51,753 nucleotides of DNA. Origin: Planctomycetota bacterium. Lineage in GTDB: Bacteria > Planctomycetota > Planctomycetia > Pirellulales > Lacipirellulaceae. Of the stretch, positions 1-51,753 are shown piece after piece (positions within the stretch are counted from its first letter, which is position 1; each line of letters begins with the position of its first letter). The notes below the pieces were generated by a model. The model saw only the letters and a list, made by a program, of their open reading frames with translations, was not told the origin of the DNA and ran no database searches. Location of the stretch: assembly GCA_039190745.1 (NCBI GenBank), contig JBCCXZ010000024.1, positions 1 through 51,753 of the forward strand. The letters run 5' to 3'. Made by a program: the position numbers and the translations under genes.

Positions 1-873
1 CTCCCCGCAGACGCCCCCCGCATCCCCGTCGTCCACCTCCCCAAGACCATCGACAACGACTACCGAGGCATCGACTTCACCTTCGGCTACTTCACGGCGG
101 TCGACTTCCTCGCCAACGAGGTCCGCAACCTGCTCGCCGACGCCGAGGCCAACCGCAGCTACTTCCTCGCCGAGTCGATGGGACGCAGCGCCGGCTGGCT
201 CGCCTACGGCGTGGCCATCGCGGGCGAGGCCAGCCTCGTCATCAGCGTCGAAGACATCGTCGGCCGCTACCGCGCCGACGAAGAGGTCACCGACCCGGCC
301 ACCGGCGAAACCTCCACCCGCCCCGTCATGAACATGGACGAGGTCATCCCCCGCATCGTCGCCACCATGAAGGCCCGCGAAGAGGAAGGCAAAGAGTACG
401 GCGTCGTCGTCATCGCCGAAGGCCTCGCCGAGCTGCTCCCCAGCAGCTACCTCGAAGGCATCGGCCGCGACGACCACGGCCACATCAACATCTCCGCGGT
501 CAACCTGCACCTCGTCTTCGCCGAGCTGATCTCCGCCGAGTACGCCCGCCAGACCGGCAAGAAGCGCTCCGTCAAAGCGATCCAGATCGGCTACGAAGCC
601 CGCTGCTCGAAGCCCCACGCCTTCGACACGATGCTCGGCAGCCAGCTCGGCGTCGGCGCCTACCGGGCCTTGGTCGAGAAGAAGCACAACGGCGTGATGG
701 TCTCGGTCTCCGGGCAGCTCCAACTCGAATACGTACCCTTCGAAGAGCTGGTCGACCCCAAGACGCTCGTCACCGTCGTCCGCTACATCGAACCCGACAG
801 CGACTTCCAGAAGCTCACCCGCTTCCTCGAGACCTACGTCGACACCGGCGAGGCCGAGGCGCCCCGCAACTAA
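1..873 (+). CDS. pfkA: 6-phosphofructokinase (PfkA family, PKTIDND type), 5'-truncated by window edge
   Basis: Frame 1 is open from base 1: [24 protein letters not shown] and GYEAR motifs; stop TAA 871-873. Confidence 0.93.
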
Positions 874-898
874 CTCAAAGTCCGCATACGACATCCTT

Positions 899-969
899 GT
901 AGGAGGCCTCTCCGAGGCCGATGACGGTCTCCAAGAACAAACGGAATCGGGCTCGGAGAGCCCTCTTAC
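899..969. repeat. Inverted pair of GTAG-type REP hairpins (REPIN-like), family A
   Basis: GTAGGAGGCCTCTCCGAGGCCGAT at 899-922 (+) and GTAAGAGGGCTCTCCGAGCCCGAT at 946-969 (-); third copy at 26532-26555. Confidence 0.8.
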
Positions 970-1039
970 AAGAAGAGAACCTCGAAACAAACAGGGCAAG
1001 CGCCATCCGCCCCACCCCCCAACAAGAAACCCAGCCCCG

Positions 1040-1654
1040 ATGAGTTTCCCCTCGCCCTTCTACCGCTGGCGCCCCCACCCCTGGCACGGGCTCGAAGCGG
1101 GCGTCAACCCGCCCGCCCTGGTCAACGCCTACATCGAGCTCACGCCCTTCGACCGGGTGAAGTACGAGCTCGACAAGAAAACCGGCTACCTGCTCGTCGA
1201 CCGCCCCAACCGCACCAGCGCCTTCTGCCCCACGCTCTACGGCTTCATCCCCCGCACCTTCTGCGGCAACCGCGTCCGCGCCTTGATGGCCAAAAGTAAG
1301 TCGGGCGACGGCGACCCGCTCGACATCTGCGTCATCAGCGAACGCCCCATCGCTCGCAGCGAAGTGATCCTCAAGGCCCGCATCGTCGGCGGCCTGCCGA
1401 TGCTCGACGACGAGGAGGCCGACGACAAGATCGTGGCGGTCCTCGAGAGCGACAACATGTGGAACGACTGCCAGGACATCTCCGAGCTGCCCAAGGTGAT
1501 GATCGACCGCCTCCGGCACTACTTCACCACCTACAAGATGCTCAGCCCCGAGGACGACCCCTCGGTGGTGATCGAAGCCCCCTACGGCCGCGACCACGCC
1601 ACCAAAGTCGTCGAGGCCGCCCTGGCCGACTACACCGAGCACTTCGGCGACTAG
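1040..1654 (+). CDS. ppa: Inorganic pyrophosphatase (family I)
   Basis: HPWH, KYE, DR, YGFIPRT, DGDPLD, D..E.DDK and YK motifs. Confidence 0.95.
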
Positions 1655-1680
1655 AGTCATCACAAGGATAGCCAGTGTGG

Positions 1681-1703
1681 CACTGCTGGCTTGCCCAGTA
1701 GTG
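1681..1703. repeat. Short palindrome CACTGCTGG-CTTGC-CCAGTAGTG, REP- or terminator-like
   Basis: 9-bp stem with one G-T pair, directly after ppa; single copy in window. Confidence 0.45.
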
Positions 1704-1916
1704 TGATTGTCGCGCTCCCTGCACCGAAGGGCTAAGAACAGTGCCCGGAATCAGCCCGCAACAGGCGGACGCTAGCTTGGAGTACAAGGCTCTCTATCAC
1801 AGTGATCGAGCGGACCGCCCAGATACTCCGACTGTTTTCAAAAGCGGGTTCTTCCTGTGTCAATCCACAAGCGCCACGGACTGTCATGCACTCGGTTGGG
1901 CACTCAACGACCGCGT

Positions 1917-3545
1917 TCAAGTGAACGCAAGCCTCCCAACGCCTCTAGACCAGAGCGTCTGTAGCCCCGCCAACAGCAAGAGCGTCGACGTGGGCTCGGG
2001 AACGATCATTGTCACAGTGACCGTGGAACTCGTATCGAACTGATCACCCAGAAAAGCCCCGGCGTTCAGATCGAAGCTGAAGAAAGAACCGTCGGCCAGT
2101 ACCCCTGAGAGAGTAACTCCGCGTTCAGCTATTGTGATGGGTTCTACCGTTTGAGGTTCCAGCGGCACTCCGTCGATCCAGAACCTGCGCCCCAAGATAT
2201 CTATCATGCTTCCCGACCGAGCCACAAATGTGCCGTCGAACGACCCACCGGAGATCCGCACACGGGAATCCTCTGCATCGAAGATGGGAAACTCACCGCC
2301 CGAGATGTTGACATCGGACCCCTGGATCTCGAACTCTCGGTTAAACGTGCCGCCCGAGATGTTCACCGTGCTCCCTGCTCGGGCTTCGCCCGAAAACGTG
2401 CCGCCGGTCATCTGCAAGGTTCCTCCCTGGAGAACAATCCATGCGTAACCGTCGTCAAGGTTAAGGCGACTACCTTTATGGAATGTCGTCTTGGGCTGAT
2501 GCCGATCTGCTTGACGGATTCCACCGCCCGTCATGTTGACCACGGTTCCGTCGTGAGCTTGGAAACTCCCCAGGATGTTCCCCGCTTCCAGGTTGATCGT
2601 GCTGTGGTAAGCCTCGAATCCTTCGCCTACAACGCCGCCCGAGACATTCAGAGTCGACTGGACCGCGGCGGTTTCATCTCCGAGAGCTTCTCCTTCACTC
2701 AGGGTGAGAGTGTACCCGGGGCGGAGACCTTTGGAGGCTTGGTCCACGGTTAGCTCCAACGAGGGGGAGCCAAGATCGGGCAAACTGGCGTCGACGAGCA
2801 TGACATCGCGTACGATGTCTGCCGTATTGTCAGACAGAATAAAGACGCTGCCGTCCGAGAGGGTGCCCGTCAGTACATCGCCTTCGGAGATCGTGATGGC
2901 GGCGCCGGTCTCGAGGGCCTCGCCGTTGATCTTGAACTCCTGCCCGTAGAGCGATGTGCCCGCGTTGAGGACTAAGCGTCCCCCTAGGAGCCCGCCGTGG
3001 ATGTGGGTGTTGCTATTGGCCCTGGCAAAGAGCGCTATCACAGGAAGGCGGCCTCTGATGAGGCCAGCGTACATATTGAATGTACCGCCCGATCCGATGT
3101 AAGAAGTATCATCAATGACACCCAGGGAAAACGTCGACCCCAGAAGGTTAACAGCCCCCCCTTCGTATACTGAGAGTCCGGTTCCCGCAGAGCCGGATAC
3201 GAGATTCGCCGTCACGCCCGCTGGAACAGTGAGTCCATAGCGCACCCCACCGCCGAGCATATTGACCTCAACGTTCTCTACGTCTTCTTCGAAGACTTGC
3301 AGACTAAAAAGACCTTCGTCGAGACGGCCTCCTTCCAGCACGTTAATCTGGGTATTCGACTCGAGCGTAAACTCCGTCGATCTGCGATCTAGGTTGTGAA
3401 CCCGTTCGAAGCCGGACGGGTCGGACTGCGCCGCCGCGTTAGTTGCGATCGAGAGTGAGAAGGCGAAGAGGCTAATAGCTGCGGCATGGCGAGCAGATGA
3501 AACGCGGGCGGGACGCGGGGGGTGCTGAGACACCATTCCCTCCAT
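1917..3545 (-). CDS. Secreted PEP-CTERM protein with Gly-rich (NxxGG) beta-solenoid-like repeats
   Basis: Signal peptide ending AAAQ, repeated [VI]N[MIV]xGG units, C-terminal VPEPT + hydrophobic stretch + Arg; start probably 3545 or 3536, not 3872. Confidence 0.8.
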   Translation of the reverse strand: MEGMVSQHPPRPARVSSARHAAAISLFAFSLSIATNAAAQSDPSGFERVHNLDRRSTEFTLESNTQINVLEGGRLDEGLFSLQVFEEDVENVEVNMLGGGVRYGLTVPAGVTANLVSGSAGTGLSVYEGGAVNLLGSTFSLGVIDDTSYIGSGGTFNMYAGLIRGRLPVIALFARANSNTHIHGGLLGGRLVLNAGTSLYGQEFKINGEALETGAAITISEGDVLTGTLSDGSVFILSDNTADIVRDVMLVDASLPDLGSPSLELTVDQASKGLRPGYTLTLSEGEALGDETAAVQSTLNVSGGVVGEGFEAYHSTINLEAGNILGSFQAHDGTVVNMTGGGIRQADRHQPKTTFHKGSRLNLDDGYAWIVLQGGTLQMTGGTFSGEARAGSTVNISGGTFNREFEIQGSDVNISGGEFPIFDAEDSRVRISGGSFDGTFVARSGSMIDILGRRFWIDGVPLEPQTVEPITIAERGVTLSGVLADGSFFSFDLNAGAFLGDQFDTSSTVTVTMIVPEPTSTLLLLAGLQTLWSRGVGRLAFT

Positions 3546-3850
3546 GGAATGCTTCGGGCGGGGACAGGGAGTTACATTGGGTAGGCTATCAGCTCTCGGC
3601 GAATCGTACCGAACGAGCCTCAACTGGTCAGCAGCAACATCTTCCGTGTTTAGCAGGACAAACAACTCGACTGGATGAGGCGGTACATTACCCTCCGAAA
3701 CGCTAGCTAAACCACTCCGGTCGGACCAACGCAAGCAGGTTCCGGCCGAACACCAACAACGGATGTCTCTACAGCTTCTGAGCTTCTCGGCCAGCGGATC
3801 GGGGCAAGACCGACAATCTAAGCGTTCCCGACTTTGACCTGCGGAAACCC

Positions 3851-3879
3851 TTGAAAATGAACAAGCGTTCACTTATAAT
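3851..3879 (+). promoter_or_regulatory. Near-consensus sigma70 promoter with a palindromic operator in the spacer
   Basis: TTGAAA(3851-56)-N17-TATAAT(3874-79); spacer contains TGAAC-N4-GTTCA; no + strand CDS follows. Confidence 0.7.
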
Positions 3880-4118
3880 CTAGGTCGAGGCTAACCGCTC
3901 TTTGACAACCCAACACCACGCTCCCCGCAGGCAAACCCGCCTAGCGGTTGTGACCGTTCGCGCCCACAAGGCGCCCGCAGAACCTCAACGCGTTCTGACC
4001 GGATTTGAGAACGAGATACCGCAGATTTTCAGCTTGAACGGCTAATCGATCCCGACAAAACCCAACGACTTCTGCAAAGCCCCCAGGCACAAAACGCCCA
4101 GCGTTTTGTCGCCCCACT

Positions 4119-4145
4119 CCTAGCCGCCGACCTACGCGTCGGCGG
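4119..4145 (+). repeat. REP-like hairpin family B (CCTAGCCGYCGACCTACGCGTCGRCGG)
   Basis: Four copies: 4119-4145, 10605-10631, 11843-11869 (+) and 18484-18510 (-); stem covaries CCGCCGAC/GTCGGCGG vs CCGTCGAC/GTCGACGG. Confidence 0.9.
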
Positions 4146-4239
4146 TCCGGGAAGCACGCACGAGGACAGAAGCCCCAAGAATTGACCGCCCAGAGCGTGA
4201 ACGCTCTCTGAGCGCCAAAAGCCAAGACCCGCAAGCCTC

Positions 4240-5805
4240 TCAGCAAGCCGGCACGTCCGCCGCGTCGAGCCCCTCGACCTCGTGCACAATCACAATGTCG
4301 TGCACGCCCTCGGCCATCGCGTCGCCGTCCGGCCCGGCCGTCAGGTGCGAGCCGCCCACGATCACAATCCGGTCGCCCCTCTCCGCGAGCCCCACCCGCG
4401 AGGCCCAGGCGTCGGTGTGCTTGATCAGCTGCTCCACCTCGCAAGCCGGGGCGTTCGCCAGCGGCGTCACACCCCAGTACAGGCACATCTGCCGCAGCGT
4501 CTCCGGCTCGCTGCTCACGCCCACCGTCGGCACGAAGCTCCGCTGCTGAGAGAGCGCCAGCGCCGTCCGCCCCGAGTAGCTCGCCACCACCACCAGCTTC
4601 GCCCCCAGCACGTGGGCCATCGTCCCCGCCCCGCGGACCACCGCCCGCGTCACGTCCTGCAACCCGTCCGAGAGCCACTCCGCCTTCTCACGCAACGGAT
4701 TGCCGTGCATCGAAGCCTCGGTGGCCAAGGCGATACGGTTCATCATCGCCACCGCCTTCGCCGGGTGCTTGCCGATGGCCGACTCGCCCGACAACATGCA
4801 CGCATCCGCACCGTCGAGCACCGCGTTCGCCACGTCGGTCACCTCCGCCCGCGTCGGCCGCATCGACTCCTGCATGCTGTCGAGCATCTGCGTCGCAATA
4901 ATCACCGGCTTGTGCTGGGCGTCGCAGACCCGGATGATCCGCTTCTGCTCCAACGGCATCTGGGCGACGTCGATCTCCACCCCCAGATCGCCCCGGGCCA
5001 CCATCACCCCGTCGGCCTCTTTGACGATCTCCTCCAGCCGCTCGAGCGCCTCACGCTTCTCGATCTTCGCGATCACCCGCGCCTGCGAACCGCTCGATCG
5101 CACGATATCTTTCAGCGTCCGCACCTCATCCGGCGAGCGGACGAAGCTCAGGCTCACGAAATCCACGCCCGCCTTCGCCGCCCAGATCGCGTGCTGGTGA
5201 TCCTCAACGCTGATCGCCGGGGCACTCAGCTTCACGCCCGGCAGGTTGATGCCCTGCCGGCTGCGGATCAGCCCCGGCTGCACCACGCGCATTCTCACCC
5301 GATCGGCAAGCCGCTCCACCACCTCCATGCTCACCGTGCCGTCGGCCAACATCACGGAGTCGCCCACAGAGAGCTCCCGCACCAGCGGCTCGTAGCTGGT
5401 CGTCAGCTCGTTCGCGGCCTGGGGCTCGCCCGTGACAAACCAATACTCCCCGCCCTCCGGGCAGTCGATCGCGTCGCCCTCCAGCTCACCGAGCCGGAAC
5501 TTCGGCCCCGCGAGGTCTACCAGCACGGCGATCGGCTGATCCATTTCCCTCTCAATCTCGCGGATGCGGTCTAACAACAACTGCTGCGAATCCGGCGTTC
5601 CGTGGGCCATATTCAGCCGGAAAACGTCCGCCCCGGCCCGCACCAGGTCCAAGATCGCCTCCGTCTCCGAAGAAGCCGGCCCCAGCGTCGCGACGATCTT
5701 CGTCCGCGAGCGTTCGGTGTAATCCTGAGGCAGCTTGAGCTTCTCCATGAGCGCAGATTCATCCGTTTGAGGGAGGACTGGGGGGGAGCACGAGAGGGCG
5801 GTCAT
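4240..5805 (-). CDS. pyk: Pyruvate kinase
   Basis: RTKIVATLGP, RLNMAHG, DLAGPK, AKIE, ARGDLGVE, ATQMLDSM, PTRAE and MLSGESA motifs; start 5805 or 5748. Confidence 0.97.
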   Translation of the reverse strand: MTALSCSPPVLPQTDESALMEKLKLPQDYTERSRTKIVATLGPASSETEAILDLVRAGADVFRLNMAHGTPDSQQLLLDRIREIEREMDQPIAVLVDLAGPKFRLGELEGDAIDCPEGGEYWFVTGEPQAANELTTSYEPLVRELSVGDSVMLADGTVSMEVVERLADRVRMRVVQPGLIRSRQGINLPGVKLSAPAISVEDHQHAIWAAKAGVDFVSLSFVRSPDEVRTLKDIVRSSGSQARVIAKIEKREALERLEEIVKEADGVMVARGDLGVEIDVAQMPLEQKRIIRVCDAQHKPVIIATQMLDSMQESMRPTRAEVTDVANAVLDGADACMLSGESAIGKHPAKAVAMMNRIALATEASMHGNPLREKAEWLSDGLQDVTRAVVRGAGTMAHVLGAKLVVVASYSGRTALALSQQRSFVPTVGVSSEPETLRQMCLYWGVTPLANAPACEVEQLIKHTDAWASRVGLAERGDRIVIVGGSHLTAGPDGDAMAEGVHDIVIVHEVEGLDAADVPAC

Positions 5806-6013
5806 ATTGTGGCCCCTTGGTTGGGAGTTGCCTATAGAGCTAAGCTGCGACTCAGCGAGAGCAGACCCCGGGCGGACGGCCAACCCTGAAACCTACGTCC
5901 CACGGACCAAAAGCCGGAGTCCCCATTCACTGGCAGGTCTGCCCACTCCCCACGAAGCCGTCACGACCCGAACGACTCGTACACCCCCAACCCGCGTCCC
6001 GCCCGAACTCTCT

Positions 6014-6829
6014 ATGCCAACGCCGCCCGACTACTGGACCGACCGCGTCACGGTCGTCACCGGGGCTTCTGCAGGCCTCGGTTTCGCACTGGCGAAAGCC
6101 GCCGCCGCGGCGGGTTCGCGCGTCGTCCTGGTCGCCCGCGACCAAGATCGGCTCCGCGTCGCCGAGCAAAACCTCGCCGTCCCTGAAGGCCGCACGCTCG
6201 CCGCCACCGCCGACGTGACCGACCCCGAAGCAGTCGACCGGCTCCGCGAAAGCGTGCTCGCCCGCTTCGGCCGCGTCGACCTCCTCGCCAACTGCGCCGG
6301 CGTCTCTCAGCGGGGCAGGGCGATCGATACCGAGGTCAGCGAATTCCGCCGGCTGATGGAGATCAACTTCTTCGCGTCTGTCCAAACCACCGCGGCGTTC
6401 GTGCCCTCCTTACTCGAGCAGCGGGGACACGCCGTCCACATCGGGTCATTGGCTTCAAAGACCGCCTCGCGTTACCTCGGAGCCTACCCCGCCTCCAAGC
6501 ACGCCCTGGCCGCTTACGCCCAGCAGCTGCGGCTCGAGCTCGGCCCCGACCTCCACACCCTACTCGTCTGCCCAGGTCCAATCGCCCGCCCAGACTCCGG
6601 TGAGCGATACCAGAGCGACGCGAACGTGCCCGACGCCGCACAGGGCCCCGCCGGGGGCGCACGCCTCCGCGGGATCGACCCCGAGTGGCTTGCGCAACGC
6701 ATCCTCCGCGCTTGCGAAGGCCGCCAGGCAGAGTTGGTCGTCCCGCTCAAGGCCCGGCTGCTCTTCACCGCGGCCCAGCTCTCGCCGCGCTTCGGAGACT
6801 GGCTCCTCACACGGTTCACCGCATCGTGA
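6014..6829 (+). CDS. Short-chain dehydrogenase/reductase (SDR)
   Basis: TGASAGLG, NCAG and YPASK (YxxxK) motifs; ATG at 6014. Confidence 0.92.
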   Translation: MPTPPDYWTDRVTVVTGASAGLGFALAKAAAAAGSRVVLVARDQDRLRVAEQNLAVPEGRTLAATADVTDPEAVDRLRESVLARFGRVDLLANCAGVSQRGRAIDTEVSEFRRLMEINFFASVQTTAAFVPSLLEQRGHAVHIGSLASKTASRYLGAYPASKHALAAYAQQLRLELGPDLHTLLVCPGPIARPDSGERYQSDANVPDAAQGPAGGARLRGIDPEWLAQRILRACEGRQAELVVPLKARLLFTAAQLSPRFGDWLLTRFTAS

Positions 6830-6840
6830 GTCATGCCGGC

Positions 6841-7893
6841 TCAGCCCAGCAGCACAAAATTGAGCACGGTGTAAACGGCGTAGAGTGCGAGCAGAATCAC
6901 GCCAAACGGCCGCTTCAGTCGGTCGCCGCTCACGAAGATCGCCACCCGGAAGACGACAAGAATCGTTAGCATCGCCGGGAACTGCAGCTTGAAGAACGAA
7001 GGAGGGGCATCCAGTCCCGCCGGAGTCACCGCCGCTGAGAGCCCCGCGACGAACAGCACGTTCAGGATGTCCGCCCCAATCACGTTCCCCACCGCCAGGT
7101 CGCCGTGGCCCTTCCGCGAGGCGGTGACCGCCGTTACCAACTCCGGCAACGAAGTCCCAAAGGCCACCAGCGTCGCCGCCACAATCGCCGGGGGCACGCC
7201 CATCCGCTCGGCCGCGACGCCGATCGCAGGGATCAGCAGGTGGCTCATTGCCACAACCACCGCGACAGAGCCCAGCAGTTTCCCAATCACAAGCGGCAGG
7301 GGTGCGTCGATATCACCCGCGTGCTCTTCGAGTTCATCTACCTGCTTCTCGGTCGTTCCAGATTCCTTCGCCCACTTCACAGAGAGCCACAGGTAAACAC
7401 CCAAAAGAAACACGAACAACACGCCCGCCGCCTGATGCAAGTTCCCGCCACCCTCGAGCGGTTTTCCTTCAATCCAAGGCCCCACGCCCCACGGCCAGCT
7501 CATCAGCACCAGCAGCACCCCGGCGCCGAACTGAATCCACCCCTGGCGGTTCACGATCTTCCGATCCAAGAAGGGAGGACTGATCAAAATCGCGACGCCC
7601 AGGATCAAACCCGCGTCGCAGATGATCGAACCCACCGCGTTGCCCAACGCCAACTCCGGCTGGCCTTGAATCGCCGCCAGCACGGAGACCGCCGCCTCCG
7701 GCGAGGTCGTCCCCAGGCTTACGATCGTCGCCCCGATAATCACCTTGGGCAGCCCCGACCGCTCGGCTAGCACCACCGCCTCGCCCACCAGCTTGTCGGC
7801 CGCCTTGCCGAGCACATAGAGAATCACGGCAATCAGCCCCAGCAAAACCGCCGTGTTGCGAGACGCAAAGAAGTGTTCTAAGGCATCTTCCAT
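6841..7893 (-). CDS. yrbG: Calcium/sodium antiporter (CaCA, YrbG-like)
   Basis: Two alpha repeats GTTSPE/GNAVGS and GTSLPE/GNVIGA; about 10 TM segments; start MEDALE at 7893. Confidence 0.88.
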   Translation of the reverse strand: MEDALEHFFASRNTAVLLGLIAVILYVLGKAADKLVGEAVVLAERSGLPKVIIGATIVSLGTTSPEAAVSVLAAIQGQPELALGNAVGSIICDAGLILGVAILISPPFLDRKIVNRQGWIQFGAGVLLVLMSWPWGVGPWIEGKPLEGGGNLHQAAGVLFVFLLGVYLWLSVKWAKESGTTEKQVDELEEHAGDIDAPLPLVIGKLLGSVAVVVAMSHLLIPAIGVAAERMGVPPAIVAATLVAFGTSLPELVTAVTASRKGHGDLAVGNVIGADILNVLFVAGLSAAVTPAGLDAPPSFFKLQFPAMLTILVVFRVAIFVSGDRLKRPFGVILLALYAVYTVLNFVLLG

Positions 7894-8076
7894 GGTTGTC
7901 CTGCCAGGTCGAACGAGCCAGATCAAACGAGAGAGAGAGCGAAAACCCCGTCCACAAACAGGGCAATTACCCCAACCAACCCACAAGCATGCGAACAAAG
8001 TAGTGTATCCGTCGCGCACGCTGCTACAATCGCGGCTCGTGCGATTCTCCCTCGGCCTCCAGGCAGCAGAAGCGTC

Positions 8077-8883
8077 ATGCGAATTCCACTTCTCTTGCTC
8101 TTTGCCATGGTTGTGCCGGCCCATGCGTCGGAAACCGAGTCTGCCGCGTCCCACCCCACAGACGCCGCCGCACCGGCCGAGAAACCGGCCGAGAAACCGG
8201 CAGCGATCGAGGCCGAACAAGACGCCAACAACGCCCCCGGCTCCAAAGAGCCAAAGGTGCTCACCGGCAAGATCGTCGGCGTCGCCAGCGGCGACACCCT
8301 CACGCTCCTCGTCGACGCCACGCCCACCGTCGTCCGCATCGCCGGCGTCGACGCCCCAGAGCTCGACCAGCCCTACGGCAACCACGCCAAGCGCATCCTC
8401 ACTTCACGCTTCGCTGGCAAGGTTGCTGTGGTGACCGTCGAGAAACGCGACGCAGACGGCATCGCGGTCGGGGGAATCAAAGTCGGGAAGCAGGACATCG
8501 GCCTGCAGATGCTCCGCGCCGGCATGGCCTGGCACTACAAAGACGAGAAGGACACCGCCCAACTCGCCAAGTCCGAAGCCGCGGCACGCAAAGCCAAACG
8601 GGGCCTCTGGCGAGACGCCTCCGCAGTCGCCCCCTGGCGGTGGCGAGACAAGTCGGCCCAGCCCGAAACCGCCGAAGTCGCAGCCCAACCCGAGGCGGCG
8701 CCCCAACCCGCAGCCGCCGCCGCGATCACCCCGCCCTCAGCACCGGTCACGCCGACGGGGTACTGGCTCAACACCCGCAGCAACGTCCGCCACAACCGCC
8801 GTTGCGAGTACTACGACAACACCAGCCAAGGCCGTTACTGCACCGCACGCGAAGGCAAGCGTTGCGGCTACTGCGGCGGCTAG
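8077..8883 (+). CDS. Secreted thermonuclease (SNase) family protein with C-terminal Cys/His metal-binding module
   Basis: Signal peptide; SGDT, VRIAGVDAPE..QPYG, GMAW and ARKAKRGLW motifs; C-terminal H..C..C..CxxC. Confidence 0.88.
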   Translation: MRIPLLLLFAMVVPAHASETESAASHPTDAAAPAEKPAEKPAAIEAEQDANNAPGSKEPKVLTGKIVGVASGDTLTLLVDATPTVVRIAGVDAPELDQPYGNHAKRILTSRFAGKVAVVTVEKRDADGIAVGGIKVGKQDIGLQMLRAGMAWHYKDEKDTAQLAKSEAAARKAKRGLWRDASAVAPWRWRDKSAQPETAEVAAQPEAAPQPAAAAAITPPSAPVTPTGYWLNTRSNVRHNRRCEYYDNTSQGRYCTAREGKRCGYCGG

Positions 8884-8938
8884 CGCTTCATGACCACTTC
8901 TCTCCAGCGAGCAGATCTCCAGGGAGCCGAGTAGCAGC

Positions 8939-9190
8939 GTGGGAATCCTTAGTTGGATCATCTTCGGCCTCATCGCGGGCGCCCTCGGCAAGTTCCTCAT
9001 GCCGGGGGACGACCCCAAGGGCTGCCTCGTCACCATCGGCCTCGGCATCCTAGGCGCCGTTGTGGGCGGCTTCATCGGCACTCAACTCGGCTTCGGCTCT
9101 GTCGAAGGCTTCGATATCCGCAGCTTTGGCGTCGCCATCGTCGGCACAATCGTCGTGCTGACGGTCTTGCGGTTCATCCGGCAGAAGTAA
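8939..9190 (+). CDS. GlsB/YeaQ/YmgE family (transglycosylase-associated) membrane protein
   Basis: 83 aa, WIIFGLIAG..LMPG..G..TI.LGILGA.VGG pattern; GTG start. Confidence 0.9.
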   Translation: MGILSWIIFGLIAGALGKFLMPGDDPKGCLVTIGLGILGAVVGGFIGTQLGFGSVEGFDIRSFGVAIVGTIVVLTVLRFIRQK

Positions 9191-9523
9191 CCGGGTAGCG
9201 TTGGCATCTTGCCAGTTCAGAACCCAAGCCGGCGCAACAGCAACAAGACGCCAGTTTCAGAAACCCCGCGGCGGTGTGTCACCTCGGTGCAGATCTGACT
9301 GCGCCGCCGCACCGACAACAAATCCTGCCCAGCGGTCGACGATCCCCCCAAGCACAAGAGCCTAAAGGGTTTACGAAGCCGGCCCGAGGTCCGGACTCGC
9401 CGCGGTATTTTTTTCGCATTTTCTTGTTCCCATTTCCCCGCCTCTCACGCTTCTACAGGCAGAGGCCAAACCGTTGGCCCCGCAAACCAGCAAAAAACGG
9501 GCTCCCCAACCGAGGACAAGAAA

Positions 9524-10177
9524 ATGACCCGCTCCACCGCCTCCAAGCTCGCCGCCATCGCACTGATCGCCACCGCCGCAGCCCCCGCGTTCGCCCAGGT
9601 GCAGGCCTACCACCACCGCAGCACCGTCTTCGGCGACCACGCCGCCGGCCTCGGAGAGCTGTACATCGGCCAGGGCCTCAACGCCCGCTACAACGCCGAG
9701 GCCTACCAAACCTTGGTCCGGGCCGAACGAGACCGTTACCTGCTCGGCCAACTTGTGCTCGACGGCTACTACCAGAAGCAAGCCCGCAAAGACAGCCAGC
9801 GGGTCGCACTCCGCGAAGAAAACCTCCGCGACCGGGCCGCCCGCGAGGGCCAAACCCAGGCCGAGGGCCTCGACGCGGTCAGCCAGATCCGCAAGGGCAC
9901 GTTCCAGTGGCCCGCCCTGCTGACCGAAGCCGAATACGCCCCCGTCCGCCAGCGGATCGAAGACCTCGTCCGCTCCTGGCCCGTCGACCTCGAAGCCGCC
10001 ACCGTCAGCCAGCGGGCCGGCCTCGTCCACGCCATCAACCAGATGCAGGACATGATCCGCGACAACGCCACCGACGCCAGCTTCACCGACCAGACCCGCG
10101 CTATGAAGGTCGCCAAGTCGCTCGGCAAGCTCCCGTACATGGAGTGGGAAGACGGCATCCGCCTCGCCAGCCGCTAG
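9524..10177 (+). CDS. Hypothetical secreted protein
   Basis: Signal peptide ending AFA-Q, host-like GC3-rich codon use, GAGG RBS-like motif upstream. Confidence 0.75.
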   Translation: MTRSTASKLAAIALIATAAAPAFAQVQAYHHRSTVFGDHAAGLGELYIGQGLNARYNAEAYQTLVRAERDRYLLGQLVLDGYYQKQARKDSQRVALREENLRDRAAREGQTQAEGLDAVSQIRKGTFQWPALLTEAEYAPVRQRIEDLVRSWPVDLEAATVSQRAGLVHAINQMQDMIRDNATDASFTDQTRAMKVAKSLGKLPYMEWEDGIRLASR

Positions 10178-10218
10178 AGAGACCGATCGCAACCGCGACC
10201 GGAAGCAGCCTCAGGACA

Positions 10219-10494
10219 CTACCGCCGCCGGAAAATCCCGCGGCGGTAGCTGCTTGCGCGGCTCTTTTGAACCGTCCGATCAAACCCGCCGCTGATCCAG
10301 ACCCCGTAGTGCCGCCGCACCGGCTCGCCGCGTGCAGCCTTCTTCTTGGCCTGATTCACCACATGCCGCCGGTGCAGATTCGTGGGCGGCCCTGTGTTGA
10401 GAGAACTCTGCCGCTGGGCGACCGCGGGGCGGACATCCGCCAATAGGAGAGCAGCAAGAGTCAGTCCAACAACCGCAAGAGAACGCTTCGTCAT
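10219..10494 (-). CDS. Small basic secreted hypothetical protein (91 aa)
   Basis: GGAGG RBS before ATG 10494; signal peptide ending AVA-Q; Arg/Lys-rich mature part. Confidence 0.55.
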   Translation of the reverse strand: MTKRSLAVVGLTLAALLLADVRPAVAQRQSSLNTGPPTNLHRRHVVNQAKKKAARGEPVRRHYGVWISGGFDRTVQKSRASSYRRGIFRRR

Positions 10495-10598
10495 CGATCG
10501 ATCCTCCGGGGGTTCCATAGCGAGCAGGCAAGCCGCTACCCCCAACCGTCTTATTGTAGACCCCCGCCACAAGAAGCCAAATCAAACAACCAAGCGGC

Positions 10599-10712
10599 TC
10601 CGTTCCTAGCCGTCGACCTACGCGTCGACGGAACCCGATACCAACCCCCAACCCCGCGAAGAAGACCACACGGATTTTCGTTGAAATTGGGCCAGCAACT
10701 CTGCTAGACAAG
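10599..10712 (+). repeat. 114-bp direct repeat, copy 1 (REP-B hairpin + TTGAAA-N18-TAGACA promoter-like end)
   Basis: 104/114 identical by hand alignment to 11837-11950. Confidence 0.92.
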
Positions 10713-10716
10713 CTTT

Positions 10717-11847
10717 ATGCCCCCGCCTCGAACTCCACCCGCTTGCGGCCAGCCCAAGCTCCACATCGTCTTACCCATTCTGACTGCGTCAGTAGGAGCG
10801 TGCCTGGCCTCCTGCGACAGCCAAGCTGTTGCAGGCTTGGTAGACGAGCGTCCTTGGGTAGAGAAATCCGCGGACGGAAGACTCTTGCTCGCCATGCTCG
10901 ACTCACCCGACCCAGATCGGTTTGAGTTACCCATTTCCAGTGACACGAGGAAGCTGTTCCCAAAAAACGGCATCTACAGAAAAGGGCCTTCTGGGTGGAA
11001 ACTCGATTGGGTCTTGCCCTACCGCCCGCCTTGCTACGGGGTCGAGTTCTCCCAAGACGGAAAAAGCGTCCTCCTCTACCGGGACGACACGACACACACT
11101 GTCAGCAACATCCCAGTGGGAGCGTTCCTAGACTTCTACCATTCGAACGGCGAGAACAGGCTGTGGCAGGAATGGGACATGACTTGGGGGTGGTTTCTAA
11201 AAGCAGCACTAAACCGTTTGCTCAACCAGCCGACCCATCTGGAATGGACAACCGCCAATCGCATTCCTTCGTCTGATGAGTTCTTGGTGAAGACAAACCA
11301 AGGCGAAGAGTTCGTGTTCGATCTTCGAACCGGCGACCTGATCCGCAGCCGCTCAACCTGGAGCCGAGCCGCGTTGTTGCTGGGAGTCGCAACACTCGCG
11401 ATGACTCTGTTCCTCTCAAGGCCCAGAGCTAGAGCAATTGAGCCTCAATCCAAGATGCATTATGGCTTTGCCGTAGGGGAACTCCTAGCAACCACGACGA
11501 TGGTCGCAATCCTCATGGTAATCGGCTCACAGTCCCTCAAGTTGCTTGGCCTTGCTTTGGCGGCCGCTTGTTCTGGAGGCCTCCTGGCCCTTCCGCTCTC
11601 ATTGACTCGAAGAGCCGCAATGCTTGGTTCCATCCTGAGCGTCTGTTACGCATCCCTGAGCCTGATCTTTTCGAGCATGATCTGCGAACCACTACTCTGG
11701 GAGCTGAAGCGTATTCATGACGGTGAGGTTCTCGGCGTGTTCCTGACAGCCATCTTCATTGGCGTACTCATCGGAGCGATCTTGGGAGGCTTGATCGCAA
11801 GAAGCAACCAGCCTATCTGCCCAGAACCTCAGGCAATCCGTTCCTAG
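10717..11847 (+). CDS. Hypothetical membrane protein (soluble N-terminal domain + about 5 C-terminal TM helices)
   Basis: 376-aa ORF with atypical AT-richer codon use; stop TAG lies inside repeat copy 2. Confidence 0.65.
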   Translation: MPPPRTPPACGQPKLHIVLPILTASVGACLASCDSQAVAGLVDERPWVEKSADGRLLLAMLDSPDPDRFELPISSDTRKLFPKNGIYRKGPSGWKLDWVLPYRPPCYGVEFSQDGKSVLLYRDDTTHTVSNIPVGAFLDFYHSNGENRLWQEWDMTWGWFLKAALNRLLNQPTHLEWTTANRIPSSDEFLVKTNQGEEFVFDLRTGDLIRSRSTWSRAALLLGVATLAMTLFLSRPRARAIEPQSKMHYGFAVGELLATTTMVAILMVIGSQSLKLLGLALAAACSGGLLALPLSLTRRAAMLGSILSVCYASLSLIFSSMICEPLLWELKRIHDGEVLGVFLTAIFIGVLIGAILGGLIARSNQPICPEPQAIRS

Positions 11848-12193
11848 CCGTCGACCTACGCGTCGACGGCCGCCAAAACCAGCCTCCAACCCCGCAAAGA
11901 AATCCACACGGATTTTCGTTGAAATTGGGCCAGCAACTCTGCTAGACAAGAGGCTGCAGACGAGAAGCAGCTCGCTACAAGGGATGGGCCATTCAGCAGC
12001 CCATCTGCGTCCATCCGCGTTCATCAACCCCGCTTCTGACCGCGAAAACTCAACACAAACGAACGCAAACTCGAAAAGTTAAGACCGGTGCGATCCCAGC
12101 AAACACCGAAGAACAAAAAGCGCACGAAAAAGACCCGCGACAAAACGCCCGACTTTTGGCGTATCGCCGCGTCTAGCTGTTTTCGTGCCCAAA
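11837..12193 (+). repeat. ~357-bp composite non-coding element; first 114 bp form direct repeat copy 2
   Basis: Colinear homology to 18151-18513 (-): REP-B, GTTGAAAWTGGGCCAG, ATCYGCGTYC repeats, TTCTGACC, AAAACTC, AACGAACG and a 58-bp 3' block with 54/58 identity. Confidence 0.88.
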
Positions 12194-12209
12194 CGACAGA
12201 AGTCGAGCG

Positions 12210-12485
12210 TCACGCCGAGAGCGTCCCCTCGAAGCCCATCGCGTGGAACGCGTCCACACGCAGCGGCTCGGTTATCTTCACCGCAGAGATCGCCTCGAAG
12301 CCCAACATGATGAACCGTGCCCCCAACGCATCGGGGTTCGACCGCTCGAACAGCACCATGTCGCCCGAAAGCAGGAAGCTCTTGAACGGGTTCGCCTCGC
12401 CGTGCGTATCCGTCACGATCCCCTTCCGGGGCACCTGCTCCGGCCAACCCTTGAAGAACTTCGTCCAGTTCGTCGTCTCCGCCAC
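12210..12485 (-). CDS. Small conserved-looking hypothetical protein (91 aa)
   Basis: GTG start with GGAGAG RBS; host-like codon use. Confidence 0.75.
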   Translation of the reverse strand: MAETTNWTKFFKGWPEQVPRKGIVTDTHGEANPFKSFLLSGDMVLFERSNPDALGARFIMLGFEAISAVKITEPLRVDAFHAMGFEGTLSA

Positions 12486-12650
12486 GGCAGCTCTCCCAAT
12501 AGCGACTCAGATCTGGCCCGCGGCCGGGCCGCCACTTAGAAGTCTAGCCCACTCCTAACCATAGGCTTGCCAAGGCCCCAAGACCCCGCCATGCTCTAGA
12601 AACGCCGGCTCGAGAAGCCATGTAATCCCAGCACCTTCGGGGAGCCACTG

Positions 12651-13013
12651 ATGGCCATCCACACCTCCTCCCAAGACGGCGTCCTCACCATCCGCCTCCT
12701 CGACGAGCGGCTCATCGACCAGGCCCAGATCCAGCGGCTCGTCGACGACGTCACCGCAGCCCTGGGCAAGAGCGAAGAAGAGAACATCGTCCTCGACTTC
12801 TCCCAGGTCCAGTTCATGGCCTCCGCCATGCTCGGCAAGCTCGTGCAGCTCAATAAAAAGAGCAAGGAGTGGAAAGCCAAGCTCAAGCTCTGCAGCATCT
12901 CGCCGGACATCTACGAGGTCTTCAAAATCACCAAACTCCACAAGGTGTTCGACATCGAGAAAGACGAGGAGGCCGCCCGCAAGGCGTTCCAGAAGCGCGG
13001 TTTGTTCCGGTAG
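12651..13013 (+). CDS. STAS-domain anti-sigma factor antagonist
   Basis: LDFSQVQFMASAMLGKL motif and ..EVFKITKL; GGAG RBS. Confidence 0.92.
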   Translation: MAIHTSSQDGVLTIRLLDERLIDQAQIQRLVDDVTAALGKSEEENIVLDFSQVQFMASAMLGKLVQLNKKSKEWKAKLKLCSISPDIYEVFKITKLHKVFDIEKDEEAARKAFQKRGLFR

Positions 13014-13102
13014 TGACGGCCCGACTAGGCCCGACAAGCAACGTACACTTGCGGCGCACCAAACCCGGAATCAACCCCGCAACACCCGACGGGCCGCAAG
13101 CC

Positions 13103-13705
13103 ATGCCCTACGCCGCAATCCTCACCGCCGCCGTCAAAGCCGCCGCGGTCGCCGTCATCTCGCTCGCCGCAGCCGTGGCCGCCGCTGAACATCCCGTTTA
13201 CCGCATCGCACCGCTTGAGCCCAGCCAAGTTGTCGAAGTACCCAAGAGCGAAATCAAAGAAGGCCTAATCTACCGCTACTACAACGAGAAGCTGGATAGA
13301 TCCGTTTGGGGCATCGCCCAAGCCGACGGCTCGTTCCGCTACGCCCTCGGCCCCGGCAGCGTCCAACCGGTCGAGCGATTCGACCTGAGACTCACCGAAG
13401 AAGAACGCTCCCGCATCGTCAACGACAACGCGCCGGGCCTAGAGGGCTACCTCGCGTCCACCGGCCGCACGCCGACGATCGTTCTCAACGACCAGCTCCG
13501 CTGGGAACTGGTGAAGACCGCCTCGATCTCAAAGGTCTACGACCTCGAAACGCACCGCCGCTGGGAATGGCATGGGAAGCGAAAGCTCTCGGTGCTCCAC
13601 AGTTCCGGAAACCGCTGGATCGCGGCGGGCGGAGACTACGCCCCGTTGGTCGACCCGCCGCACCTGCATTCGCTCTCGCCTAACCCCGCAGCCTGTTGCA
13701 ACTAG
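13103..13705 (+). CDS. Hypothetical secreted protein
   Basis: ATG 13103, Ala-rich signal peptide, directly upstream of dacB. Confidence 0.7.
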   Translation: MPYAAILTAAVKAAAVAVISLAAAVAAAEHPVYRIAPLEPSQVVEVPKSEIKEGLIYRYYNEKLDRSVWGIAQADGSFRYALGPGSVQPVERFDLRLTEEERSRIVNDNAPGLEGYLASTGRTPTIVLNDQLRWELVKTASISKVYDLETHRRWEWHGKRKLSVLHSSGNRWIAAGGDYAPLVDPPHLHSLSPNPAACCN

Positions 13706-13723
13706 CGACTCTCCCGAGCCCCA

Positions 13724-15139
13724 ATGCACCGAACCGTCCTCCCCGCGGTCGCCATCTCTCTCCTGCTATGCACCCCGGCGACCGGCCAGCCGCTCGCGGC
13801 CGGCGGCCTCCGCGAGGCGTTAACTAAGCTCGTCGACAACCATCCGACAGCGCGCCGGACAACGGTCTGCCTGAAGGTCGTTGACCTCGAGACCGGTGAG
13901 GTCCTCTACGACCGCGGCGGCGACAGGCTGCTCGTCCCAGCGTCAAACCTAAAGATCTACACCACCGCCTGCGCACTGGACCGTTTCGGGCCGGACCGCC
14001 GATTCGAAACGAAACTGCAAATCCGTGGCGAGATGGTCGCGAGCGCGCTCACCGGCGAGATCGTGCTCGTAGGCGGCGGCGACGCGATGCTCAGCACCGC
14101 CGCCCTAGGCAAACTTGCCGACTGGGTCGCCAAGGAAGCCGGCGTCCGGAAACTTGTGGGCCGCGTACGAGCCGATCAGTCGCGTTACGCCTCCCCGCTC
14201 AAAGGGCCGGGCTGGATGTGGGACGACGAGCCGGACTACTACAACATGTCCGTTACCCCGCTGATGCTGGATTTCAACGTCCTGAGGGTCCGCCTGGAAT
14301 CGTCCGCGGGCGGCAAACCAACCGCTCGCCTCGTCCCGCCGGCAAGCTACCCGCCACTGAGTTGGTCGCACCAGGCAGGGTCGGCAAACAGTTGGATCGA
14401 CCGCGAACCTTTCACCGACGCTTTTTTGCTGAGCAATCCGAGCTCGCTCGAATCGTCACTCGAAGAGCGGGTCACCATGGATGATCCGTCGCCGTGGATC
14501 GAGTCGGTATTCAAACATCAATTGCAACCCCGCGTCATCGAGATTGAACATGCGGACCACTCTAGAGTTCTACCGTTTGTGAGTGAACATTCGCGCCCTG
14601 GCGCTTCGCTCGCGGAGACCGTCAAGCACTTCAACCGCGTCAGCGAGAACGCGGTCGGCGAGGTGCTGCTCCATGAGCTGGCAATCGACGCCGGCCGGGA
14701 ACAGCCAGCGTGGTCGGCCGGCGCCTCGGTCATCAGCGATTGGCTCGTCGGAGTTGCAGGATTAGAGCGAGGATCGTTCCGGCTCGTCGACGGTTCGGGG
14801 CTCTCTCGTTACAACCTGATTTCCGCCGACTCGTCGATCCGCCTTTTGCAGTACATGCACAAGCACCCGACCAGTTCCGTTTTCTACGAAGCATTGCCGA
14901 AATACGGAGTCGAGGTAGCGGCCCCGTCGGACTCCGAAAACAAAGAAGAACGGATCGCTGCGAAGCCGGGGGGGATGTCGAGCGTGTCGACCATCTCGGG
15001 TTACGCAGACACCCTCGGCGGCCGGAGGCTGGCTTTCTCGCTGCTGACAAACGGCTACATCGGATCGAACCGTCCAGTGATCGACCTACGCGGAAAGGTT
15101 TGGCAAACACTCGTCCGCTACCGCCCCAGTGACCAGTAG
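13724..15139 (+). CDS. dacB: D-Ala-D-Ala carboxypeptidase/endopeptidase, peptidase S13 (PBP4-like)
   Basis: PASNLK (SxxK), GGGD, SEN (SxN), DGSGLSRYN, KPG at the KTG position; signal peptide. Confidence 0.92.
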   Translation: MHRTVLPAVAISLLLCTPATGQPLAAGGLREALTKLVDNHPTARRTTVCLKVVDLETGEVLYDRGGDRLLVPASNLKIYTTACALDRFGPDRRFETKLQIRGEMVASALTGEIVLVGGGDAMLSTAALGKLADWVAKEAGVRKLVGRVRADQSRYASPLKGPGWMWDDEPDYYNMSVTPLMLDFNVLRVRLESSAGGKPTARLVPPASYPPLSWSHQAGSANSWIDREPFTDAFLLSNPSSLESSLEERVTMDDPSPWIESVFKHQLQPRVIEIEHADHSRVLPFVSEHSRPGASLAETVKHFNRVSENAVGEVLLHELAIDAGREQPAWSAGASVISDWLVGVAGLERGSFRLVDGSGLSRYNLISADSSIRLLQYMHKHPTSSVFYEALPKYGVEVAAPSDSENKEERIAAKPGGMSSVSTISGYADTLGGRRLAFSLLTNGYIGSNRPVIDLRGKVWQTLVRYRPSDQ

Positions 15140-15143
15140 CACC

Positions 15144-15845
15144 ATGCGATTTCTGTTGGCCTGTTTGGCCGCCTGCTTTGCGATTTCGATGACACCGATC
15201 CGACTGGTCGCCGCCGAGCGGGAAGAGGGCACTAGCCTCCCAGAAGGCTTCGTGTTTCTGGATGTTGCGGCGCCCACGATCGAGGTGGACCTGCGGTACT
15301 TCTCGAATCGGAATTTCGTTGGTAGCCGCGTTGATGGCTACGAAGTCGATCGTTGCATTGTGACGCAGGAAGCCGCCGAGGCGCTCGGTCGCGTACAGTC
15401 CGAGCTTTCGCCGCTCGGGCTGCGGCTGCTGGTGTTCGACGCCTATCGCCCTCAGCGTGCGGTCGACCACTTCGTGCGTTGGTCTCGGGCGCCGGAAGAC
15501 GACTCCACGAAGGCCGACTATTTCCCTGACTTCGGCCGTGGGGAGTTGTTTGATTTGGGCTACATCGCCGCTAAATCGGGGCATAGCCGGGGCAGCACAG
15601 TCGATCTTACCCTCGACGCCGCCGATGGTTCGGGCGAGTTGGACATGGGCGGCCCGTTCGACTTCTTCGGCGAACGCTCCGGCCACGACTACCGCGGGGC
15701 GACCTCTCAGCAGCGTGCGAATCGCTTGCTGTTGCGCACGCTGATGGAGAAGCACCGGTTCCGGGCCTACTCGAAGGAATGGTGGCACTATACGCTGGTG
15801 GACGAGCCCTTCCCGAACACCTACTTCGATTTCCCCATCCGATGA
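15144..15845 (+). CDS. ddpX: D-Ala-D-Ala dipeptidase (M15D, VanX/DdpX family) with signal peptide
   Basis: NFVG, DAYRP, SGHSRGSTVD, DMG..FDFF and EWWHY motifs. Confidence 0.93.
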   Translation: MRFLLACLAACFAISMTPIRLVAAEREEGTSLPEGFVFLDVAAPTIEVDLRYFSNRNFVGSRVDGYEVDRCIVTQEAAEALGRVQSELSPLGLRLLVFDAYRPQRAVDHFVRWSRAPEDDSTKADYFPDFGRGELFDLGYIAAKSGHSRGSTVDLTLDAADGSGELDMGGPFDFFGERSGHDYRGATSQQRANRLLLRTLMEKHRFRAYSKEWWHYTLVDEPFPNTYFDFPIR

Positions 15846-17047
15846 ATACGCAGATGACGTTTCTCCGCAGCCAAGTTGTCTGGGTTGGTTTCTTGGCATC
15901 TTTACTCGCCTTGTGTCTGGTGAGTGACCAGGGCCAAGCCAACGACAGCGGCCCCGCGATCGCGGCGGAGCCTGAGGTTGACTCGCGATTGGTCGCCTTG
16001 GCGAAGCGGGTGGAACCGGAGTTGGCTGGTCGCGAAGCGCTGCTGTCCCATTACGTCGACTACTACCGGCGATCGATGGTGAACGACACCCGGCTGGTGG
16101 CGTTCAACGTAACGGCCTTGGCAGACGGCGACGGGGGCGTGACCCTCGGGGGTTACTGCGAGTTCGAAGAATCTCGCCAGGGGGTTGAGGGGTATTTGGC
16201 GGCGATGGGCTTCGACCGCATCGAGAACGAGATCGAAATCGTACCTTCCGCTTCCTTGGGCGAACAACGGTTCGCGGTCGTGAAGGTCGAGAGCACACTG
16301 AGCTACGCCTCGCCGGATGAAGGTGAGGTGGTGACCGACTGCCTGCTCGGGGAGCCGCTGTTTTTGCTCTCTGCGACGGCCGGGCACTTCCTGGCCCACA
16401 GCGGCGAGGGTTACCTGGGGTACATCCGGGTGGCCGACGTCGAGCGGCTGAGCGAGGCCGAGTTCACCCAGTACCTGAGCGGTCCGACGGTCGTGATGAA
16501 GCAGGACCTGGAGGACGAGGGCGTTCTGCTGCCGACCGGCGGGCGTCTGAGGTTGGTTTCGCACAGCGACGGCGGGGTAACCGCCGAGCTGCCCGGAGCC
16601 GGTGAGTTTGGTTTCGCGGATTCGTACTGCGAGATCAGCCGCGAAGCTGCGCCGTGGGCGCCGGGCGTCATTGAGGCGGCGTCGGCGATGCGGGGGACGC
16701 CCTACCTCTGGGGCGGGAAGACCGCGAAGGGGGTCGACTGCTCCGGGCTGGTGCAGGTGGCGTTTGCCGGCTCTGGGGTCAGCGTGCCGCGGGACGCGGA
16801 TCAGCAGTTCAACGTGGGCCAGCTGACGGCCACGCGTTGGTGCCGCGGCGGGATGCGGGCCGGCGACACGATGTACTTCATCAATGATTACGGCAAGATC
16901 AGCCACACGGCGATCTACCTGGGCGGCGATCGTTACTTGCACGCCCAGATGCCGGAGGTTGGGGTCAACAGTCTGGACCCAGCGGACCCTACCTACCTCG
17001 AGAATCGCGACCTGACGTTCGTGTTCGCGAAGCGGTTTCTCGACTGA
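15842..17047 (+). CDS. NlpC/P60 (C40) peptidase with BON-like and SH3-like N-terminal modules (YkfC/dipeptidyl peptidase VI-like)
   Basis: PYLWGG..GVDCSG, PRDADQQ, HTAIYLG and YLHA motifs; ATGA overlap with ddpX stop. Confidence 0.9.
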   Translation: MNTQMTFLRSQVVWVGFLASLLALCLVSDQGQANDSGPAIAAEPEVDSRLVALAKRVEPELAGREALLSHYVDYYRRSMVNDTRLVAFNVTALADGDGGVTLGGYCEFEESRQGVEGYLAAMGFDRIENEIEIVPSASLGEQRFAVVKVESTLSYASPDEGEVVTDCLLGEPLFLLSATAGHFLAHSGEGYLGYIRVADVERLSEAEFTQYLSGPTVVMKQDLEDEGVLLPTGGRLRLVSHSDGGVTAELPGAGEFGFADSYCEISREAAPWAPGVIEAASAMRGTPYLWGGKTAKGVDCSGLVQVAFAGSGVSVPRDADQQFNVGQLTATRWCRGGMRAGDTMYFINDYGKISHTAIYLGGDRYLHAQMPEVGVNSLDPADPTYLENRDLTFVFAKRFLD

Positions 17048-17152
17048 CTTCCGGGCCACGGATCGGCCTTCTTGCTGCCCGTCCGGCCTCTGCCGGGCGT
17101 GGTCTTCCTGCCTTTGCTCTTTGAGCTCCCACCTTGTGATTGGAAGGATCTT

Positions 17153-18091
17153 ATGTGTGCTTTGGATTTCCCCGGTCGGCTGGTTAGCTGGTCGCTGATG
17201 TTGTGTTGTGTGTTCGTTGCCCCGGCCCGCGGCGAGGCGGGGCCGGACGCGGTTGAGGTTTCCGCGATTGAGGTTCCTGCGTCTGACCCGGCGACCGTCG
17301 AAGTCGGCGTGGTGCGTTGGTTGACTTCGTACACCGAGGCCTACGCCGCGGCTCAAGAATCCCGGCAGATGCTGTTGATTAACTTTGTGCCGCTGGGCGA
17401 GAGCTCGCAGCAGAGTTCTTTGGAGGCGAAGATCGCTGCGGATGAGTCGCTGCGTGAGCGGCTCGGCGGGTTCACGCTGTTGCGGTTGCAGGACGAGACG
17501 CCCGGCGAAGGCCCGGCTTCGCGGCTGCTGGGCCACGCGGCGTTCTCGCCGATGAAGGGCGACTCGGGCGTCGCGGTGTTGGACCTGGCCAGCCAAGGCG
17601 AGGAGTACTCCGGGCGGGTCGTGAGTGCTTTCCCGTACCGCTCGGGGAAGTACTACCGGTGGCAGTGCGATTACCTGCCGGTGATCCTGGGGCTGCCGCA
17701 GGGGACGCTCTCGCAGCGGACGATGGTGTGGGCCGTGCGGGTGCACCCGGAACGTCCCGCGAGCACGGGCGGCGAGATGCACCCGGGGATCGCGGACGCG
17801 GCGGGGCGGCACTCGGCTTACCAGGCGAGCATCCGGAACCAGGGGCACCACAACTGGGGCCGGCGTTCGGGTGAGATTCAGTCGATGGCCGGGACGTTCA
17901 AGGCCGTGGAGGTCGTGGCGGAGAGCTGGCCGAACCAGGACTTGATCGACTCGTGCCTGGACTGCGTGGCGAGCTGGCGGCACTCGTCGGGCCATTGGGG
18001 CGCGGTCCGCAGCCCGCACCGGCTGTACGGCTACGACATCCGCCGGGGGAGCAACGGGATCTGGTACGGGACGGGGATCTTTGCGGACTGA
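17153..18091 (+). CDS. Secreted protein: thioredoxin-like N-domain (no CxxC) + CAP/SCP-like C-domain
   Basis: WLTSY..A...A....MLLINF; C-terminal A..HS..Q..GHH, EVVAE, W..S.GH and G.WY pattern. Confidence 0.7.
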   Translation: MCALDFPGRLVSWSLMLCCVFVAPARGEAGPDAVEVSAIEVPASDPATVEVGVVRWLTSYTEAYAAAQESRQMLLINFVPLGESSQQSSLEAKIAADESLRERLGGFTLLRLQDETPGEGPASRLLGHAAFSPMKGDSGVAVLDLASQGEEYSGRVVSAFPYRSGKYYRWQCDYLPVILGLPQGTLSQRTMVWAVRVHPERPASTGGEMHPGIADAAGRHSAYQASIRNQGHHNWGRRSGEIQSMAGTFKAVEVVAESWPNQDLIDSCLDCVASWRHSSGHWGAVRSPHRLYGYDIRRGSNGIWYGTGIFAD

Positions 18092-18150
18092 GCCCCTAAC
18101 TGAGCCCCCAACTGGGCCCGTCGGCTGAGGTCGGTGGGCCTGGTTTTGTC

Positions 18151-18513
18151 TTTGGGCACGAAAACGGGTACACGCGGCGATACGCCAAAAGTCGGGCGTA
18201 TTGTCGCGTGTTTTTTGTTGGGGCTCCTTGTTTCTTAGGGCGGGCCGGCTTGGCATGGGACTAAATGGGGGTGACTTTACGTTCGTTGTTGGCGAGTTTT
18301 TGGGGTCAGAAAGGAAACAGCCACAGATGGACGCGGATGAACGCTGATGACGGAAGAATCATAGGGCGGGGGACTCTGAAGTAAGACCATAATAGTGTTC
18401 TCTTGTATACTCCATGGACTGGCCCATTTTCAACGGAAAAGTGCTTCGCAGAGCGGGCGGCGCAGCGCGTATCGGCGAGGCAGACGCCGACGCGTAGGTC
18501 GGCGGCTAGGAAC
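18151..18513 (-). repeat. Second full copy of the composite non-coding element
   Basis: Reverse complement aligns colinearly with 11837-12193; lies between convergent genes. Confidence 0.88.
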
Positions 18514-18554
18514 TTTTTGGAGGATCGGAACGCGTCGAAGAGAGGTCGCTGAGG

Positions 18555-19649
18555 CTATTTGCCGGGGGCGGGGCGGGACCTTGCGATGAGTGCTTCGGCG
18601 TCGGCGGCGGCCCGGGTGTTTGGGTGGCGGTCGATGACGCGGCGGAGGCGGGTGACGGCCTTCGCTTGCTTCCGCGGGTCGGGGTTGCTGAGGAGGGGCT
18701 GGGCGGCGTCGACGACCTTGCGGGCGGTGACCTCGCTGGCGACGGCGGGCAATTTCTGGAGCTTCTCCAATTGTTCGGCCTCTGCCTGCGGCAGCTTGTG
18801 GGGCGCGAACCGGTTGGAGACGGACTCGAGCGCGAGGTAGCGGCCGTAGTCGTCTGTCTCGCTGAGCGGCCGGGTCTGCCGGGCGATGCTGGCCCGCATC
18901 TTGTGCTCGACGAATTGCTGCATGTAGCCGGCGGTCTTCTTGAGGCCCTTGGAATCGGACTTCAGGCCGGAACGGATGGCCGGCGCCGCGGAGAGGTAGT
19001 CGCCGAATTCGAGTCGGCGGACGACGGGTCGGAACTCTTCGGGGAAGCGGTCGTGCTCGAACTTCCACGCGGCTCCCTTGGCGGCGTGCTCGACGGTCTT
19101 GGGGATGTCGTTCCACCACCCCCAGGTGTAGGAACCGTCTGGTTGGACGACGCGGACGTCGACGATGCTGTTGAGGTTGATGGAGACGTCGCCGCTGGCG
19201 GCCTCGAACGAACGGTCTTCGTCGACGATGACGGGCCAGTCGACTTTGTTCTTGCGGACGTAGCTGCGGACATCGGCGCGGCTGCGTCCTGAGATGACGC
19301 CGACAAACAAGACGGGGTCTTCGGCGTGCTCCTCGACCGACTCCATAATGCCGGGCCACTTCGAGGCGCAGACGGGGCAGCTCTCTTCGTAGTACCAGAA
19401 GACGATCCCCTTACCCTGTGCGTCTTCGTAGGTGAGCGGGCTGCTGTTGAGCCACTGGTAGCCGTTGTCGGGGAGGGCGGGCGGCGTGCTGGGGAGTTCG
19501 ATGGCGGAGGCGAGCGGGGCAACCAGCAAGAGCCATACCGAGGCAGCTTCGGCCAGCGGCACTCGGAACGCGGTGGGACGGGCGGGTCGCTCGGATCGAC
19601 TGGATGAGGTCTGGCGGGTTTGTGCCCGCGGTCGGTCGCTGTGTGCCAT
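18555..19649 (-). CDS. TlpA/redoxin-like thioredoxin-fold protein with helical C-terminal extension
   Basis: WLNS.PL, CPVC (CxxC) and WPVIVD motifs; start uncertain. Confidence 0.8.
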   Translation of the reverse strand: MAHSDRPRAQTRQTSSSRSERPARPTAFRVPLAEAASVWLLLVAPLASAIELPSTPPALPDNGYQWLNSSPLTYEDAQGKGIVFWYYEESCPVCASKWPGIMESVEEHAEDPVLFVGVISGRSRADVRSYVRKNKVDWPVIVDEDRSFEAASGDVSINLNSIVDVRVVQPDGSYTWGWWNDIPKTVEHAAKGAAWKFEHDRFPEEFRPVVRRLEFGDYLSAAPAIRSGLKSDSKGLKKTAGYMQQFVEHKMRASIARQTRPLSETDDYGRYLALESVSNRFAPHKLPQAEAEQLEKLQKLPAVASEVTARKVVDAAQPLLSNPDPRKQAKAVTRLRRVIDRHPNTRAAADAEALIARSRPAPGK

Positions 19650-19745
19650 GTTCGTTGCACCACACTTGGGATGTGTTCCTGATTACTGCATCTCACCAAG
19701 CAGCGTCGGGCCGTCAAGGCCCAACGCCCTCTCAACTATACAGAG

Positions 19746-20732
19746 TCAGCCGGCCGCCGGGGAGCAATCAAACTGGACGACGACGTTGCCCCGCTTGCGG
19801 CCTTGGTCGACGTAGCGGTGGGCCTCGACGAGTTGAGCCCAGGGGTAGGTGCGGTCGATGTGGGGGCTGAGCTGGCCCGCGGCGGCCATGTCGGCGAGTC
19901 TCTGCAGGTCTCCGGGCGCGGGCTTGGCTCCGCCGCCGATGACCTTCTTGTCGGTGGTTAGCGTGTCCCAAGGCGCCCGGAGTAGTTGGGGGAAGCTGCC
20001 GAGGATCATGAGGAAACGTCCGCCTGGGTTTAGGCAGCGGCGGCAGCGCGAGAAGGGGGCGGCGCCCGCGGCGTCGAGGATGAGGTCGTAGGTCTGATCG
20101 GACTCGGTGAAGTCGGTTTGCGTATAGTCGATGGTCTCGTCCGCGCCGAGCGAGCGGACGAGTTCGAGGTTGCTCGTGCTGCAGACTGCTGTCACTTCGG
20201 CGCCCATGTGCTTGGCGACCTGGATGGCGGCCGTGCCGACGCCGCCGGAGGCGCCGTTGATGAGCAGCCGCTCACCGGGCTGGAGGTTGCCGAGGCGGAA
20301 GAAGTGTAGGGCGGTGACGCCGCCGAAAGTGAGGGCGGCTGCTTCTCCGAATGAAAGGTTCGCCGGCTTAATTGCTGCACGTTCCGCGGGAAGGCACTTG
20401 TACTCGGCGTAGGCCCCGAAGTCGGGGTCGCAGGATGCGAAGACCTCGTCTCCGACGCTGAAGTTGGTGACGTCTTTGCCAGTCGCCTCGACGACGCCTG
20501 CCAACTCGGTCCCTAAGATCGACTGACGGGGCTTGCTCCAGCCGAACATCAACCGGGCGATGAGCTTGAAGCCGGGGGGCATGTTCATCGCGCGGATGCG
20601 GCAGTCACCCGAGGTAACCGTGACGGCGTTGTTCCTAATGAGGATGTCGCGGTCGCCGGGCGTTGGTTTTTCGACGTCTCGGAACTGGAGAACGCCGGGG
20701 AGGCCGTAGCGTTCGATGATCGCGGCTTGCAT
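19746..20732 (-). CDS. NAD(P)-dependent alcohol dehydrogenase / quinone-reductase-like MDR
   Basis: GTELAG, GAYAEY, NGASGGVGTAA.Q.AK, GAD..IDY and GRKRGNVV motifs. Confidence 0.92.
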   Translation of the reverse strand: MQAAIIERYGLPGVLQFRDVEKPTPGDRDILIRNNAVTVTSGDCRIRAMNMPPGFKLIARLMFGWSKPRQSILGTELAGVVEATGKDVTNFSVGDEVFASCDPDFGAYAEYKCLPAERAAIKPANLSFGEAAALTFGGVTALHFFRLGNLQPGERLLINGASGGVGTAAIQVAKHMGAEVTAVCSTSNLELVRSLGADETIDYTQTDFTESDQTYDLILDAAGAAPFSRCRRCLNPGGRFLMILGSFPQLLRAPWDTLTTDKKVIGGGAKPAPGDLQRLADMAAAGQLSPHIDRTYPWAQLVEAHRYVDQGRKRGNVVVQFDCSPAAG

Positions 20733-20773
20733 AACTGAGTTCGGGGTCACGGTAATAGAGGACGCGAGGTTCG

Positions 20774-21379
20774 TTAGTTTTGAACGACGGCTTCACGCTC
20801 GGCACTCTTCAGCCTTCGGATACGCAGGAGGACGTGCACGACAATGGCCGCGTGGATGGCGACGCCGGCCGTGAAGCCGAGTGTGTGGTCGGCGAGCTCG
20901 ATTCCCTCGGTACGAGATAGGGTCCAGATGGCAGTAGCCGAGACGGGGAGGAAGGCCAAGACCGCGGTGCCGAGGCCCGGGTTGTATCGGCGGAGAACTA
21001 GAGCCTGGGCTACGTGGACGATGCCGTTGAGCAGTGTGGCGTAGGCGACGATCAGCCCGTACCCGAGGTCGACGAGTGAGGAAGCCAGGAACACCGCGGT
21101 GAAGAGGGCCCACACGAGGACCGTGTTGATGAAGAAGACGGCGTCAAGCGTGAGCAGTTCTCGGCCCTTGCCTAAGACGGAGTTGACGAACACCCGGAAT
21201 CGGTCGGCGTCGTGTTCTTCGTATTGATGTAACTGGTACATGGGGAGGTGGAGATAGATAAGCACCAGGGCTAGTGGTGCGTCGGCGAGCAGCGGAACCG
21301 CCAGGGCGAGCAGGACGAAAGCCATCAGGAACCCGCCGTACACCCAGTTCGTCTTGAGCCGTTGGTAGGCCGCGTTCAT
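20774..21379 (-). CDS. HXXEE-domain membrane protein
   Basis: HQYEEH and YNPGL motifs, multiple TM helices. Confidence 0.88.
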   Translation of the reverse strand: MNAAYQRLKTNWVYGGFLMAFVLLALAVPLLADAPLALVLIYLHLPMYQLHQYEEHDADRFRVFVNSVLGKGRELLTLDAVFFINTVLVWALFTAVFLASSLVDLGYGLIVAYATLLNGIVHVAQALVLRRYNPGLGTAVLAFLPVSATAIWTLSRTEGIELADHTLGFTAGVAIHAAIVVHVLLRIRRLKSAEREAVVQN

Positions 21380-21402
21380 TCGGTGCTCTCAGTTGTGGCG
21401 GG

Positions 21403-22335
21403 CTAGGCGTCGTCGGGCTGTTGGTTTCGCGAGGCGAGTTGTTCTTCTCGCGAGAGGTAGCGGGAAAGGGTTCGGTCGGAGAGGAGCTTGCCGCCGGTTT
21501 GGCAGGTGCGGCAGTAGTTGGTTTCGTTGCTGGCGTAGCGGATGCGTTCGACGGGCGTGGCGCAGACGGGGCAGGGCTTGCCGAACTTGCCGTGGACGGC
21601 CATCTCGGGGCGGAAGGCGGTGACCTTCTCTGGGAAGGCGTCGCCGGTCTGCTGGCGGAAGCGGTCGGTCCACTCGGTGAGGGTCTGGCGGACGGCGTGG
21701 TAGAGTCGCTCCACTTCCTCGTCGGTGAGCCGCTTCGTGGTTTTGAGAGGCGAGAGGCGGGCGGCGAGGAGGATTTCGTCGCTGTAGGCGTTGCCGATGC
21801 CGCTGAAGAGCCGGGGAGTGGTAAGGCTGCGTTTGACGGTGTGGTTCTCCTTGCGGAGGGCGGCGGCGAACTGGTCGCGCGTGGCGTCGAGCACCTCTAG
21901 TCCGCCGGGTTGGTGGGCGTCGAGGCCGGGCTCGCCGAGGACGACGTGCACGGAGGCCCGCTTCTTGGGGCTGGCTTCGGTGAGGAAGAGCGTGTCGACG
22001 ATGTCGCCGTCGGGTGGGGCGTCTTCGCAACCCTCGGTGAAGTGCAGGGCGGCGAGGTCGGTCTTGCCTTTGGGTCGGGCGCCTGGCTTCTTGCGGTGGA
22101 AGCGGCCGGCGATCATGAGGTGGACCACGAGGAACAGCTCGTCTTCGAGTTCCCAGACGATCCGCTTGCCGAGCCGACGGAAGCCGAGCACGCGACGTCC
22201 CTCGGCCTCGAACAGGTCGGGTGCGATCGTACGGACGAGGAAGGGGCTCTTCAGGTCGATGCGGCGGATGCGTTTGCCCGTGTAGAAGCGGTCGAGCGAC
22301 TCGCAGTAGACGACGACGTCGGGGAGTTCGGGCAT
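21403..22335 (-). CDS. Fpg/Nei family DNA glycosylase/AP lyase
   Basis: N-terminal MPELP, RLGK, HLMIAG, GIGNAYSDEIL (H2TH) and CPVC..CRTCQ zinc finger. Confidence 0.93.
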   Translation of the reverse strand: MPELPDVVVYCESLDRFYTGKRIRRIDLKSPFLVRTIAPDLFEAEGRRVLGFRRLGKRIVWELEDELFLVVHLMIAGRFHRKKPGARPKGKTDLAALHFTEGCEDAPPDGDIVDTLFLTEASPKKRASVHVVLGEPGLDAHQPGGLEVLDATRDQFAAALRKENHTVKRSLTTPRLFSGIGNAYSDEILLAARLSPLKTTKRLTDEEVERLYHAVRQTLTEWTDRFRQQTGDAFPEKVTAFRPEMAVHGKFGKPCPVCATPVERIRYASNETNYCRTCQTGGKLLSDRTLSRYLSREEQLASRNQQPDDA

Positions 22336-22517
22336 GGGAACTAGTATATCCCGTGGGCGCGTCGCCCGAGCTCAATGGGCTACACGACTTAGATGAGCCG
22401 GAAAGCGGGAACGGTGCGCGGCTGAGGCGGGGCTGGGCCTAGATGATGGGCGGCGGCGTATCGGTTACGCTAACGGCTGACACGAACATTATTCAAGACT
22501 TCACCGAACGGATTGCT

Positions 22518-24380
22518 ATGGGACGCGTGACGGGATCTTGCATCCTGGTGCTGATGCTTGCCGGGCCCGCTGCTGCCGCGGGCCGACCGAATATCCTGGT
22601 CGTCTGCGCCGAGGACTTGTCGCCGTTTTTTGGTTGCTACGGGCACGCGGAGGCAAGAACGCCGAACATCGACGCGTTCGCGGCCGGGTCGACTCTCTTC
22701 AGGCACGCCCTGACCACGGCGCCCATCTGCGCCCCGTCGCGGTCTTCGCTGGTGAGCGGGATGCACGCCGAGTCGCTGGGGACTCAGCACCTGCGTTCGG
22801 AAGTTCAGATCCCCACGGCGGTGAGACCATTGCCGAAGGTGCTAAAGGAGCACGGTTATTGGACCGCCATCCGCGGCAAATCGGATTACAACTTCAGTGC
22901 GAAGGGGCTCTACGACTCGTGGGTTGGGGCCGAGACCGTCCCCTGGGAGGCGTGCCCCGAGGGCAGGCCGTTCTATGTGTTCATGAACCTGGGTGCGACG
23001 CACGAGGGGACGGGCAATGCAGCGGCACGTGCCGAGCGTTTCTTGAAGAAGGTCGGCCATCGGCGCGACCCAGCTACGTGCGTTCCGCCGCCGTACTACC
23101 CCGACACGCCGCGGATGCGTGAACTGTGGGCCCGCTACCATGACCTGGCGACCGGCTTCGACATCGACTTCGGCGAGACGCTCGCGCGGCTCGAGGCGGA
23201 CGGGCTTGCGGACAACACGATTGTCGTGCTGCTGTCTGATCACGGGCACGGCATGCCGCGTTACAAGCGGTGGCTGTACCTGACGGGGCTGCACGTTCCT
23301 CTGATTGTCCACGTGCCGGGGCAGGCGGGTCGAGCCGTCGAGCGGCCGGTGTCGATGATCGACCTCCCGGCTACGGTGCTGGCCTTGGCGGGAGCGGAGG
23401 TGCCTGATGTTTATCAGGGCAAGCCGCTTGAGACTGACGGCGGAGGCGGCAATCGTCTGCCGATCTTTGCGGCCCGCGATCGGGCGGACGACATGTACGA
23501 CCTGTCGCGGCTGGTCTTCGACGGCGAGTACGTTTACATCCGCCACTTCACGCCGTACCTGCCTTACTTGCAGGAAGGCTACATCTTCAGCGACGCGAAA
23601 GACTCACTGCGTGAGTTGCGGCGGGTCCATCTGGCGGGCGAAGACACGGCGGAGTCGGCAAAGCTGTGGTCCCCGCGGCCGCTGGAAGAGCTTTACCACA
23701 TCCCCAGCGACCCCGAGGAGTTGGTCAACCTGGCGGGCGACCCGGCGCACCAAGAAACCCAGCAAAGGCTGGCCGGGACGCTCAAGCAGCATATCTTAGC
23801 CGTTCGCGACACGGGGTTCCTCTGGGAACCCGAGATGCACCGCCGGGCCGTGGAGAATGGCGTCACGCCGTTTGAGGTCGCTCGAGACCCGGCTCTTTAC
23901 CCGCTGGAGCGTGTGGTTGATGCGGCGTGGCGGGCCGGTGCTGAAGACCTTGCGGATTTGCTCTCGGACCCCGATCCCGCGGTTCGATTCTGGGCGTTGC
24001 AGTCGGAGTTGATCCGGGGGCAGAGACGGCCCGGGTTGGTGAGGCCGCTGCTCGAAGACGGCAACGCCTTGGTGGAGGTGACCGCTGCCGAAGTGCTCGC
24101 GCGGTCTGGCGAGACACAGCCGGCCCGCTCGGTGTTCCTGCGGTACCTCAATGCGGCGGAGCCGCGGCTGCAACTCTACAACGCACGTGCGTTGGCGTTG
24201 TCGCTCGACGATGTCGGCCCGATCGAGCCCGAGGTGCGTGATGCGCTGCTCAGGCTACGCGACCCCGGCGGGAACCCGTACGTACCCTACAAAGACTTCA
24301 TGTACTCGGCCTTCACGAGCTGGGCGCTGGAATCGAGCCTGGTCAAGTCCGGGCTGGCAGAGTTCAAGGACTTCAAGTAA
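22518..24380 (+). CDS. Formylglycine-dependent sulfatase (S1) with C-terminal HEAT-like region
   Basis: RPNIL, TPNID, CAPSR, GK.D, SDHG, VPLI and EELY..DP.E..NLA motifs; signal peptide. Confidence 0.93.
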   Translation: MGRVTGSCILVLMLAGPAAAAGRPNILVVCAEDLSPFFGCYGHAEARTPNIDAFAAGSTLFRHALTTAPICAPSRSSLVSGMHAESLGTQHLRSEVQIPTAVRPLPKVLKEHGYWTAIRGKSDYNFSAKGLYDSWVGAETVPWEACPEGRPFYVFMNLGATHEGTGNAAARAERFLKKVGHRRDPATCVPPPYYPDTPRMRELWARYHDLATGFDIDFGETLARLEADGLADNTIVVLLSDHGHGMPRYKRWLYLTGLHVPLIVHVPGQAGRAVERPVSMIDLPATVLALAGAEVPDVYQGKPLETDGGGGNRLPIFAARDRADDMYDLSRLVFDGEYVYIRHFTPYLPYLQEGYIFSDAKDSLRELRRVHLAGEDTAESAKLWSPRPLEELYHIPSDPEELVNLAGDPAHQETQQRLAGTLKQHILAVRDTGFLWEPEMHRRAVENGVTPFEVARDPALYPLERVVDAAWRAGAEDLADLLSDPDPAVRFWALQSELIRGQRRPGLVRPLLEDGNALVEVTAAEVLARSGETQPARSVFLRYLNAAEPRLQLYNARALALSLDDVGPIEPEVRDALLRLRDPGGNPYVPYKDFMYSAFTSWALESSLVKSGLAEFKDFK

Positions 24381-24412
24381 CGCCTGGGGGCTCACGCCGA
24401 GCGAGATGGCGT

Positions 24413-25021
24413 CTACGCGAACCGGTCGGTAACGACCACGTCGGACTTGGGGAGCTGGCCTCCGCGGCCGTGGGCCGGCTTGAGGGCTTTGCCGATAACC
24501 AACAGCATGCCGACGACGTGGTCTTCGGGGAGGTTGATCAGCTGGGCGACCTTCACGGGGTCGAAGCCGATCATGGGGCAGGAGTCGTAGCCCATGCCCT
24601 TTGCGGCAACCATGAGCGTCTGGGCGGCGATGCCAACGGAGCGCATGGCCTCGTCGCGTTGGACGGTTTCGCCGGCCTTCGAGTAGAAGTCGCCGATCAT
24701 GGGGACCAGCATCTTCTGGGTCTCTTCGGGGGCGTTCACCCAGTAACGTGCGGCGTCTTTGTCCCAGGCTTTCAGGTCGGCACAAAGCAGGAGTGTGAGC
24801 TGCGCTTCTTCAACCTGGGCCTGGTCCCACGCGGCGGCGCGGACTTGCTTCTTGAGCTCGGGGTCGTCCACAACGACGAACCGCCAGTTCTGGATGTTGA
24901 ACGACGTGGGCGAGAGCAGAGCGAGGTCGAGCAGCTTCTGCTTGTCGGCTTCGGGCATCTCGGCGGAGGTGTCGTAGTGCTTGACGGCGCGGCGGGCTTC
25001 GATGGCGGCGAGGGCGTCCAT
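24413..25021 (-). CDS. Nitroreductase family protein
   Basis: RRAVKHY, SPTSFNIQNWRF and GYDSCPMIGFD motifs; real start MDALAA at 25021. Confidence 0.92.
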   Translation of the reverse strand: MDALAAIEARRAVKHYDTSAEMPEADKQKLLDLALLSPTSFNIQNWRFVVVDDPELKKQVRAAAWDQAQVEEAQLTLLLCADLKAWDKDAARYWVNAPEETQKMLVPMIGDFYSKAGETVQRDEAMRSVGIAAQTLMVAAKGMGYDSCPMIGFDPVKVAQLINLPEDHVVGMLLVIGKALKPAHGRGGQLPKSDVVVTDRFA

Positions 25022-25120
25022 GGTCGAGGGCTCCTGGGAGCGGGAGGCGTTGGGTATAGTCTTGCGCGGCGTGCCGCGGAGGTCGACAATGAACCACAAC
25101 CCCACGCGGAATTCAACCGG

Positions 25121-25828
25121 ATGACCAAAGCGAAGGTGCTGGCGGCGTTGCGGGAGGCCGCGGACGCGGAGAAAGCCGCGTTCTACCCGAGCTTCTTCAA
25201 GGCGGGGAAAGGCGAGTACGCCGAGGGGGACAAGTTCCTCGGGGTGGTGGTGCCGGAACAGCGGAAGATTGCGCGGCGGTTCCGCGGATTGCCGCGGCGG
25301 GAGGTGGAGAAGCTGCTCGATTCGCCGTGGCACGAGTGCCGGCTGACGGGGCTTCTCATCCTGGTGGAACGATACCAACGCGGCGGCGACACCGAGAAGG
25401 AATCGGCGGCGGAGTTCTACCTGCGGAAGCTCGACCGCGTGAACAACTGGGACTTGGTCGACGCCTCGGCCCACAAGATCCTCGGCCCGCACCTGGAAGA
25501 CCGCGACCGGACGGTGCTGTACGAGCTGGCCGGCTCGGGCGAACTGTGGCGGGAGCGCGTGGCGGTGATCGCGACGCTGCACTTCATTAAGCAGGGCGAG
25601 TTCGATGACACGCTGCGGCTGGCGGACCTGCTGCTGGAGCACGAGCACGACCTGATCCACAAGGCGGTCGGCTGGATGGTGCGCGAGGTGGGCAAGCAGC
25701 ACCTGGCGACGATGGAGCGGTTCCTCAAGCCGCGCTACCAGCGGATGCCGCGGACGATGCTGCGGTACGCGATCGAGAAGCTGCCGGAGGCGAAGCGGAA
25801 GCGGTATCTGGCGGGGAAGATCCGATAG
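25121..25828 (+). CDS. DNA alkylation repair protein (AlkD-like)
   Basis: FFK.GKGEY.EGD.FLGV.VP, NNWDLVD, W..R, DLIHKAVGW and PRTMLRYAIEK motifs. Confidence 0.9.
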   Translation: MTKAKVLAALREAADAEKAAFYPSFFKAGKGEYAEGDKFLGVVVPEQRKIARRFRGLPRREVEKLLDSPWHECRLTGLLILVERYQRGGDTEKESAAEFYLRKLDRVNNWDLVDASAHKILGPHLEDRDRTVLYELAGSGELWRERVAVIATLHFIKQGEFDDTLRLADLLLEHEHDLIHKAVGWMVREVGKQHLATMERFLKPRYQRMPRTMLRYAIEKLPEAKRKRYLAGKIR

Positions 25829-25873
25829 CTAGGGTTTGCTATCGGAAATCGAATCGGCAGTGCGAGCCGAAGA

Positions 25874-26413
25874 CTACTCGAAGAACCGCGAGACCTTCGC
25901 CGCAAACCCGTCGAGGATGCCTGGCAGGGTTAGCTCGTCATCCGCTTGGAAGACACGGATAGAATTGTCGCAACCGAAGGTTCGTATCGTCTGCGTATTG
26001 TCATCGGCAACGCAGACGGCCTCGACTCCGGCAGCGAGGTACTCTTCGATCTTCGATAGTACGTCGCTCCAACTGCAGTTCCGCGAGAGTACCTCGAAGA
26101 CAACTTCCGGGTGTACGTTCAGAAGTCCCTGTGGCATCGGCCCTTAGGGGACTCGCTCAAGGCTGTAGAAGGCGATATCTGGACCACGAACCGTATCTGG
26201 CTTCCGCCGCGTGATCATGCCGGCGTTGTTGCCAACGACATGGCCGAGGCCATGGCATCGGACAAACTGCTGGAGTAGATATCCGACATCTGCACAGATT
26301 TGCCCGTGACGAGGCGACTCCGGGGGATTGCAAGCAATGATTCCGTCGACCAATTCCACGCGACCGTCGGGTTGGTCCGATATCTCGATGTACTGTTCTG
26401 CTGACAGAAGCAT
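25874..26413 (-). pseudogene. Uma2 family (PD-(D/E)xK) endonuclease interrupted by an in-frame TAA
   Basis: ELVDG, HG, RGPDIAF | stop 26144-26146 | P...EVLS, K...YL.AGV and LPGILDGF all in one frame. Confidence 0.85.
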
Positions 26414-26531
26414 GGATCACGGGTCTCGGAGGTTGTTGCCTCCAGCAGCTTACCCAGATTGACGCATGCGTATACGCGATCTCTGTTCGAGCCTTTTCCG
26501 AAAGCGCTACCGTCAACTAGAGCCTAGCGGA

Positions 26532-26555
26532 ATCGGGCTCGGAGAGCCCTCCTAC
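26532..26555 (-). repeat. REP family A copy (GTAGGAGGGCTCTCCGAGCCCGAT)
   Basis: 23/24 identical to 946-969. Confidence 0.85.
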
Positions 26556-26610
26556 AGAAGGTTTGTGTGGCCAGAGCCCACGATGGGCATCGTCGATTAA
26601 TCTGGGACAA

Positions 26611-28077
<1,467 letters not shown>

Positions 28078-28171
28078 AACGGGCTCTTGGCTTGAGAGGG
28101 ACTGCACGGCGATTATAGCGCCGCTGTAGTCACTGCCAACCGAAGGCCAGCCGAGGGCGTAACGCCCGCTG

Positions 28172-29794
28172 CTACTCGGCGCCCGTCTCGGCCTTTTCCG
28201 CAGGTTCCGCCGGCGCCTCGTCCAGAGCCGAACCGTAGAAGGCCAGCAAGTCCTTGCGGAGCTTCTCCAGCGACGGCTCGTGGACGTACATCATGTGCCC
28301 TGCGTCGTAGTACTCGACCGAGAGGTTCTCCCGCAGGTGCTCGGGCAGGCCGAGGTGGTCGAGGGTGTACCGCATGGCGTACTGCGGCGTGGCGAGATCG
28401 TAGTGCCCGAGGGCGGCGAAGACCTTGAGGTAGGGGTTCGCCGTCATCGCCTTGCGGAGCGTCTCGGAGGCGTTGACGTAGCGGTTCTCAAACCCGTCGT
28501 AGCTCCAGGGCTGGACGTTGCGGGTGAGGATCTCGTAGACCCGTTCGCTGCGGTACTCCAACTCGCGGTGGAGGTAGTCGTTCATCGCCGAGGTGTACGG
28601 GCCGAACAGGGCGGCGCCGCTGGGGTCGTACTCGGTCGATTCTCCGGCCTGGTCGCGGTCGACGCCGGTGTAGCGACTGTCGAAGCGGCCGACGGTCTGC
28701 TCGCGGTCGCGGAGCAGCTCTTTGCCGAACCGCCACATGACCAGCCGCAGGTCGGAGCGGTCGACGTACTCGGCGTCGAGGCCGGTCAGCCGGGCAATAC
28801 GTTTGACGAGCTTGGCCCGCTCGTCTTTGCCAAGGGCGTCGCCCTTGAGCAGGGCGGGCAGGTATTCGTCTTGCGCAAAGCGTTCGGCCCGCTCGACAAC
28901 TTTTTCAAGCGGCAGCCGCTGCAGGTTTTCCGGCAACGCCTTGTGGTACCAGGCCGTGGCTGTGTAGCTCGGCAGGAACAGAGCGTAGGGCAGCTGGTTG
29001 TCGCGACTAAAGCGGAGCGTCTGGAAGTCGACCACCGCCGAGATGAGCACCACGCCGTTGAGGTACATGTTGTACCGGTCTTGGAGTGTGCCGGTGAGGC
29101 CCGCGGCACGCAGGCCGCCGTAGCTCTCGCCGAGCACGAACTTGGGCGACGCCCAGCGGCCATACTCGGTGGTGTAGTCGTGGATGAACTGGCCGACGCT
29201 CTTGAGGTCTTCCTGGTAGCCGTGGAACTGCTTCTTGTCTTCGTCCTCGGCGGGGCGACTGTAGCCGGTGCTCACGGGATCGATGAACACCAGGTCGGTG
29301 CGGTCGAGCAGTGAGAACGGGTTGTCGACCACCGCGTGAGGCGGGCGGGCGGGCTGGGCGTCGCTGGGCACCACGACGCGGCGCGGGCCGAGCATCCCCA
29401 GGTGCAACCAGACCGACGACGAGCCGGGGCCGCCGTTGAAGCAGAAGGTGATCGGGCGTGTGGTCGGGTCGTCGACGCCGTCCTTCGTGTAGGCGACGAA
29501 GAACACCCGGGCTTTCTTGTCGCCCGCGTCGTTCTTCATGACCATCTCGCGGGCCGTGGCGGTGTACGCCAGCTCGACGCCGTCGATGGCGACGGTGTGC
29601 TGCGTCACCTTCGTGTTCTCGTCGGATTCCGCCGCGGCCCCAGCGTCTTTGACATCGGCGTCTTTGCTCGACTCCGACGCTACCAAGGAACTGCCGTCTT
29701 CCGCGGCCGCTTCGGTCGATTCCTCGGCGGCGGAGACGTGGGACCATCCGGACAAAGAGCACAGCATGAACAAAGCGAACACGGAGCGGGACAT
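28172..29794 (-). CDS. Serine carboxypeptidase, peptidase S10 family, secreted
   Basis: [31 protein letters not shown] and AGHMMY motifs. Confidence 0.93.
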
Positions 29795-29875
29795 CTGCTG
29801 CACCTCTAGGAGAGAACGTAGCCAAATGGGCCAGGGGGACCGCAAGTTTAGCTTACGCGGGGCGGCGTGTCCGGT

Positions 29876-30130
29876 TCACGCGAGCCGGTGCAGCACGGCA
29901 CGCAGCAGGCCGCAGAGCTGGGGACGAGTCGCCTCTTTGAGCCACTTCTGGGCCTCGGGACCTGGGTCGGGCGCGGCGAAGAGGTCTTCCGAGAGCTTCT
30001 CGCAGAGGCTGAAGAGGAGGCGGCGCGTTTCTTCGCTGAGAGGTTGCGCGCTGGGAGAATGATCAGTGCTGGCGTCGAGATCGGGGGGATTGGGATGGTC
30101 TGAGTTGGGCGTATCGGGTTCGTTGCTCAT
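29876..30130 (-). CDS. Small hypothetical protein (84 aa), member of a three-copy family
   Basis: AAGGAG RBS; C-terminal similarity to 30355-30576 and 51143-51361. Confidence 0.7.
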   Translation of the reverse strand: MSNEPDTPNSDHPNPPDLDASTDHSPSAQPLSEETRRLLFSLCEKLSEDLFAAPDPGPEAQKWLKEATRPQLCGLLRAVLHRLA

Positions 30131-30354
30131 TGCTTGTCGCTCCTTCCGGCAGCTTCTATTCCACTAGAGTCTCGTCTTTGCTGTCTGTGATGCCGCTTCG
30201 GCCTTTCCGTTCCGTGAGCTATGCGTACATTTCGAACGGGCTTTGCATGATTTTAACTGTTCGAAGAGCGGAGTATCTACCGTGGGCTGCATTTGGATCG
30301 CAACATGGCAGGTCGTCAACGGGCTATACCGAGTTGGCTAACCAAAGGTTTTTT

Positions 30355-30576
30355 CTAATCCAGGTTTCTGGAGTTTTTTGTGATAATCTCCGACAGGCGT
30401 TGCAGAGAGGCGATCATAACTCCGTGCAGGGCTGGTGCGTCCGCAGCATGGAGCCACTCAACGATCTCGCGGGGCGGCGTGCGGAAGTGCTTGAGCTCGA
30501 AGCAGGGGAATGATCGAGCCACCTCCCGCATCACCGCGAGGACGGCTTCGGCCTCTTGCTGGGGCGATGCATTCAT
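30355..30576 (-). CDS. Small hypothetical protein (73 aa), paralog of the preceding gene
   Basis: 11/27 identities in the E...WL..A..P.L.G...A.L.RL block; start 30576 or 30624. Confidence 0.65.
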   Translation of the reverse strand: MNASPQQEAEAVLAVMREVARSFPCFELKHFRTPPREIVEWLHAADAPALHGVMIASLQRLSEIITKNSRNLD

Positions 30577-30876
30577 TCCCTGATCTCTACGGGCAACGCC
30601 TTTGTCGGTTCCGCTCTGCGGCATTCGTGGTGGACTCGCTCCGGACCTTTGTTCTACCGGCGGCGTCGAGAGACGCCGGCCTCCGGCAACAGAACCAGCA
30701 TCGGTCGTGGAACAGATTCACCCGAGCCGCAATCGGCGGATTCTACCGCCGTGACCGACCGTCTCCGGTCGTCGCGAGCCGCAGATGCCGGGTCGGGTAA
30801 TGGCTTAACCGGTCCGGCGTAGATGAGGATCTCGGGGCCGGCCTGCCTGCAGAGGGGCCGCTTGAGCGAGGATGTC

Positions 30877-32559
30877 TTATTCGTCGGTGACGCAGCCTTC
30901 GCTCGCGGTTTTGACGTTTTTGATGTATTTGAAGAGGGTGCCGCGGGCGGCCTTCAGCGGCGGGGCCTGCCAGGCGGCGCGGCGTGCGGCCAAGTCGGCG
31001 TCGGTGTCGATCGTGTTGGCTTCGGCGTCGATTGTGATGCGGTCGCCGTCTTGGACCAAGCCGATGGGCCCGCCGAGCTGCGCCTCGGGCGTCACGTGGC
31101 CGACGATGAATCCATGCGAACCGCCGCTGAAGCGGCCGTCAGTGATCAGCGCGACGTCGGCTCCGAGGCCCGCGCCCATGATCGCGCTGGTGGGGGTGAG
31201 CATCTCGGGCATGCCGGGGCCGCCTTGGGGGCCTTCGTAGCGGATCACCACGACATCGCCCTTCAGGATCTTGCCGGCTTCCAGCCCGGCGAGCATGTCT
31301 TCTTCCGAATCGAAGCAGCGGGCCGTGCCGGTAAACTCGAGGCCCTCTTTGCCCGTGATCTTCGCGACCGCGCCGTCGGGGCAGAGGTTGCCCCGCATGA
31401 TGCGGATGTGGCCGGTGGCCTTGATCGGTTTGTCGAGCGGCTGGACCACTTCTTGGCCGTCGGAGAGCCCCGGCAGGTCGGCGAGATTTTCGGCGATGGT
31501 CTTGCCGGTGACGGTGAGGCAGCTGCCGTCGATCAGGTCGGCTTCCAGGAGCAGCTTCATCACCGCGGGCGTGCCGCCCACTTCGTGCAGCTCTTCTTGG
31601 ACGAACCGGCCGCTCGGCTTGAGGTCGGCGATCAATGGGATGCGGTCGCTTACGGACTGGAAGTCGTCGATCGTGAGCGGCACATCCACGCTGCGGGCCA
31701 TGGCGAGCAGGTGCAGCACCGCGTTGGTCGACCCGCCGACAGCCATCAGGTAAACCATCGCATTCTCGAACGCGGCGCGGGTCATGATGTCGCGGGGCTT
31801 GATGTCTTTCTCCAGGCAGACGCGGATCGCGGCGCCGGCCTGGCGGCACTCTTCGAGCTTGTCGGGGTGCTCGGCGGGGATCGAGGAGCTGTAGGGCAGG
31901 GTCATGCCCATCGCTTCGATGGCGCTGGCCATGGTGTTGGCGGTGTACATGCCGCCGCAGGCGCCGGCACCGGGGCAGCTATTGCGGACGATCTCTTTCC
32001 GCTCGTCCTCAGAGATGTTGCCTGCGAGGAACTCGCCGTAGCACTGGAAGGCGCTCACGATGTCGCGTTTCTGGCTGTCGCCGCCAAACTTGGTGAAGCC
32101 GGGCTTGATGGTGCCGCCGTAGACCATGATCGAGGGGCGGTTCAAGCGGCCCGCGGCGATGAGGCAGCCGGGCATGTTCTTGTCGCAGCCGGGCAGGGTG
32201 ACGCAGGCGTCGTACCACTGGGCCTGGACGACCGTCTCGATCGAGTCGGCGATGAGGTCACGGGACTGGAGCGAGTAGCTCATGCCGCTGGTACCCATCG
32301 AGATGCCGTCGGAGACGCCGATCGTATTGAACCGCATGCCGACCATGCCGGCGGCCTGCACGCCTTCTTTGACGGCCGCGGCCAGGTCCAGCAGGTGCAT
32401 GTTGCAAGTGTTGCCCTCGTACCAGACGCTCGCGACGCCCACCTGGGCTTTCTGCATGTCGTCGTCGGAGAGGCCCGTGCCGTAGAGCATCGCCTGCGAG
32501 GCGCCCTGGGACTTCGGCTGGGTGATCTGGCTGCTGAACTGGTTCAGTGGCTGGCTCAA
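30877..32559 (-). CDS. ilvD: Dihydroxy-acid dehydratase
   Basis: [42 protein letters not shown] and TDGRFSGG motifs; likely TTG start 32559 after AAGGAAG. Confidence 0.97.
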
Positions 32560-33032
32560 TGGGCTTCCTTCGTCCGGCGGGCGGGGCTGAGTGTATGGCA
32601 AGACGGGCCTGACAGCTGCGGATTGTAATCCACCTCACCGTAGAGCGAAAACCGGCCCAGTTTCTTTCGCCGAGTGTGGCGAGGTTCACCGTTGAGGCGC
32701 CGGCGAGCGGCTAAAGTGCGGCCGTTGTGGGTTGAGCAAGACCGCCAACCGTCAGCGGCAAGACCGAGCCGGAACGCACAACACGGAACAGACACTGCTC
32801 TATCTTCCCGGTTCGCGTTGCTAATGCAGCTGTACTTCTTTTGAGTCCCCGCTACTCGGCCCGACCGTTGCCGGCACGGTCTCCGCAGCCCGGACTCCGC
32901 TGAATCGCCTCTTTCGAGGCCCCGCTGCGCTAGCGTTGCGCACCGGCCGAAGCCCCCGCGCGGGGCGAGGGTCGTGTCCGCTCTGCGTTTGAAACTTTTT
33001 CTGAATCAACACTGTTGGGGAGTTTACTACTT

Positions 33033-33872
33033 ATGAAGTCTTGTATTGCTTTCTCGCTGTCTGTCGTGTCCGCTCTTGCTCTCTCGCTTCAAACCGAACC
33101 AGTCCACGCCCAGCAGCAGCTGCGCGTGACGATCGAAAACCTCAGCCCGACCGACGGCTTCTTCCTGACGCCGCTCTGGTTCGGCCTGCACGACGGCGGC
33201 TTCGATCTGTTTAACGGCGGCGAGGCCGCCTCAGCGGCGCTGGAGTTGATCGCCGAAGACGGCGTGATCGACGACATGGACGGCACGGACGGCAACGATT
33301 TGTTCAGCCTCTTCGCCGGTCCCGGGCGCGTGCAGGGCGTCGTGACCGACCCGGCCGGCTTTGGCTCGGTGGGGATGCAGCCGCCGCTGATCGACGCGGG
33401 CAACACCGCCTCGGCGACGATCGACATTATGAACGCGTCCGCGTACCAGTACTTCAGTTACGCATCGATGGTCATCCCGTCGAACGACGCCTTCATCGGC
33501 AACGGCAACCCGACCGCGGTGCAGGTGTTCGACGCGGCGGGCAACTTTCTGGCGCCCGGGCCGATCGTGCTCACCTGGGCTGACATCTACGACGCGGGCA
33601 CGGAAGTGAACAACGGCGCCGGGGCGGCGTTCTCGGCCGAGGACTTCATGCCCGCGATCGAGACCGACGAGGGGGGCACGGTCGGCCTGCACCCGGGGCT
33701 GAGCCTGTTCGAGGGCACGGCCACGCCGGCGGGGACGATCGGCGGCGGCACCGACCCGGTGGCGTTCTCCGTTCCGTTCGCCCGGATCACCATCGAGCAG
33801 ATCCCCGAGCCGGGCACGCTGGTGCTCTCCGGCTTGGGCGCTGTCGGCTTGCTCTCCCGCCGGCGTCGCTGA
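33033..33872 (+). CDS. PEP-CTERM protein with Spondin_N-like domain
   Basis: VTIENL, TPLW.G.H, IAEDG, ASMVIPSNDAFIG and YDAGTEVN motifs; C-terminal IPEPG..RRRR. Confidence 0.88.
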   Translation: MKSCIAFSLSVVSALALSLQTEPVHAQQQLRVTIENLSPTDGFFLTPLWFGLHDGGFDLFNGGEAASAALELIAEDGVIDDMDGTDGNDLFSLFAGPGRVQGVVTDPAGFGSVGMQPPLIDAGNTASATIDIMNASAYQYFSYASMVIPSNDAFIGNGNPTAVQVFDAAGNFLAPGPIVLTWADIYDAGTEVNNGAGAAFSAEDFMPAIETDEGGTVGLHPGLSLFEGTATPAGTIGGGTDPVAFSVPFARITIEQIPEPGTLVLSGLGAVGLLSRRRR

Positions 33873-33916
33873 TCTCGATCGTGCGATGGGAACCAACGAA
33901 CGGTTCGTCTCGTGTC

Positions 33917-33950
33917 GCCGTCGCCTCCCTCGGGGGGCGGCGGCTTTTTT
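33917..33950 (+). terminator. Rho-independent terminator
   Basis: GCCGTCGCCTCC-ctcg-GGGGGCGGCGGC followed by T6. Confidence 0.8.
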
Positions 33951-34046
33951 CATGCCCGTACATCCGGCCCGATCCGGGCGACCCGAGCCGCGTGGGCCTC
34001 TGCCGCGCACTACACTTGCAGGAGTCCCTCCGCCCCGAGAAAGTCC

Positions 34047-35018
34047 ATGCTGACCGCCGAAGCTGAATCCGCAGACACGCTCACCCCTTCGGGGGGCGAC
34101 ACGCCTGAGAAGCCGGTCGTCTTGGCGGACGGTTCGCCGGTGGAACTCGCCGGCATGGGCCGCGAGCGGCTGGAGCAGCTGCAGTGGGAGCAAGAGCAGC
34201 AGTTCGCAGCGGCGATCCTCGCGGCTCCGGCTCGCTCGCCCGAGCGGTCGGCGGTTGTGGCACAGGCCTACGACACGGTGTGCGCAATCTTGGCCGCTCA
34301 GCAGGAGCGCAGCGGCGAGCCGTTGGTGATGGGCTTCGATCGGCGTTACCTCGATTTGGTTGTTCGGCTGCTGGCGCGGCAGTTCGAGTCGGGCGTCGAG
34401 CGGCCCACGCTGTTCGAGATCGGCTACGGCTGCGGCGCCTTGCTGCAGGGCGTACGCGAGCGGGGGTTCGATGTGGCGGGGATCGAGGTCTCCGCGACGA
34501 TGCGTGAGCAGTGCGTCGCGCAACTCGGCGAGAAACACGCGTCGCGGCTGCTGCTGGGCGACCTGCGGGACGTGGAGCCCGAGTCACTCGATCCGCGACC
34601 GACGCTCGTCTATTGGAACGACGTGCTGGAGCACCTCGCCCCCGACGAGGCGGGCGACTACGCGCGGGCGATCTGGCGGCTTTTGCCTGAGGGCGGGTCG
34701 CTCGTGACGATCACGCCGCACTGGCTGCTGCGTCCTTCAGACGTGACGGGCGACTTCTGCCCGCCGCGATCGGAAGCCCGGGGACTGCACCTGAAGGAGT
34801 ACCGTTTGTCGGAAGTCACTAGTCTCTTGCGATCCGCCGGGTTTACCCGAGTCGCGACGCCGCTGCTGGTGACCAAGGGGCGGATGCTGCTAGCGGGCGA
34901 CGGGCTGCGGGTGCTGAAGCAGGCGTGCGAAGACCGGCTCGACCGACTACCGGTTCGGATGGCGCACCTCGCATGCCGCGGCCTGGGGCTTTCGGTCACC
35001 GTTGCGACGAAGTCTTAG
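34047..35018 (+). CDS. Class I SAM-dependent methyltransferase
   Basis: FEIGYGCG, GIEVS, DVLEHL, GG.L...TP and HLKEY motifs. Confidence 0.88.
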   Translation: MLTAEAESADTLTPSGGDTPEKPVVLADGSPVELAGMGRERLEQLQWEQEQQFAAAILAAPARSPERSAVVAQAYDTVCAILAAQQERSGEPLVMGFDRRYLDLVVRLLARQFESGVERPTLFEIGYGCGALLQGVRERGFDVAGIEVSATMREQCVAQLGEKHASRLLLGDLRDVEPESLDPRPTLVYWNDVLEHLAPDEAGDYARAIWRLLPEGGSLVTITPHWLLRPSDVTGDFCPPRSEARGLHLKEYRLSEVTSLLRSAGFTRVATPLLVTKGRMLLAGDGLRVLKQACEDRLDRLPVRMAHLACRGLGLSVTVATKS

Positions 35019-35140
35019 ACCCCCCAGTTGGCGCCAAGCTCTCCCATGGGGGTTGGGAACGGGAAACTTGGATCGCGGCAAACTTGGGCCTCACACTACG
35101 CGCATGCCGTCACCCTAAGAAAGCAGTTTGTAGTTGAAGC

Positions 35141-35367
35141 ATGGCAAGAGACCTCTTATCCGTTCTGCGCCTCGGGATGACGCGTGAAGAGGTTGTGGAA
35201 ACGCTTGGCGAACCGGATGCACCGGGGGCACATCACGCAAGCACAAAACCCCGTGCATCTACAGGTATGGTGAGATTGAAGTACACTTCGAGCTGAGCAA
35301 AACGGGCGGTCTCACACTGGTGTACAAGGAAGAGGAGGACGGAACGCCCGTCACTCTATTGGAATGA
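35141..35367 (+). pseudogene. Small frameshifted gene (~75 aa) with SmpA/OmlA-like LGMTREEV...LGEPD motif
   Basis: ATG 35141 frame reads to LGEPD; the -1 frame continues GGTSRKHKTPCIYRYGEIEVHF..LLE* (35367); G5 run at 35224-35228. Confidence 0.55.
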
Positions 35368-35508
35368 AATCGGCTCTGGTTCGTCACACACCAAGCGTCG
35401 TTTAGATCGGCTAACCGCCGCGCCGTGTTAGATCGGGCGTGGCGCACAGCCCCCTCGGTTGGGCGTCGGCCCCCAAGCCGACCATGCGGGCCCAATAAGG
35501 CCGCGGGG

Positions 35509-36273
35509 TTACGCGGCACGCCTGACTAGTGCGTTGCTCGCGTAAACGGCGCCGTCGAAGCCGACCATCCGCTCCAGGCCCATCCGCTCAACCGCGAGCG
35601 CGGCGTAGTCGGTGAGGTCTGCCGGCTCGTCCTTGCCGGCGCCGTCCCACCGCCAGGCGTTCACCGCGGGGCAGTAGCCCACACGCAGCCCCTGACGGAA
35701 GGCCCGCAGGAAGAACTCGGCCCGCTCGTCACGCTTGAGCAGCTCGTCCCAGCCGCCGAGCAGCCGGACCTTGTCGGTGCGGGCGACGAAGAAATTGGGC
35801 ACGATGTCGCACATGTGGTAGCGGTCGGTCGCCTCGCGGTGGCCGGGGCGGAGGACCAGCTCGCGGTGCGTCAGCTCGAACGTGCCGTGCGACGGGGCAG
35901 GGCGGCGGCGGGTCCAGAGCCAGCGTTTCCGGCAAGCGGTGATCTCGCCGGAGGCGATGTCGAGTTCGCCGTCCACCACGGGCCGGACCATCTCTTCGAG
36001 GTTCGATTCCGGGTGCAGCTGCATGCGGTCGTCGAGCAGCACGAACACCGGTGTGCGCAGCCTTGCAAGCAGCGTGTTGCGCGCCCCGCTCACACCGCCG
36101 TCGTGCGGGACGAAAGTGACGCCCCTCGGCAATCGAGCCGGCTGCGGCCCGGCGACCAGGACGGCCAAGTCTGGACAAAACTTCCGCAGGCTCTTCAGCA
36201 GCCGAGGCAGCGCTTTCGGCTCGTCGCCGGCGGTGACCAGCGCGGTTACCCGTTGGATCGTGGTTCCGTCCAC
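35509..36273 (-). CDS. GT-A glycosyltransferase resembling the GT12/B4GALNT catalytic domain
   Basis: RLLKSLRKF.P, GVSGARN, VLLDDR, NFFVARTDKVR and EFF...LRVGYC; GTG start 36273 with GGAG. Confidence 0.75.
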   Translation of the reverse strand: MDGTTIQRVTALVTAGDEPKALPRLLKSLRKFCPDLAVLVAGPQPARLPRGVTFVPHDGGVSGARNTLLARLRTPVFVLLDDRMQLHPESNLEEMVRPVVDGELDIASGEITACRKRWLWTRRRPAPSHGTFELTHRELVLRPGHREATDRYHMCDIVPNFFVARTDKVRLLGGWDELLKRDERAEFFLRAFRQGLRVGYCPAVNAWRWDGAGKDEPADLTDYAALAVERMGLERMVGFDGAVYASNALVRRAA

Positions 36274-36657
36274 GGCGGGGCTCCAGGTGGGGAGGCGGAG
36301 TAGGGGCGGGAAGAACCTCGGGCGCGTAGCGCAATCCCTGCGGCGCAGAGGCTTTCCCATTCATCGCCTTGGTAGGAGGCGTGAGTTGAGGTTTTTTGCG
36401 GGATCTGTCGGCGGGGGTGATCGCGCGCCTGCTGGCGCCGCAGAACTACCAAGGAGCAGGGCGACCGGAGTCGGTAGTTGATTGCCCTCGGCCTTCCCGC
36501 ACCGTCTTCTGTCGGCTGTTCTATCGGATGTGCAGAAGAGCCGCGAACCGCGAGTCACTTTTCCAGCGAAGCGGTCAAATCGACTCCCAATCTCCGTTAG
36601 ACTGAGTGAGTCGCAAGGTGGTTGGGCTCCAACAGTGAATGACTCAGGGGCGTCGCA

Positions 36658-37857
36658 ATGATCAGAAAGTTACTCGTTGTCGGCGCGGTGATCGCGTCGG
36701 GCGGTTACGCACGCTGCCAAGAGACGCTGTATTGGGAGGCGTCTCAGCTGCAGCGGTGCAAGGCCCAGATGGCGGCGCCGAGTGAAGATCTGGAGACCGC
36801 ACTCCGGCAGTTGCAGATCAACGCCGACAAAGCGATGACGGAGGGGCCCTTCTCCGTCACCCACAAGGAGATGCCGCCGCCGAGCGGAGACAAGCACGAC
36901 TACGTAAGCTACGCCCGCTACTGGTGGCCCGACCGGGCAAAGCCGGACGGCCTGCCCTATATCCGCCGTGACGGCGAGTCGAACTACAAGCTGCTTGCGA
37001 ACGGTGATCGTGGCCGATTTGGGAGTTTCGTCGACGCGGTTCGCGCGTTGAGCCTGGCCTCCTACTTTTTCGAAGAAAGCCGTTATGGCGATCGCGCGTC
37101 GGAACTCATTCGGGTCTGGTTTCTCGAACCCGAGACACGCATGAATCCCCACCTCGAGTACGCTCAGGGGATCCCGGGAAAGACCGACGGCCGCAGTCTG
37201 GGGGTGATCGACACGCGTGATTTCATTACCGTTCTCGACGCGGTGGCTCTTCTTGGTCATCGGGGCATGATTTCGCAGACCGACCAAGAACGACTCAAAG
37301 ACTGGTTCTCCGAGTTCTTCGTTTGGCTCCAGAAGAGCAAGCTTGGGCGGGGCGAGGCGGCCGCGAAGAATAACCACGGCACGTGGTACGACGCCCAGGC
37401 GGCGCGGATCGCACTGTTTGTTGGCGACGAGGATGCGGCGAGGCGGATCGTCGCCTACGCAGCAGGTGAGCGTATCGCCGAGCAGTTCGCTGCCGACGGG
37501 GCCCAGCCCGACGAGCTCAGCCGCTCCCAGACGCTGCACTACACTTACTTTAATCTGGAAGGGTTCTCGGTGATCGCCCGCCTCGGGGAGCACCTGGGGA
37601 TCGAACTGTGGAGCGAGTCGTCGCTCGGCGTAGGCCTCGAACCGGGGATCAGGTACGTGGCTCCGTTCACGCACAGCGAGCGGCCGTGGCCACACCCGCA
37701 GACGCACTCGTTCGCCCTTTCGCTCGGGGCTCAGGGGCTGCTGCGGATGGCGTCGGTCCGCTACGGAGACCCAGGCTTGCTGGCGCCGATCCCTCATACG
37801 AAGTTCGGGCACCTCGAAAACGAGTACACGGTACTCGTCTTCGCCGCGATTGAGTGA
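36658..37857 (+). CDS. Alginate lyase family protein (secreted)
   Basis: SGDKHDY.S...YWWPD..PY.RRDG..N, WF....T.MNP.L.YAQ, NNHGTW and HY..FNL motifs. Confidence 0.88.
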   Translation: MIRKLLVVGAVIASGGYARCQETLYWEASQLQRCKAQMAAPSEDLETALRQLQINADKAMTEGPFSVTHKEMPPPSGDKHDYVSYARYWWPDRAKPDGLPYIRRDGESNYKLLANGDRGRFGSFVDAVRALSLASYFFEESRYGDRASELIRVWFLEPETRMNPHLEYAQGIPGKTDGRSLGVIDTRDFITVLDAVALLGHRGMISQTDQERLKDWFSEFFVWLQKSKLGRGEAAAKNNHGTWYDAQAARIALFVGDEDAARRIVAYAAGERIAEQFAADGAQPDELSRSQTLHYTYFNLEGFSVIARLGEHLGIELWSESSLGVGLEPGIRYVAPFTHSERPWPHPQTHSFALSLGAQGLLRMASVRYGDPGLLAPIPHTKFGHLENEYTVLVFAAIE

Positions 37858-38047
37858 TCGGATCCGGTAGCGGGTCGTGCGGCGTTGTTTGCTCCGTGTT
37901 TTAGCGATAGCCGCTTCTCAGCAGACCTGGGCTTTGAGTACCGTTTTCGCCCTCCTTCCACTCTCTTGTTAGCACCCTAGTTAGGTACTCGGTTGTGGGT
38001 ATCCTGACCGATTCCCACAACCGTCCGCCATTCGCGAGCCGCCTCCC

Positions 38048-38677
38048 ATGACTTGCTCATTCGTCTACTTCGACATGGGAAAGGTGCTGTTGGAGTTCGA
38101 CCACGCCCAGATGTGCCGGCAGATGGCTCTTGCGGCCGGATGCCCCGAAGACGCTGTGTGGCGAGCCGTGTTCGACGGCGGGGACGATTCGCTGCACCGC
38201 CGCATCGAGCGCGGCGAGTGGACGCCCGACGAGACGTACCGTCACTTCTGCGGCGCGACCGGCACAAACCCCGACCAGGCCGCGCTCGAGCACGCCGCCA
38301 GCGATATGTTCGCCCCAATGCCCGAGAGCATCCGTTTGGTCGAATCGTTGCAAGTAAACGGATACAGGCTGGGGGTGCTCTCCAACACAAACTTCAACGA
38401 TTGGCGGTTCGTCTCCGGCGAGCGGTACCCGTTTCTCAACCGGTGTTTCGAGACGCACGTGCTCAGCTTCGAGGTGGGCGCCATGAAGCCCGACCCCGCA
38501 ATCTACAGCGAGGCCGTACGGTTGGCGGGCGTGCCGGCGGGCGACGTCTTCTTGACCGACGACCGACCGGAAAACGTCGAGGGGGCGAGGCAATCGGGGA
38601 TCGACGCGGTGCAGTTCGAATCTGCCGAGCAAGTCGCGCGGGAACTAGCGCAGCGCGGCGTAGTAGCCGCCCTCTAA
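38048..38677 (+). CDS. HAD-superfamily phosphatase (YihX-like)
   Basis: FDMGKVL, LSNT, KPDP.IY and DD...NV motifs. Confidence 0.9.
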   Translation: MTCSFVYFDMGKVLLEFDHAQMCRQMALAAGCPEDAVWRAVFDGGDDSLHRRIERGEWTPDETYRHFCGATGTNPDQAALEHAASDMFAPMPESIRLVESLQVNGYRLGVLSNTNFNDWRFVSGERYPFLNRCFETHVLSFEVGAMKPDPAIYSEAVRLAGVPAGDVFLTDDRPENVEGARQSGIDAVQFESAEQVARELAQRGVVAAL

Positions 38678-38688
38678 CGCTCGCGCGG

Positions 38689-39639
38689 TTAAAACCTCTT
38701 GCGCCTCAGCAGTAGTATCGCGGCTGTGGCGACCAAAGCGGCAGCCGCCGGCTCGGGGACGCCGACGAAGCTGAGGGCCGCTTCGCCGATCCCGTAATCC
38801 TGCTCCCAGATCGCCAGGTCGAGCTGGTCGACTACCGCGTCGCCGTTGGCGTCGGCCGCCACCTCGGTGGTGCTGCCGAAGTCCCGCTGGAGGATCGCGA
38901 GGTCCGCGAGGTCGACGTCGCCGTCGAAGTCGAAGTCGCCGTCGGGGATGTTCAGCTCTTCGATGGTGCTGAACAGCACGAAGTTGTCTTGCGTGACTCC
39001 GTTGCTGAAATCGCCGTGCATGGGGACCACGCTGCCGATCAACACAAGCTGGCCATCAACCGTGGCGGCGATTTCGTGGGTCGGGAGGTTCGCGATCGTG
39101 TCGACGATATCCATGCCGTCGTGCACTACCCGACCGAACGCGGTAAAGCCGCCGTTGTTCGTCGGGCTGTCGAGGAAGGTGTTGTTGTCGAGGTTGATGA
39201 ACCAGTTGTTCGTGCCGCTGTTCTCGGGGTCCGGCCCCGTGCTCCGCTTGGCGAGCGCGATCGTGCCCCGGAGGTTTGAGATTCCGGGCTCGTTCATCAC
39301 TGGGTCGTCCTGCGGGATAAAATCAAGCAGACCGTTCTGGTCGAAGGATGAATTGCCGCCCTGGATCACAAAGGGGTCGGTGGTGAAGGTCCCGTCCGAC
39401 TGCTGAAAGTAAGTGTTCACTTCGCTGCGGTGGATGATCGAGTTGTCGTAGTCGCCGTCGTTGACGTAAGAGAGCATGTTCGCCGTGGTCAGTGGGGTCG
39501 CGGTCTCGTACAGCCTGACGTCAAAACTGCCGAGGTTCGAGTTGAACCGGATGACCGTTGCATCGGCCGCGGCCGCCAGCAGAAGCGTGAGGGCGAGGGC
39601 GGCGTAGCGGGTGCGTACGGGGAGACTGAGGGAGGCCAT
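38689..39639 (-). CDS. Secreted cyclophilin-type PPIase with dockerin-like repeat and PEP-CTERM tail
   Basis: P.T..N, IHR, FVIQGG, RGTIA.A, WFINL and FGRV motifs; GDFDFDGDVD..D / DANGD.VVD; VPEP..RRKR. Confidence 0.9.
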   Translation of the reverse strand: MASLSLPVRTRYAALALTLLLAAAADATVIRFNSNLGSFDVRLYETATPLTTANMLSYVNDGDYDNSIIHRSEVNTYFQQSDGTFTTDPFVIQGGNSSFDQNGLLDFIPQDDPVMNEPGISNLRGTIALAKRSTGPDPENSGTNNWFINLDNNTFLDSPTNNGGFTAFGRVVHDGMDIVDTIANLPTHEIAATVDGQLVLIGSVVPMHGDFSNGVTQDNFVLFSTIEELNIPDGDFDFDGDVDLADLAILQRDFGSTTEVAADANGDAVVDQLDLAIWEQDYGIGEAALSFVGVPEPAAAALVATAAILLLRRKRF

Positions 39640-39910
39640 GGTGCGTCCTTCGAGAGTGCGCTCTTCTGGTGTGGAGCGGCCCGCCCGGCTTGAGAGTGTT
39701 CCGGTTCCGATGTGGGCGTGGCCGGCGTTTGCCGTCAGCCTAATCGAGCCCTGCGGATCCGTCCAATTTGATGTGTTCCCGCAACACGACGGGCTGCTGG
39801 GGCAGTGATTCGTGCGTCTGACCGACGGATCAGGATTCCGTCGCCCGCGTCGGCGGGCATCCCGTAGGCGCTCAGCGATAGTCGACCTAAGATGTGGGGC
39901 TACACTCTGT

Positions 39911-39994
39911 GCCGGAGTGGCGGAATTGGCAGACGCGCTGGATTCAAAATCCAGTGAGGGCAACCTCGTGTGGGTTCGAGTCCCACCTCCGGTA
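39911..39994 (+). tRNA. tRNA-Leu (CAA)
   Basis: GCCGGAG/CTCCGGT acceptor stem, CTGGA-TTCAAAA-TCCAG anticodon arm, long variable arm, GTTCGAGTCC T-loop; CCA not encoded. Confidence 0.97.
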
Positions 39995-40155
39995 CTCTTA
40001 TCCAGCAACGACTTACGGCAAACGGCCGAAGGTCGGCCTCAAGCACGATCTCGCTTCTTGGGGCATTCTTGGGGTGCTATTGGGATCGCACGGCGGTCGC
40101 GTTGCTGTCCTCACGAGGTTGAGGTTCTTAGGCTCGATCCCTGGAGAACCTTTCG

Positions 40156-41421
40156 ATGCCCTGGCTCGAAAAAACCCCACAAGGCCGCTACCACGTCGGC
40201 TTCCGCTTCGGCGGCTTGAAGTACAAGAAGGCGCTCCGTACGCGTGACGAGCGGACCGCGAATGCCCGCGTACAGCGCCTAGACGAAAACCTAAGGCTGC
40301 TAGAAGGCGGCCTGCTCACGATGCCGGCCAACGCCGACGTAGCGGCATTCCTCCTCTCGGATGGAAAGCTAGATGGAACAAAACCGAACAAGCCTAAACG
40401 CAAGCTGCGTACGCTTGGCAAGCTCTCAACCGCTTTCTTGGCTTCCATCCCAGAGGGGGCCTTAGAAGAGAGTACGATCAATGGCATGCGTACGCACCTA
40501 AAGCACCTGCGTCGCGTGCTGGGTGCTTCGTTTTCCTTGCCGGAGGCCAGTCTTGAAGACCTTCAGAGCTACGTCGAGTCGCGTGGCAAGGATAACGGGA
40601 TCCGAGGCAAGCGGCTCAGCCCTTCCACCATTAAGAAAGAGCTGACGACGCTGCGAACGCTTTGGAACTGGGCCAAGGAAGCCGGGCACTTGTCCGGGCA
40701 GTTCCCTTCCAGGGGGCTCCGCTATCCGAAGACACACGAGAAGCCTCCCTTTCAGACGCTGGCGCAGATCGAACAGCGGATTGCTAGGGGTCACCTCAGC
40801 GAGCGCGAACAGGACGAGCTTTGGGGAGCATTGTTCCTGACGACTCACGAACTCTTCGAGTTGCTCAGGCACGTCAAGGCGACATCTTCGAACGACTTCC
40901 TCTACCCGATGTTCGTGTTAGCGGCCCATACCGGCGCCAGGAGAAGCGAAATCCTGCGTTCACGCCTAGACGACATCGACTTCGCTTCTGGCGTCATCAC
41001 GATCCGCGAGAAGAAACGCGTTCAGGGGTCCACAACAACCCGCTCATCGCCACTTTCACCGCTCCTGAAGAGTGTCCTTAGCGACTACATGCCGCTGCAT
41101 CCTGGCGGAAAGTACACCTTCATGGCGCCGCCTTTCATCGAGCGATCAAAGCGGAGGACCGGAACGCCTAGCCGGATCACACGGGACCAAGCTCACGATT
41201 ATTTCAAACGGGCTGTTAGGGGGACTAGTTGGTCCAAAGCGCGAGGCTGGCACGTATTTCGCCACTCTTTCTGCTCCAACTGCGCACCCACTGGAATCGA
41301 CCAAAGAGTTATCAACGCCTAGGTAGGCCATCAGACGGAAGAAATGGTTAAGCGTTACCGCCACCTCATTCCCGACCAACAACAGAAAGCAATCACTGAA
41401 GCGTTCCCGTCGGGCCTGTAG
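40156..41421 (+). pseudogene. Tyrosine recombinase/integrase interrupted by in-frame TAG at 41320-41322
   Basis: TGARRSE and HVFRHSF precede the stop; the frame continues VGHQTEEMVKRYRHL (catalytic H and Y) to TAG 41419-41421. Confidence 0.9.
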
Positions 41422-41877
41422 AGCGGCGGGGAGGTGGTAAAGGGTTGGAAGAGGGAGCGTTGTCATCAGGAAGCTCTATGCATTGGGTCAACCCGCCCGA
41501 GTCTTTCGTGACAGTTGCCAAGCGATCGCGGCTGTGCCACAGTGCCGCATGGGTATATTGGGCACCGCTCCGCAGGAAAACTACGAAGCACTCCGGACCT
41601 CGGCGACGGGCTTGTTGTGGGTTGTGGTGTCTGTCATGGGTGACTCCTTTCGTTGTGTTGATCGTGTCCGTGTAGCGCACGCATCCACAGGGATTCAATC
41701 GGTAGACAACGACGCACACAGGGGCATGCCGCGGGAACTCCTGATTGAGGCCAGAGCGATCGGAAGAAGCCACAAGTACTCGCTGACCTATTGGATCAAC
41801 ATCACCGCACAACCCACTGACGCGCATGGGTAACCGCCGCCCGCGGGTGCGGGCGGCTTCGGCAAGGCCTCGGCAAC

Positions 41878-42063
41878 CTAGTCTTCCAAGTAGAGGCAGA
41901 GGATCAACTCGATCTCCTCACGCCAGTCGAAGTCGATCCTCCGCGCGACCACTTCCAGTTCTTCTCTGGTGAGAGTGCGACCGAGTTGCTCTTCGGCGAC
42001 CTCCTGCAGGTCGCGGGTCATCAGCGAGTAGACCACGAAGGTTGGGTCGGTGTTTTCCGGCAT
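41878..42063 (-). CDS. Small hypothetical protein (61 aa)
   Basis: GAGG RBS, ATG 42063, acidic helical sequence DLQEVAEEQLGRTLTREEL. Confidence 0.6.
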   Translation of the reverse strand: MPENTDPTFVVYSLMTRDLQEVAEEQLGRTLTREELEVVARRIDFDWREEIELILCLYLED

Positions 42064-42122
42064 CGCCTCGCGGTCGGCCGGGGGCTTGCGCCCTCGGTTC
42101 TCCGCTTGGACAAACAGCGGGC

Positions 42123-42406
42123 TCACGACCCGAACCCCGGCACGTCGGCGTTCCGCTCGGCCTGTTCTTGGGCCCGCAGGGCGATCTCCGCCTGGTAGGC
42201 CTGGAGGCACAGGTTGGCGAGCTTCAGGAGGTCGGTACCGCCGAAAGACTGGCTGTCCTTCCACCGGTCGCCGTCCTTCTTGTCGCGGTAGCCGCGTGTG
42301 GGCTTGCCGCTGTAGAAGACGCCCCCGTCCTGGGTCTCGTTCCGGAACAGCGAGATCTTCATCGAGCCGTCCCGTACCGTGATGGCTGGTTGGTTGCTTG
42401 TGTCAT
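42123..42406 (-). pseudogene. Frameshifted small mobile-element protein (..R.G..K....N...Y.D...WK.S.SF...DLL pattern)
   Basis: AAAGGAG RBS + ATG 42406 is one base out of frame with ITVRDGSMKISLFRNE.. Confidence 0.6.
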
Positions 42407-42416
42407 TTTCTTTGCT

Positions 42417-42606
42417 CCTTTGTTTGAGTTAACGACGCCCTCCGACCGTCAGGCGGGAGCAGACGGGTCAAGGGCCTGCCGCCCCCGCGGCTCGCGCCCA
42501 AAAATTCACGCCATGCCGGCGCAGCCGGGGAGATTTTTTGGTCGACCCTTGAACGGGCTGAGCCACGGCTGGCAGGATGGGCCGACGCTTAACTCACAAC
42601 CAAAGG
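42417..42606 (-). promoter_or_regulatory. Long imperfect palindrome, Frpo/ssi-like single-strand promoter candidate
   Basis: Nested inverted blocks CCTTTGTTTGAGTTAA/TTAACTCACAACCAAAGG, GTCAAGGG/CCCTTGAA and CCAAAAAT/ATTTTTTGG. Confidence 0.65.
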
Positions 42607-42702
42607 CTCGCAGCGAAGAACTTGACGCAGGCGACCAACCGGCGATCTCGGACGGTGCTCGATTGAGTAGCGAGTGTCCGCAGGACGAGTCTCGAAGGCG
42701 GG

Positions 42703-43134
42703 CTAAGCGGGTTGCCCGCTCGCAGCACGGATGAGATCCATAGCTTCCCGGGGGCGGACGATCCGCACACCGCGGACCGTACCCAGCGGCAACAAGTGCT
42801 TTTTGTCGCCGGAGACGAGCAGCGGAGCACGGCCGGCGATCGCCGTGGCGAGGATCAGGTTGTCATCGGGGTCCGCCGAGGCGGAGACGCCGGGGGTTGG
42901 CTTGACGAACACGGCTAGATCGATGATCGACCGTCGTAATTGCTCGGCCTCCTGCCGCGTGACGAGCCGCCGCAGCTTGTCGTAGGCGAGCGCTCGGAAC
43001 AGTTCTTCGGTCTGGGCTTGAGAAGTGACCAGCTCGAACGAGCCGTCCTCCCACAGCTCGAGCAACTGCTCGGGCGGGCCGCCGTGCTTCAGCAGAGCCG
43101 ACACGAGAACGTTCGTGTCAAGAACGACCCGCAT
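42703..43134 (-). CDS. PIN-domain toxin (VapC-like, PIN_3 type)
   Basis: MRVVLDTNVLVSA, EL, DPDDN...A.A and SGDKKHLL motifs. Confidence 0.92.
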   Translation of the reverse strand: MRVVLDTNVLVSALLKHGGPPEQLLELWEDGSFELVTSQAQTEELFRALAYDKLRRLVTRQEAEQLRRSIIDLAVFVKPTPGVSASADPDDNLILATAIAGRAPLLVSGDKKHLLPLGTVRGVRIVRPREAMDLIRAASGQPA

Positions 43135-43375
43135 CGGGGTTTATCTGGTTGTTGCCCTCACGCGCGGTTTCGACCGCTTCGTCGATCAGCTGGTCCAACT
43201 CGTCGGGGTCGGCGGACTTGGTCTTCGCACGCACTCCGCGGACGGTCTCGAAGAAGATCGCCCGATTCAGTGTGCGGTTGACGAATTCGTCGACATCGAT
43301 GTCCTTCCCTCTGCTGGAGAGCAAGGCCTTCAGACCTCGGTAGGTCTCGTCGGGGATGTGGATTTCTTTGGTCAT
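43118..43375 (-). CDS. Putative antitoxin (RHH-like) of the PIN toxin
   Basis: 85 aa, overlaps toxin start, N-terminal beta-alpha-alpha pattern, acidic C-terminus. Confidence 0.75.
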   Translation of the reverse strand: MTKEIHIPDETYRGLKALLSSRGKDIDVDEFVNRTLNRAIFFETVRGVRAKTKSADPDELDQLIDEAVETAREGNNQINPDAGRS

Positions 43376-43810
43376 ACTTCCAGCTTAGCGCGTAGAGCCA
43401 AAGTGATGCAAGAAAAATCGAAGCGACGACACCTAGTTGGTTGGGCCATGGTCTTCAAGGCAGTGGAGAACCAGACTTCTTGCTAGACAACTAACTCGTT
43501 CGCAGCCCTTGAATCTCTCAGTCAGCCAAGAGTGACAGCGTTCCGTAAGGCAGAAAGTTGTTGGCCCTTTAGTATGCTTATAGGATAGTTAGGACACTTC
43601 AGCCTACTTATCTTGGTTGCCCAGAGATATCCAACGAAAAGTCGAATGACCTTTGCGTAATGGTGCCTGGGGCTATTTGCGGGTTAGGACCACTAGGTAC
43701 TCCCGATAGTGCCATTGACGTCACGCCTTCGTCGAGCATGCTCGTTCAGCGTTCAGCTAGACTCGGCGCCTTTCCGGTCTTGTGCTCCTTGAACACCGCC
43801 TAAGCCAAGA

Positions 43811-44902
43811 ATGGATCGCTCCATGGACCGTTGCCGGTTCATCAGGATTACTCGGAGAACTCGGCCCGACATCGCCGTACCGGCGAGTGGGTTCACAATA
43901 GTCGAGCTTCTTGTTGTGCTGACGATCATCGCCTTTTTGGTTGGGCTGCTCCTTCCCGCAATCCAATCTGACAGAGAATCTGCACGATCAGCCCGATGCA
44001 AGAACAATCTCAAACAGCTCGCGCTCGCTCTGCTGGAATACGAGTCGGCTCTCGGCACGTTTCCCTATGGCGGGTGGGGGCACGCTTGGGTTGGCATGGC
44101 AGACCAGGGAAGAGGAAAGGATCAGCCAGGCAGCTGGTCATTTCGCCTTTTGCCAATGATCGAACAGCAAGCTCTTCACGAGCTTGGTGATGGGGTCACC
44201 GGAAGCCTAGCGGATGCCGCTTATGCCGAGCGACACAGAACACCAATTGCGGACTTCAACTGCACATCACGCCGGGCGCTTGCGGCATGGCCAGCCAGTT
44301 CTCAGTATGCGCTCAACCCGCTCCCCCACGGCGGGACGGAGTTCGTTGCCAGGTCTGACTACGCGATCAATGGCGGAGCCTCTAACGTGCTCAGTTTTGA
44401 AGGGCCAACTACACTGGCTGAGGGACTGAGTTTCCAGTACTGGAGTTCAGATGGACGAACGGTCACGGACGTTGACGACTTCTCTGGAATCAGCCACTTG
44501 CGGTTTGCAGTCTCAGCAAAGAGAGTAACAGACGGGCTGAGCAGGACCTATTTGGTTGGCGAGAAGCACATTTGGCATCTAGACGCAGAGAACGGCACGT
44601 CTCCAGGGGACAACGAATCGCTATACCATGGCTACAGCTTAGATGGGCACAGGTTCACGGGAGCACTATCCTCCACTGCTTCCGACCCGACACTCCCTCC
44701 CCTTTCTGATAGGAGTAAAGCTCCGTCGGAAGCGCTCCCTGCCTTTACACGATTCGGTTCGTCACACGTAGCGAGCCTCAACATGGCATTCTGCGACGGT
44801 TCCGTTCAAGCAATCGGCTTTGACGTTGATCCTTTCGTGCACATGAATCTCGGACATCGTTATGACGGATCGGCGGACGATCTGTCAGCTGTCGACGAAT
44901 AG
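43811..44902 (+). CDS. DUF1559 prepilin-type protein (planctomycete SBP_bac_10 / H-X9-DG family)
   Basis: [23 protein letters not shown]...C.NNLKQ, TDGLS.T...GEK and H....NMAFCDGSV motifs. Confidence 0.93.
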
Positions 44903-44937
44903 CGGAAACTCTTATCGCCGTCGAGTCTCCGCAGTTG

Positions 44938-45636
44938 CTACGCCTTGACAACACCCTCGCGTACGCCGAGCCGAACGAGAGTGTTCCCTTTTCGTACATC
45001 TAGTTTCTTCATTAGGCGGCTTTTGTGGTTGTCAATCGTGCTTAGGGATAGCGACATATGCTGTGAAATCTCTCGAACGGTCATCCCCTTGCAGATAAGC
45101 TCAAGGACTTGGTACTCCCTGTCCGTTAGTAGCCCGAGTCTTTGGTTCGCATCGTCTACACGTAAACGCATTCCGTAAGGAGTGCGCTCGATGCGCTGCT
45201 CGATCTGACGGCTAAAAGTCCGCACCCCAGTTGATGCGATCCGCTGCAGTGTCTCGCGGAGTTCAACCACAGAGCAGGAACGCGTGAGGTAGCTCGTCGA
45301 TCTGCAACGGACCGATCGAAGCAGTACCGCTTCTCTTATGTGTCGATCGAAGACAACCACATGGGTATCCGGAAGCTCAGAAGCTCGTTCGGCTACCGTA
45401 GCGACCGTGGCTGCGCTATCGGGTTCTTCTAGTAGAACGATGTTGGGCCGAAGATCAGGGAGCTTTAGGATCGCATCTTCGGGATCTTCGGTCACCAGGA
45501 CTACCTGGATAGCTCTGCCTCGAGCAATTGAGCTTCCCAGGGTGTGTCGATCAAAAGCTGTGCTCGCGATTACCAGGACGCGTACATTGTCAAAGCCATG
45601 AGCATGAGGTTCCTGCTTCTGTAGGGGGTATGTCAT
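44938..45636 (-). CDS. NarL/LuxR-family regulator with atypical receiver domain
   Basis: LTDREYQVL..I.KG....I...S..T..NHK..LM.KL HTH; receiver acidic pocket degenerate. Confidence 0.88.
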   Translation of the reverse strand: MTYPLQKQEPHAHGFDNVRVLVIASTAFDRHTLGSSIARGRAIQVVLVTEDPEDAILKLPDLRPNIVLLEEPDSAATVATVAERASELPDTHVVVFDRHIREAVLLRSVRCRSTSYLTRSCSVVELRETLQRIASTGVRTFSRQIEQRIERTPYGMRLRVDDANQRLGLLTDREYQVLELICKGMTVREISQHMSLSLSTIDNHKSRLMKKLDVRKGNTLVRLGVREGVVKA

Positions 45637-46486
45637 TAGTCTTGATCAAGGAACGATTTAGCGCCTCTTTGCTTAATGAGGCCAGCTCACGAGTACGGTC
45701 TGCAGACAATCACTCGGTGGGTATGCGCAAACTGGGGTGACAGTCTTTTGTCTGATATGCTCCCCAAACGCAGTCGCAAAGCGGCGGGGATTAGGACACC
45801 AAAAAGCTGAGGTTTTCAAAGTGAACCACGACCAAGTGTTTCCAGAATCGTTGCAAATCCATTCTCCATATGGCTTTGCGACTACTCGGCCACGCTTAAA
45901 TTGAGCTTCTATTCACCCTTAAAGGTGCTGAAGCCTTGCTCGAGTTCAGCCCGGACGCCTTCCCGGTCTCACGCCGCGGCCAGGCCGATCCCCCCCGGCC
46001 AGCTCCAGCCGACGATCCCTGACTCCGCCGCGTGGCAGCAAAGCCCCAATTCGAACAAAACTCCTGAAATCTCCTCAGTGAGGTCAGCTAGTCGTAGCGG
46101 GTAGGCTCCGCTAGCCGAGCGGTTGGCCAAGCAGTAGCGGAGCAGCTCGTCGGTCAGATCGCACTGCCATTTCCGATCTCTGCCGGGTAGCCGAGCTTCT
46201 TGACCGGATCAGACGTGGTTGTCTTCGATTTATCGACTTGCATTCGCTGAACAAGCTGCTCAGCCTGCGGTGACACGCAGCCTGATGGCCTAAGTTCGTA
46301 TCGCATGAAGTCCTGGGGCTCTGGGGCACGATAGCTAAGCTACACACGGCCCGGCGGCAGCATTAAGATAGGCAAGTCCCGGTGGGCGTTTTGGGACTCC
46401 TTGGTTCCAGTCGCAAGGCATCGGGCAATCGGACACCCAACTTGCAAGATCGCGTTGGCTGGGGCTATTTGTCCCCAGCTCGAGTT

Positions 46487-47062
46487 ATGCCGAATTCCCA
46501 ATTTCAAGAGCTTCTCGCCAGCGCTACCGGCGGTTCTGAGGAAGCGGCCTGGGCCCTCACCGAGCGGTACACCCCGCATCTCGTGCGAATCGTCCGCCTG
46601 AGGCTCTCCAGGACTATGCGGCAGCACTTCGACTCGATCGACTTCGTACAACAGGTATGGTCTTCGCTGTTTTTGTCTGAGAAGCCGCTTCGTGAATTCG
46701 GCAGCGAGCAAGAGCTGATGAGGCACCTCGTCGCGCGAGTGCGGCACAAAGTTATCGACGCGAGCAGGGCCATGACTACCGCCAAGCGAGACGTGCGTCG
46801 CAACGTCGCCTTCCACATGACTGGCGATGACGATGAAGACGCCGCGCCGGAGCCTCACTCACAGCCGGGGACCGGCAGCCAAGTATTCGTCGCCCGGGAG
46901 AAGTGGTGCAGGGTCATGGACGGGAAGCCGGAGCGCGTCCAGAAGATTGTCAAGCTCCGCCTGGCAGGGAATAGTAACGCCGAGATCGCTGAGCAGTGCG
47001 GGGTAACGCCGCGCACGGTCCTGCGGTCTCTAGACTCTGTCAGAGAAGAGTTCCTGGGTTGA
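46487..47062 (+). CDS. ECF sigma factor (kinase-associated planctomycete type)
   Basis: G...A...L..RY, R..FDSIDFVQ and region 4 G.SNAEIAE..G...RTV.R. Confidence 0.9.
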   Translation: MPNSQFQELLASATGGSEEAAWALTERYTPHLVRIVRLRLSRTMRQHFDSIDFVQQVWSSLFLSEKPLREFGSEQELMRHLVARVRHKVIDASRAMTTAKRDVRRNVAFHMTGDDDEDAAPEPHSQPGTGSQVFVAREKWCRVMDGKPERVQKIVKLRLAGNSNAEIAEQCGVTPRTVLRSLDSVREEFLG

Positions 47063-49182
47063 GCGCTGACTCCACGAACGTCGATGGCGTCCACGCTTTC
47101 GCGGAGGACACCAGGCCGCACCCCGCACCCGACAAACACCACGCGAGGGTCCGGCGGCTCTGGCGGATCTCCAATTACCCGATACGCAACCGCGAGCTCG
47201 CCAAGATCGGCGACGTCCACCGGCTCCGCAGCCTGATCCTCGATCTTGCCCTGGAAGAGTACGAGGCCGAGGCGTCGGCTTGCGGGATACCGGACTTGTC
47301 TGCCTACTGCACGCGGTTTCGCGGTCTCGGGCAGCCCCTCGAATCTTCGCTCCGCCGGCTGCTCGACGTGCAGCAGTGCTTCGATTCCTACATCGGCGAC
47401 GGGCAGATGGATCGCTTGCCGGACTGGCCGGCTGCCGGCGAGGCTTTTGGCGAGTTCGACATCCTAGAAACTCTGGGGCAGGGCTCAGCGGGACGCGTCT
47501 ACCTAGCGCGGCAACAACGGGTCGGGGATCGAGTCGTCGTGCTCAAAGTGTCCCCGGACCGCGGCCAGCGCGAAGGACACCTGCTAGGCAAGCTCCGCCA
47601 CCCACACATTGTCTCGGTTCATTGGGTGGAGCCCGGCAGCGAAGGAGAGCTCGGCTACATCCTGATGCCGTTCTTGGGCAAGAGCACGTTGGGGGATTAT
47701 CTCGAACAGGCAAAGCCTTCACTCCACTCTGCCGGGCGGCTGTGGATGCGGGACTGCGATTACCCACTGCTGGCGAACGATGTCCTAGACGCCCAACCAC
47801 CCCTTCCGTGCGACGAGTACGAGGCGCTGTTAGTGTTCGCTCGTCAGCTGGCAGGCGCCCTTGAGTACGCTCACCGCAATGGAGTCATCCACGGAGACAT
47901 CAAGCCCTCCAATGTCCTGCTCTCACCCGGCGGCCGTCCGTACCTGATCGACTTCAATCTGGGCCGGGAACGGGACAACCTGACTGGGCCGACGGGTGGC
48001 ACGCTCCCTTACATGGCGCCCGAGCTACTCCGAGTCTTGGCGAGCGATAGCAAGCCGGGAAACGAAGTGCGCACGAGCCAGCAGGCCGACGTCTTCGCGT
48101 TCGGCATGCTGATGAGTGACTTCTTGACTGCGTTCGCCGGCAAGCCCCTGCCAACACCACCCGCAGGGGGGTCGCTGAAAGACGCCGCGCGGCAACTGCT
48201 GAGGCAACGCGAAGCGGCACCGATCGCAATCCGGGAACTCGACCGAAGAGTGAGCGCGCGGCTTGAGGGAGTGGTCTCCTCTTGCCTACGCGACAACCCG
48301 GCAGAGCGGCCGAGTGCCGCGGAGGTCTACAAGGCGCTGTCCACTGAGACAGGCCGTTGGCCACGGAAGCGGAGGGCACTCTCCACACGCCGGGTGGCGG
48401 CCGCCTGCGGAGTCACGGTGTTGATTGTCGGTTCAGCCGCGGCACTCATTCTAGCGGGCCCGGCGGACTCGGGTCCGGCGTTACTGCATCCGCCGCAGCT
48501 TTCGGCCGACGACAGCCTCAGCGAAGCGATCGACAGCCTGCTCCCCGCCGCCAGGAACGGGGACGCCCGATCGGCCGCCTTCCTTGCGTTCGCGCTACAG
48601 AAGCACGGCAAGCGTAAGGAGGCTTTTGTCTGGTACAGCCGGGCCCTCGAACTGGGGTATGTGTCGGCCGGCACACTGAACAACCTGGCCCCGCTCGCGG
48701 CCGACTACTTCCAAGGCCTCCCCGCCGACCGCTACGCCGAAGCTCTGGAGCTCGTAGACCGAGCAGAGGAAGCGGCGGGGCCGAGCGTTGAGACCCGCGT
48801 GAACCGCCTCAGGATCTGCACCGCGGGCTACCAGCTCGACGTGGTCGACGGACCTGGGGTGCTACTCCCGGTCGCCCGCACTGCTCGAGCCGATTACGCC
48901 GACCGCGGCGATGTGATGCTCGAGGTGGTCACCGCAATGCGACTGCTCGCCGAATCAGGTGACACGACAGCAGGCGAGTTCGTCGACACCCTTTCGGCAG
49001 CAGTGCAGGCAGGCTGCGGATTCTCAAGGAAGCAGCTGGAGACAGAGCTGCGGTTCCGGCGCTTCCGTGGTACGCCAGACTTCGCGAGGCTGCTGGACTC
49101 GATGCCCGCCCCCACCGAATCGCCGGCGACCATCGACACTAAGCTCGACCCTGTCGTCGGACTGCTCCCAGGGCAGCGCTAG
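47059..49182 (+). CDS. Hanks-type Ser/Thr protein kinase with TM segment and TPR-like C-terminus
   Basis: LGQGSAG.V, VLK, HGDIKPSN, DFN, GT..YMAPE and DVFAFG motifs; TTGA overlap with ECF stop. Confidence 0.93.
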   Translation: MSADSTNVDGVHAFAEDTRPHPAPDKHHARVRRLWRISNYPIRNRELAKIGDVHRLRSLILDLALEEYEAEASACGIPDLSAYCTRFRGLGQPLESSLRRLLDVQQCFDSYIGDGQMDRLPDWPAAGEAFGEFDILETLGQGSAGRVYLARQQRVGDRVVVLKVSPDRGQREGHLLGKLRHPHIVSVHWVEPGSEGELGYILMPFLGKSTLGDYLEQAKPSLHSAGRLWMRDCDYPLLANDVLDAQPPLPCDEYEALLVFARQLAGALEYAHRNGVIHGDIKPSNVLLSPGGRPYLIDFNLGRERDNLTGPTGGTLPYMAPELLRVLASDSKPGNEVRTSQQADVFAFGMLMSDFLTAFAGKPLPTPPAGGSLKDAARQLLRQREAAPIAIRELDRRVSARLEGVVSSCLRDNPAERPSAAEVYKALSTETGRWPRKRRALSTRRVAAACGVTVLIVGSAAALILAGPADSGPALLHPPQLSADDSLSEAIDSLLPAARNGDARSAAFLAFALQKHGKRKEAFVWYSRALELGYVSAGTLNNLAPLAADYFQGLPADRYAEALELVDRAEEAAGPSVETRVNRLRICTAGYQLDVVDGPGVLLPVARTARADYADRGDVMLEVVTAMRLLAESGDTTAGEFVDTLSAAVQAGCGFSRKQLETELRFRRFRGTPDFARLLDSMPAPTESPATIDTKLDPVVGLLPGQR

Positions 49183-49296
49183 GGCGACAAGCCCACCGCG
49201 GGCCTCTCTTACGGATTCTTTGTCCGATCGCGACTCCGTTTGCGACTGGTCCTATACAGGGCAACCACTCGCAACCCGCACACGGACACCCCACCG

Positions 49297-50679
49297 ATGC
49301 TACGCAACCGTCGCCTCACCATCGAATCGCTCGAAGACCGCCGCATGCTAAGTGGCACACCACCGCAAGTCGAGGCCGTGACGGTTTCAAGCAACTCATG
49401 GTCGCCTGATTTTGTCGACTACCTAGAGGGCAACTACCTAGGGACCGGCGGATACGAAATCCCAACCGGCTCGAGTGCCCAGTCGAACCCCCTCCCTTGG
49501 ATCGATCTCGACACGATCAAGATCCGGTTCAGTGAAGACGTGCACGTAGACAAGCAAGACCTTTCGATCACCGGGGTTCTCGGAGGCCAGTACGATACCG
49601 GCGGCTTCTGGTACGACCCACAGACACGCGAAGCAGAGTGGACGCTGCCAGTGGCTTTACCCGCTGGAGAGGTCCTCCACCTGGATCTCGATGCGGGCGG
49701 CGTGGACGCGGTAACCGACCTGTCCGGGAACGCACTCGACGGAGAGTGGACGAACAACGTCACCTCAGGGGCCTCGGGGGACGGGGTTGCCGGAGGAGAC
49801 TTCGAGTTCCGCTTCAGCATCTTGGAAGGGGACACCTGGTCGTCGGGGTACGTCAACTTGTTTGATTATCTGTACACGTACTCTCGGATTGGCTTAGTCG
49901 CCGGCGATCCGAACTACGACCCGCAGTATGACGTTAACGGTGACGCCGCGATCGACAACGCAGACTTCCTGCTGGTGCAGGGACAGCTCGGCCAAGGCCT
50001 ACCCAGCGGGTCGGCTGTGGGAGAGACCGATGACGCCCCGACAACCACCGGCGGCGACTATCTATCGATCACAGACCGCGACATCGACCACGCCTTTTCG
50101 CTGTTCGGTGCGTTCGACGATCTGGAGGACCCGGACACATCGCTCACTTACTCCATCGTCAGCCAATCAGCCCCAGAGCTGATGGACTATGTAACGATCG
50201 ACGCTGCTGCGGGCACGCTCATCGTAAACGCAGTGGATTCCATTGCACCCTTGTCTGCTCCTGCGACTACAGGCCTTGCTGCGTCTACTAACGCAGCCTC
50301 GAGCGCAGCTGGGGCGGTAGGGCGGAACACTGTCACAGTGAGTGCCACAGATCAGTCGGGTCAGTCCGTTGAGGCGTTGTTCACAGTCGATGTTGGGCGC
50401 CAGAACCTGCCGCCGGAGATATCAGGCTACAGTATCGAAGCACTGTCGGCGGACGTATGGGAGGTCTTCGGAATCGTCTCCGACCCGGACGACGACGTTG
50501 AAGGGATGATTGTCGAGCTGACCGGTGTATTCTCGGAACGCGCCGTCGTGCGAGCAGACGGCACCTTCAACATCTTAGTGATTATTCCACCCACGGCTTT
50601 TGGCTGGGAGACAGCGACAGTCGCCGACCCGCACGGTGGCGTGTCTACTTCGCCCGTCACTTGGATTGGGCTTACGTAG
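49297..50679 (+). CDS. Planctomycete extracellular protein (RRL..E.LEDRRML leader) with dockerin-like and Ig/cadherin-like domains
   Basis: MLRNRRLTIESLEDRRMLS, D..GNALDGEW, GDG.AGGDF, DVNGD..ID..D and N.PP..DPD motifs. Confidence 0.88.
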   Translation: MLRNRRLTIESLEDRRMLSGTPPQVEAVTVSSNSWSPDFVDYLEGNYLGTGGYEIPTGSSAQSNPLPWIDLDTIKIRFSEDVHVDKQDLSITGVLGGQYDTGGFWYDPQTREAEWTLPVALPAGEVLHLDLDAGGVDAVTDLSGNALDGEWTNNVTSGASGDGVAGGDFEFRFSILEGDTWSSGYVNLFDYLYTYSRIGLVAGDPNYDPQYDVNGDAAIDNADFLLVQGQLGQGLPSGSAVGETDDAPTTTGGDYLSITDRDIDHAFSLFGAFDDLEDPDTSLTYSIVSQSAPELMDYVTIDAAAGTLIVNAVDSIAPLSAPATTGLAASTNAASSAAGAVGRNTVTVSATDQSGQSVEALFTVDVGRQNLPPEISGYSIEALSADVWEVFGIVSDPDDDVEGMIVELTGVFSERAVVRADGTFNILVIIPPTAFGWETATVADPHGGVSTSPVTWIGLT

Positions 50680-51142
50680 TAATCCCCACGCGATGGCGTA
50701 CCTAAGAATGCCGCCCATCCGAGAATGGCTGGTCCGCTGAACGTGATGCTGAGCAATTTGGCGACAGGAGCGTTGCTCGCCCTGGTGGCGTTTCGATGAC
50801 AGCTGACATCAGGACCTCGAATGCCCCGCCTACGATAACGGACTACATCGCCGAAGCGCTACACTCACATGAGTGGGAGATGTCCGGTAGAGCGCCTGAT
50901 CCTAATGACAACCTGAAGGCATGATCGTCCAGTTGAAAGGCGCTATGGATACTCAAGCTGTCGTTCAGGCCTGTGGAACCTTCTCGGTCCTGGTGGCAAT
51001 TCACTTGGGCGCCTTCAGGTGAGAGTACGTAACTGCCTCTGATGGAAACGTCGGGACGTCGAGCAGCCCAGCGACCAGTATCGGTCTAACCTATAGGTTC
51101 TTCTGTTACTGCGATCAAACCATGGGCAGTTCTACTTTCCGG

Positions 51143-51361
51143 CTAGGATTCGTCGATGTTCCCGAGTTTCTCCACTATTTTCGCGAGCAACGCCAGTGTT
51201 TGCTCTCGTGGGGCTGTTCGGAGCCACTCAACTATCTTTGGATCTAGAACGGCCGTTGAGAAGATATCTTCATCCGGAAAGAGCTCTGCTATCGCGAACA
51301 ACTTCCGTGACACAGCTCTTTCTGGAACCGTCGCTGTCGTTTCTTTGTGGACGACCGACAT
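51143..51361 (-). CDS. Small hypothetical protein (72 aa), third member of the 29876/30355 family
   Basis: RKLFAIAELFPDEDIF..PKIVEWLRTAPREQ aligns with both paralogs. Confidence 0.6.
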   Translation of the reverse strand: MSVVHKETTATVPERAVSRKLFAIAELFPDEDIFSTAVLDPKIVEWLRTAPREQTLALLAKIVEKLGNIDES

Positions 51362-51514
51362 CTAGCGCTCGCTTTAAGTTGTTTTGGACTAGTTGACTCT
51401 ATCGACGAAGATGATCAGAAGCCACCACGATCCATCTGACTGAGCTGCTAGTAACGATTGTATTGACTAGCGAAGCATTCAATGCCCTTGCTCACCCCAC
51501 TTAAAGAATACTTA

Positions 51515-51625
51515 GAGCGTGTGATCAGAACCGTCGTGCGATGAGTCGTTTGTAGGCGATGAGCCCGCATGCGAGTTGGACGAAGGCTTCGTAGATGTCG
51601 GGGTTGCGGTCGTGGTTTTCCCCCC
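51515..51625 (-). mobile_element. IS5-family right-end remnant (transposase C-terminus + terminal IR)
   Basis: HDRNPDIYEAFVQLACGLI resembles an IS5 C-terminus; terminus GAGCGTGTGATCAGAA preceded by TTA target-like triplet (51512-14). Confidence 0.7.
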
Positions 51626-51753
51626 TGAAATTGAGCCGCGTGTTGTGAGAGGATCGCATCCGGGCGAAGCCCGGAAAGGATTCTCCGACGATGAAGCGAA
51701 CACGGCACACGACGGAGCAGATCATCGAGAAGCTGCGGCTTGCGGACGTTGCC
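51626..51753 (+). mobile_element. IS3-family element left end with start of orfA (51691 to beyond window)
   Basis: TG-initiated end, AAAGGA RBS, MKRTRHTTEQIIEKLRLADVA; exact left end uncertain (51626 or 51632). Confidence 0.8.

Follow-up and report, generated by a model that had tools for sequence, protein, structure and literature searches.

The window, a stretch of 51,753 nucleotides from a planctomycete genome (contig JBCCXZ010000024.1; genome G000), contains two direct repeats that enclose a single gene (Table 1). Both copies are built from a REP hairpin, a variable spacer and a promoter-like motif P, with a CTAG near both ends. They agree at 104/114 positions, and all mismatches (repeat positions 34, 35, 36, 39, 41, 46, 49, 60, 66 and 67) fall between identical stretches of the first 33 and the last 47 nt. 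In the 34-nt spacer between REP and P, 24/34 positions are common to both copies. The identical ends mark no crossover point, since the REP and the promoter-like motif stay conserved anyway. With 161 bits the pair scores far above the maximum of 35.6 bits found for self-repeats in 20 base-shuffles of the contig.

Repeat and cargo gene form a unit of 1238 bp with one ORF, and the insert between the repeats contains no integrase or transposase. With a GC content of 0.561 (GC3 0.65) compared to 0.649 for the genome, the cargo gene is AT-richer. A TAGACA hexamer at 10705-10710 stands six nt ahead of its ATG, the only ATG, GTG or TTG start that retains the N-terminal hydrophobic segment of the homologues, and the TAG stop (11845-11847) sits in the CTAG of copy 2. 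The geometry described in the initial annotation, comprising the identity of the pair, its identical ends, the one AT-richer ORF of 376 aa and the positions of start and stop, was confirmed.

According to structure and topology prediction the cargo is probably a membrane protein, with an N-terminal hydrophobic segment, a partial beta-propeller-like domain and about five C-terminal membrane helices. No match was obtained in Pfam, NCBIfam or PHROG. Foldseek returned only partial beta-propeller matches with TM scores to the query of 0.15-0.25, the Atlas search gave matches below its bar and a word-index search returned the cargo protein alone. Homologues number 46 among cluster representatives, the cargo itself included, and the family is patchy in planctomycetes (18/301 genomes of the order); no paralogue was found in G000.

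On the left flank a promoter-like site (10580-10553, minus strand) lies ahead of the divergent ORF. The sole run containing the stretch is a marine metagenome. Contigs of the public run X1, which may be the source sample and hence gives no independent confirmation of the assembly, cover 9500-10712, 10683-11853 and 12143-13000 at depths of 7.15, 7.77 and 7.39. Both cargo junctions are present in these contigs at equal depth, by which an assembly artefact was rejected; no listed piece spans the whole stretch. A cargo end-to-start circle junction or excess depth was not seen in the X1 contigs, which drop rare forms.

Table 1. Features of the repeat locus and of comparable gene-end duplications at other inserts (positions refer to the window).
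Feature	Position	Strand	Remarks
Divergent upstream ORF, left flank	10219..10572	-	common to G001; predicted start
Repeat copy 1, 114 bp	10599..10712	+	REP, 34-nt variable spacer and motif P, ahead of cargo gene
REP hairpin	10604..10631	+	CTAG foot 10606-10609; 38 genome copies at <=6 mismatches of 28
Predicted promoter P1	10681..10710	+	-35 TTGAAA, 18-nt spacer, TG-extended -10 TAGACA
Cargo gene, 376 aa	10717..11847	+	only ORF between the repeat copies; predicted leaderless
Repeat copy 2	11837..11950	+	REP 11842-11869, P2 11919-11948; runs on into the resident element as in G001
Box1, fixed spacer, box2	12036..12205	+	dispersed non-coding element headed by P2
Convergent downstream gene, right flank	12210..12485	-	common to G001
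Second REP, P, box1 and box2 element of the window	18135..18511	-	without duplication
Gene-end duplication C6			235 bp; single copy in sister genome
Gene-end duplication C23			84 bp, dnaA; single copy in sister genome
Gene-end duplication C56			61 bp; single copy in sister genome
Gene-end duplications L061			157 + 172 bp, twice in tandem; single copy in sister genome
Gene-end duplications L085			117 + 100 bp, twice in tandem; single copy in sister genome

The empty site and the cargo family elsewhere

Among 40 relatives searched, the single congener is the sister species G001. Its genome aligns to 9300-10712 and resumes from 11900, with an overlap of about 50 nt between the two alignments. At the orthologous empty site (G001 C3:1632202-1632252) one repeat copy and no cargo gene are found; the REP of this copy is worn and 46/47 of the last 47 nt are identical. 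A protein search at E<=1 did not find the cargo protein in G001 (92% complete). The empty single-repeat site in a sister genome, for which the initial annotation had proposed a search, is therefore present. From the low GC content, the missing paralogue and the patchy spread we infer for the two genomes compared that the cargo was gained and not lost.

The full 114 bp are unique in the genome; their REP and P parts are multicopy. Among 126 P units, the next best match is the G001 orthologue with 85/114, and the median is 65/114. The copies thus belong together as a locus-specific pair; a high-copy repeat inserted twice independently, the outcome that would have spoken against the initial annotation, does not explain them.

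Tight flanking repeats occurred at 1/19 other homologue loci checked, namely at the top-scoring one (L121), which belongs to another genus (G010). There, the gene is flanked by 101-bp copies (93%) of the 3' segment of an M48 peptidase gene. Its stop sits inside copy 2, which is then interrupted by a multicopy sequence whose ORF start presumably resembles an IS3 transposase. The peptidase end was found in 3/4 of the G010 congeners searched, each time as a single copy followed by other DNA.

Motif P, its elements and the DNA upstream

Motif P consists of TTGAAA, a conserved word in the spacer and a TG-extended -10. Judging from its shape and position, P presumably acts as a promoter; a strict sigma-70 scan does not pick up P1. 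With a matrix of the motif, 76 positions score in the genome (about 67 distinct sites) compared to 1 in the reversed genome. Behind P usually follow a variable REP-laden linker, box1, a fixed spacer and box2, together a non-coding element. A pattern search revealed 45 copies of box2 in G000, 52 in G001 and 0/59 in other genomes, and a profile search weak matches in 5/59 of the latter. Most P/box elements occupy the same place in G000 and G001. A search with Rfam over 9000-19500 gave no match to box1-box2 at E<=1. A structured RNA was rejected because the consensus fold of 97 rows contains no more than a hairpin of 3-4 bp, which shows no covariation; a protein-coding relic was rejected as well, since codon periodicity is absent and stops occur in every frame. 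Words overlapping the -10 in some P copies raised an SOS-box reading; the P of the window is without such words.

The REP is an intergenic multicopy palindrome with an 8-bp stem and an unpaired tetranucleotide foot (CTAG, ATAG or GTAG), as in REPs of the GTAG type. According to the accessible part of PMC3733652, such REPs often supply the TAG stop of a neighbouring gene. The 28-nt hairpin with its tetranucleotide foot, its intergenic and multicopy occurrence and the supplied stop agree with that description. In contrast, the REP makes up only a quarter of the repeat, and there is no sign that a RAYT moved the gene.

A scan upstream of 97 box elements (<=9 kb in G000, about 5-7 kb in G001) revealed a duplicated P around cargo in three: the window unit, C43 and L055. 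Other cargo between such repeats, for which the initial annotation proposed a scan, therefore occurs in two further units. In C43 a 57-bp repeat (96%) encloses an ABC operon. This operon is native; in G001 it lies 4.3 kb away without P, and by its sequence C43 appears to be a local move and not a foreign capture. In L055 the repeat is 45 bp long (91%) and the cargo a leucine-rich-repeat protein; the orthologue has one P and different upstream DNA. A second P at L056 belongs to another subtype and is no duplicate, and for the unit C9 no placement was found in G001.

In all three units the cargo is oriented on the strand of P. The left ends of the repeats (45, 57 and 114 bp) differ, and two are without a REP. 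All three pairs lose similarity within about 4 nt of the 3' edge of the -10 hexamer. Over the next 20 nt they match at 0.15, 0.40 and 0.30, while 27 orthologous pairs reach 0.61 and unrelated copies 0.28.

The flanks of the elements differ between the two genomes mainly on one side. The upstream 1 kb is absent from G000 for 28/52 elements of G001 and the downstream 1 kb for 11/52, with a discordance of 19:2 (p=2e-4); both counts may be too high, given that the G000 assembly is split into 125 contigs. In both genomes the DNA upstream of the elements is lower in GC. Many inserts upstream of P are without duplication (L054, L060, L063, L081 and L089). Taken at the sequence level, gene gain and loss appear concentrated on one side of the P elements, with the upstream DNA as a hotspot.

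P also heads a lone gene on C80 with similarity to small-terminase families (phrog_4102, E 1.4e-15) and with homologues in 53/61 family genomes. P was found ahead of 15/30 small-terminase-like loci compared to 0/30 control windows. The three junctions at the -10 edge, the one-sided hotspot and the position of P ahead of an orphan small-terminase-like gene appear to be new and, together with the P family, could represent new biology.

Duplicated targets and the origin of the insert

At six further inserts of about 0.8-3.5 kb in G000 and G001, the duplicated stretch (61-316 bp) is the 3' end of a gene, and the genes concerned are unrelated (Table 1). G001 has its own 316-bp duplication at the same dnaA end that is duplicated at C23. 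The starts of repeats at one target shift, as seen for 157 vs 172 bp at L061 and 100 vs 117 bp at L085, unlike a fixed att core. A loose attC-stub pattern matched 4/11 insert junctions, a result without informative value. Among the cargoes of these inserts and in the variable DNA upstream of P, NACHT, SUKH, Bro-N, Fic, ParE-like, Shedu and methyltransferase genes were found. The presence or absence of the window's insert between species, the locus-specific duplication and the same geometry at unrelated targets are established.

In the coding repeats, an allele brought in by a donor can be distinguished from a copied target by the differences between the copies. Over eight pairs 62/99 differences are synonymous, compared to 0.41 expected for duplication followed by decay (p=9e-6). 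Of the changes found in the displaced copy alone, counted for the seven pairs with an outgroup, 24/49 are synonymous vs 0.256 (p=4e-4; p=0.015 vs 0.33). Two L093 pairs were set aside after inspection as C-termini of paralogues; with them included the counts are 69/134 (p=0.008) and, for the displaced copy, 28/75 (p=0.017; p=0.25 for a neutral share of 0.33). L085b (gapped), C40 (non-coding) and C10, C20, C29, C45 and C76 (paralogues or intragenic repeats) were excluded, and L061a and L061b have one intact copy in common. The clearest cases are L121 and L085a, where 7/7 and 8/8 differences are synonymous; C23 is neutral (3/6) and C56 contrary (1/6).

The polarity of the copies was also compared. 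At C6, the two copies end differently: the distal one retains a C-terminal tail of the G001 type, the working one has another (identity 0.84 vs 0.56 over 50 nt). A new tail in the working copy and a G001-like tail in the distal one are what a crossover with a donor allele predicts. This polarity is weak at C23 (0.34 vs 0.20) and absent at C56. On the whole, the codon and polarity data favour an incoming donor allele and one crossover as the origin of the coding copies; by analogy with these cases, the same is likely for the non-coding repeat of the window.

We consider it somewhat more probable than otherwise that the window locus is an insertion in which a donor-borne homologous arm took part in one crossover and the 114-bp target became duplicated. 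A fragment from a relative, carrying the cargo and a short homologous arm, would have been made circular or end-joined by an illegitimate junction. A single RecA-type crossover in the arm would then yield the order copy 1, cargo, copy 2. As the duplication would give a promoter to both the cargo and the resident element, the event would be retained, and neither a dedicated recombinase nor an att site would be required. The frequent use of P elements as targets may follow from the one-sided hotspot of gain and loss in their upstream DNA. The Campbell-type integration proposed in the initial annotation fits this geometry with a donor-borne copy, as suggested by the synonymous bias and the polarity in the coding repeats of this genus. 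On its own, the locus is a fixed scar, likely of foreign DNA that entered via short homology and not an integron-like cassette. By its geometry it belongs to the insertions with long target duplication (PMC2853133), with a cargo other than a restriction-modification system.

Arms of 45-114 bp with 91-96% identity are short for RecA. The evidence against the donor-borne arm further includes the codon result at C56, the local move at C43 and the many unduplicated inserts upstream of P. Ku as circulariser was rejected for G000 and G001, where none was found; it was found in G010. In a planctomycete, single-crossover insertion-duplication with a 1.3-kb arm functions without foreign recombinase (PMC11958385, in the part available), and transformation can create duplications via short repeats, as stated in the accessible text of PMC3784515. 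For T6SS/Rhs arrays of Vibrio, the available part of PMC5361080 proposes homology-facilitated illegitimate recombination with sequential displacement. The present inserts share with both systems (PMC11958385, PMC5361080) one homologous anchor, one non-homologous junction and a resident downstream part that is pushed back, and with PMC5361080 the building of arrays by repeated events (here L061 and L085). They differ from the portions seen of both in that they are natural, have arms of 45-316 bp and are known from sequence alone, and in that many unrelated targets and cargoes occur without a toxin-immunity logic.

The best surviving alternative, which we regard as improbable yet worth serious weight, is a true duplication of the target: ligation at staggered breaks or a template switch about 114 nt apart would have produced identical copies that later diverged. 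The geometry fits the criteria of insertion with long target duplication as given in the accessible part of Furuta, Abe and Kobayashi 2010 (PMC2853133), where repeats exceed 30 bp and inserts below 20 kb lack a mobile element. The window locus has a repeat of >30 bp, an insert of <20 kb and a relative with a single-copy empty site, and it shares with this class the long, variable and imperfect repeats. Its mismatches are confined to the unconstrained spacer, as expected for drift under selection on REP and promoter, and protein-changing drift is seen in the displaced copy at C56 and in part of L194. However, L121 and L085a differ at synonymous sites only, the tail of the working copy at C6 is unlike the sister species and none of the 11 long repeat pairs measured is identical (86-96%). 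The described class was collected from inserts with restriction and modification genes and, so far as the available text goes, linked to restriction enzymes; here the cargo is a predicted membrane protein, which leaves no place for cargo-made breaks as the proposed cause. As a further difference from PMC2853133 in the part seen, the target here is a promoter-like element present in many copies, and the coding cases suggest a donor allele instead of a copied target. Within the literature on integrase-free direct-repeat systems and minimal mobile elements nothing closer than PMC2853133 was found.

Insertion with long target duplication is so far a pattern without a tested mechanism. The genus offers many cases with empty sites and without restriction-modification cargo, and in these the copies resemble a pair of working alleles; this favours the crossover in a donor-borne arm. 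The latter is simply testable by model circles and recA dependence in a phylum with working single-crossover integration in the laboratory.

A further explanation concerns the delivery of the DNA and is compatible with the donor-borne arm, since it would supply both the donor DNA and the one-sided hotspot. P and the box arrays could be pseudo-pac sites for the orphan small-terminase-like protein and a helper phage; upstream DNA would be packaged, and fragments ending at the -10 edge would integrate by the same single crossover. The junctions of all three P-cargo-P units at this edge, the 19:2 asymmetry and the association of P with the C80 gene and with half of the small-terminase-like loci point in this direction. 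The accessible part of PMC6687093 describes how SaPI pseudo-pac sites lead to packaging of host genes in one direction; the traits in common are a small-terminase-like gene that stands alone, a linked sequence present in many chromosomal copies and a one-sided effect on neighbouring accessory genes. In contrast to that system as described there, no island or helper phage was identified, and the link consists only of a shared promoter motif. The junctions number three, and selection for expressed cargo would likewise favour junctions that directly follow a promoter. Behind the small-terminase-like genes the box model did not recover the box array (best E 0.0014, most >0.02), and no large terminase was found in G000, G001 and G010 with the one family searched (PF03237). 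A short terminase-type peptide motif gave nothing real in six frames, and the gene-end duplications L121 and C56 are without a known P element nearby. Guided delivery of this kind therefore seems rather doubtful. We hold it equally doubtful that the roughly 67 sites, each a promoter with an array, could be landing or loading sites used with a domesticated small terminase, an integrase-free gene capture fed by transduction. If true, DNA on the upstream side would be cut at the -10 edge, packaged and passed to relatives, entering there by a crossover at the matching promoter; each delivered gene would arrive with a working promoter and displace the resident element.

Compared to a crossover in a donor-borne arm, an integron-like but attC-free cassette, as put forward in the initial annotation, is very improbable. 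The 114-bp repeat would then be the site of a dedicated enzyme, either a tyrosine recombinase or a RAYT acting at the REP. Integron gene cassettes are defined by IntI, attI and attC. Likenesses exist in the single promoterless ORF behind a promoter, in the one repeat per gene and in a shorter cargo homologue (one and the same at L142, L144 and L146) that another organism carries in arrays of ~140-bp repeats with attC-like ends. Empty and filled sites both exist, the cargo of the three P-cargo-P units is always on the P strand and the left edge of the repeat is that of the REP family consensus. On C11, a weak RAYT-like gene (Y1_Tnp E 5e-4, below cut-off) lies between copies of a related REP; the RAYT family search gave 0 in G000 and 2 above cut-off in G001.

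A dedicated site is nevertheless contradicted by the variable extent of the duplicated stretch (45, 57 and 114 bp at P; 61-316 bp at gene ends), by P repeats of which two have no REP and none a fixed left end and by the full 114 bp occurring nowhere else. A dedicated system is contradicted by the cargo homologue in G010, which duplicates the unrelated 3' end of a peptidase gene. For the integron integrase (TIGR02249), the best score in G000, G001 and G010 is 80 bits at a cut-off of 265; these genomes are 92-97% complete, and no control genome lies above the cut-off either. By inspection and folding, the repeat has no complementary attC R''/R' ends and no fold into a single hairpin. As another difference from integrons, the promoter itself is duplicated. 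Tyrosine recombinases have 10 matches in G000 and 7 in G001. Linkage to an integrase was rejected, as few elements lie near such matches and the one in the window (40834-41367, with one internal TAG) is 29 kb away. The fixed-site reading is largely refuted.

Least credible of all is that the locus had no mobility event of its own, with two high-copy repeats having landed independently or a tandem duplication having decayed with loss of the gene in the sister species: REP and P are indeed multicopy, C43 can be read as a tandem duplication with partial loss and recombination between the copies would likewise yield the G001 state, but the shared spacer positions, the whole unit without a close match elsewhere and the composition, missing paralogue and patchiness of the cargo argue against it.

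Another 11 loci of cargo homologues were checked, of which L148 is L121 again. At L149, a repeat pair of 78% identity was found that is built on a hairpin.

A homologue of the cargo gene in repeat arrays

A 237-codon homologue of the window's cargo gene, which encodes a predicted membrane protein, is housed in arrays of approximately 140-bp repeats of two types (loci L142, L143, L144 and L146). These repeats exhibit attC-like complementary ends and a promoter-like pair inside; on folding, they did not form a single long hairpin. The genes adjoining the homologue vary from contig to contig, resembling shuffled cassette arrays. Coordinates are collected in the table.

Coordinates of array repeats, flanked units, inserts and P-associated features (source genome, G000; congener, G001)
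Feature	Genome	Location
Array repeats, ~140 bp		L142:19-170, 1625-1779, 2531-2671
Array repeats, ~140 bp		L144:547-684, 1286-1434, 2192-2340
Units between direct REP copies	G000	C11:12490-14523; C89:7616-9066; C37:20976-21631; C22:10788-12051
Inserts at dnaA end	G001	L194 (C1:309409-311343)
Inserts at dnaA end	G000	C23:10653-14201
Lone gene, 169 aa, headed by predicted P promoter	G000	C80:12946-13538 (= L192:1947-2539)
Second P element family, examples	G000	window 4050-4145; C8:22020; C9:33353; C16:2237; C45:23172; others
TGTAC/GAACA-like words, P copies (examples)	G000	window 18439 (minus strand); C12:64416; C18:20940
TGTAC/GAACA-like words, further locus	G000	C34:6120-6200

Other flanked units and inserts at gene ends

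Direct copies of other families of REP, the short hairpin repeat, flank units at four loci of the source genome. The unit on C11 comprises a weakly RAYT-like gene (RAYT being the REP-associated transposase-like protein) and a passenger, and for that on C89 the congener has an empty site with a single REP. At C40:27362-32399, 4.7 kb with three secreted-looking ORFs lie between copies of a 189-bp non-coding repeat (86%).

In each species, the 3' end of a dnaA gene has independently acquired an insert with a long duplication: 316 bp in the congener and 84 bp in the source genome, where the insert carries a 1050-aa NACHT protein. Tandem accretion was observed at L061 and L085, where two successive inserts follow one gene and each is trailed by a new copy of that gene's 3' end; the recipient at L061 appears deaminase-like from its sequence. 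Elsewhere in the window (39911-41367), a tRNA-Leu and, behind it, a tyrosine recombinase gene interrupted by a single TAG likely mark a decaying island, unrelated to the cargo and its repeats.

Genes and elements sharing the promoter-like motif P

The lone gene behind P on C80 matches small-terminase families (phrog_4102, E 1.4e-15). Its counterpart in the congener is 95% identical, and homologues occur in 53 of the 61 family genomes, with up to 11 copies in one.

A second element family (about 20 copies in the source genome) has P in common, followed by a word that we take to be boxA-like and a different spaced array. In the congener, a subfamily of the main P-box element with one P variant sits in species-specific DNA (L056, L064, L076, L080, L083, L090); the copy at L080 is 283 bp from a tRNA end, and that at L090 lies 576 bp upstream of a gene resembling an integrase. 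A whole element plus a 213-codon gene is present in the congener at C1:1472463 (L058), whereas C34:6059-6121 of the source genome lacks both; no duplication is visible at this difference.

TGTAC/GAACA-like words overlie the -10 region in some P copies, and similar words precede a gene presumed, from its first residues, to be dinB-like. Such words could possibly represent an SOS operator.

Follow-up and report, generated by a model that had tools for sequence, protein, structure and literature searches.

What is the non-coding DNA at the end of the gene that closes at position 11847, and what does a second, reversed copy of it do some 6 kb away? The window (the whole 51,753-nt stretch analysed here) is contig C24 of a 3.9-Mb planctomycete genome with 65% G+C, here called G000; the other G-numbers denote Lacipirellulaceae genomes, G001 being the sister species in the same genus, while C-numbers denote contigs and L-numbers individual loci. 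The initial annotation had placed two colinear homologues at 11837-12193 (+) and 18151-18513 (-), both flanked by convergent ORFs and identical at 54 of 58 nt in their 3' blocks, and all of this proved right. Some details had to be redrawn. The distance from TTCTGACC to the 3' block does differ by just 1 nt between the copies, but measured from the motif start it is 102 and 103 nt and not 106 and 107; the order of the parts was correctly given, but the 3' end lies ~8 nt further out, at a second GACA(A/G)AA (12195-12201 and 18150-18144); and the REP hairpin, which the two copies indeed share, is a passenger in this pair and not a constant component of the family. A third copy lies in the same window, and the features are as follows.

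3851-4220, + strand: copy C, the third copy in the window, of the longer type B
Parts of copy C, + strand: promoter TTGAAA-17-TATAAT; boxA-like motif 3897-3908; array 4054-4220; internal REP at 4119
10599-10712, + strand: direct repeat of 11837-11950 (REP and promoter), 104/114 identical, ending 2 nt past the -10 hexamer
10717-11847, + strand: inserted gene of 376 aa between the two promoter copies, its ATG 6 nt past the -10 hexamer
11840-11870, + strand: REP-type hairpin of copy A, 5' of the promoter and shared with copy B
11919-11948, + strand: promoter-like block of copy A, with a putative -35 TTGAAA, the conserved spacer word GGGCCAG and a -10-like TAGACA
11949-12033, + strand: copy A's variable stretch, which has short repeats of 10 nt at 12001-12025 and no boxA
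12034-12201, + strand: fixed-length half-site array of copy A
Sites in the array of copy A, + strand: degenerate sites at 12034, 12064 and 12079; GACAAAA at 12139; 23-nt core at 12151-12173; closing sites at 12187 and 12195
18144-18513, - strand: copy B, the facing partner of copy A, ~6 kb off
Parts of copy B, - strand: REP 18513-18485; -35 at 18433; -10 TATACA at 18409; core 18193-18171; last half-site 18150-18144

Between the facing copies lies a peptidoglycan-peptide processing cluster (13724-18091), which consists of a D-Ala-D-Ala carboxypeptidase (S13), a D-Ala-D-Ala dipeptidase (M15), an NlpC/P60-SH3 protein and one further ORF.

We read the element as a non-autonomous mobile DNA element that carries a protein-binding array and would be moved by a protein acting in trans, and we give this reading a probability of about 0.55. 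In its own genome the element is a repeat far above chance: the 3' block has 46 matches in G000 at E<1e-4 and 48 at E<1e-2 by iterated nhmmer, which are the type A copies, and the longer type B adds 20 copies in G000 and 26 in G001, so that the total comes to ~70 (46-48 type A and 20 type B) in G000 and 79 in G001. A search with the core pattern returned 45 matches in G000 and 52 in G001, 39 other relatives giving no match, and the exact 23-nt core was found in one other assembly of the species collection, namely G001. Both copy A and copy B have orthologues there, which are mutual closest paralogues out of 45. As for the genomic context, 45 type A copies divide by a simple gene caller into four gene-orientation classes of 13, 13, 10 and 9, and 13 of the 45 lie between convergent genes, as against 67 of 718 long intergenic regions. 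One type A subfamily has an extra 3' unit (in G001 L029:3122-3205, L053:3268-3343, L021, L033 and L050), and either adjoins tRNA-Ser and tRNA-Pro genes at their 3' ends or sits in regions that resemble islands and contain methylases and an IS4-like transposase.

The plan of the element consists of a sigma70-type promoter, a boxA in a subset of copies, a variable stretch filled with REPs, and then an array of opposed GGACAAAA/TTTTGTCC half-sites, which has a period of 76-77 nt and is nearly free of indels. Such rigidity extends over the last ~165 nt, and the middle part has diverged; in type A of G000 the period is 76 nt in 26 of the 33 scorable copies and 75 or 77 in the others. The half-sites form the palindrome GACAAAA-N7..11-TTYTGTC; an array has two to three units, and Tandem Repeats Finder makes no call.

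The promoter proposed by the initial annotation is backed at the level of sequence. A matrix built from 41 upstream blocks of G000 finds 64 sites in that genome, of which 43 are no more than 420 nt from a type A copy and most of the others head type B copies. The same matrix, trained on G000, also locates a site at up to this distance for 39 of 46 tested copies of G001. The block combines a -35 box, a conserved spacer word resembling GGCCAC and a TA(T/A/C/G)ACA or GATAAT; in copy A it is nearly identical in the G001 orthologue, and a consensus promoter scan did not call its TAGACA promoter. Exact boxA-like matches number 17 in G000, of which 10 lie 24-28 nt past the -10 box of a called promoter, four come after a promoter that can be recognised by eye, one belongs to a 16S leader and two lie elsewhere. 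The same motif stands 185-239 nt upstream of 16S in all four relatives that have a 16S gene (five were searched), and when two mismatches at most are allowed, it is found after 14 of 21 non-type-A promoters versus 4 of 43 type A promoters, copies A and B both being without it. According to the available part of the source, boxA serves in E. coli to load the Nus antitermination complex, and the element's motif is the one in the 16S leaders of the host family, but unlike the boxA of rrn and CRISPR leaders described there, it stands ahead of a dispersed repeat and in a subset of copies only (PMC13753749). The strict combination of promoter and boxA matched in G000 only among 151 genomes of the order. 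The promoter of a dinB-like gene and some element promoters have a TGTACA-like palindrome directly past the -10 box (L024:1699-2922; G000 C34 near 6150), which we presume may be an SOS operator.

From such features the promoter-like block, together with boxA in some copies, may cause the element to be transcribed, and one could suppose that the product itself is what matters, as a multi-copy and largely unstructured RNA whose repeated short motifs titrate or guide a protein. The frequent promoter, the boxA after 14/21 non-type-A promoters and in 4/4 16S leaders, and an A/C-rich + strand all suit such an RNA; however, boxA is nearly absent from type A promoters (the 4/43 above), there is no evident terminator past the array, the strict 76-nt spacing would be more typical of double-stranded DNA geometry, and the facing pairs described below are left unexplained, so we consider this RNA unlikely.

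A coding role is ruled out, as no frame is kept and the changes have no codon phase: across 48 copies each of the six frames stays open in just 5-13, and substitutions are equal at all codon phases. A short protein motif of repeat-linked hypothetical genes gave two unrelated matches.

The initial annotation had further inferred a structured RNA with covariation, on account of the blockwise conservation and of the stems proposed in the 3' block. It is true that conservation comes in blocks, that the core holds an invariant hairpin of three pairs, that the long stem TTTTGGC/GCCAAAA is complementary in 91% of cells, and that type B cores fold with a mean z of -1.8, the internal REP included. However, the proposed stems are peculiar to the window copies: in a set of 94 copies, three of the inner stem's seven pairs can form in no more than 11-33%, and for the outer 'compensatory' stem, which has four pairs, the share is 34-69%. 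Across the family no compensatory support could be found, since the top covarying column pairs in the 94 copies are not compensating base pairs, RNAalifold gave three invariant pairs with no compensatory change for 48 type A copies and no pair at all for 18 type B copies, and the best long stem was no better than shuffles (155/500), its variable pair being broken in 24 of 48 copies. In copies of two other genera, G216 (31 copies) and G175 (15 copies), the + strand folds have 0/713 and 0/524 compensatory cells, and on the - strand there are one and two. Mismatches in the arms on the + strand are A.C 19, C.C 12 and C.T 8, versus G.T 2. The folding z is -1.2 for both window copies and on average -0.26 for 24 type A copies, and Rfam returned nothing at gathering score, with sub-threshold matches only. 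As the covariation fails family-wide, a structured RNA becomes very improbable, and this reading is largely refuted already. Length and spacing are conserved and pairing is not, which would fit protein sites on duplex DNA.

The other proposal of the initial annotation, that of a non-autonomous element family or of recombination sites, is strengthened by the dozens of copies, by empty sites in relatives, by an inversion between copies and by gene insertions at the promoter. Unoccupied sites, which it had suggested looking for, were found in three settings: G000 C34 compared with G001 L024, five same-genus relatives of G216, and the nqrA-sucC site of seven outgroups. Copies of G216 and G175 have sharp boundaries and unrelated flanks, and at one site the element is present in two genera as well as in two metagenome contigs. 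For the ends, those of 25 G216 copies are not complementary, and likewise in G175, so terminal inverted repeats were not detected there; a target-site duplication was not visible in the 25 G216 copies, the empty sites elsewhere being strongly diverged.

Of 53 known G001 copies 46 were fetched, of which 33 map to one G000 copy each; after one paralogous match was dropped, 32 orthologous pairs remained. Their identity is 96% in the core, 85% in the 3' block and 66% in the variable stretch, compared with 57% at third codon positions of the neighbouring gene dacB. Empty sites and a site shared between genera thus indicate that the family moved and that fixed copies are held by conversion or selection; that the copies are old and have been retained speaks against the mobile-element reading, as dead parasitic copies should decay unless one of these two acts. 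Moreover, the region between one pair of facing copies is inverted (G000 C17 versus G001 L223), the only case among 14 pair regions compared, three of which have no G000 counterpart; in contigs of three runs, at only ~8x depth, there was no supported joint for a live inversion.

Outside the two sister species the element is patchy. A sequence-only model matched in 12 of 81 Lacipirellulaceae genomes, and the palindrome GACAAAA-N7..10-TTTTGTC is enriched in several genomes of the family and rare, in its strict form, outside it. The same plan is present in G003, G004, G014, G168, G175, G187, G199, G201, G215, G216, G218 and four metagenome contigs: on the left GGCCAAAA, the promoter, often boxA and a variable stretch of REPs or short repeats; on the right the half-sites in alternation, usually in steps of 75-79 nt, the last TTTTGTCC being followed by a near-invariant word that is specific to the genome. 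One oriented pattern applied to 99 family genomes gives 83, 55, 45, 28, 11, 11 and 9 matches in seven of them and 0-7 elsewhere (control 0-6), and genome-specific patterns give 63, 43 and 49 matches; large expansions are thus seen in a few genomes. Phages, plasmids and viral contigs had no match to the element, and the exact core was absent from metagenome contigs. A conserved 109-aa protein rich in Tyr and His, probably secreted and without a Pfam family, follows the element in two genera and two metagenome contigs (L054:2435-2761, L134, L301, L359).

The arrangement of the copies relative to each other is far from random. All 14 neighbouring pairs of type A closer than 21 kb in G001 are in facing orientation, an outcome reached in 0 of 100,000 strand permutations, and with type B included the facing pairs are 15 of 17 below 12 kb and 18 of 24 below 21 kb, one pair standing back-to-back. 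Random placement would give 3.4 facing pairs below 12 kb, with a maximum of 12 in 20,000 simulations, against the 15 observed. These distance thresholds were set after G001 had been inspected; in G168 and G004 (one genus) and G216, the facing pairs are 8 of 12 below 21 kb and 13 of 18 below 30 kb with none back-to-back (p=3e-5), and the bias therefore holds in three genera at distances of 2-30 kb.

Several origins of the pairing can be weighed. Gene orientation was rejected, all four contexts being used (13, 13, 10 and 9 of 45). A composite transposon or a replicative inversion was ruled out for the one pair tested: at least 10 outgroup genomes have nqr next to sucCD, colinear across the left copy, so that the block between those partners is not the mobile unit. 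Copies of the boxA-rich type B are paired less often than type A (5/26 versus 31/53, p=0.0015), which argues against simple antitermination-driven targeting and weakens the idea of boxA-driven read-through forming R-loops as targets. In 11 of 28 directed comparisons none of the 45 paralogues is closer than the facing partner; partners are not always sisters, as there are three A-B pairs and ranks as low as 40 of 45. One facing pair 4.4 kb apart (L227 and L040, G001:C4:212000-227000) has paralogous genes of 841 and 893 aa at its outer flanks and is a local inverted duplication of a gene end together with the element.

The pairs could also be kept for the sake of the host, whose own protein would bind the arrays and bring facing copies together into loops of 2-30 kb, with selection maintaining core and orientation and with mobility being secondary. 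Such chromosome-organising sites would account for the core being kept at 96% in orthologues versus 57% at third codon positions, for the absolute excess of facing pairs (15 versus 3.4), for pairs that join different subtypes and for the strict period; in the available part of its source, a nucleoid role is proposed for the 52-nt repeats of Bacillus as well (PMC8161180). On the other hand, most of the 99 family genomes show background counts (with one oriented pattern, which diverged versions may escape), 43 of the 79 G001 copies are without a facing partner within 21 kb, and a loop anchor needs neither promoter nor boxA. We therefore regard a host-kept organising role as doubtful, and continue with the mobile element.

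The two sides of the element differ in what happens next to them. Between G000 and G001, synteny breaks within ~2 kb on the promoter side in 17 of 29 scorable orthologous pairs and on the 3' side in 1 of 30 (p=3e-6), in a raw side-to-side comparison which has to be read with the longer intergenic DNA of the promoter side in mind. The window itself offers an example: the gene at 10717-11847 has 56% G+C versus 65% genome-wide and is absent from G001, where the 114-nt REP and promoter, repeated around the gene in G000, form a single copy. Its product matches no Pfam family, and among candidates of near length it has no homologue besides itself. Altogether four insertions, three of genes and one of a nested element, duplicate the local promoter and end in or just past the -10 box, namely the window gene (114-nt repeat), G000 C43 (~48 bp), G001 L020 (~37 bp) and the nested element of G175 L247 (16 bp); an exception is the tandem duplicate at L258, which extends ~25 nt beyond the -10 box. 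The junction would form where the promoter is melted, through illegitimate recombination aided by homology or through a specific nick, though selection for expression could produce the same picture. Lineage-specific genes on the promoter side in G001 include a RelA/SpoT-domain gene of 48% G+C, a Fic-domain gene and an LRR gene (L027:3439-4455, L032:1725-2711, L020:1480-2724).

The neighbourhood was also searched for a protein that could move the element. The 94 flanking proteins include one transposase, which belongs to a separate IS that has ends of its own; the interior of the elements shows no recurrent ORF family; and no cognate IS sharing the element ends was found among flanking genes. 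The IS4-like transposase beside L033 was rejected as the mobiliser, since it is part of a separate IS. The ATPase_2/DUF234 gene, which follows 4 of 10 AT-rich arrays considered below, was rejected as a helper, being present in 1 of 99 family genomes; none scored above the cut-off in five high-copy genomes, and AAA_14 gives weak general ATPase matches only. At L135 of G216 the 3' end of a transposase-like gene ends in short repeats 5' of the element; the gene resembles those of the IS110 family.

Since REP hairpins lie at set places in many copies, the element might be a by-product of REP/RAYT activity, that is, a composite built and moved by RAYT (Y1 HUH) transposases through the embedded hairpins. 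A RAYT with a REP array does lie just 5' of the element in 2 of 20 Y1 loci and of a promoter-like remnant in a third; however, these RAYTs bring REP families of their own, different from those of the element, REPs are absent from between the half-sites in G216, G175 and G168, and Y1 genes occur in 93 of 99 family genomes irrespective of element number, with none found in G000. We hold this origin to be quite improbable. Other REP-like inverted repeat families are abundant, for example at 896-972 of the window and genome-wide, yet no Y1/RAYT gene was found in the assembly. In G001 and G004, RAYT genes with their own REP arrays adjoin elements on the promoter side (L413:2428-2952, L414:1916-2401, L417), and in G216 a RAYT precedes the same gene as in G004, with no element there.

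Among described repeats, the closest kind would be the tandem repeats of Bacillus that have a constant length of 52 nt (Subirana and Messeguer, PMC8161180), any homology across phyla being conjectural. As the available part of that study describes them, they are non-coding and patchy, with dozens of loci per genome, have a fixed length and a variable sequence, and carry species-specific motifs with their reverse complement, as the element does; they are reported from Firmicutes only, with no obvious function described. Repeats of B. thermoamylovorans 30_53_11 carry TGTCC...GGACAAAA, and those of B. coagulans TTTTGTCC and GACAAAAC (PMC8161180). The planctomycete element differs from what is described there by its period of 75-77 nt, 52 nt being found only in related arrays elsewhere, by its 2-3 units as against 4-10, and by its built-in promoter, boxA, defined ends, facing rule and gene capture.

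Further likenesses exist to the neisserial intergenic mosaic elements with their dRS3/RS repeats, which in the available part of the source (PMC1797815) are short inverted repeats with an 8-nt centre placed between variable stretches of 50-150 nt, syntenic yet dynamic, and proposed as recombinase sites that aid the uptake of neighbouring genes. Recombination and gene uptake are seen at our element too; but dRS3 is ATTCCC-N8-GGGAAT, the element has GACAAAA-N7..11-TTYTGTC, a fixed spacer length, its own promoter and a polarity, and the phage-encoded recombinase known for dRS3 has no counterpart found for the element. Like MITEs such as the pneumococcal BOX, RUP and SPRITE, as far as the available text of PMC3049150 describes them, the element is non-coding, intergenic, lineage-specific and enriched between convergent genes, but it is without terminal inverted repeats and tight folding, and neither a target duplication, in the copies inspected, nor a cognate IS, among flanking genes, was seen. 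With REPs and REPtrons, in what is available of PMC3733652, it shares embedded GTAG/CTAG-type hairpins, with REPtrons sometimes on the promoter side; here, in contrast, REPs are optional passengers, and the conserved unit is the promoter with the half-site array. The element is a member of neither the 52-nt class nor the MITEs nor the mosaic elements. In the literature as far as it was accessible, we found no description of the element, of the plan of promoter and boxA or of the facing rule; supplements, or the earlier 1241-genome survey by the authors of the Bacillus study, could list planctomycete arrays.

Related arrays do occur in metagenomes. A three-site pattern gave 80 loci, from which 14 bacterial-looking ones with a clear array were taken and many plant-repeat-like ones left out. 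The period is 51-52 nt in 9 of 10 AT-rich loci, a value inside the 41-54 nt that the pattern permits, and two of these also have a 77-nt step; one planctomycete-type metagenome element has steps of 52 and 76 nt. The AT-rich arrays lie 5' of ATPase_2 (AAA, with DUF234) genes in 4 of 10 loci (L291, L330, L334, L338; 41-47% G+C; 52-nt period), and such GGACAAAA/TTTTGTCC arrays are possibly operators of this gene family; for the origin of the contigs our guess is Bacteroidales. A wider and more speculative reading, to which we attach only a low probability, would unite all these as one class of self-transcribed DNA arrays across phyla, with GGACAAAA/TTTTGTCC sites spaced by 52 and 77 nt in planctomycetes, in Bacillus and in AT-rich metagenome contigs, where one kind of protein would synapse facing copies kilobases apart; in planctomycetes the array would act as an orientation-dependent loop anchor and as an integron-like, dispersed landing site, at which incoming genes would be inserted at an open promoter and expressed at once.

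Returning to the non-autonomous mobile element, we can outline how it might work. A candidate recombinase or transposase, provided in trans, probably binds the opposed half-sites at their fixed spacing, and a new copy probably inserts a few kilobases downstream of one already present and in the opposite direction. Copies once fixed would recombine with each other, as the inversion seen attests, and conversion between partners may accompany it; they would also take up genes on their promoter side, with junctions at the -10 box.

To constant-length, variable-sequence repeats the planctomycete family adds defined ends, a promoter, a polarity, empty sites and a spacing rule, and with these in hand the binding protein can be sought directly. 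A facing bias over 2-30 kb calls for an unusual mechanism of targeting or else for selection that favours paired sites. Finally, repeated gene insertion at the element's -10 box would give a route of entry and of expression for genes at dozens of sites in planctomycete genomes.
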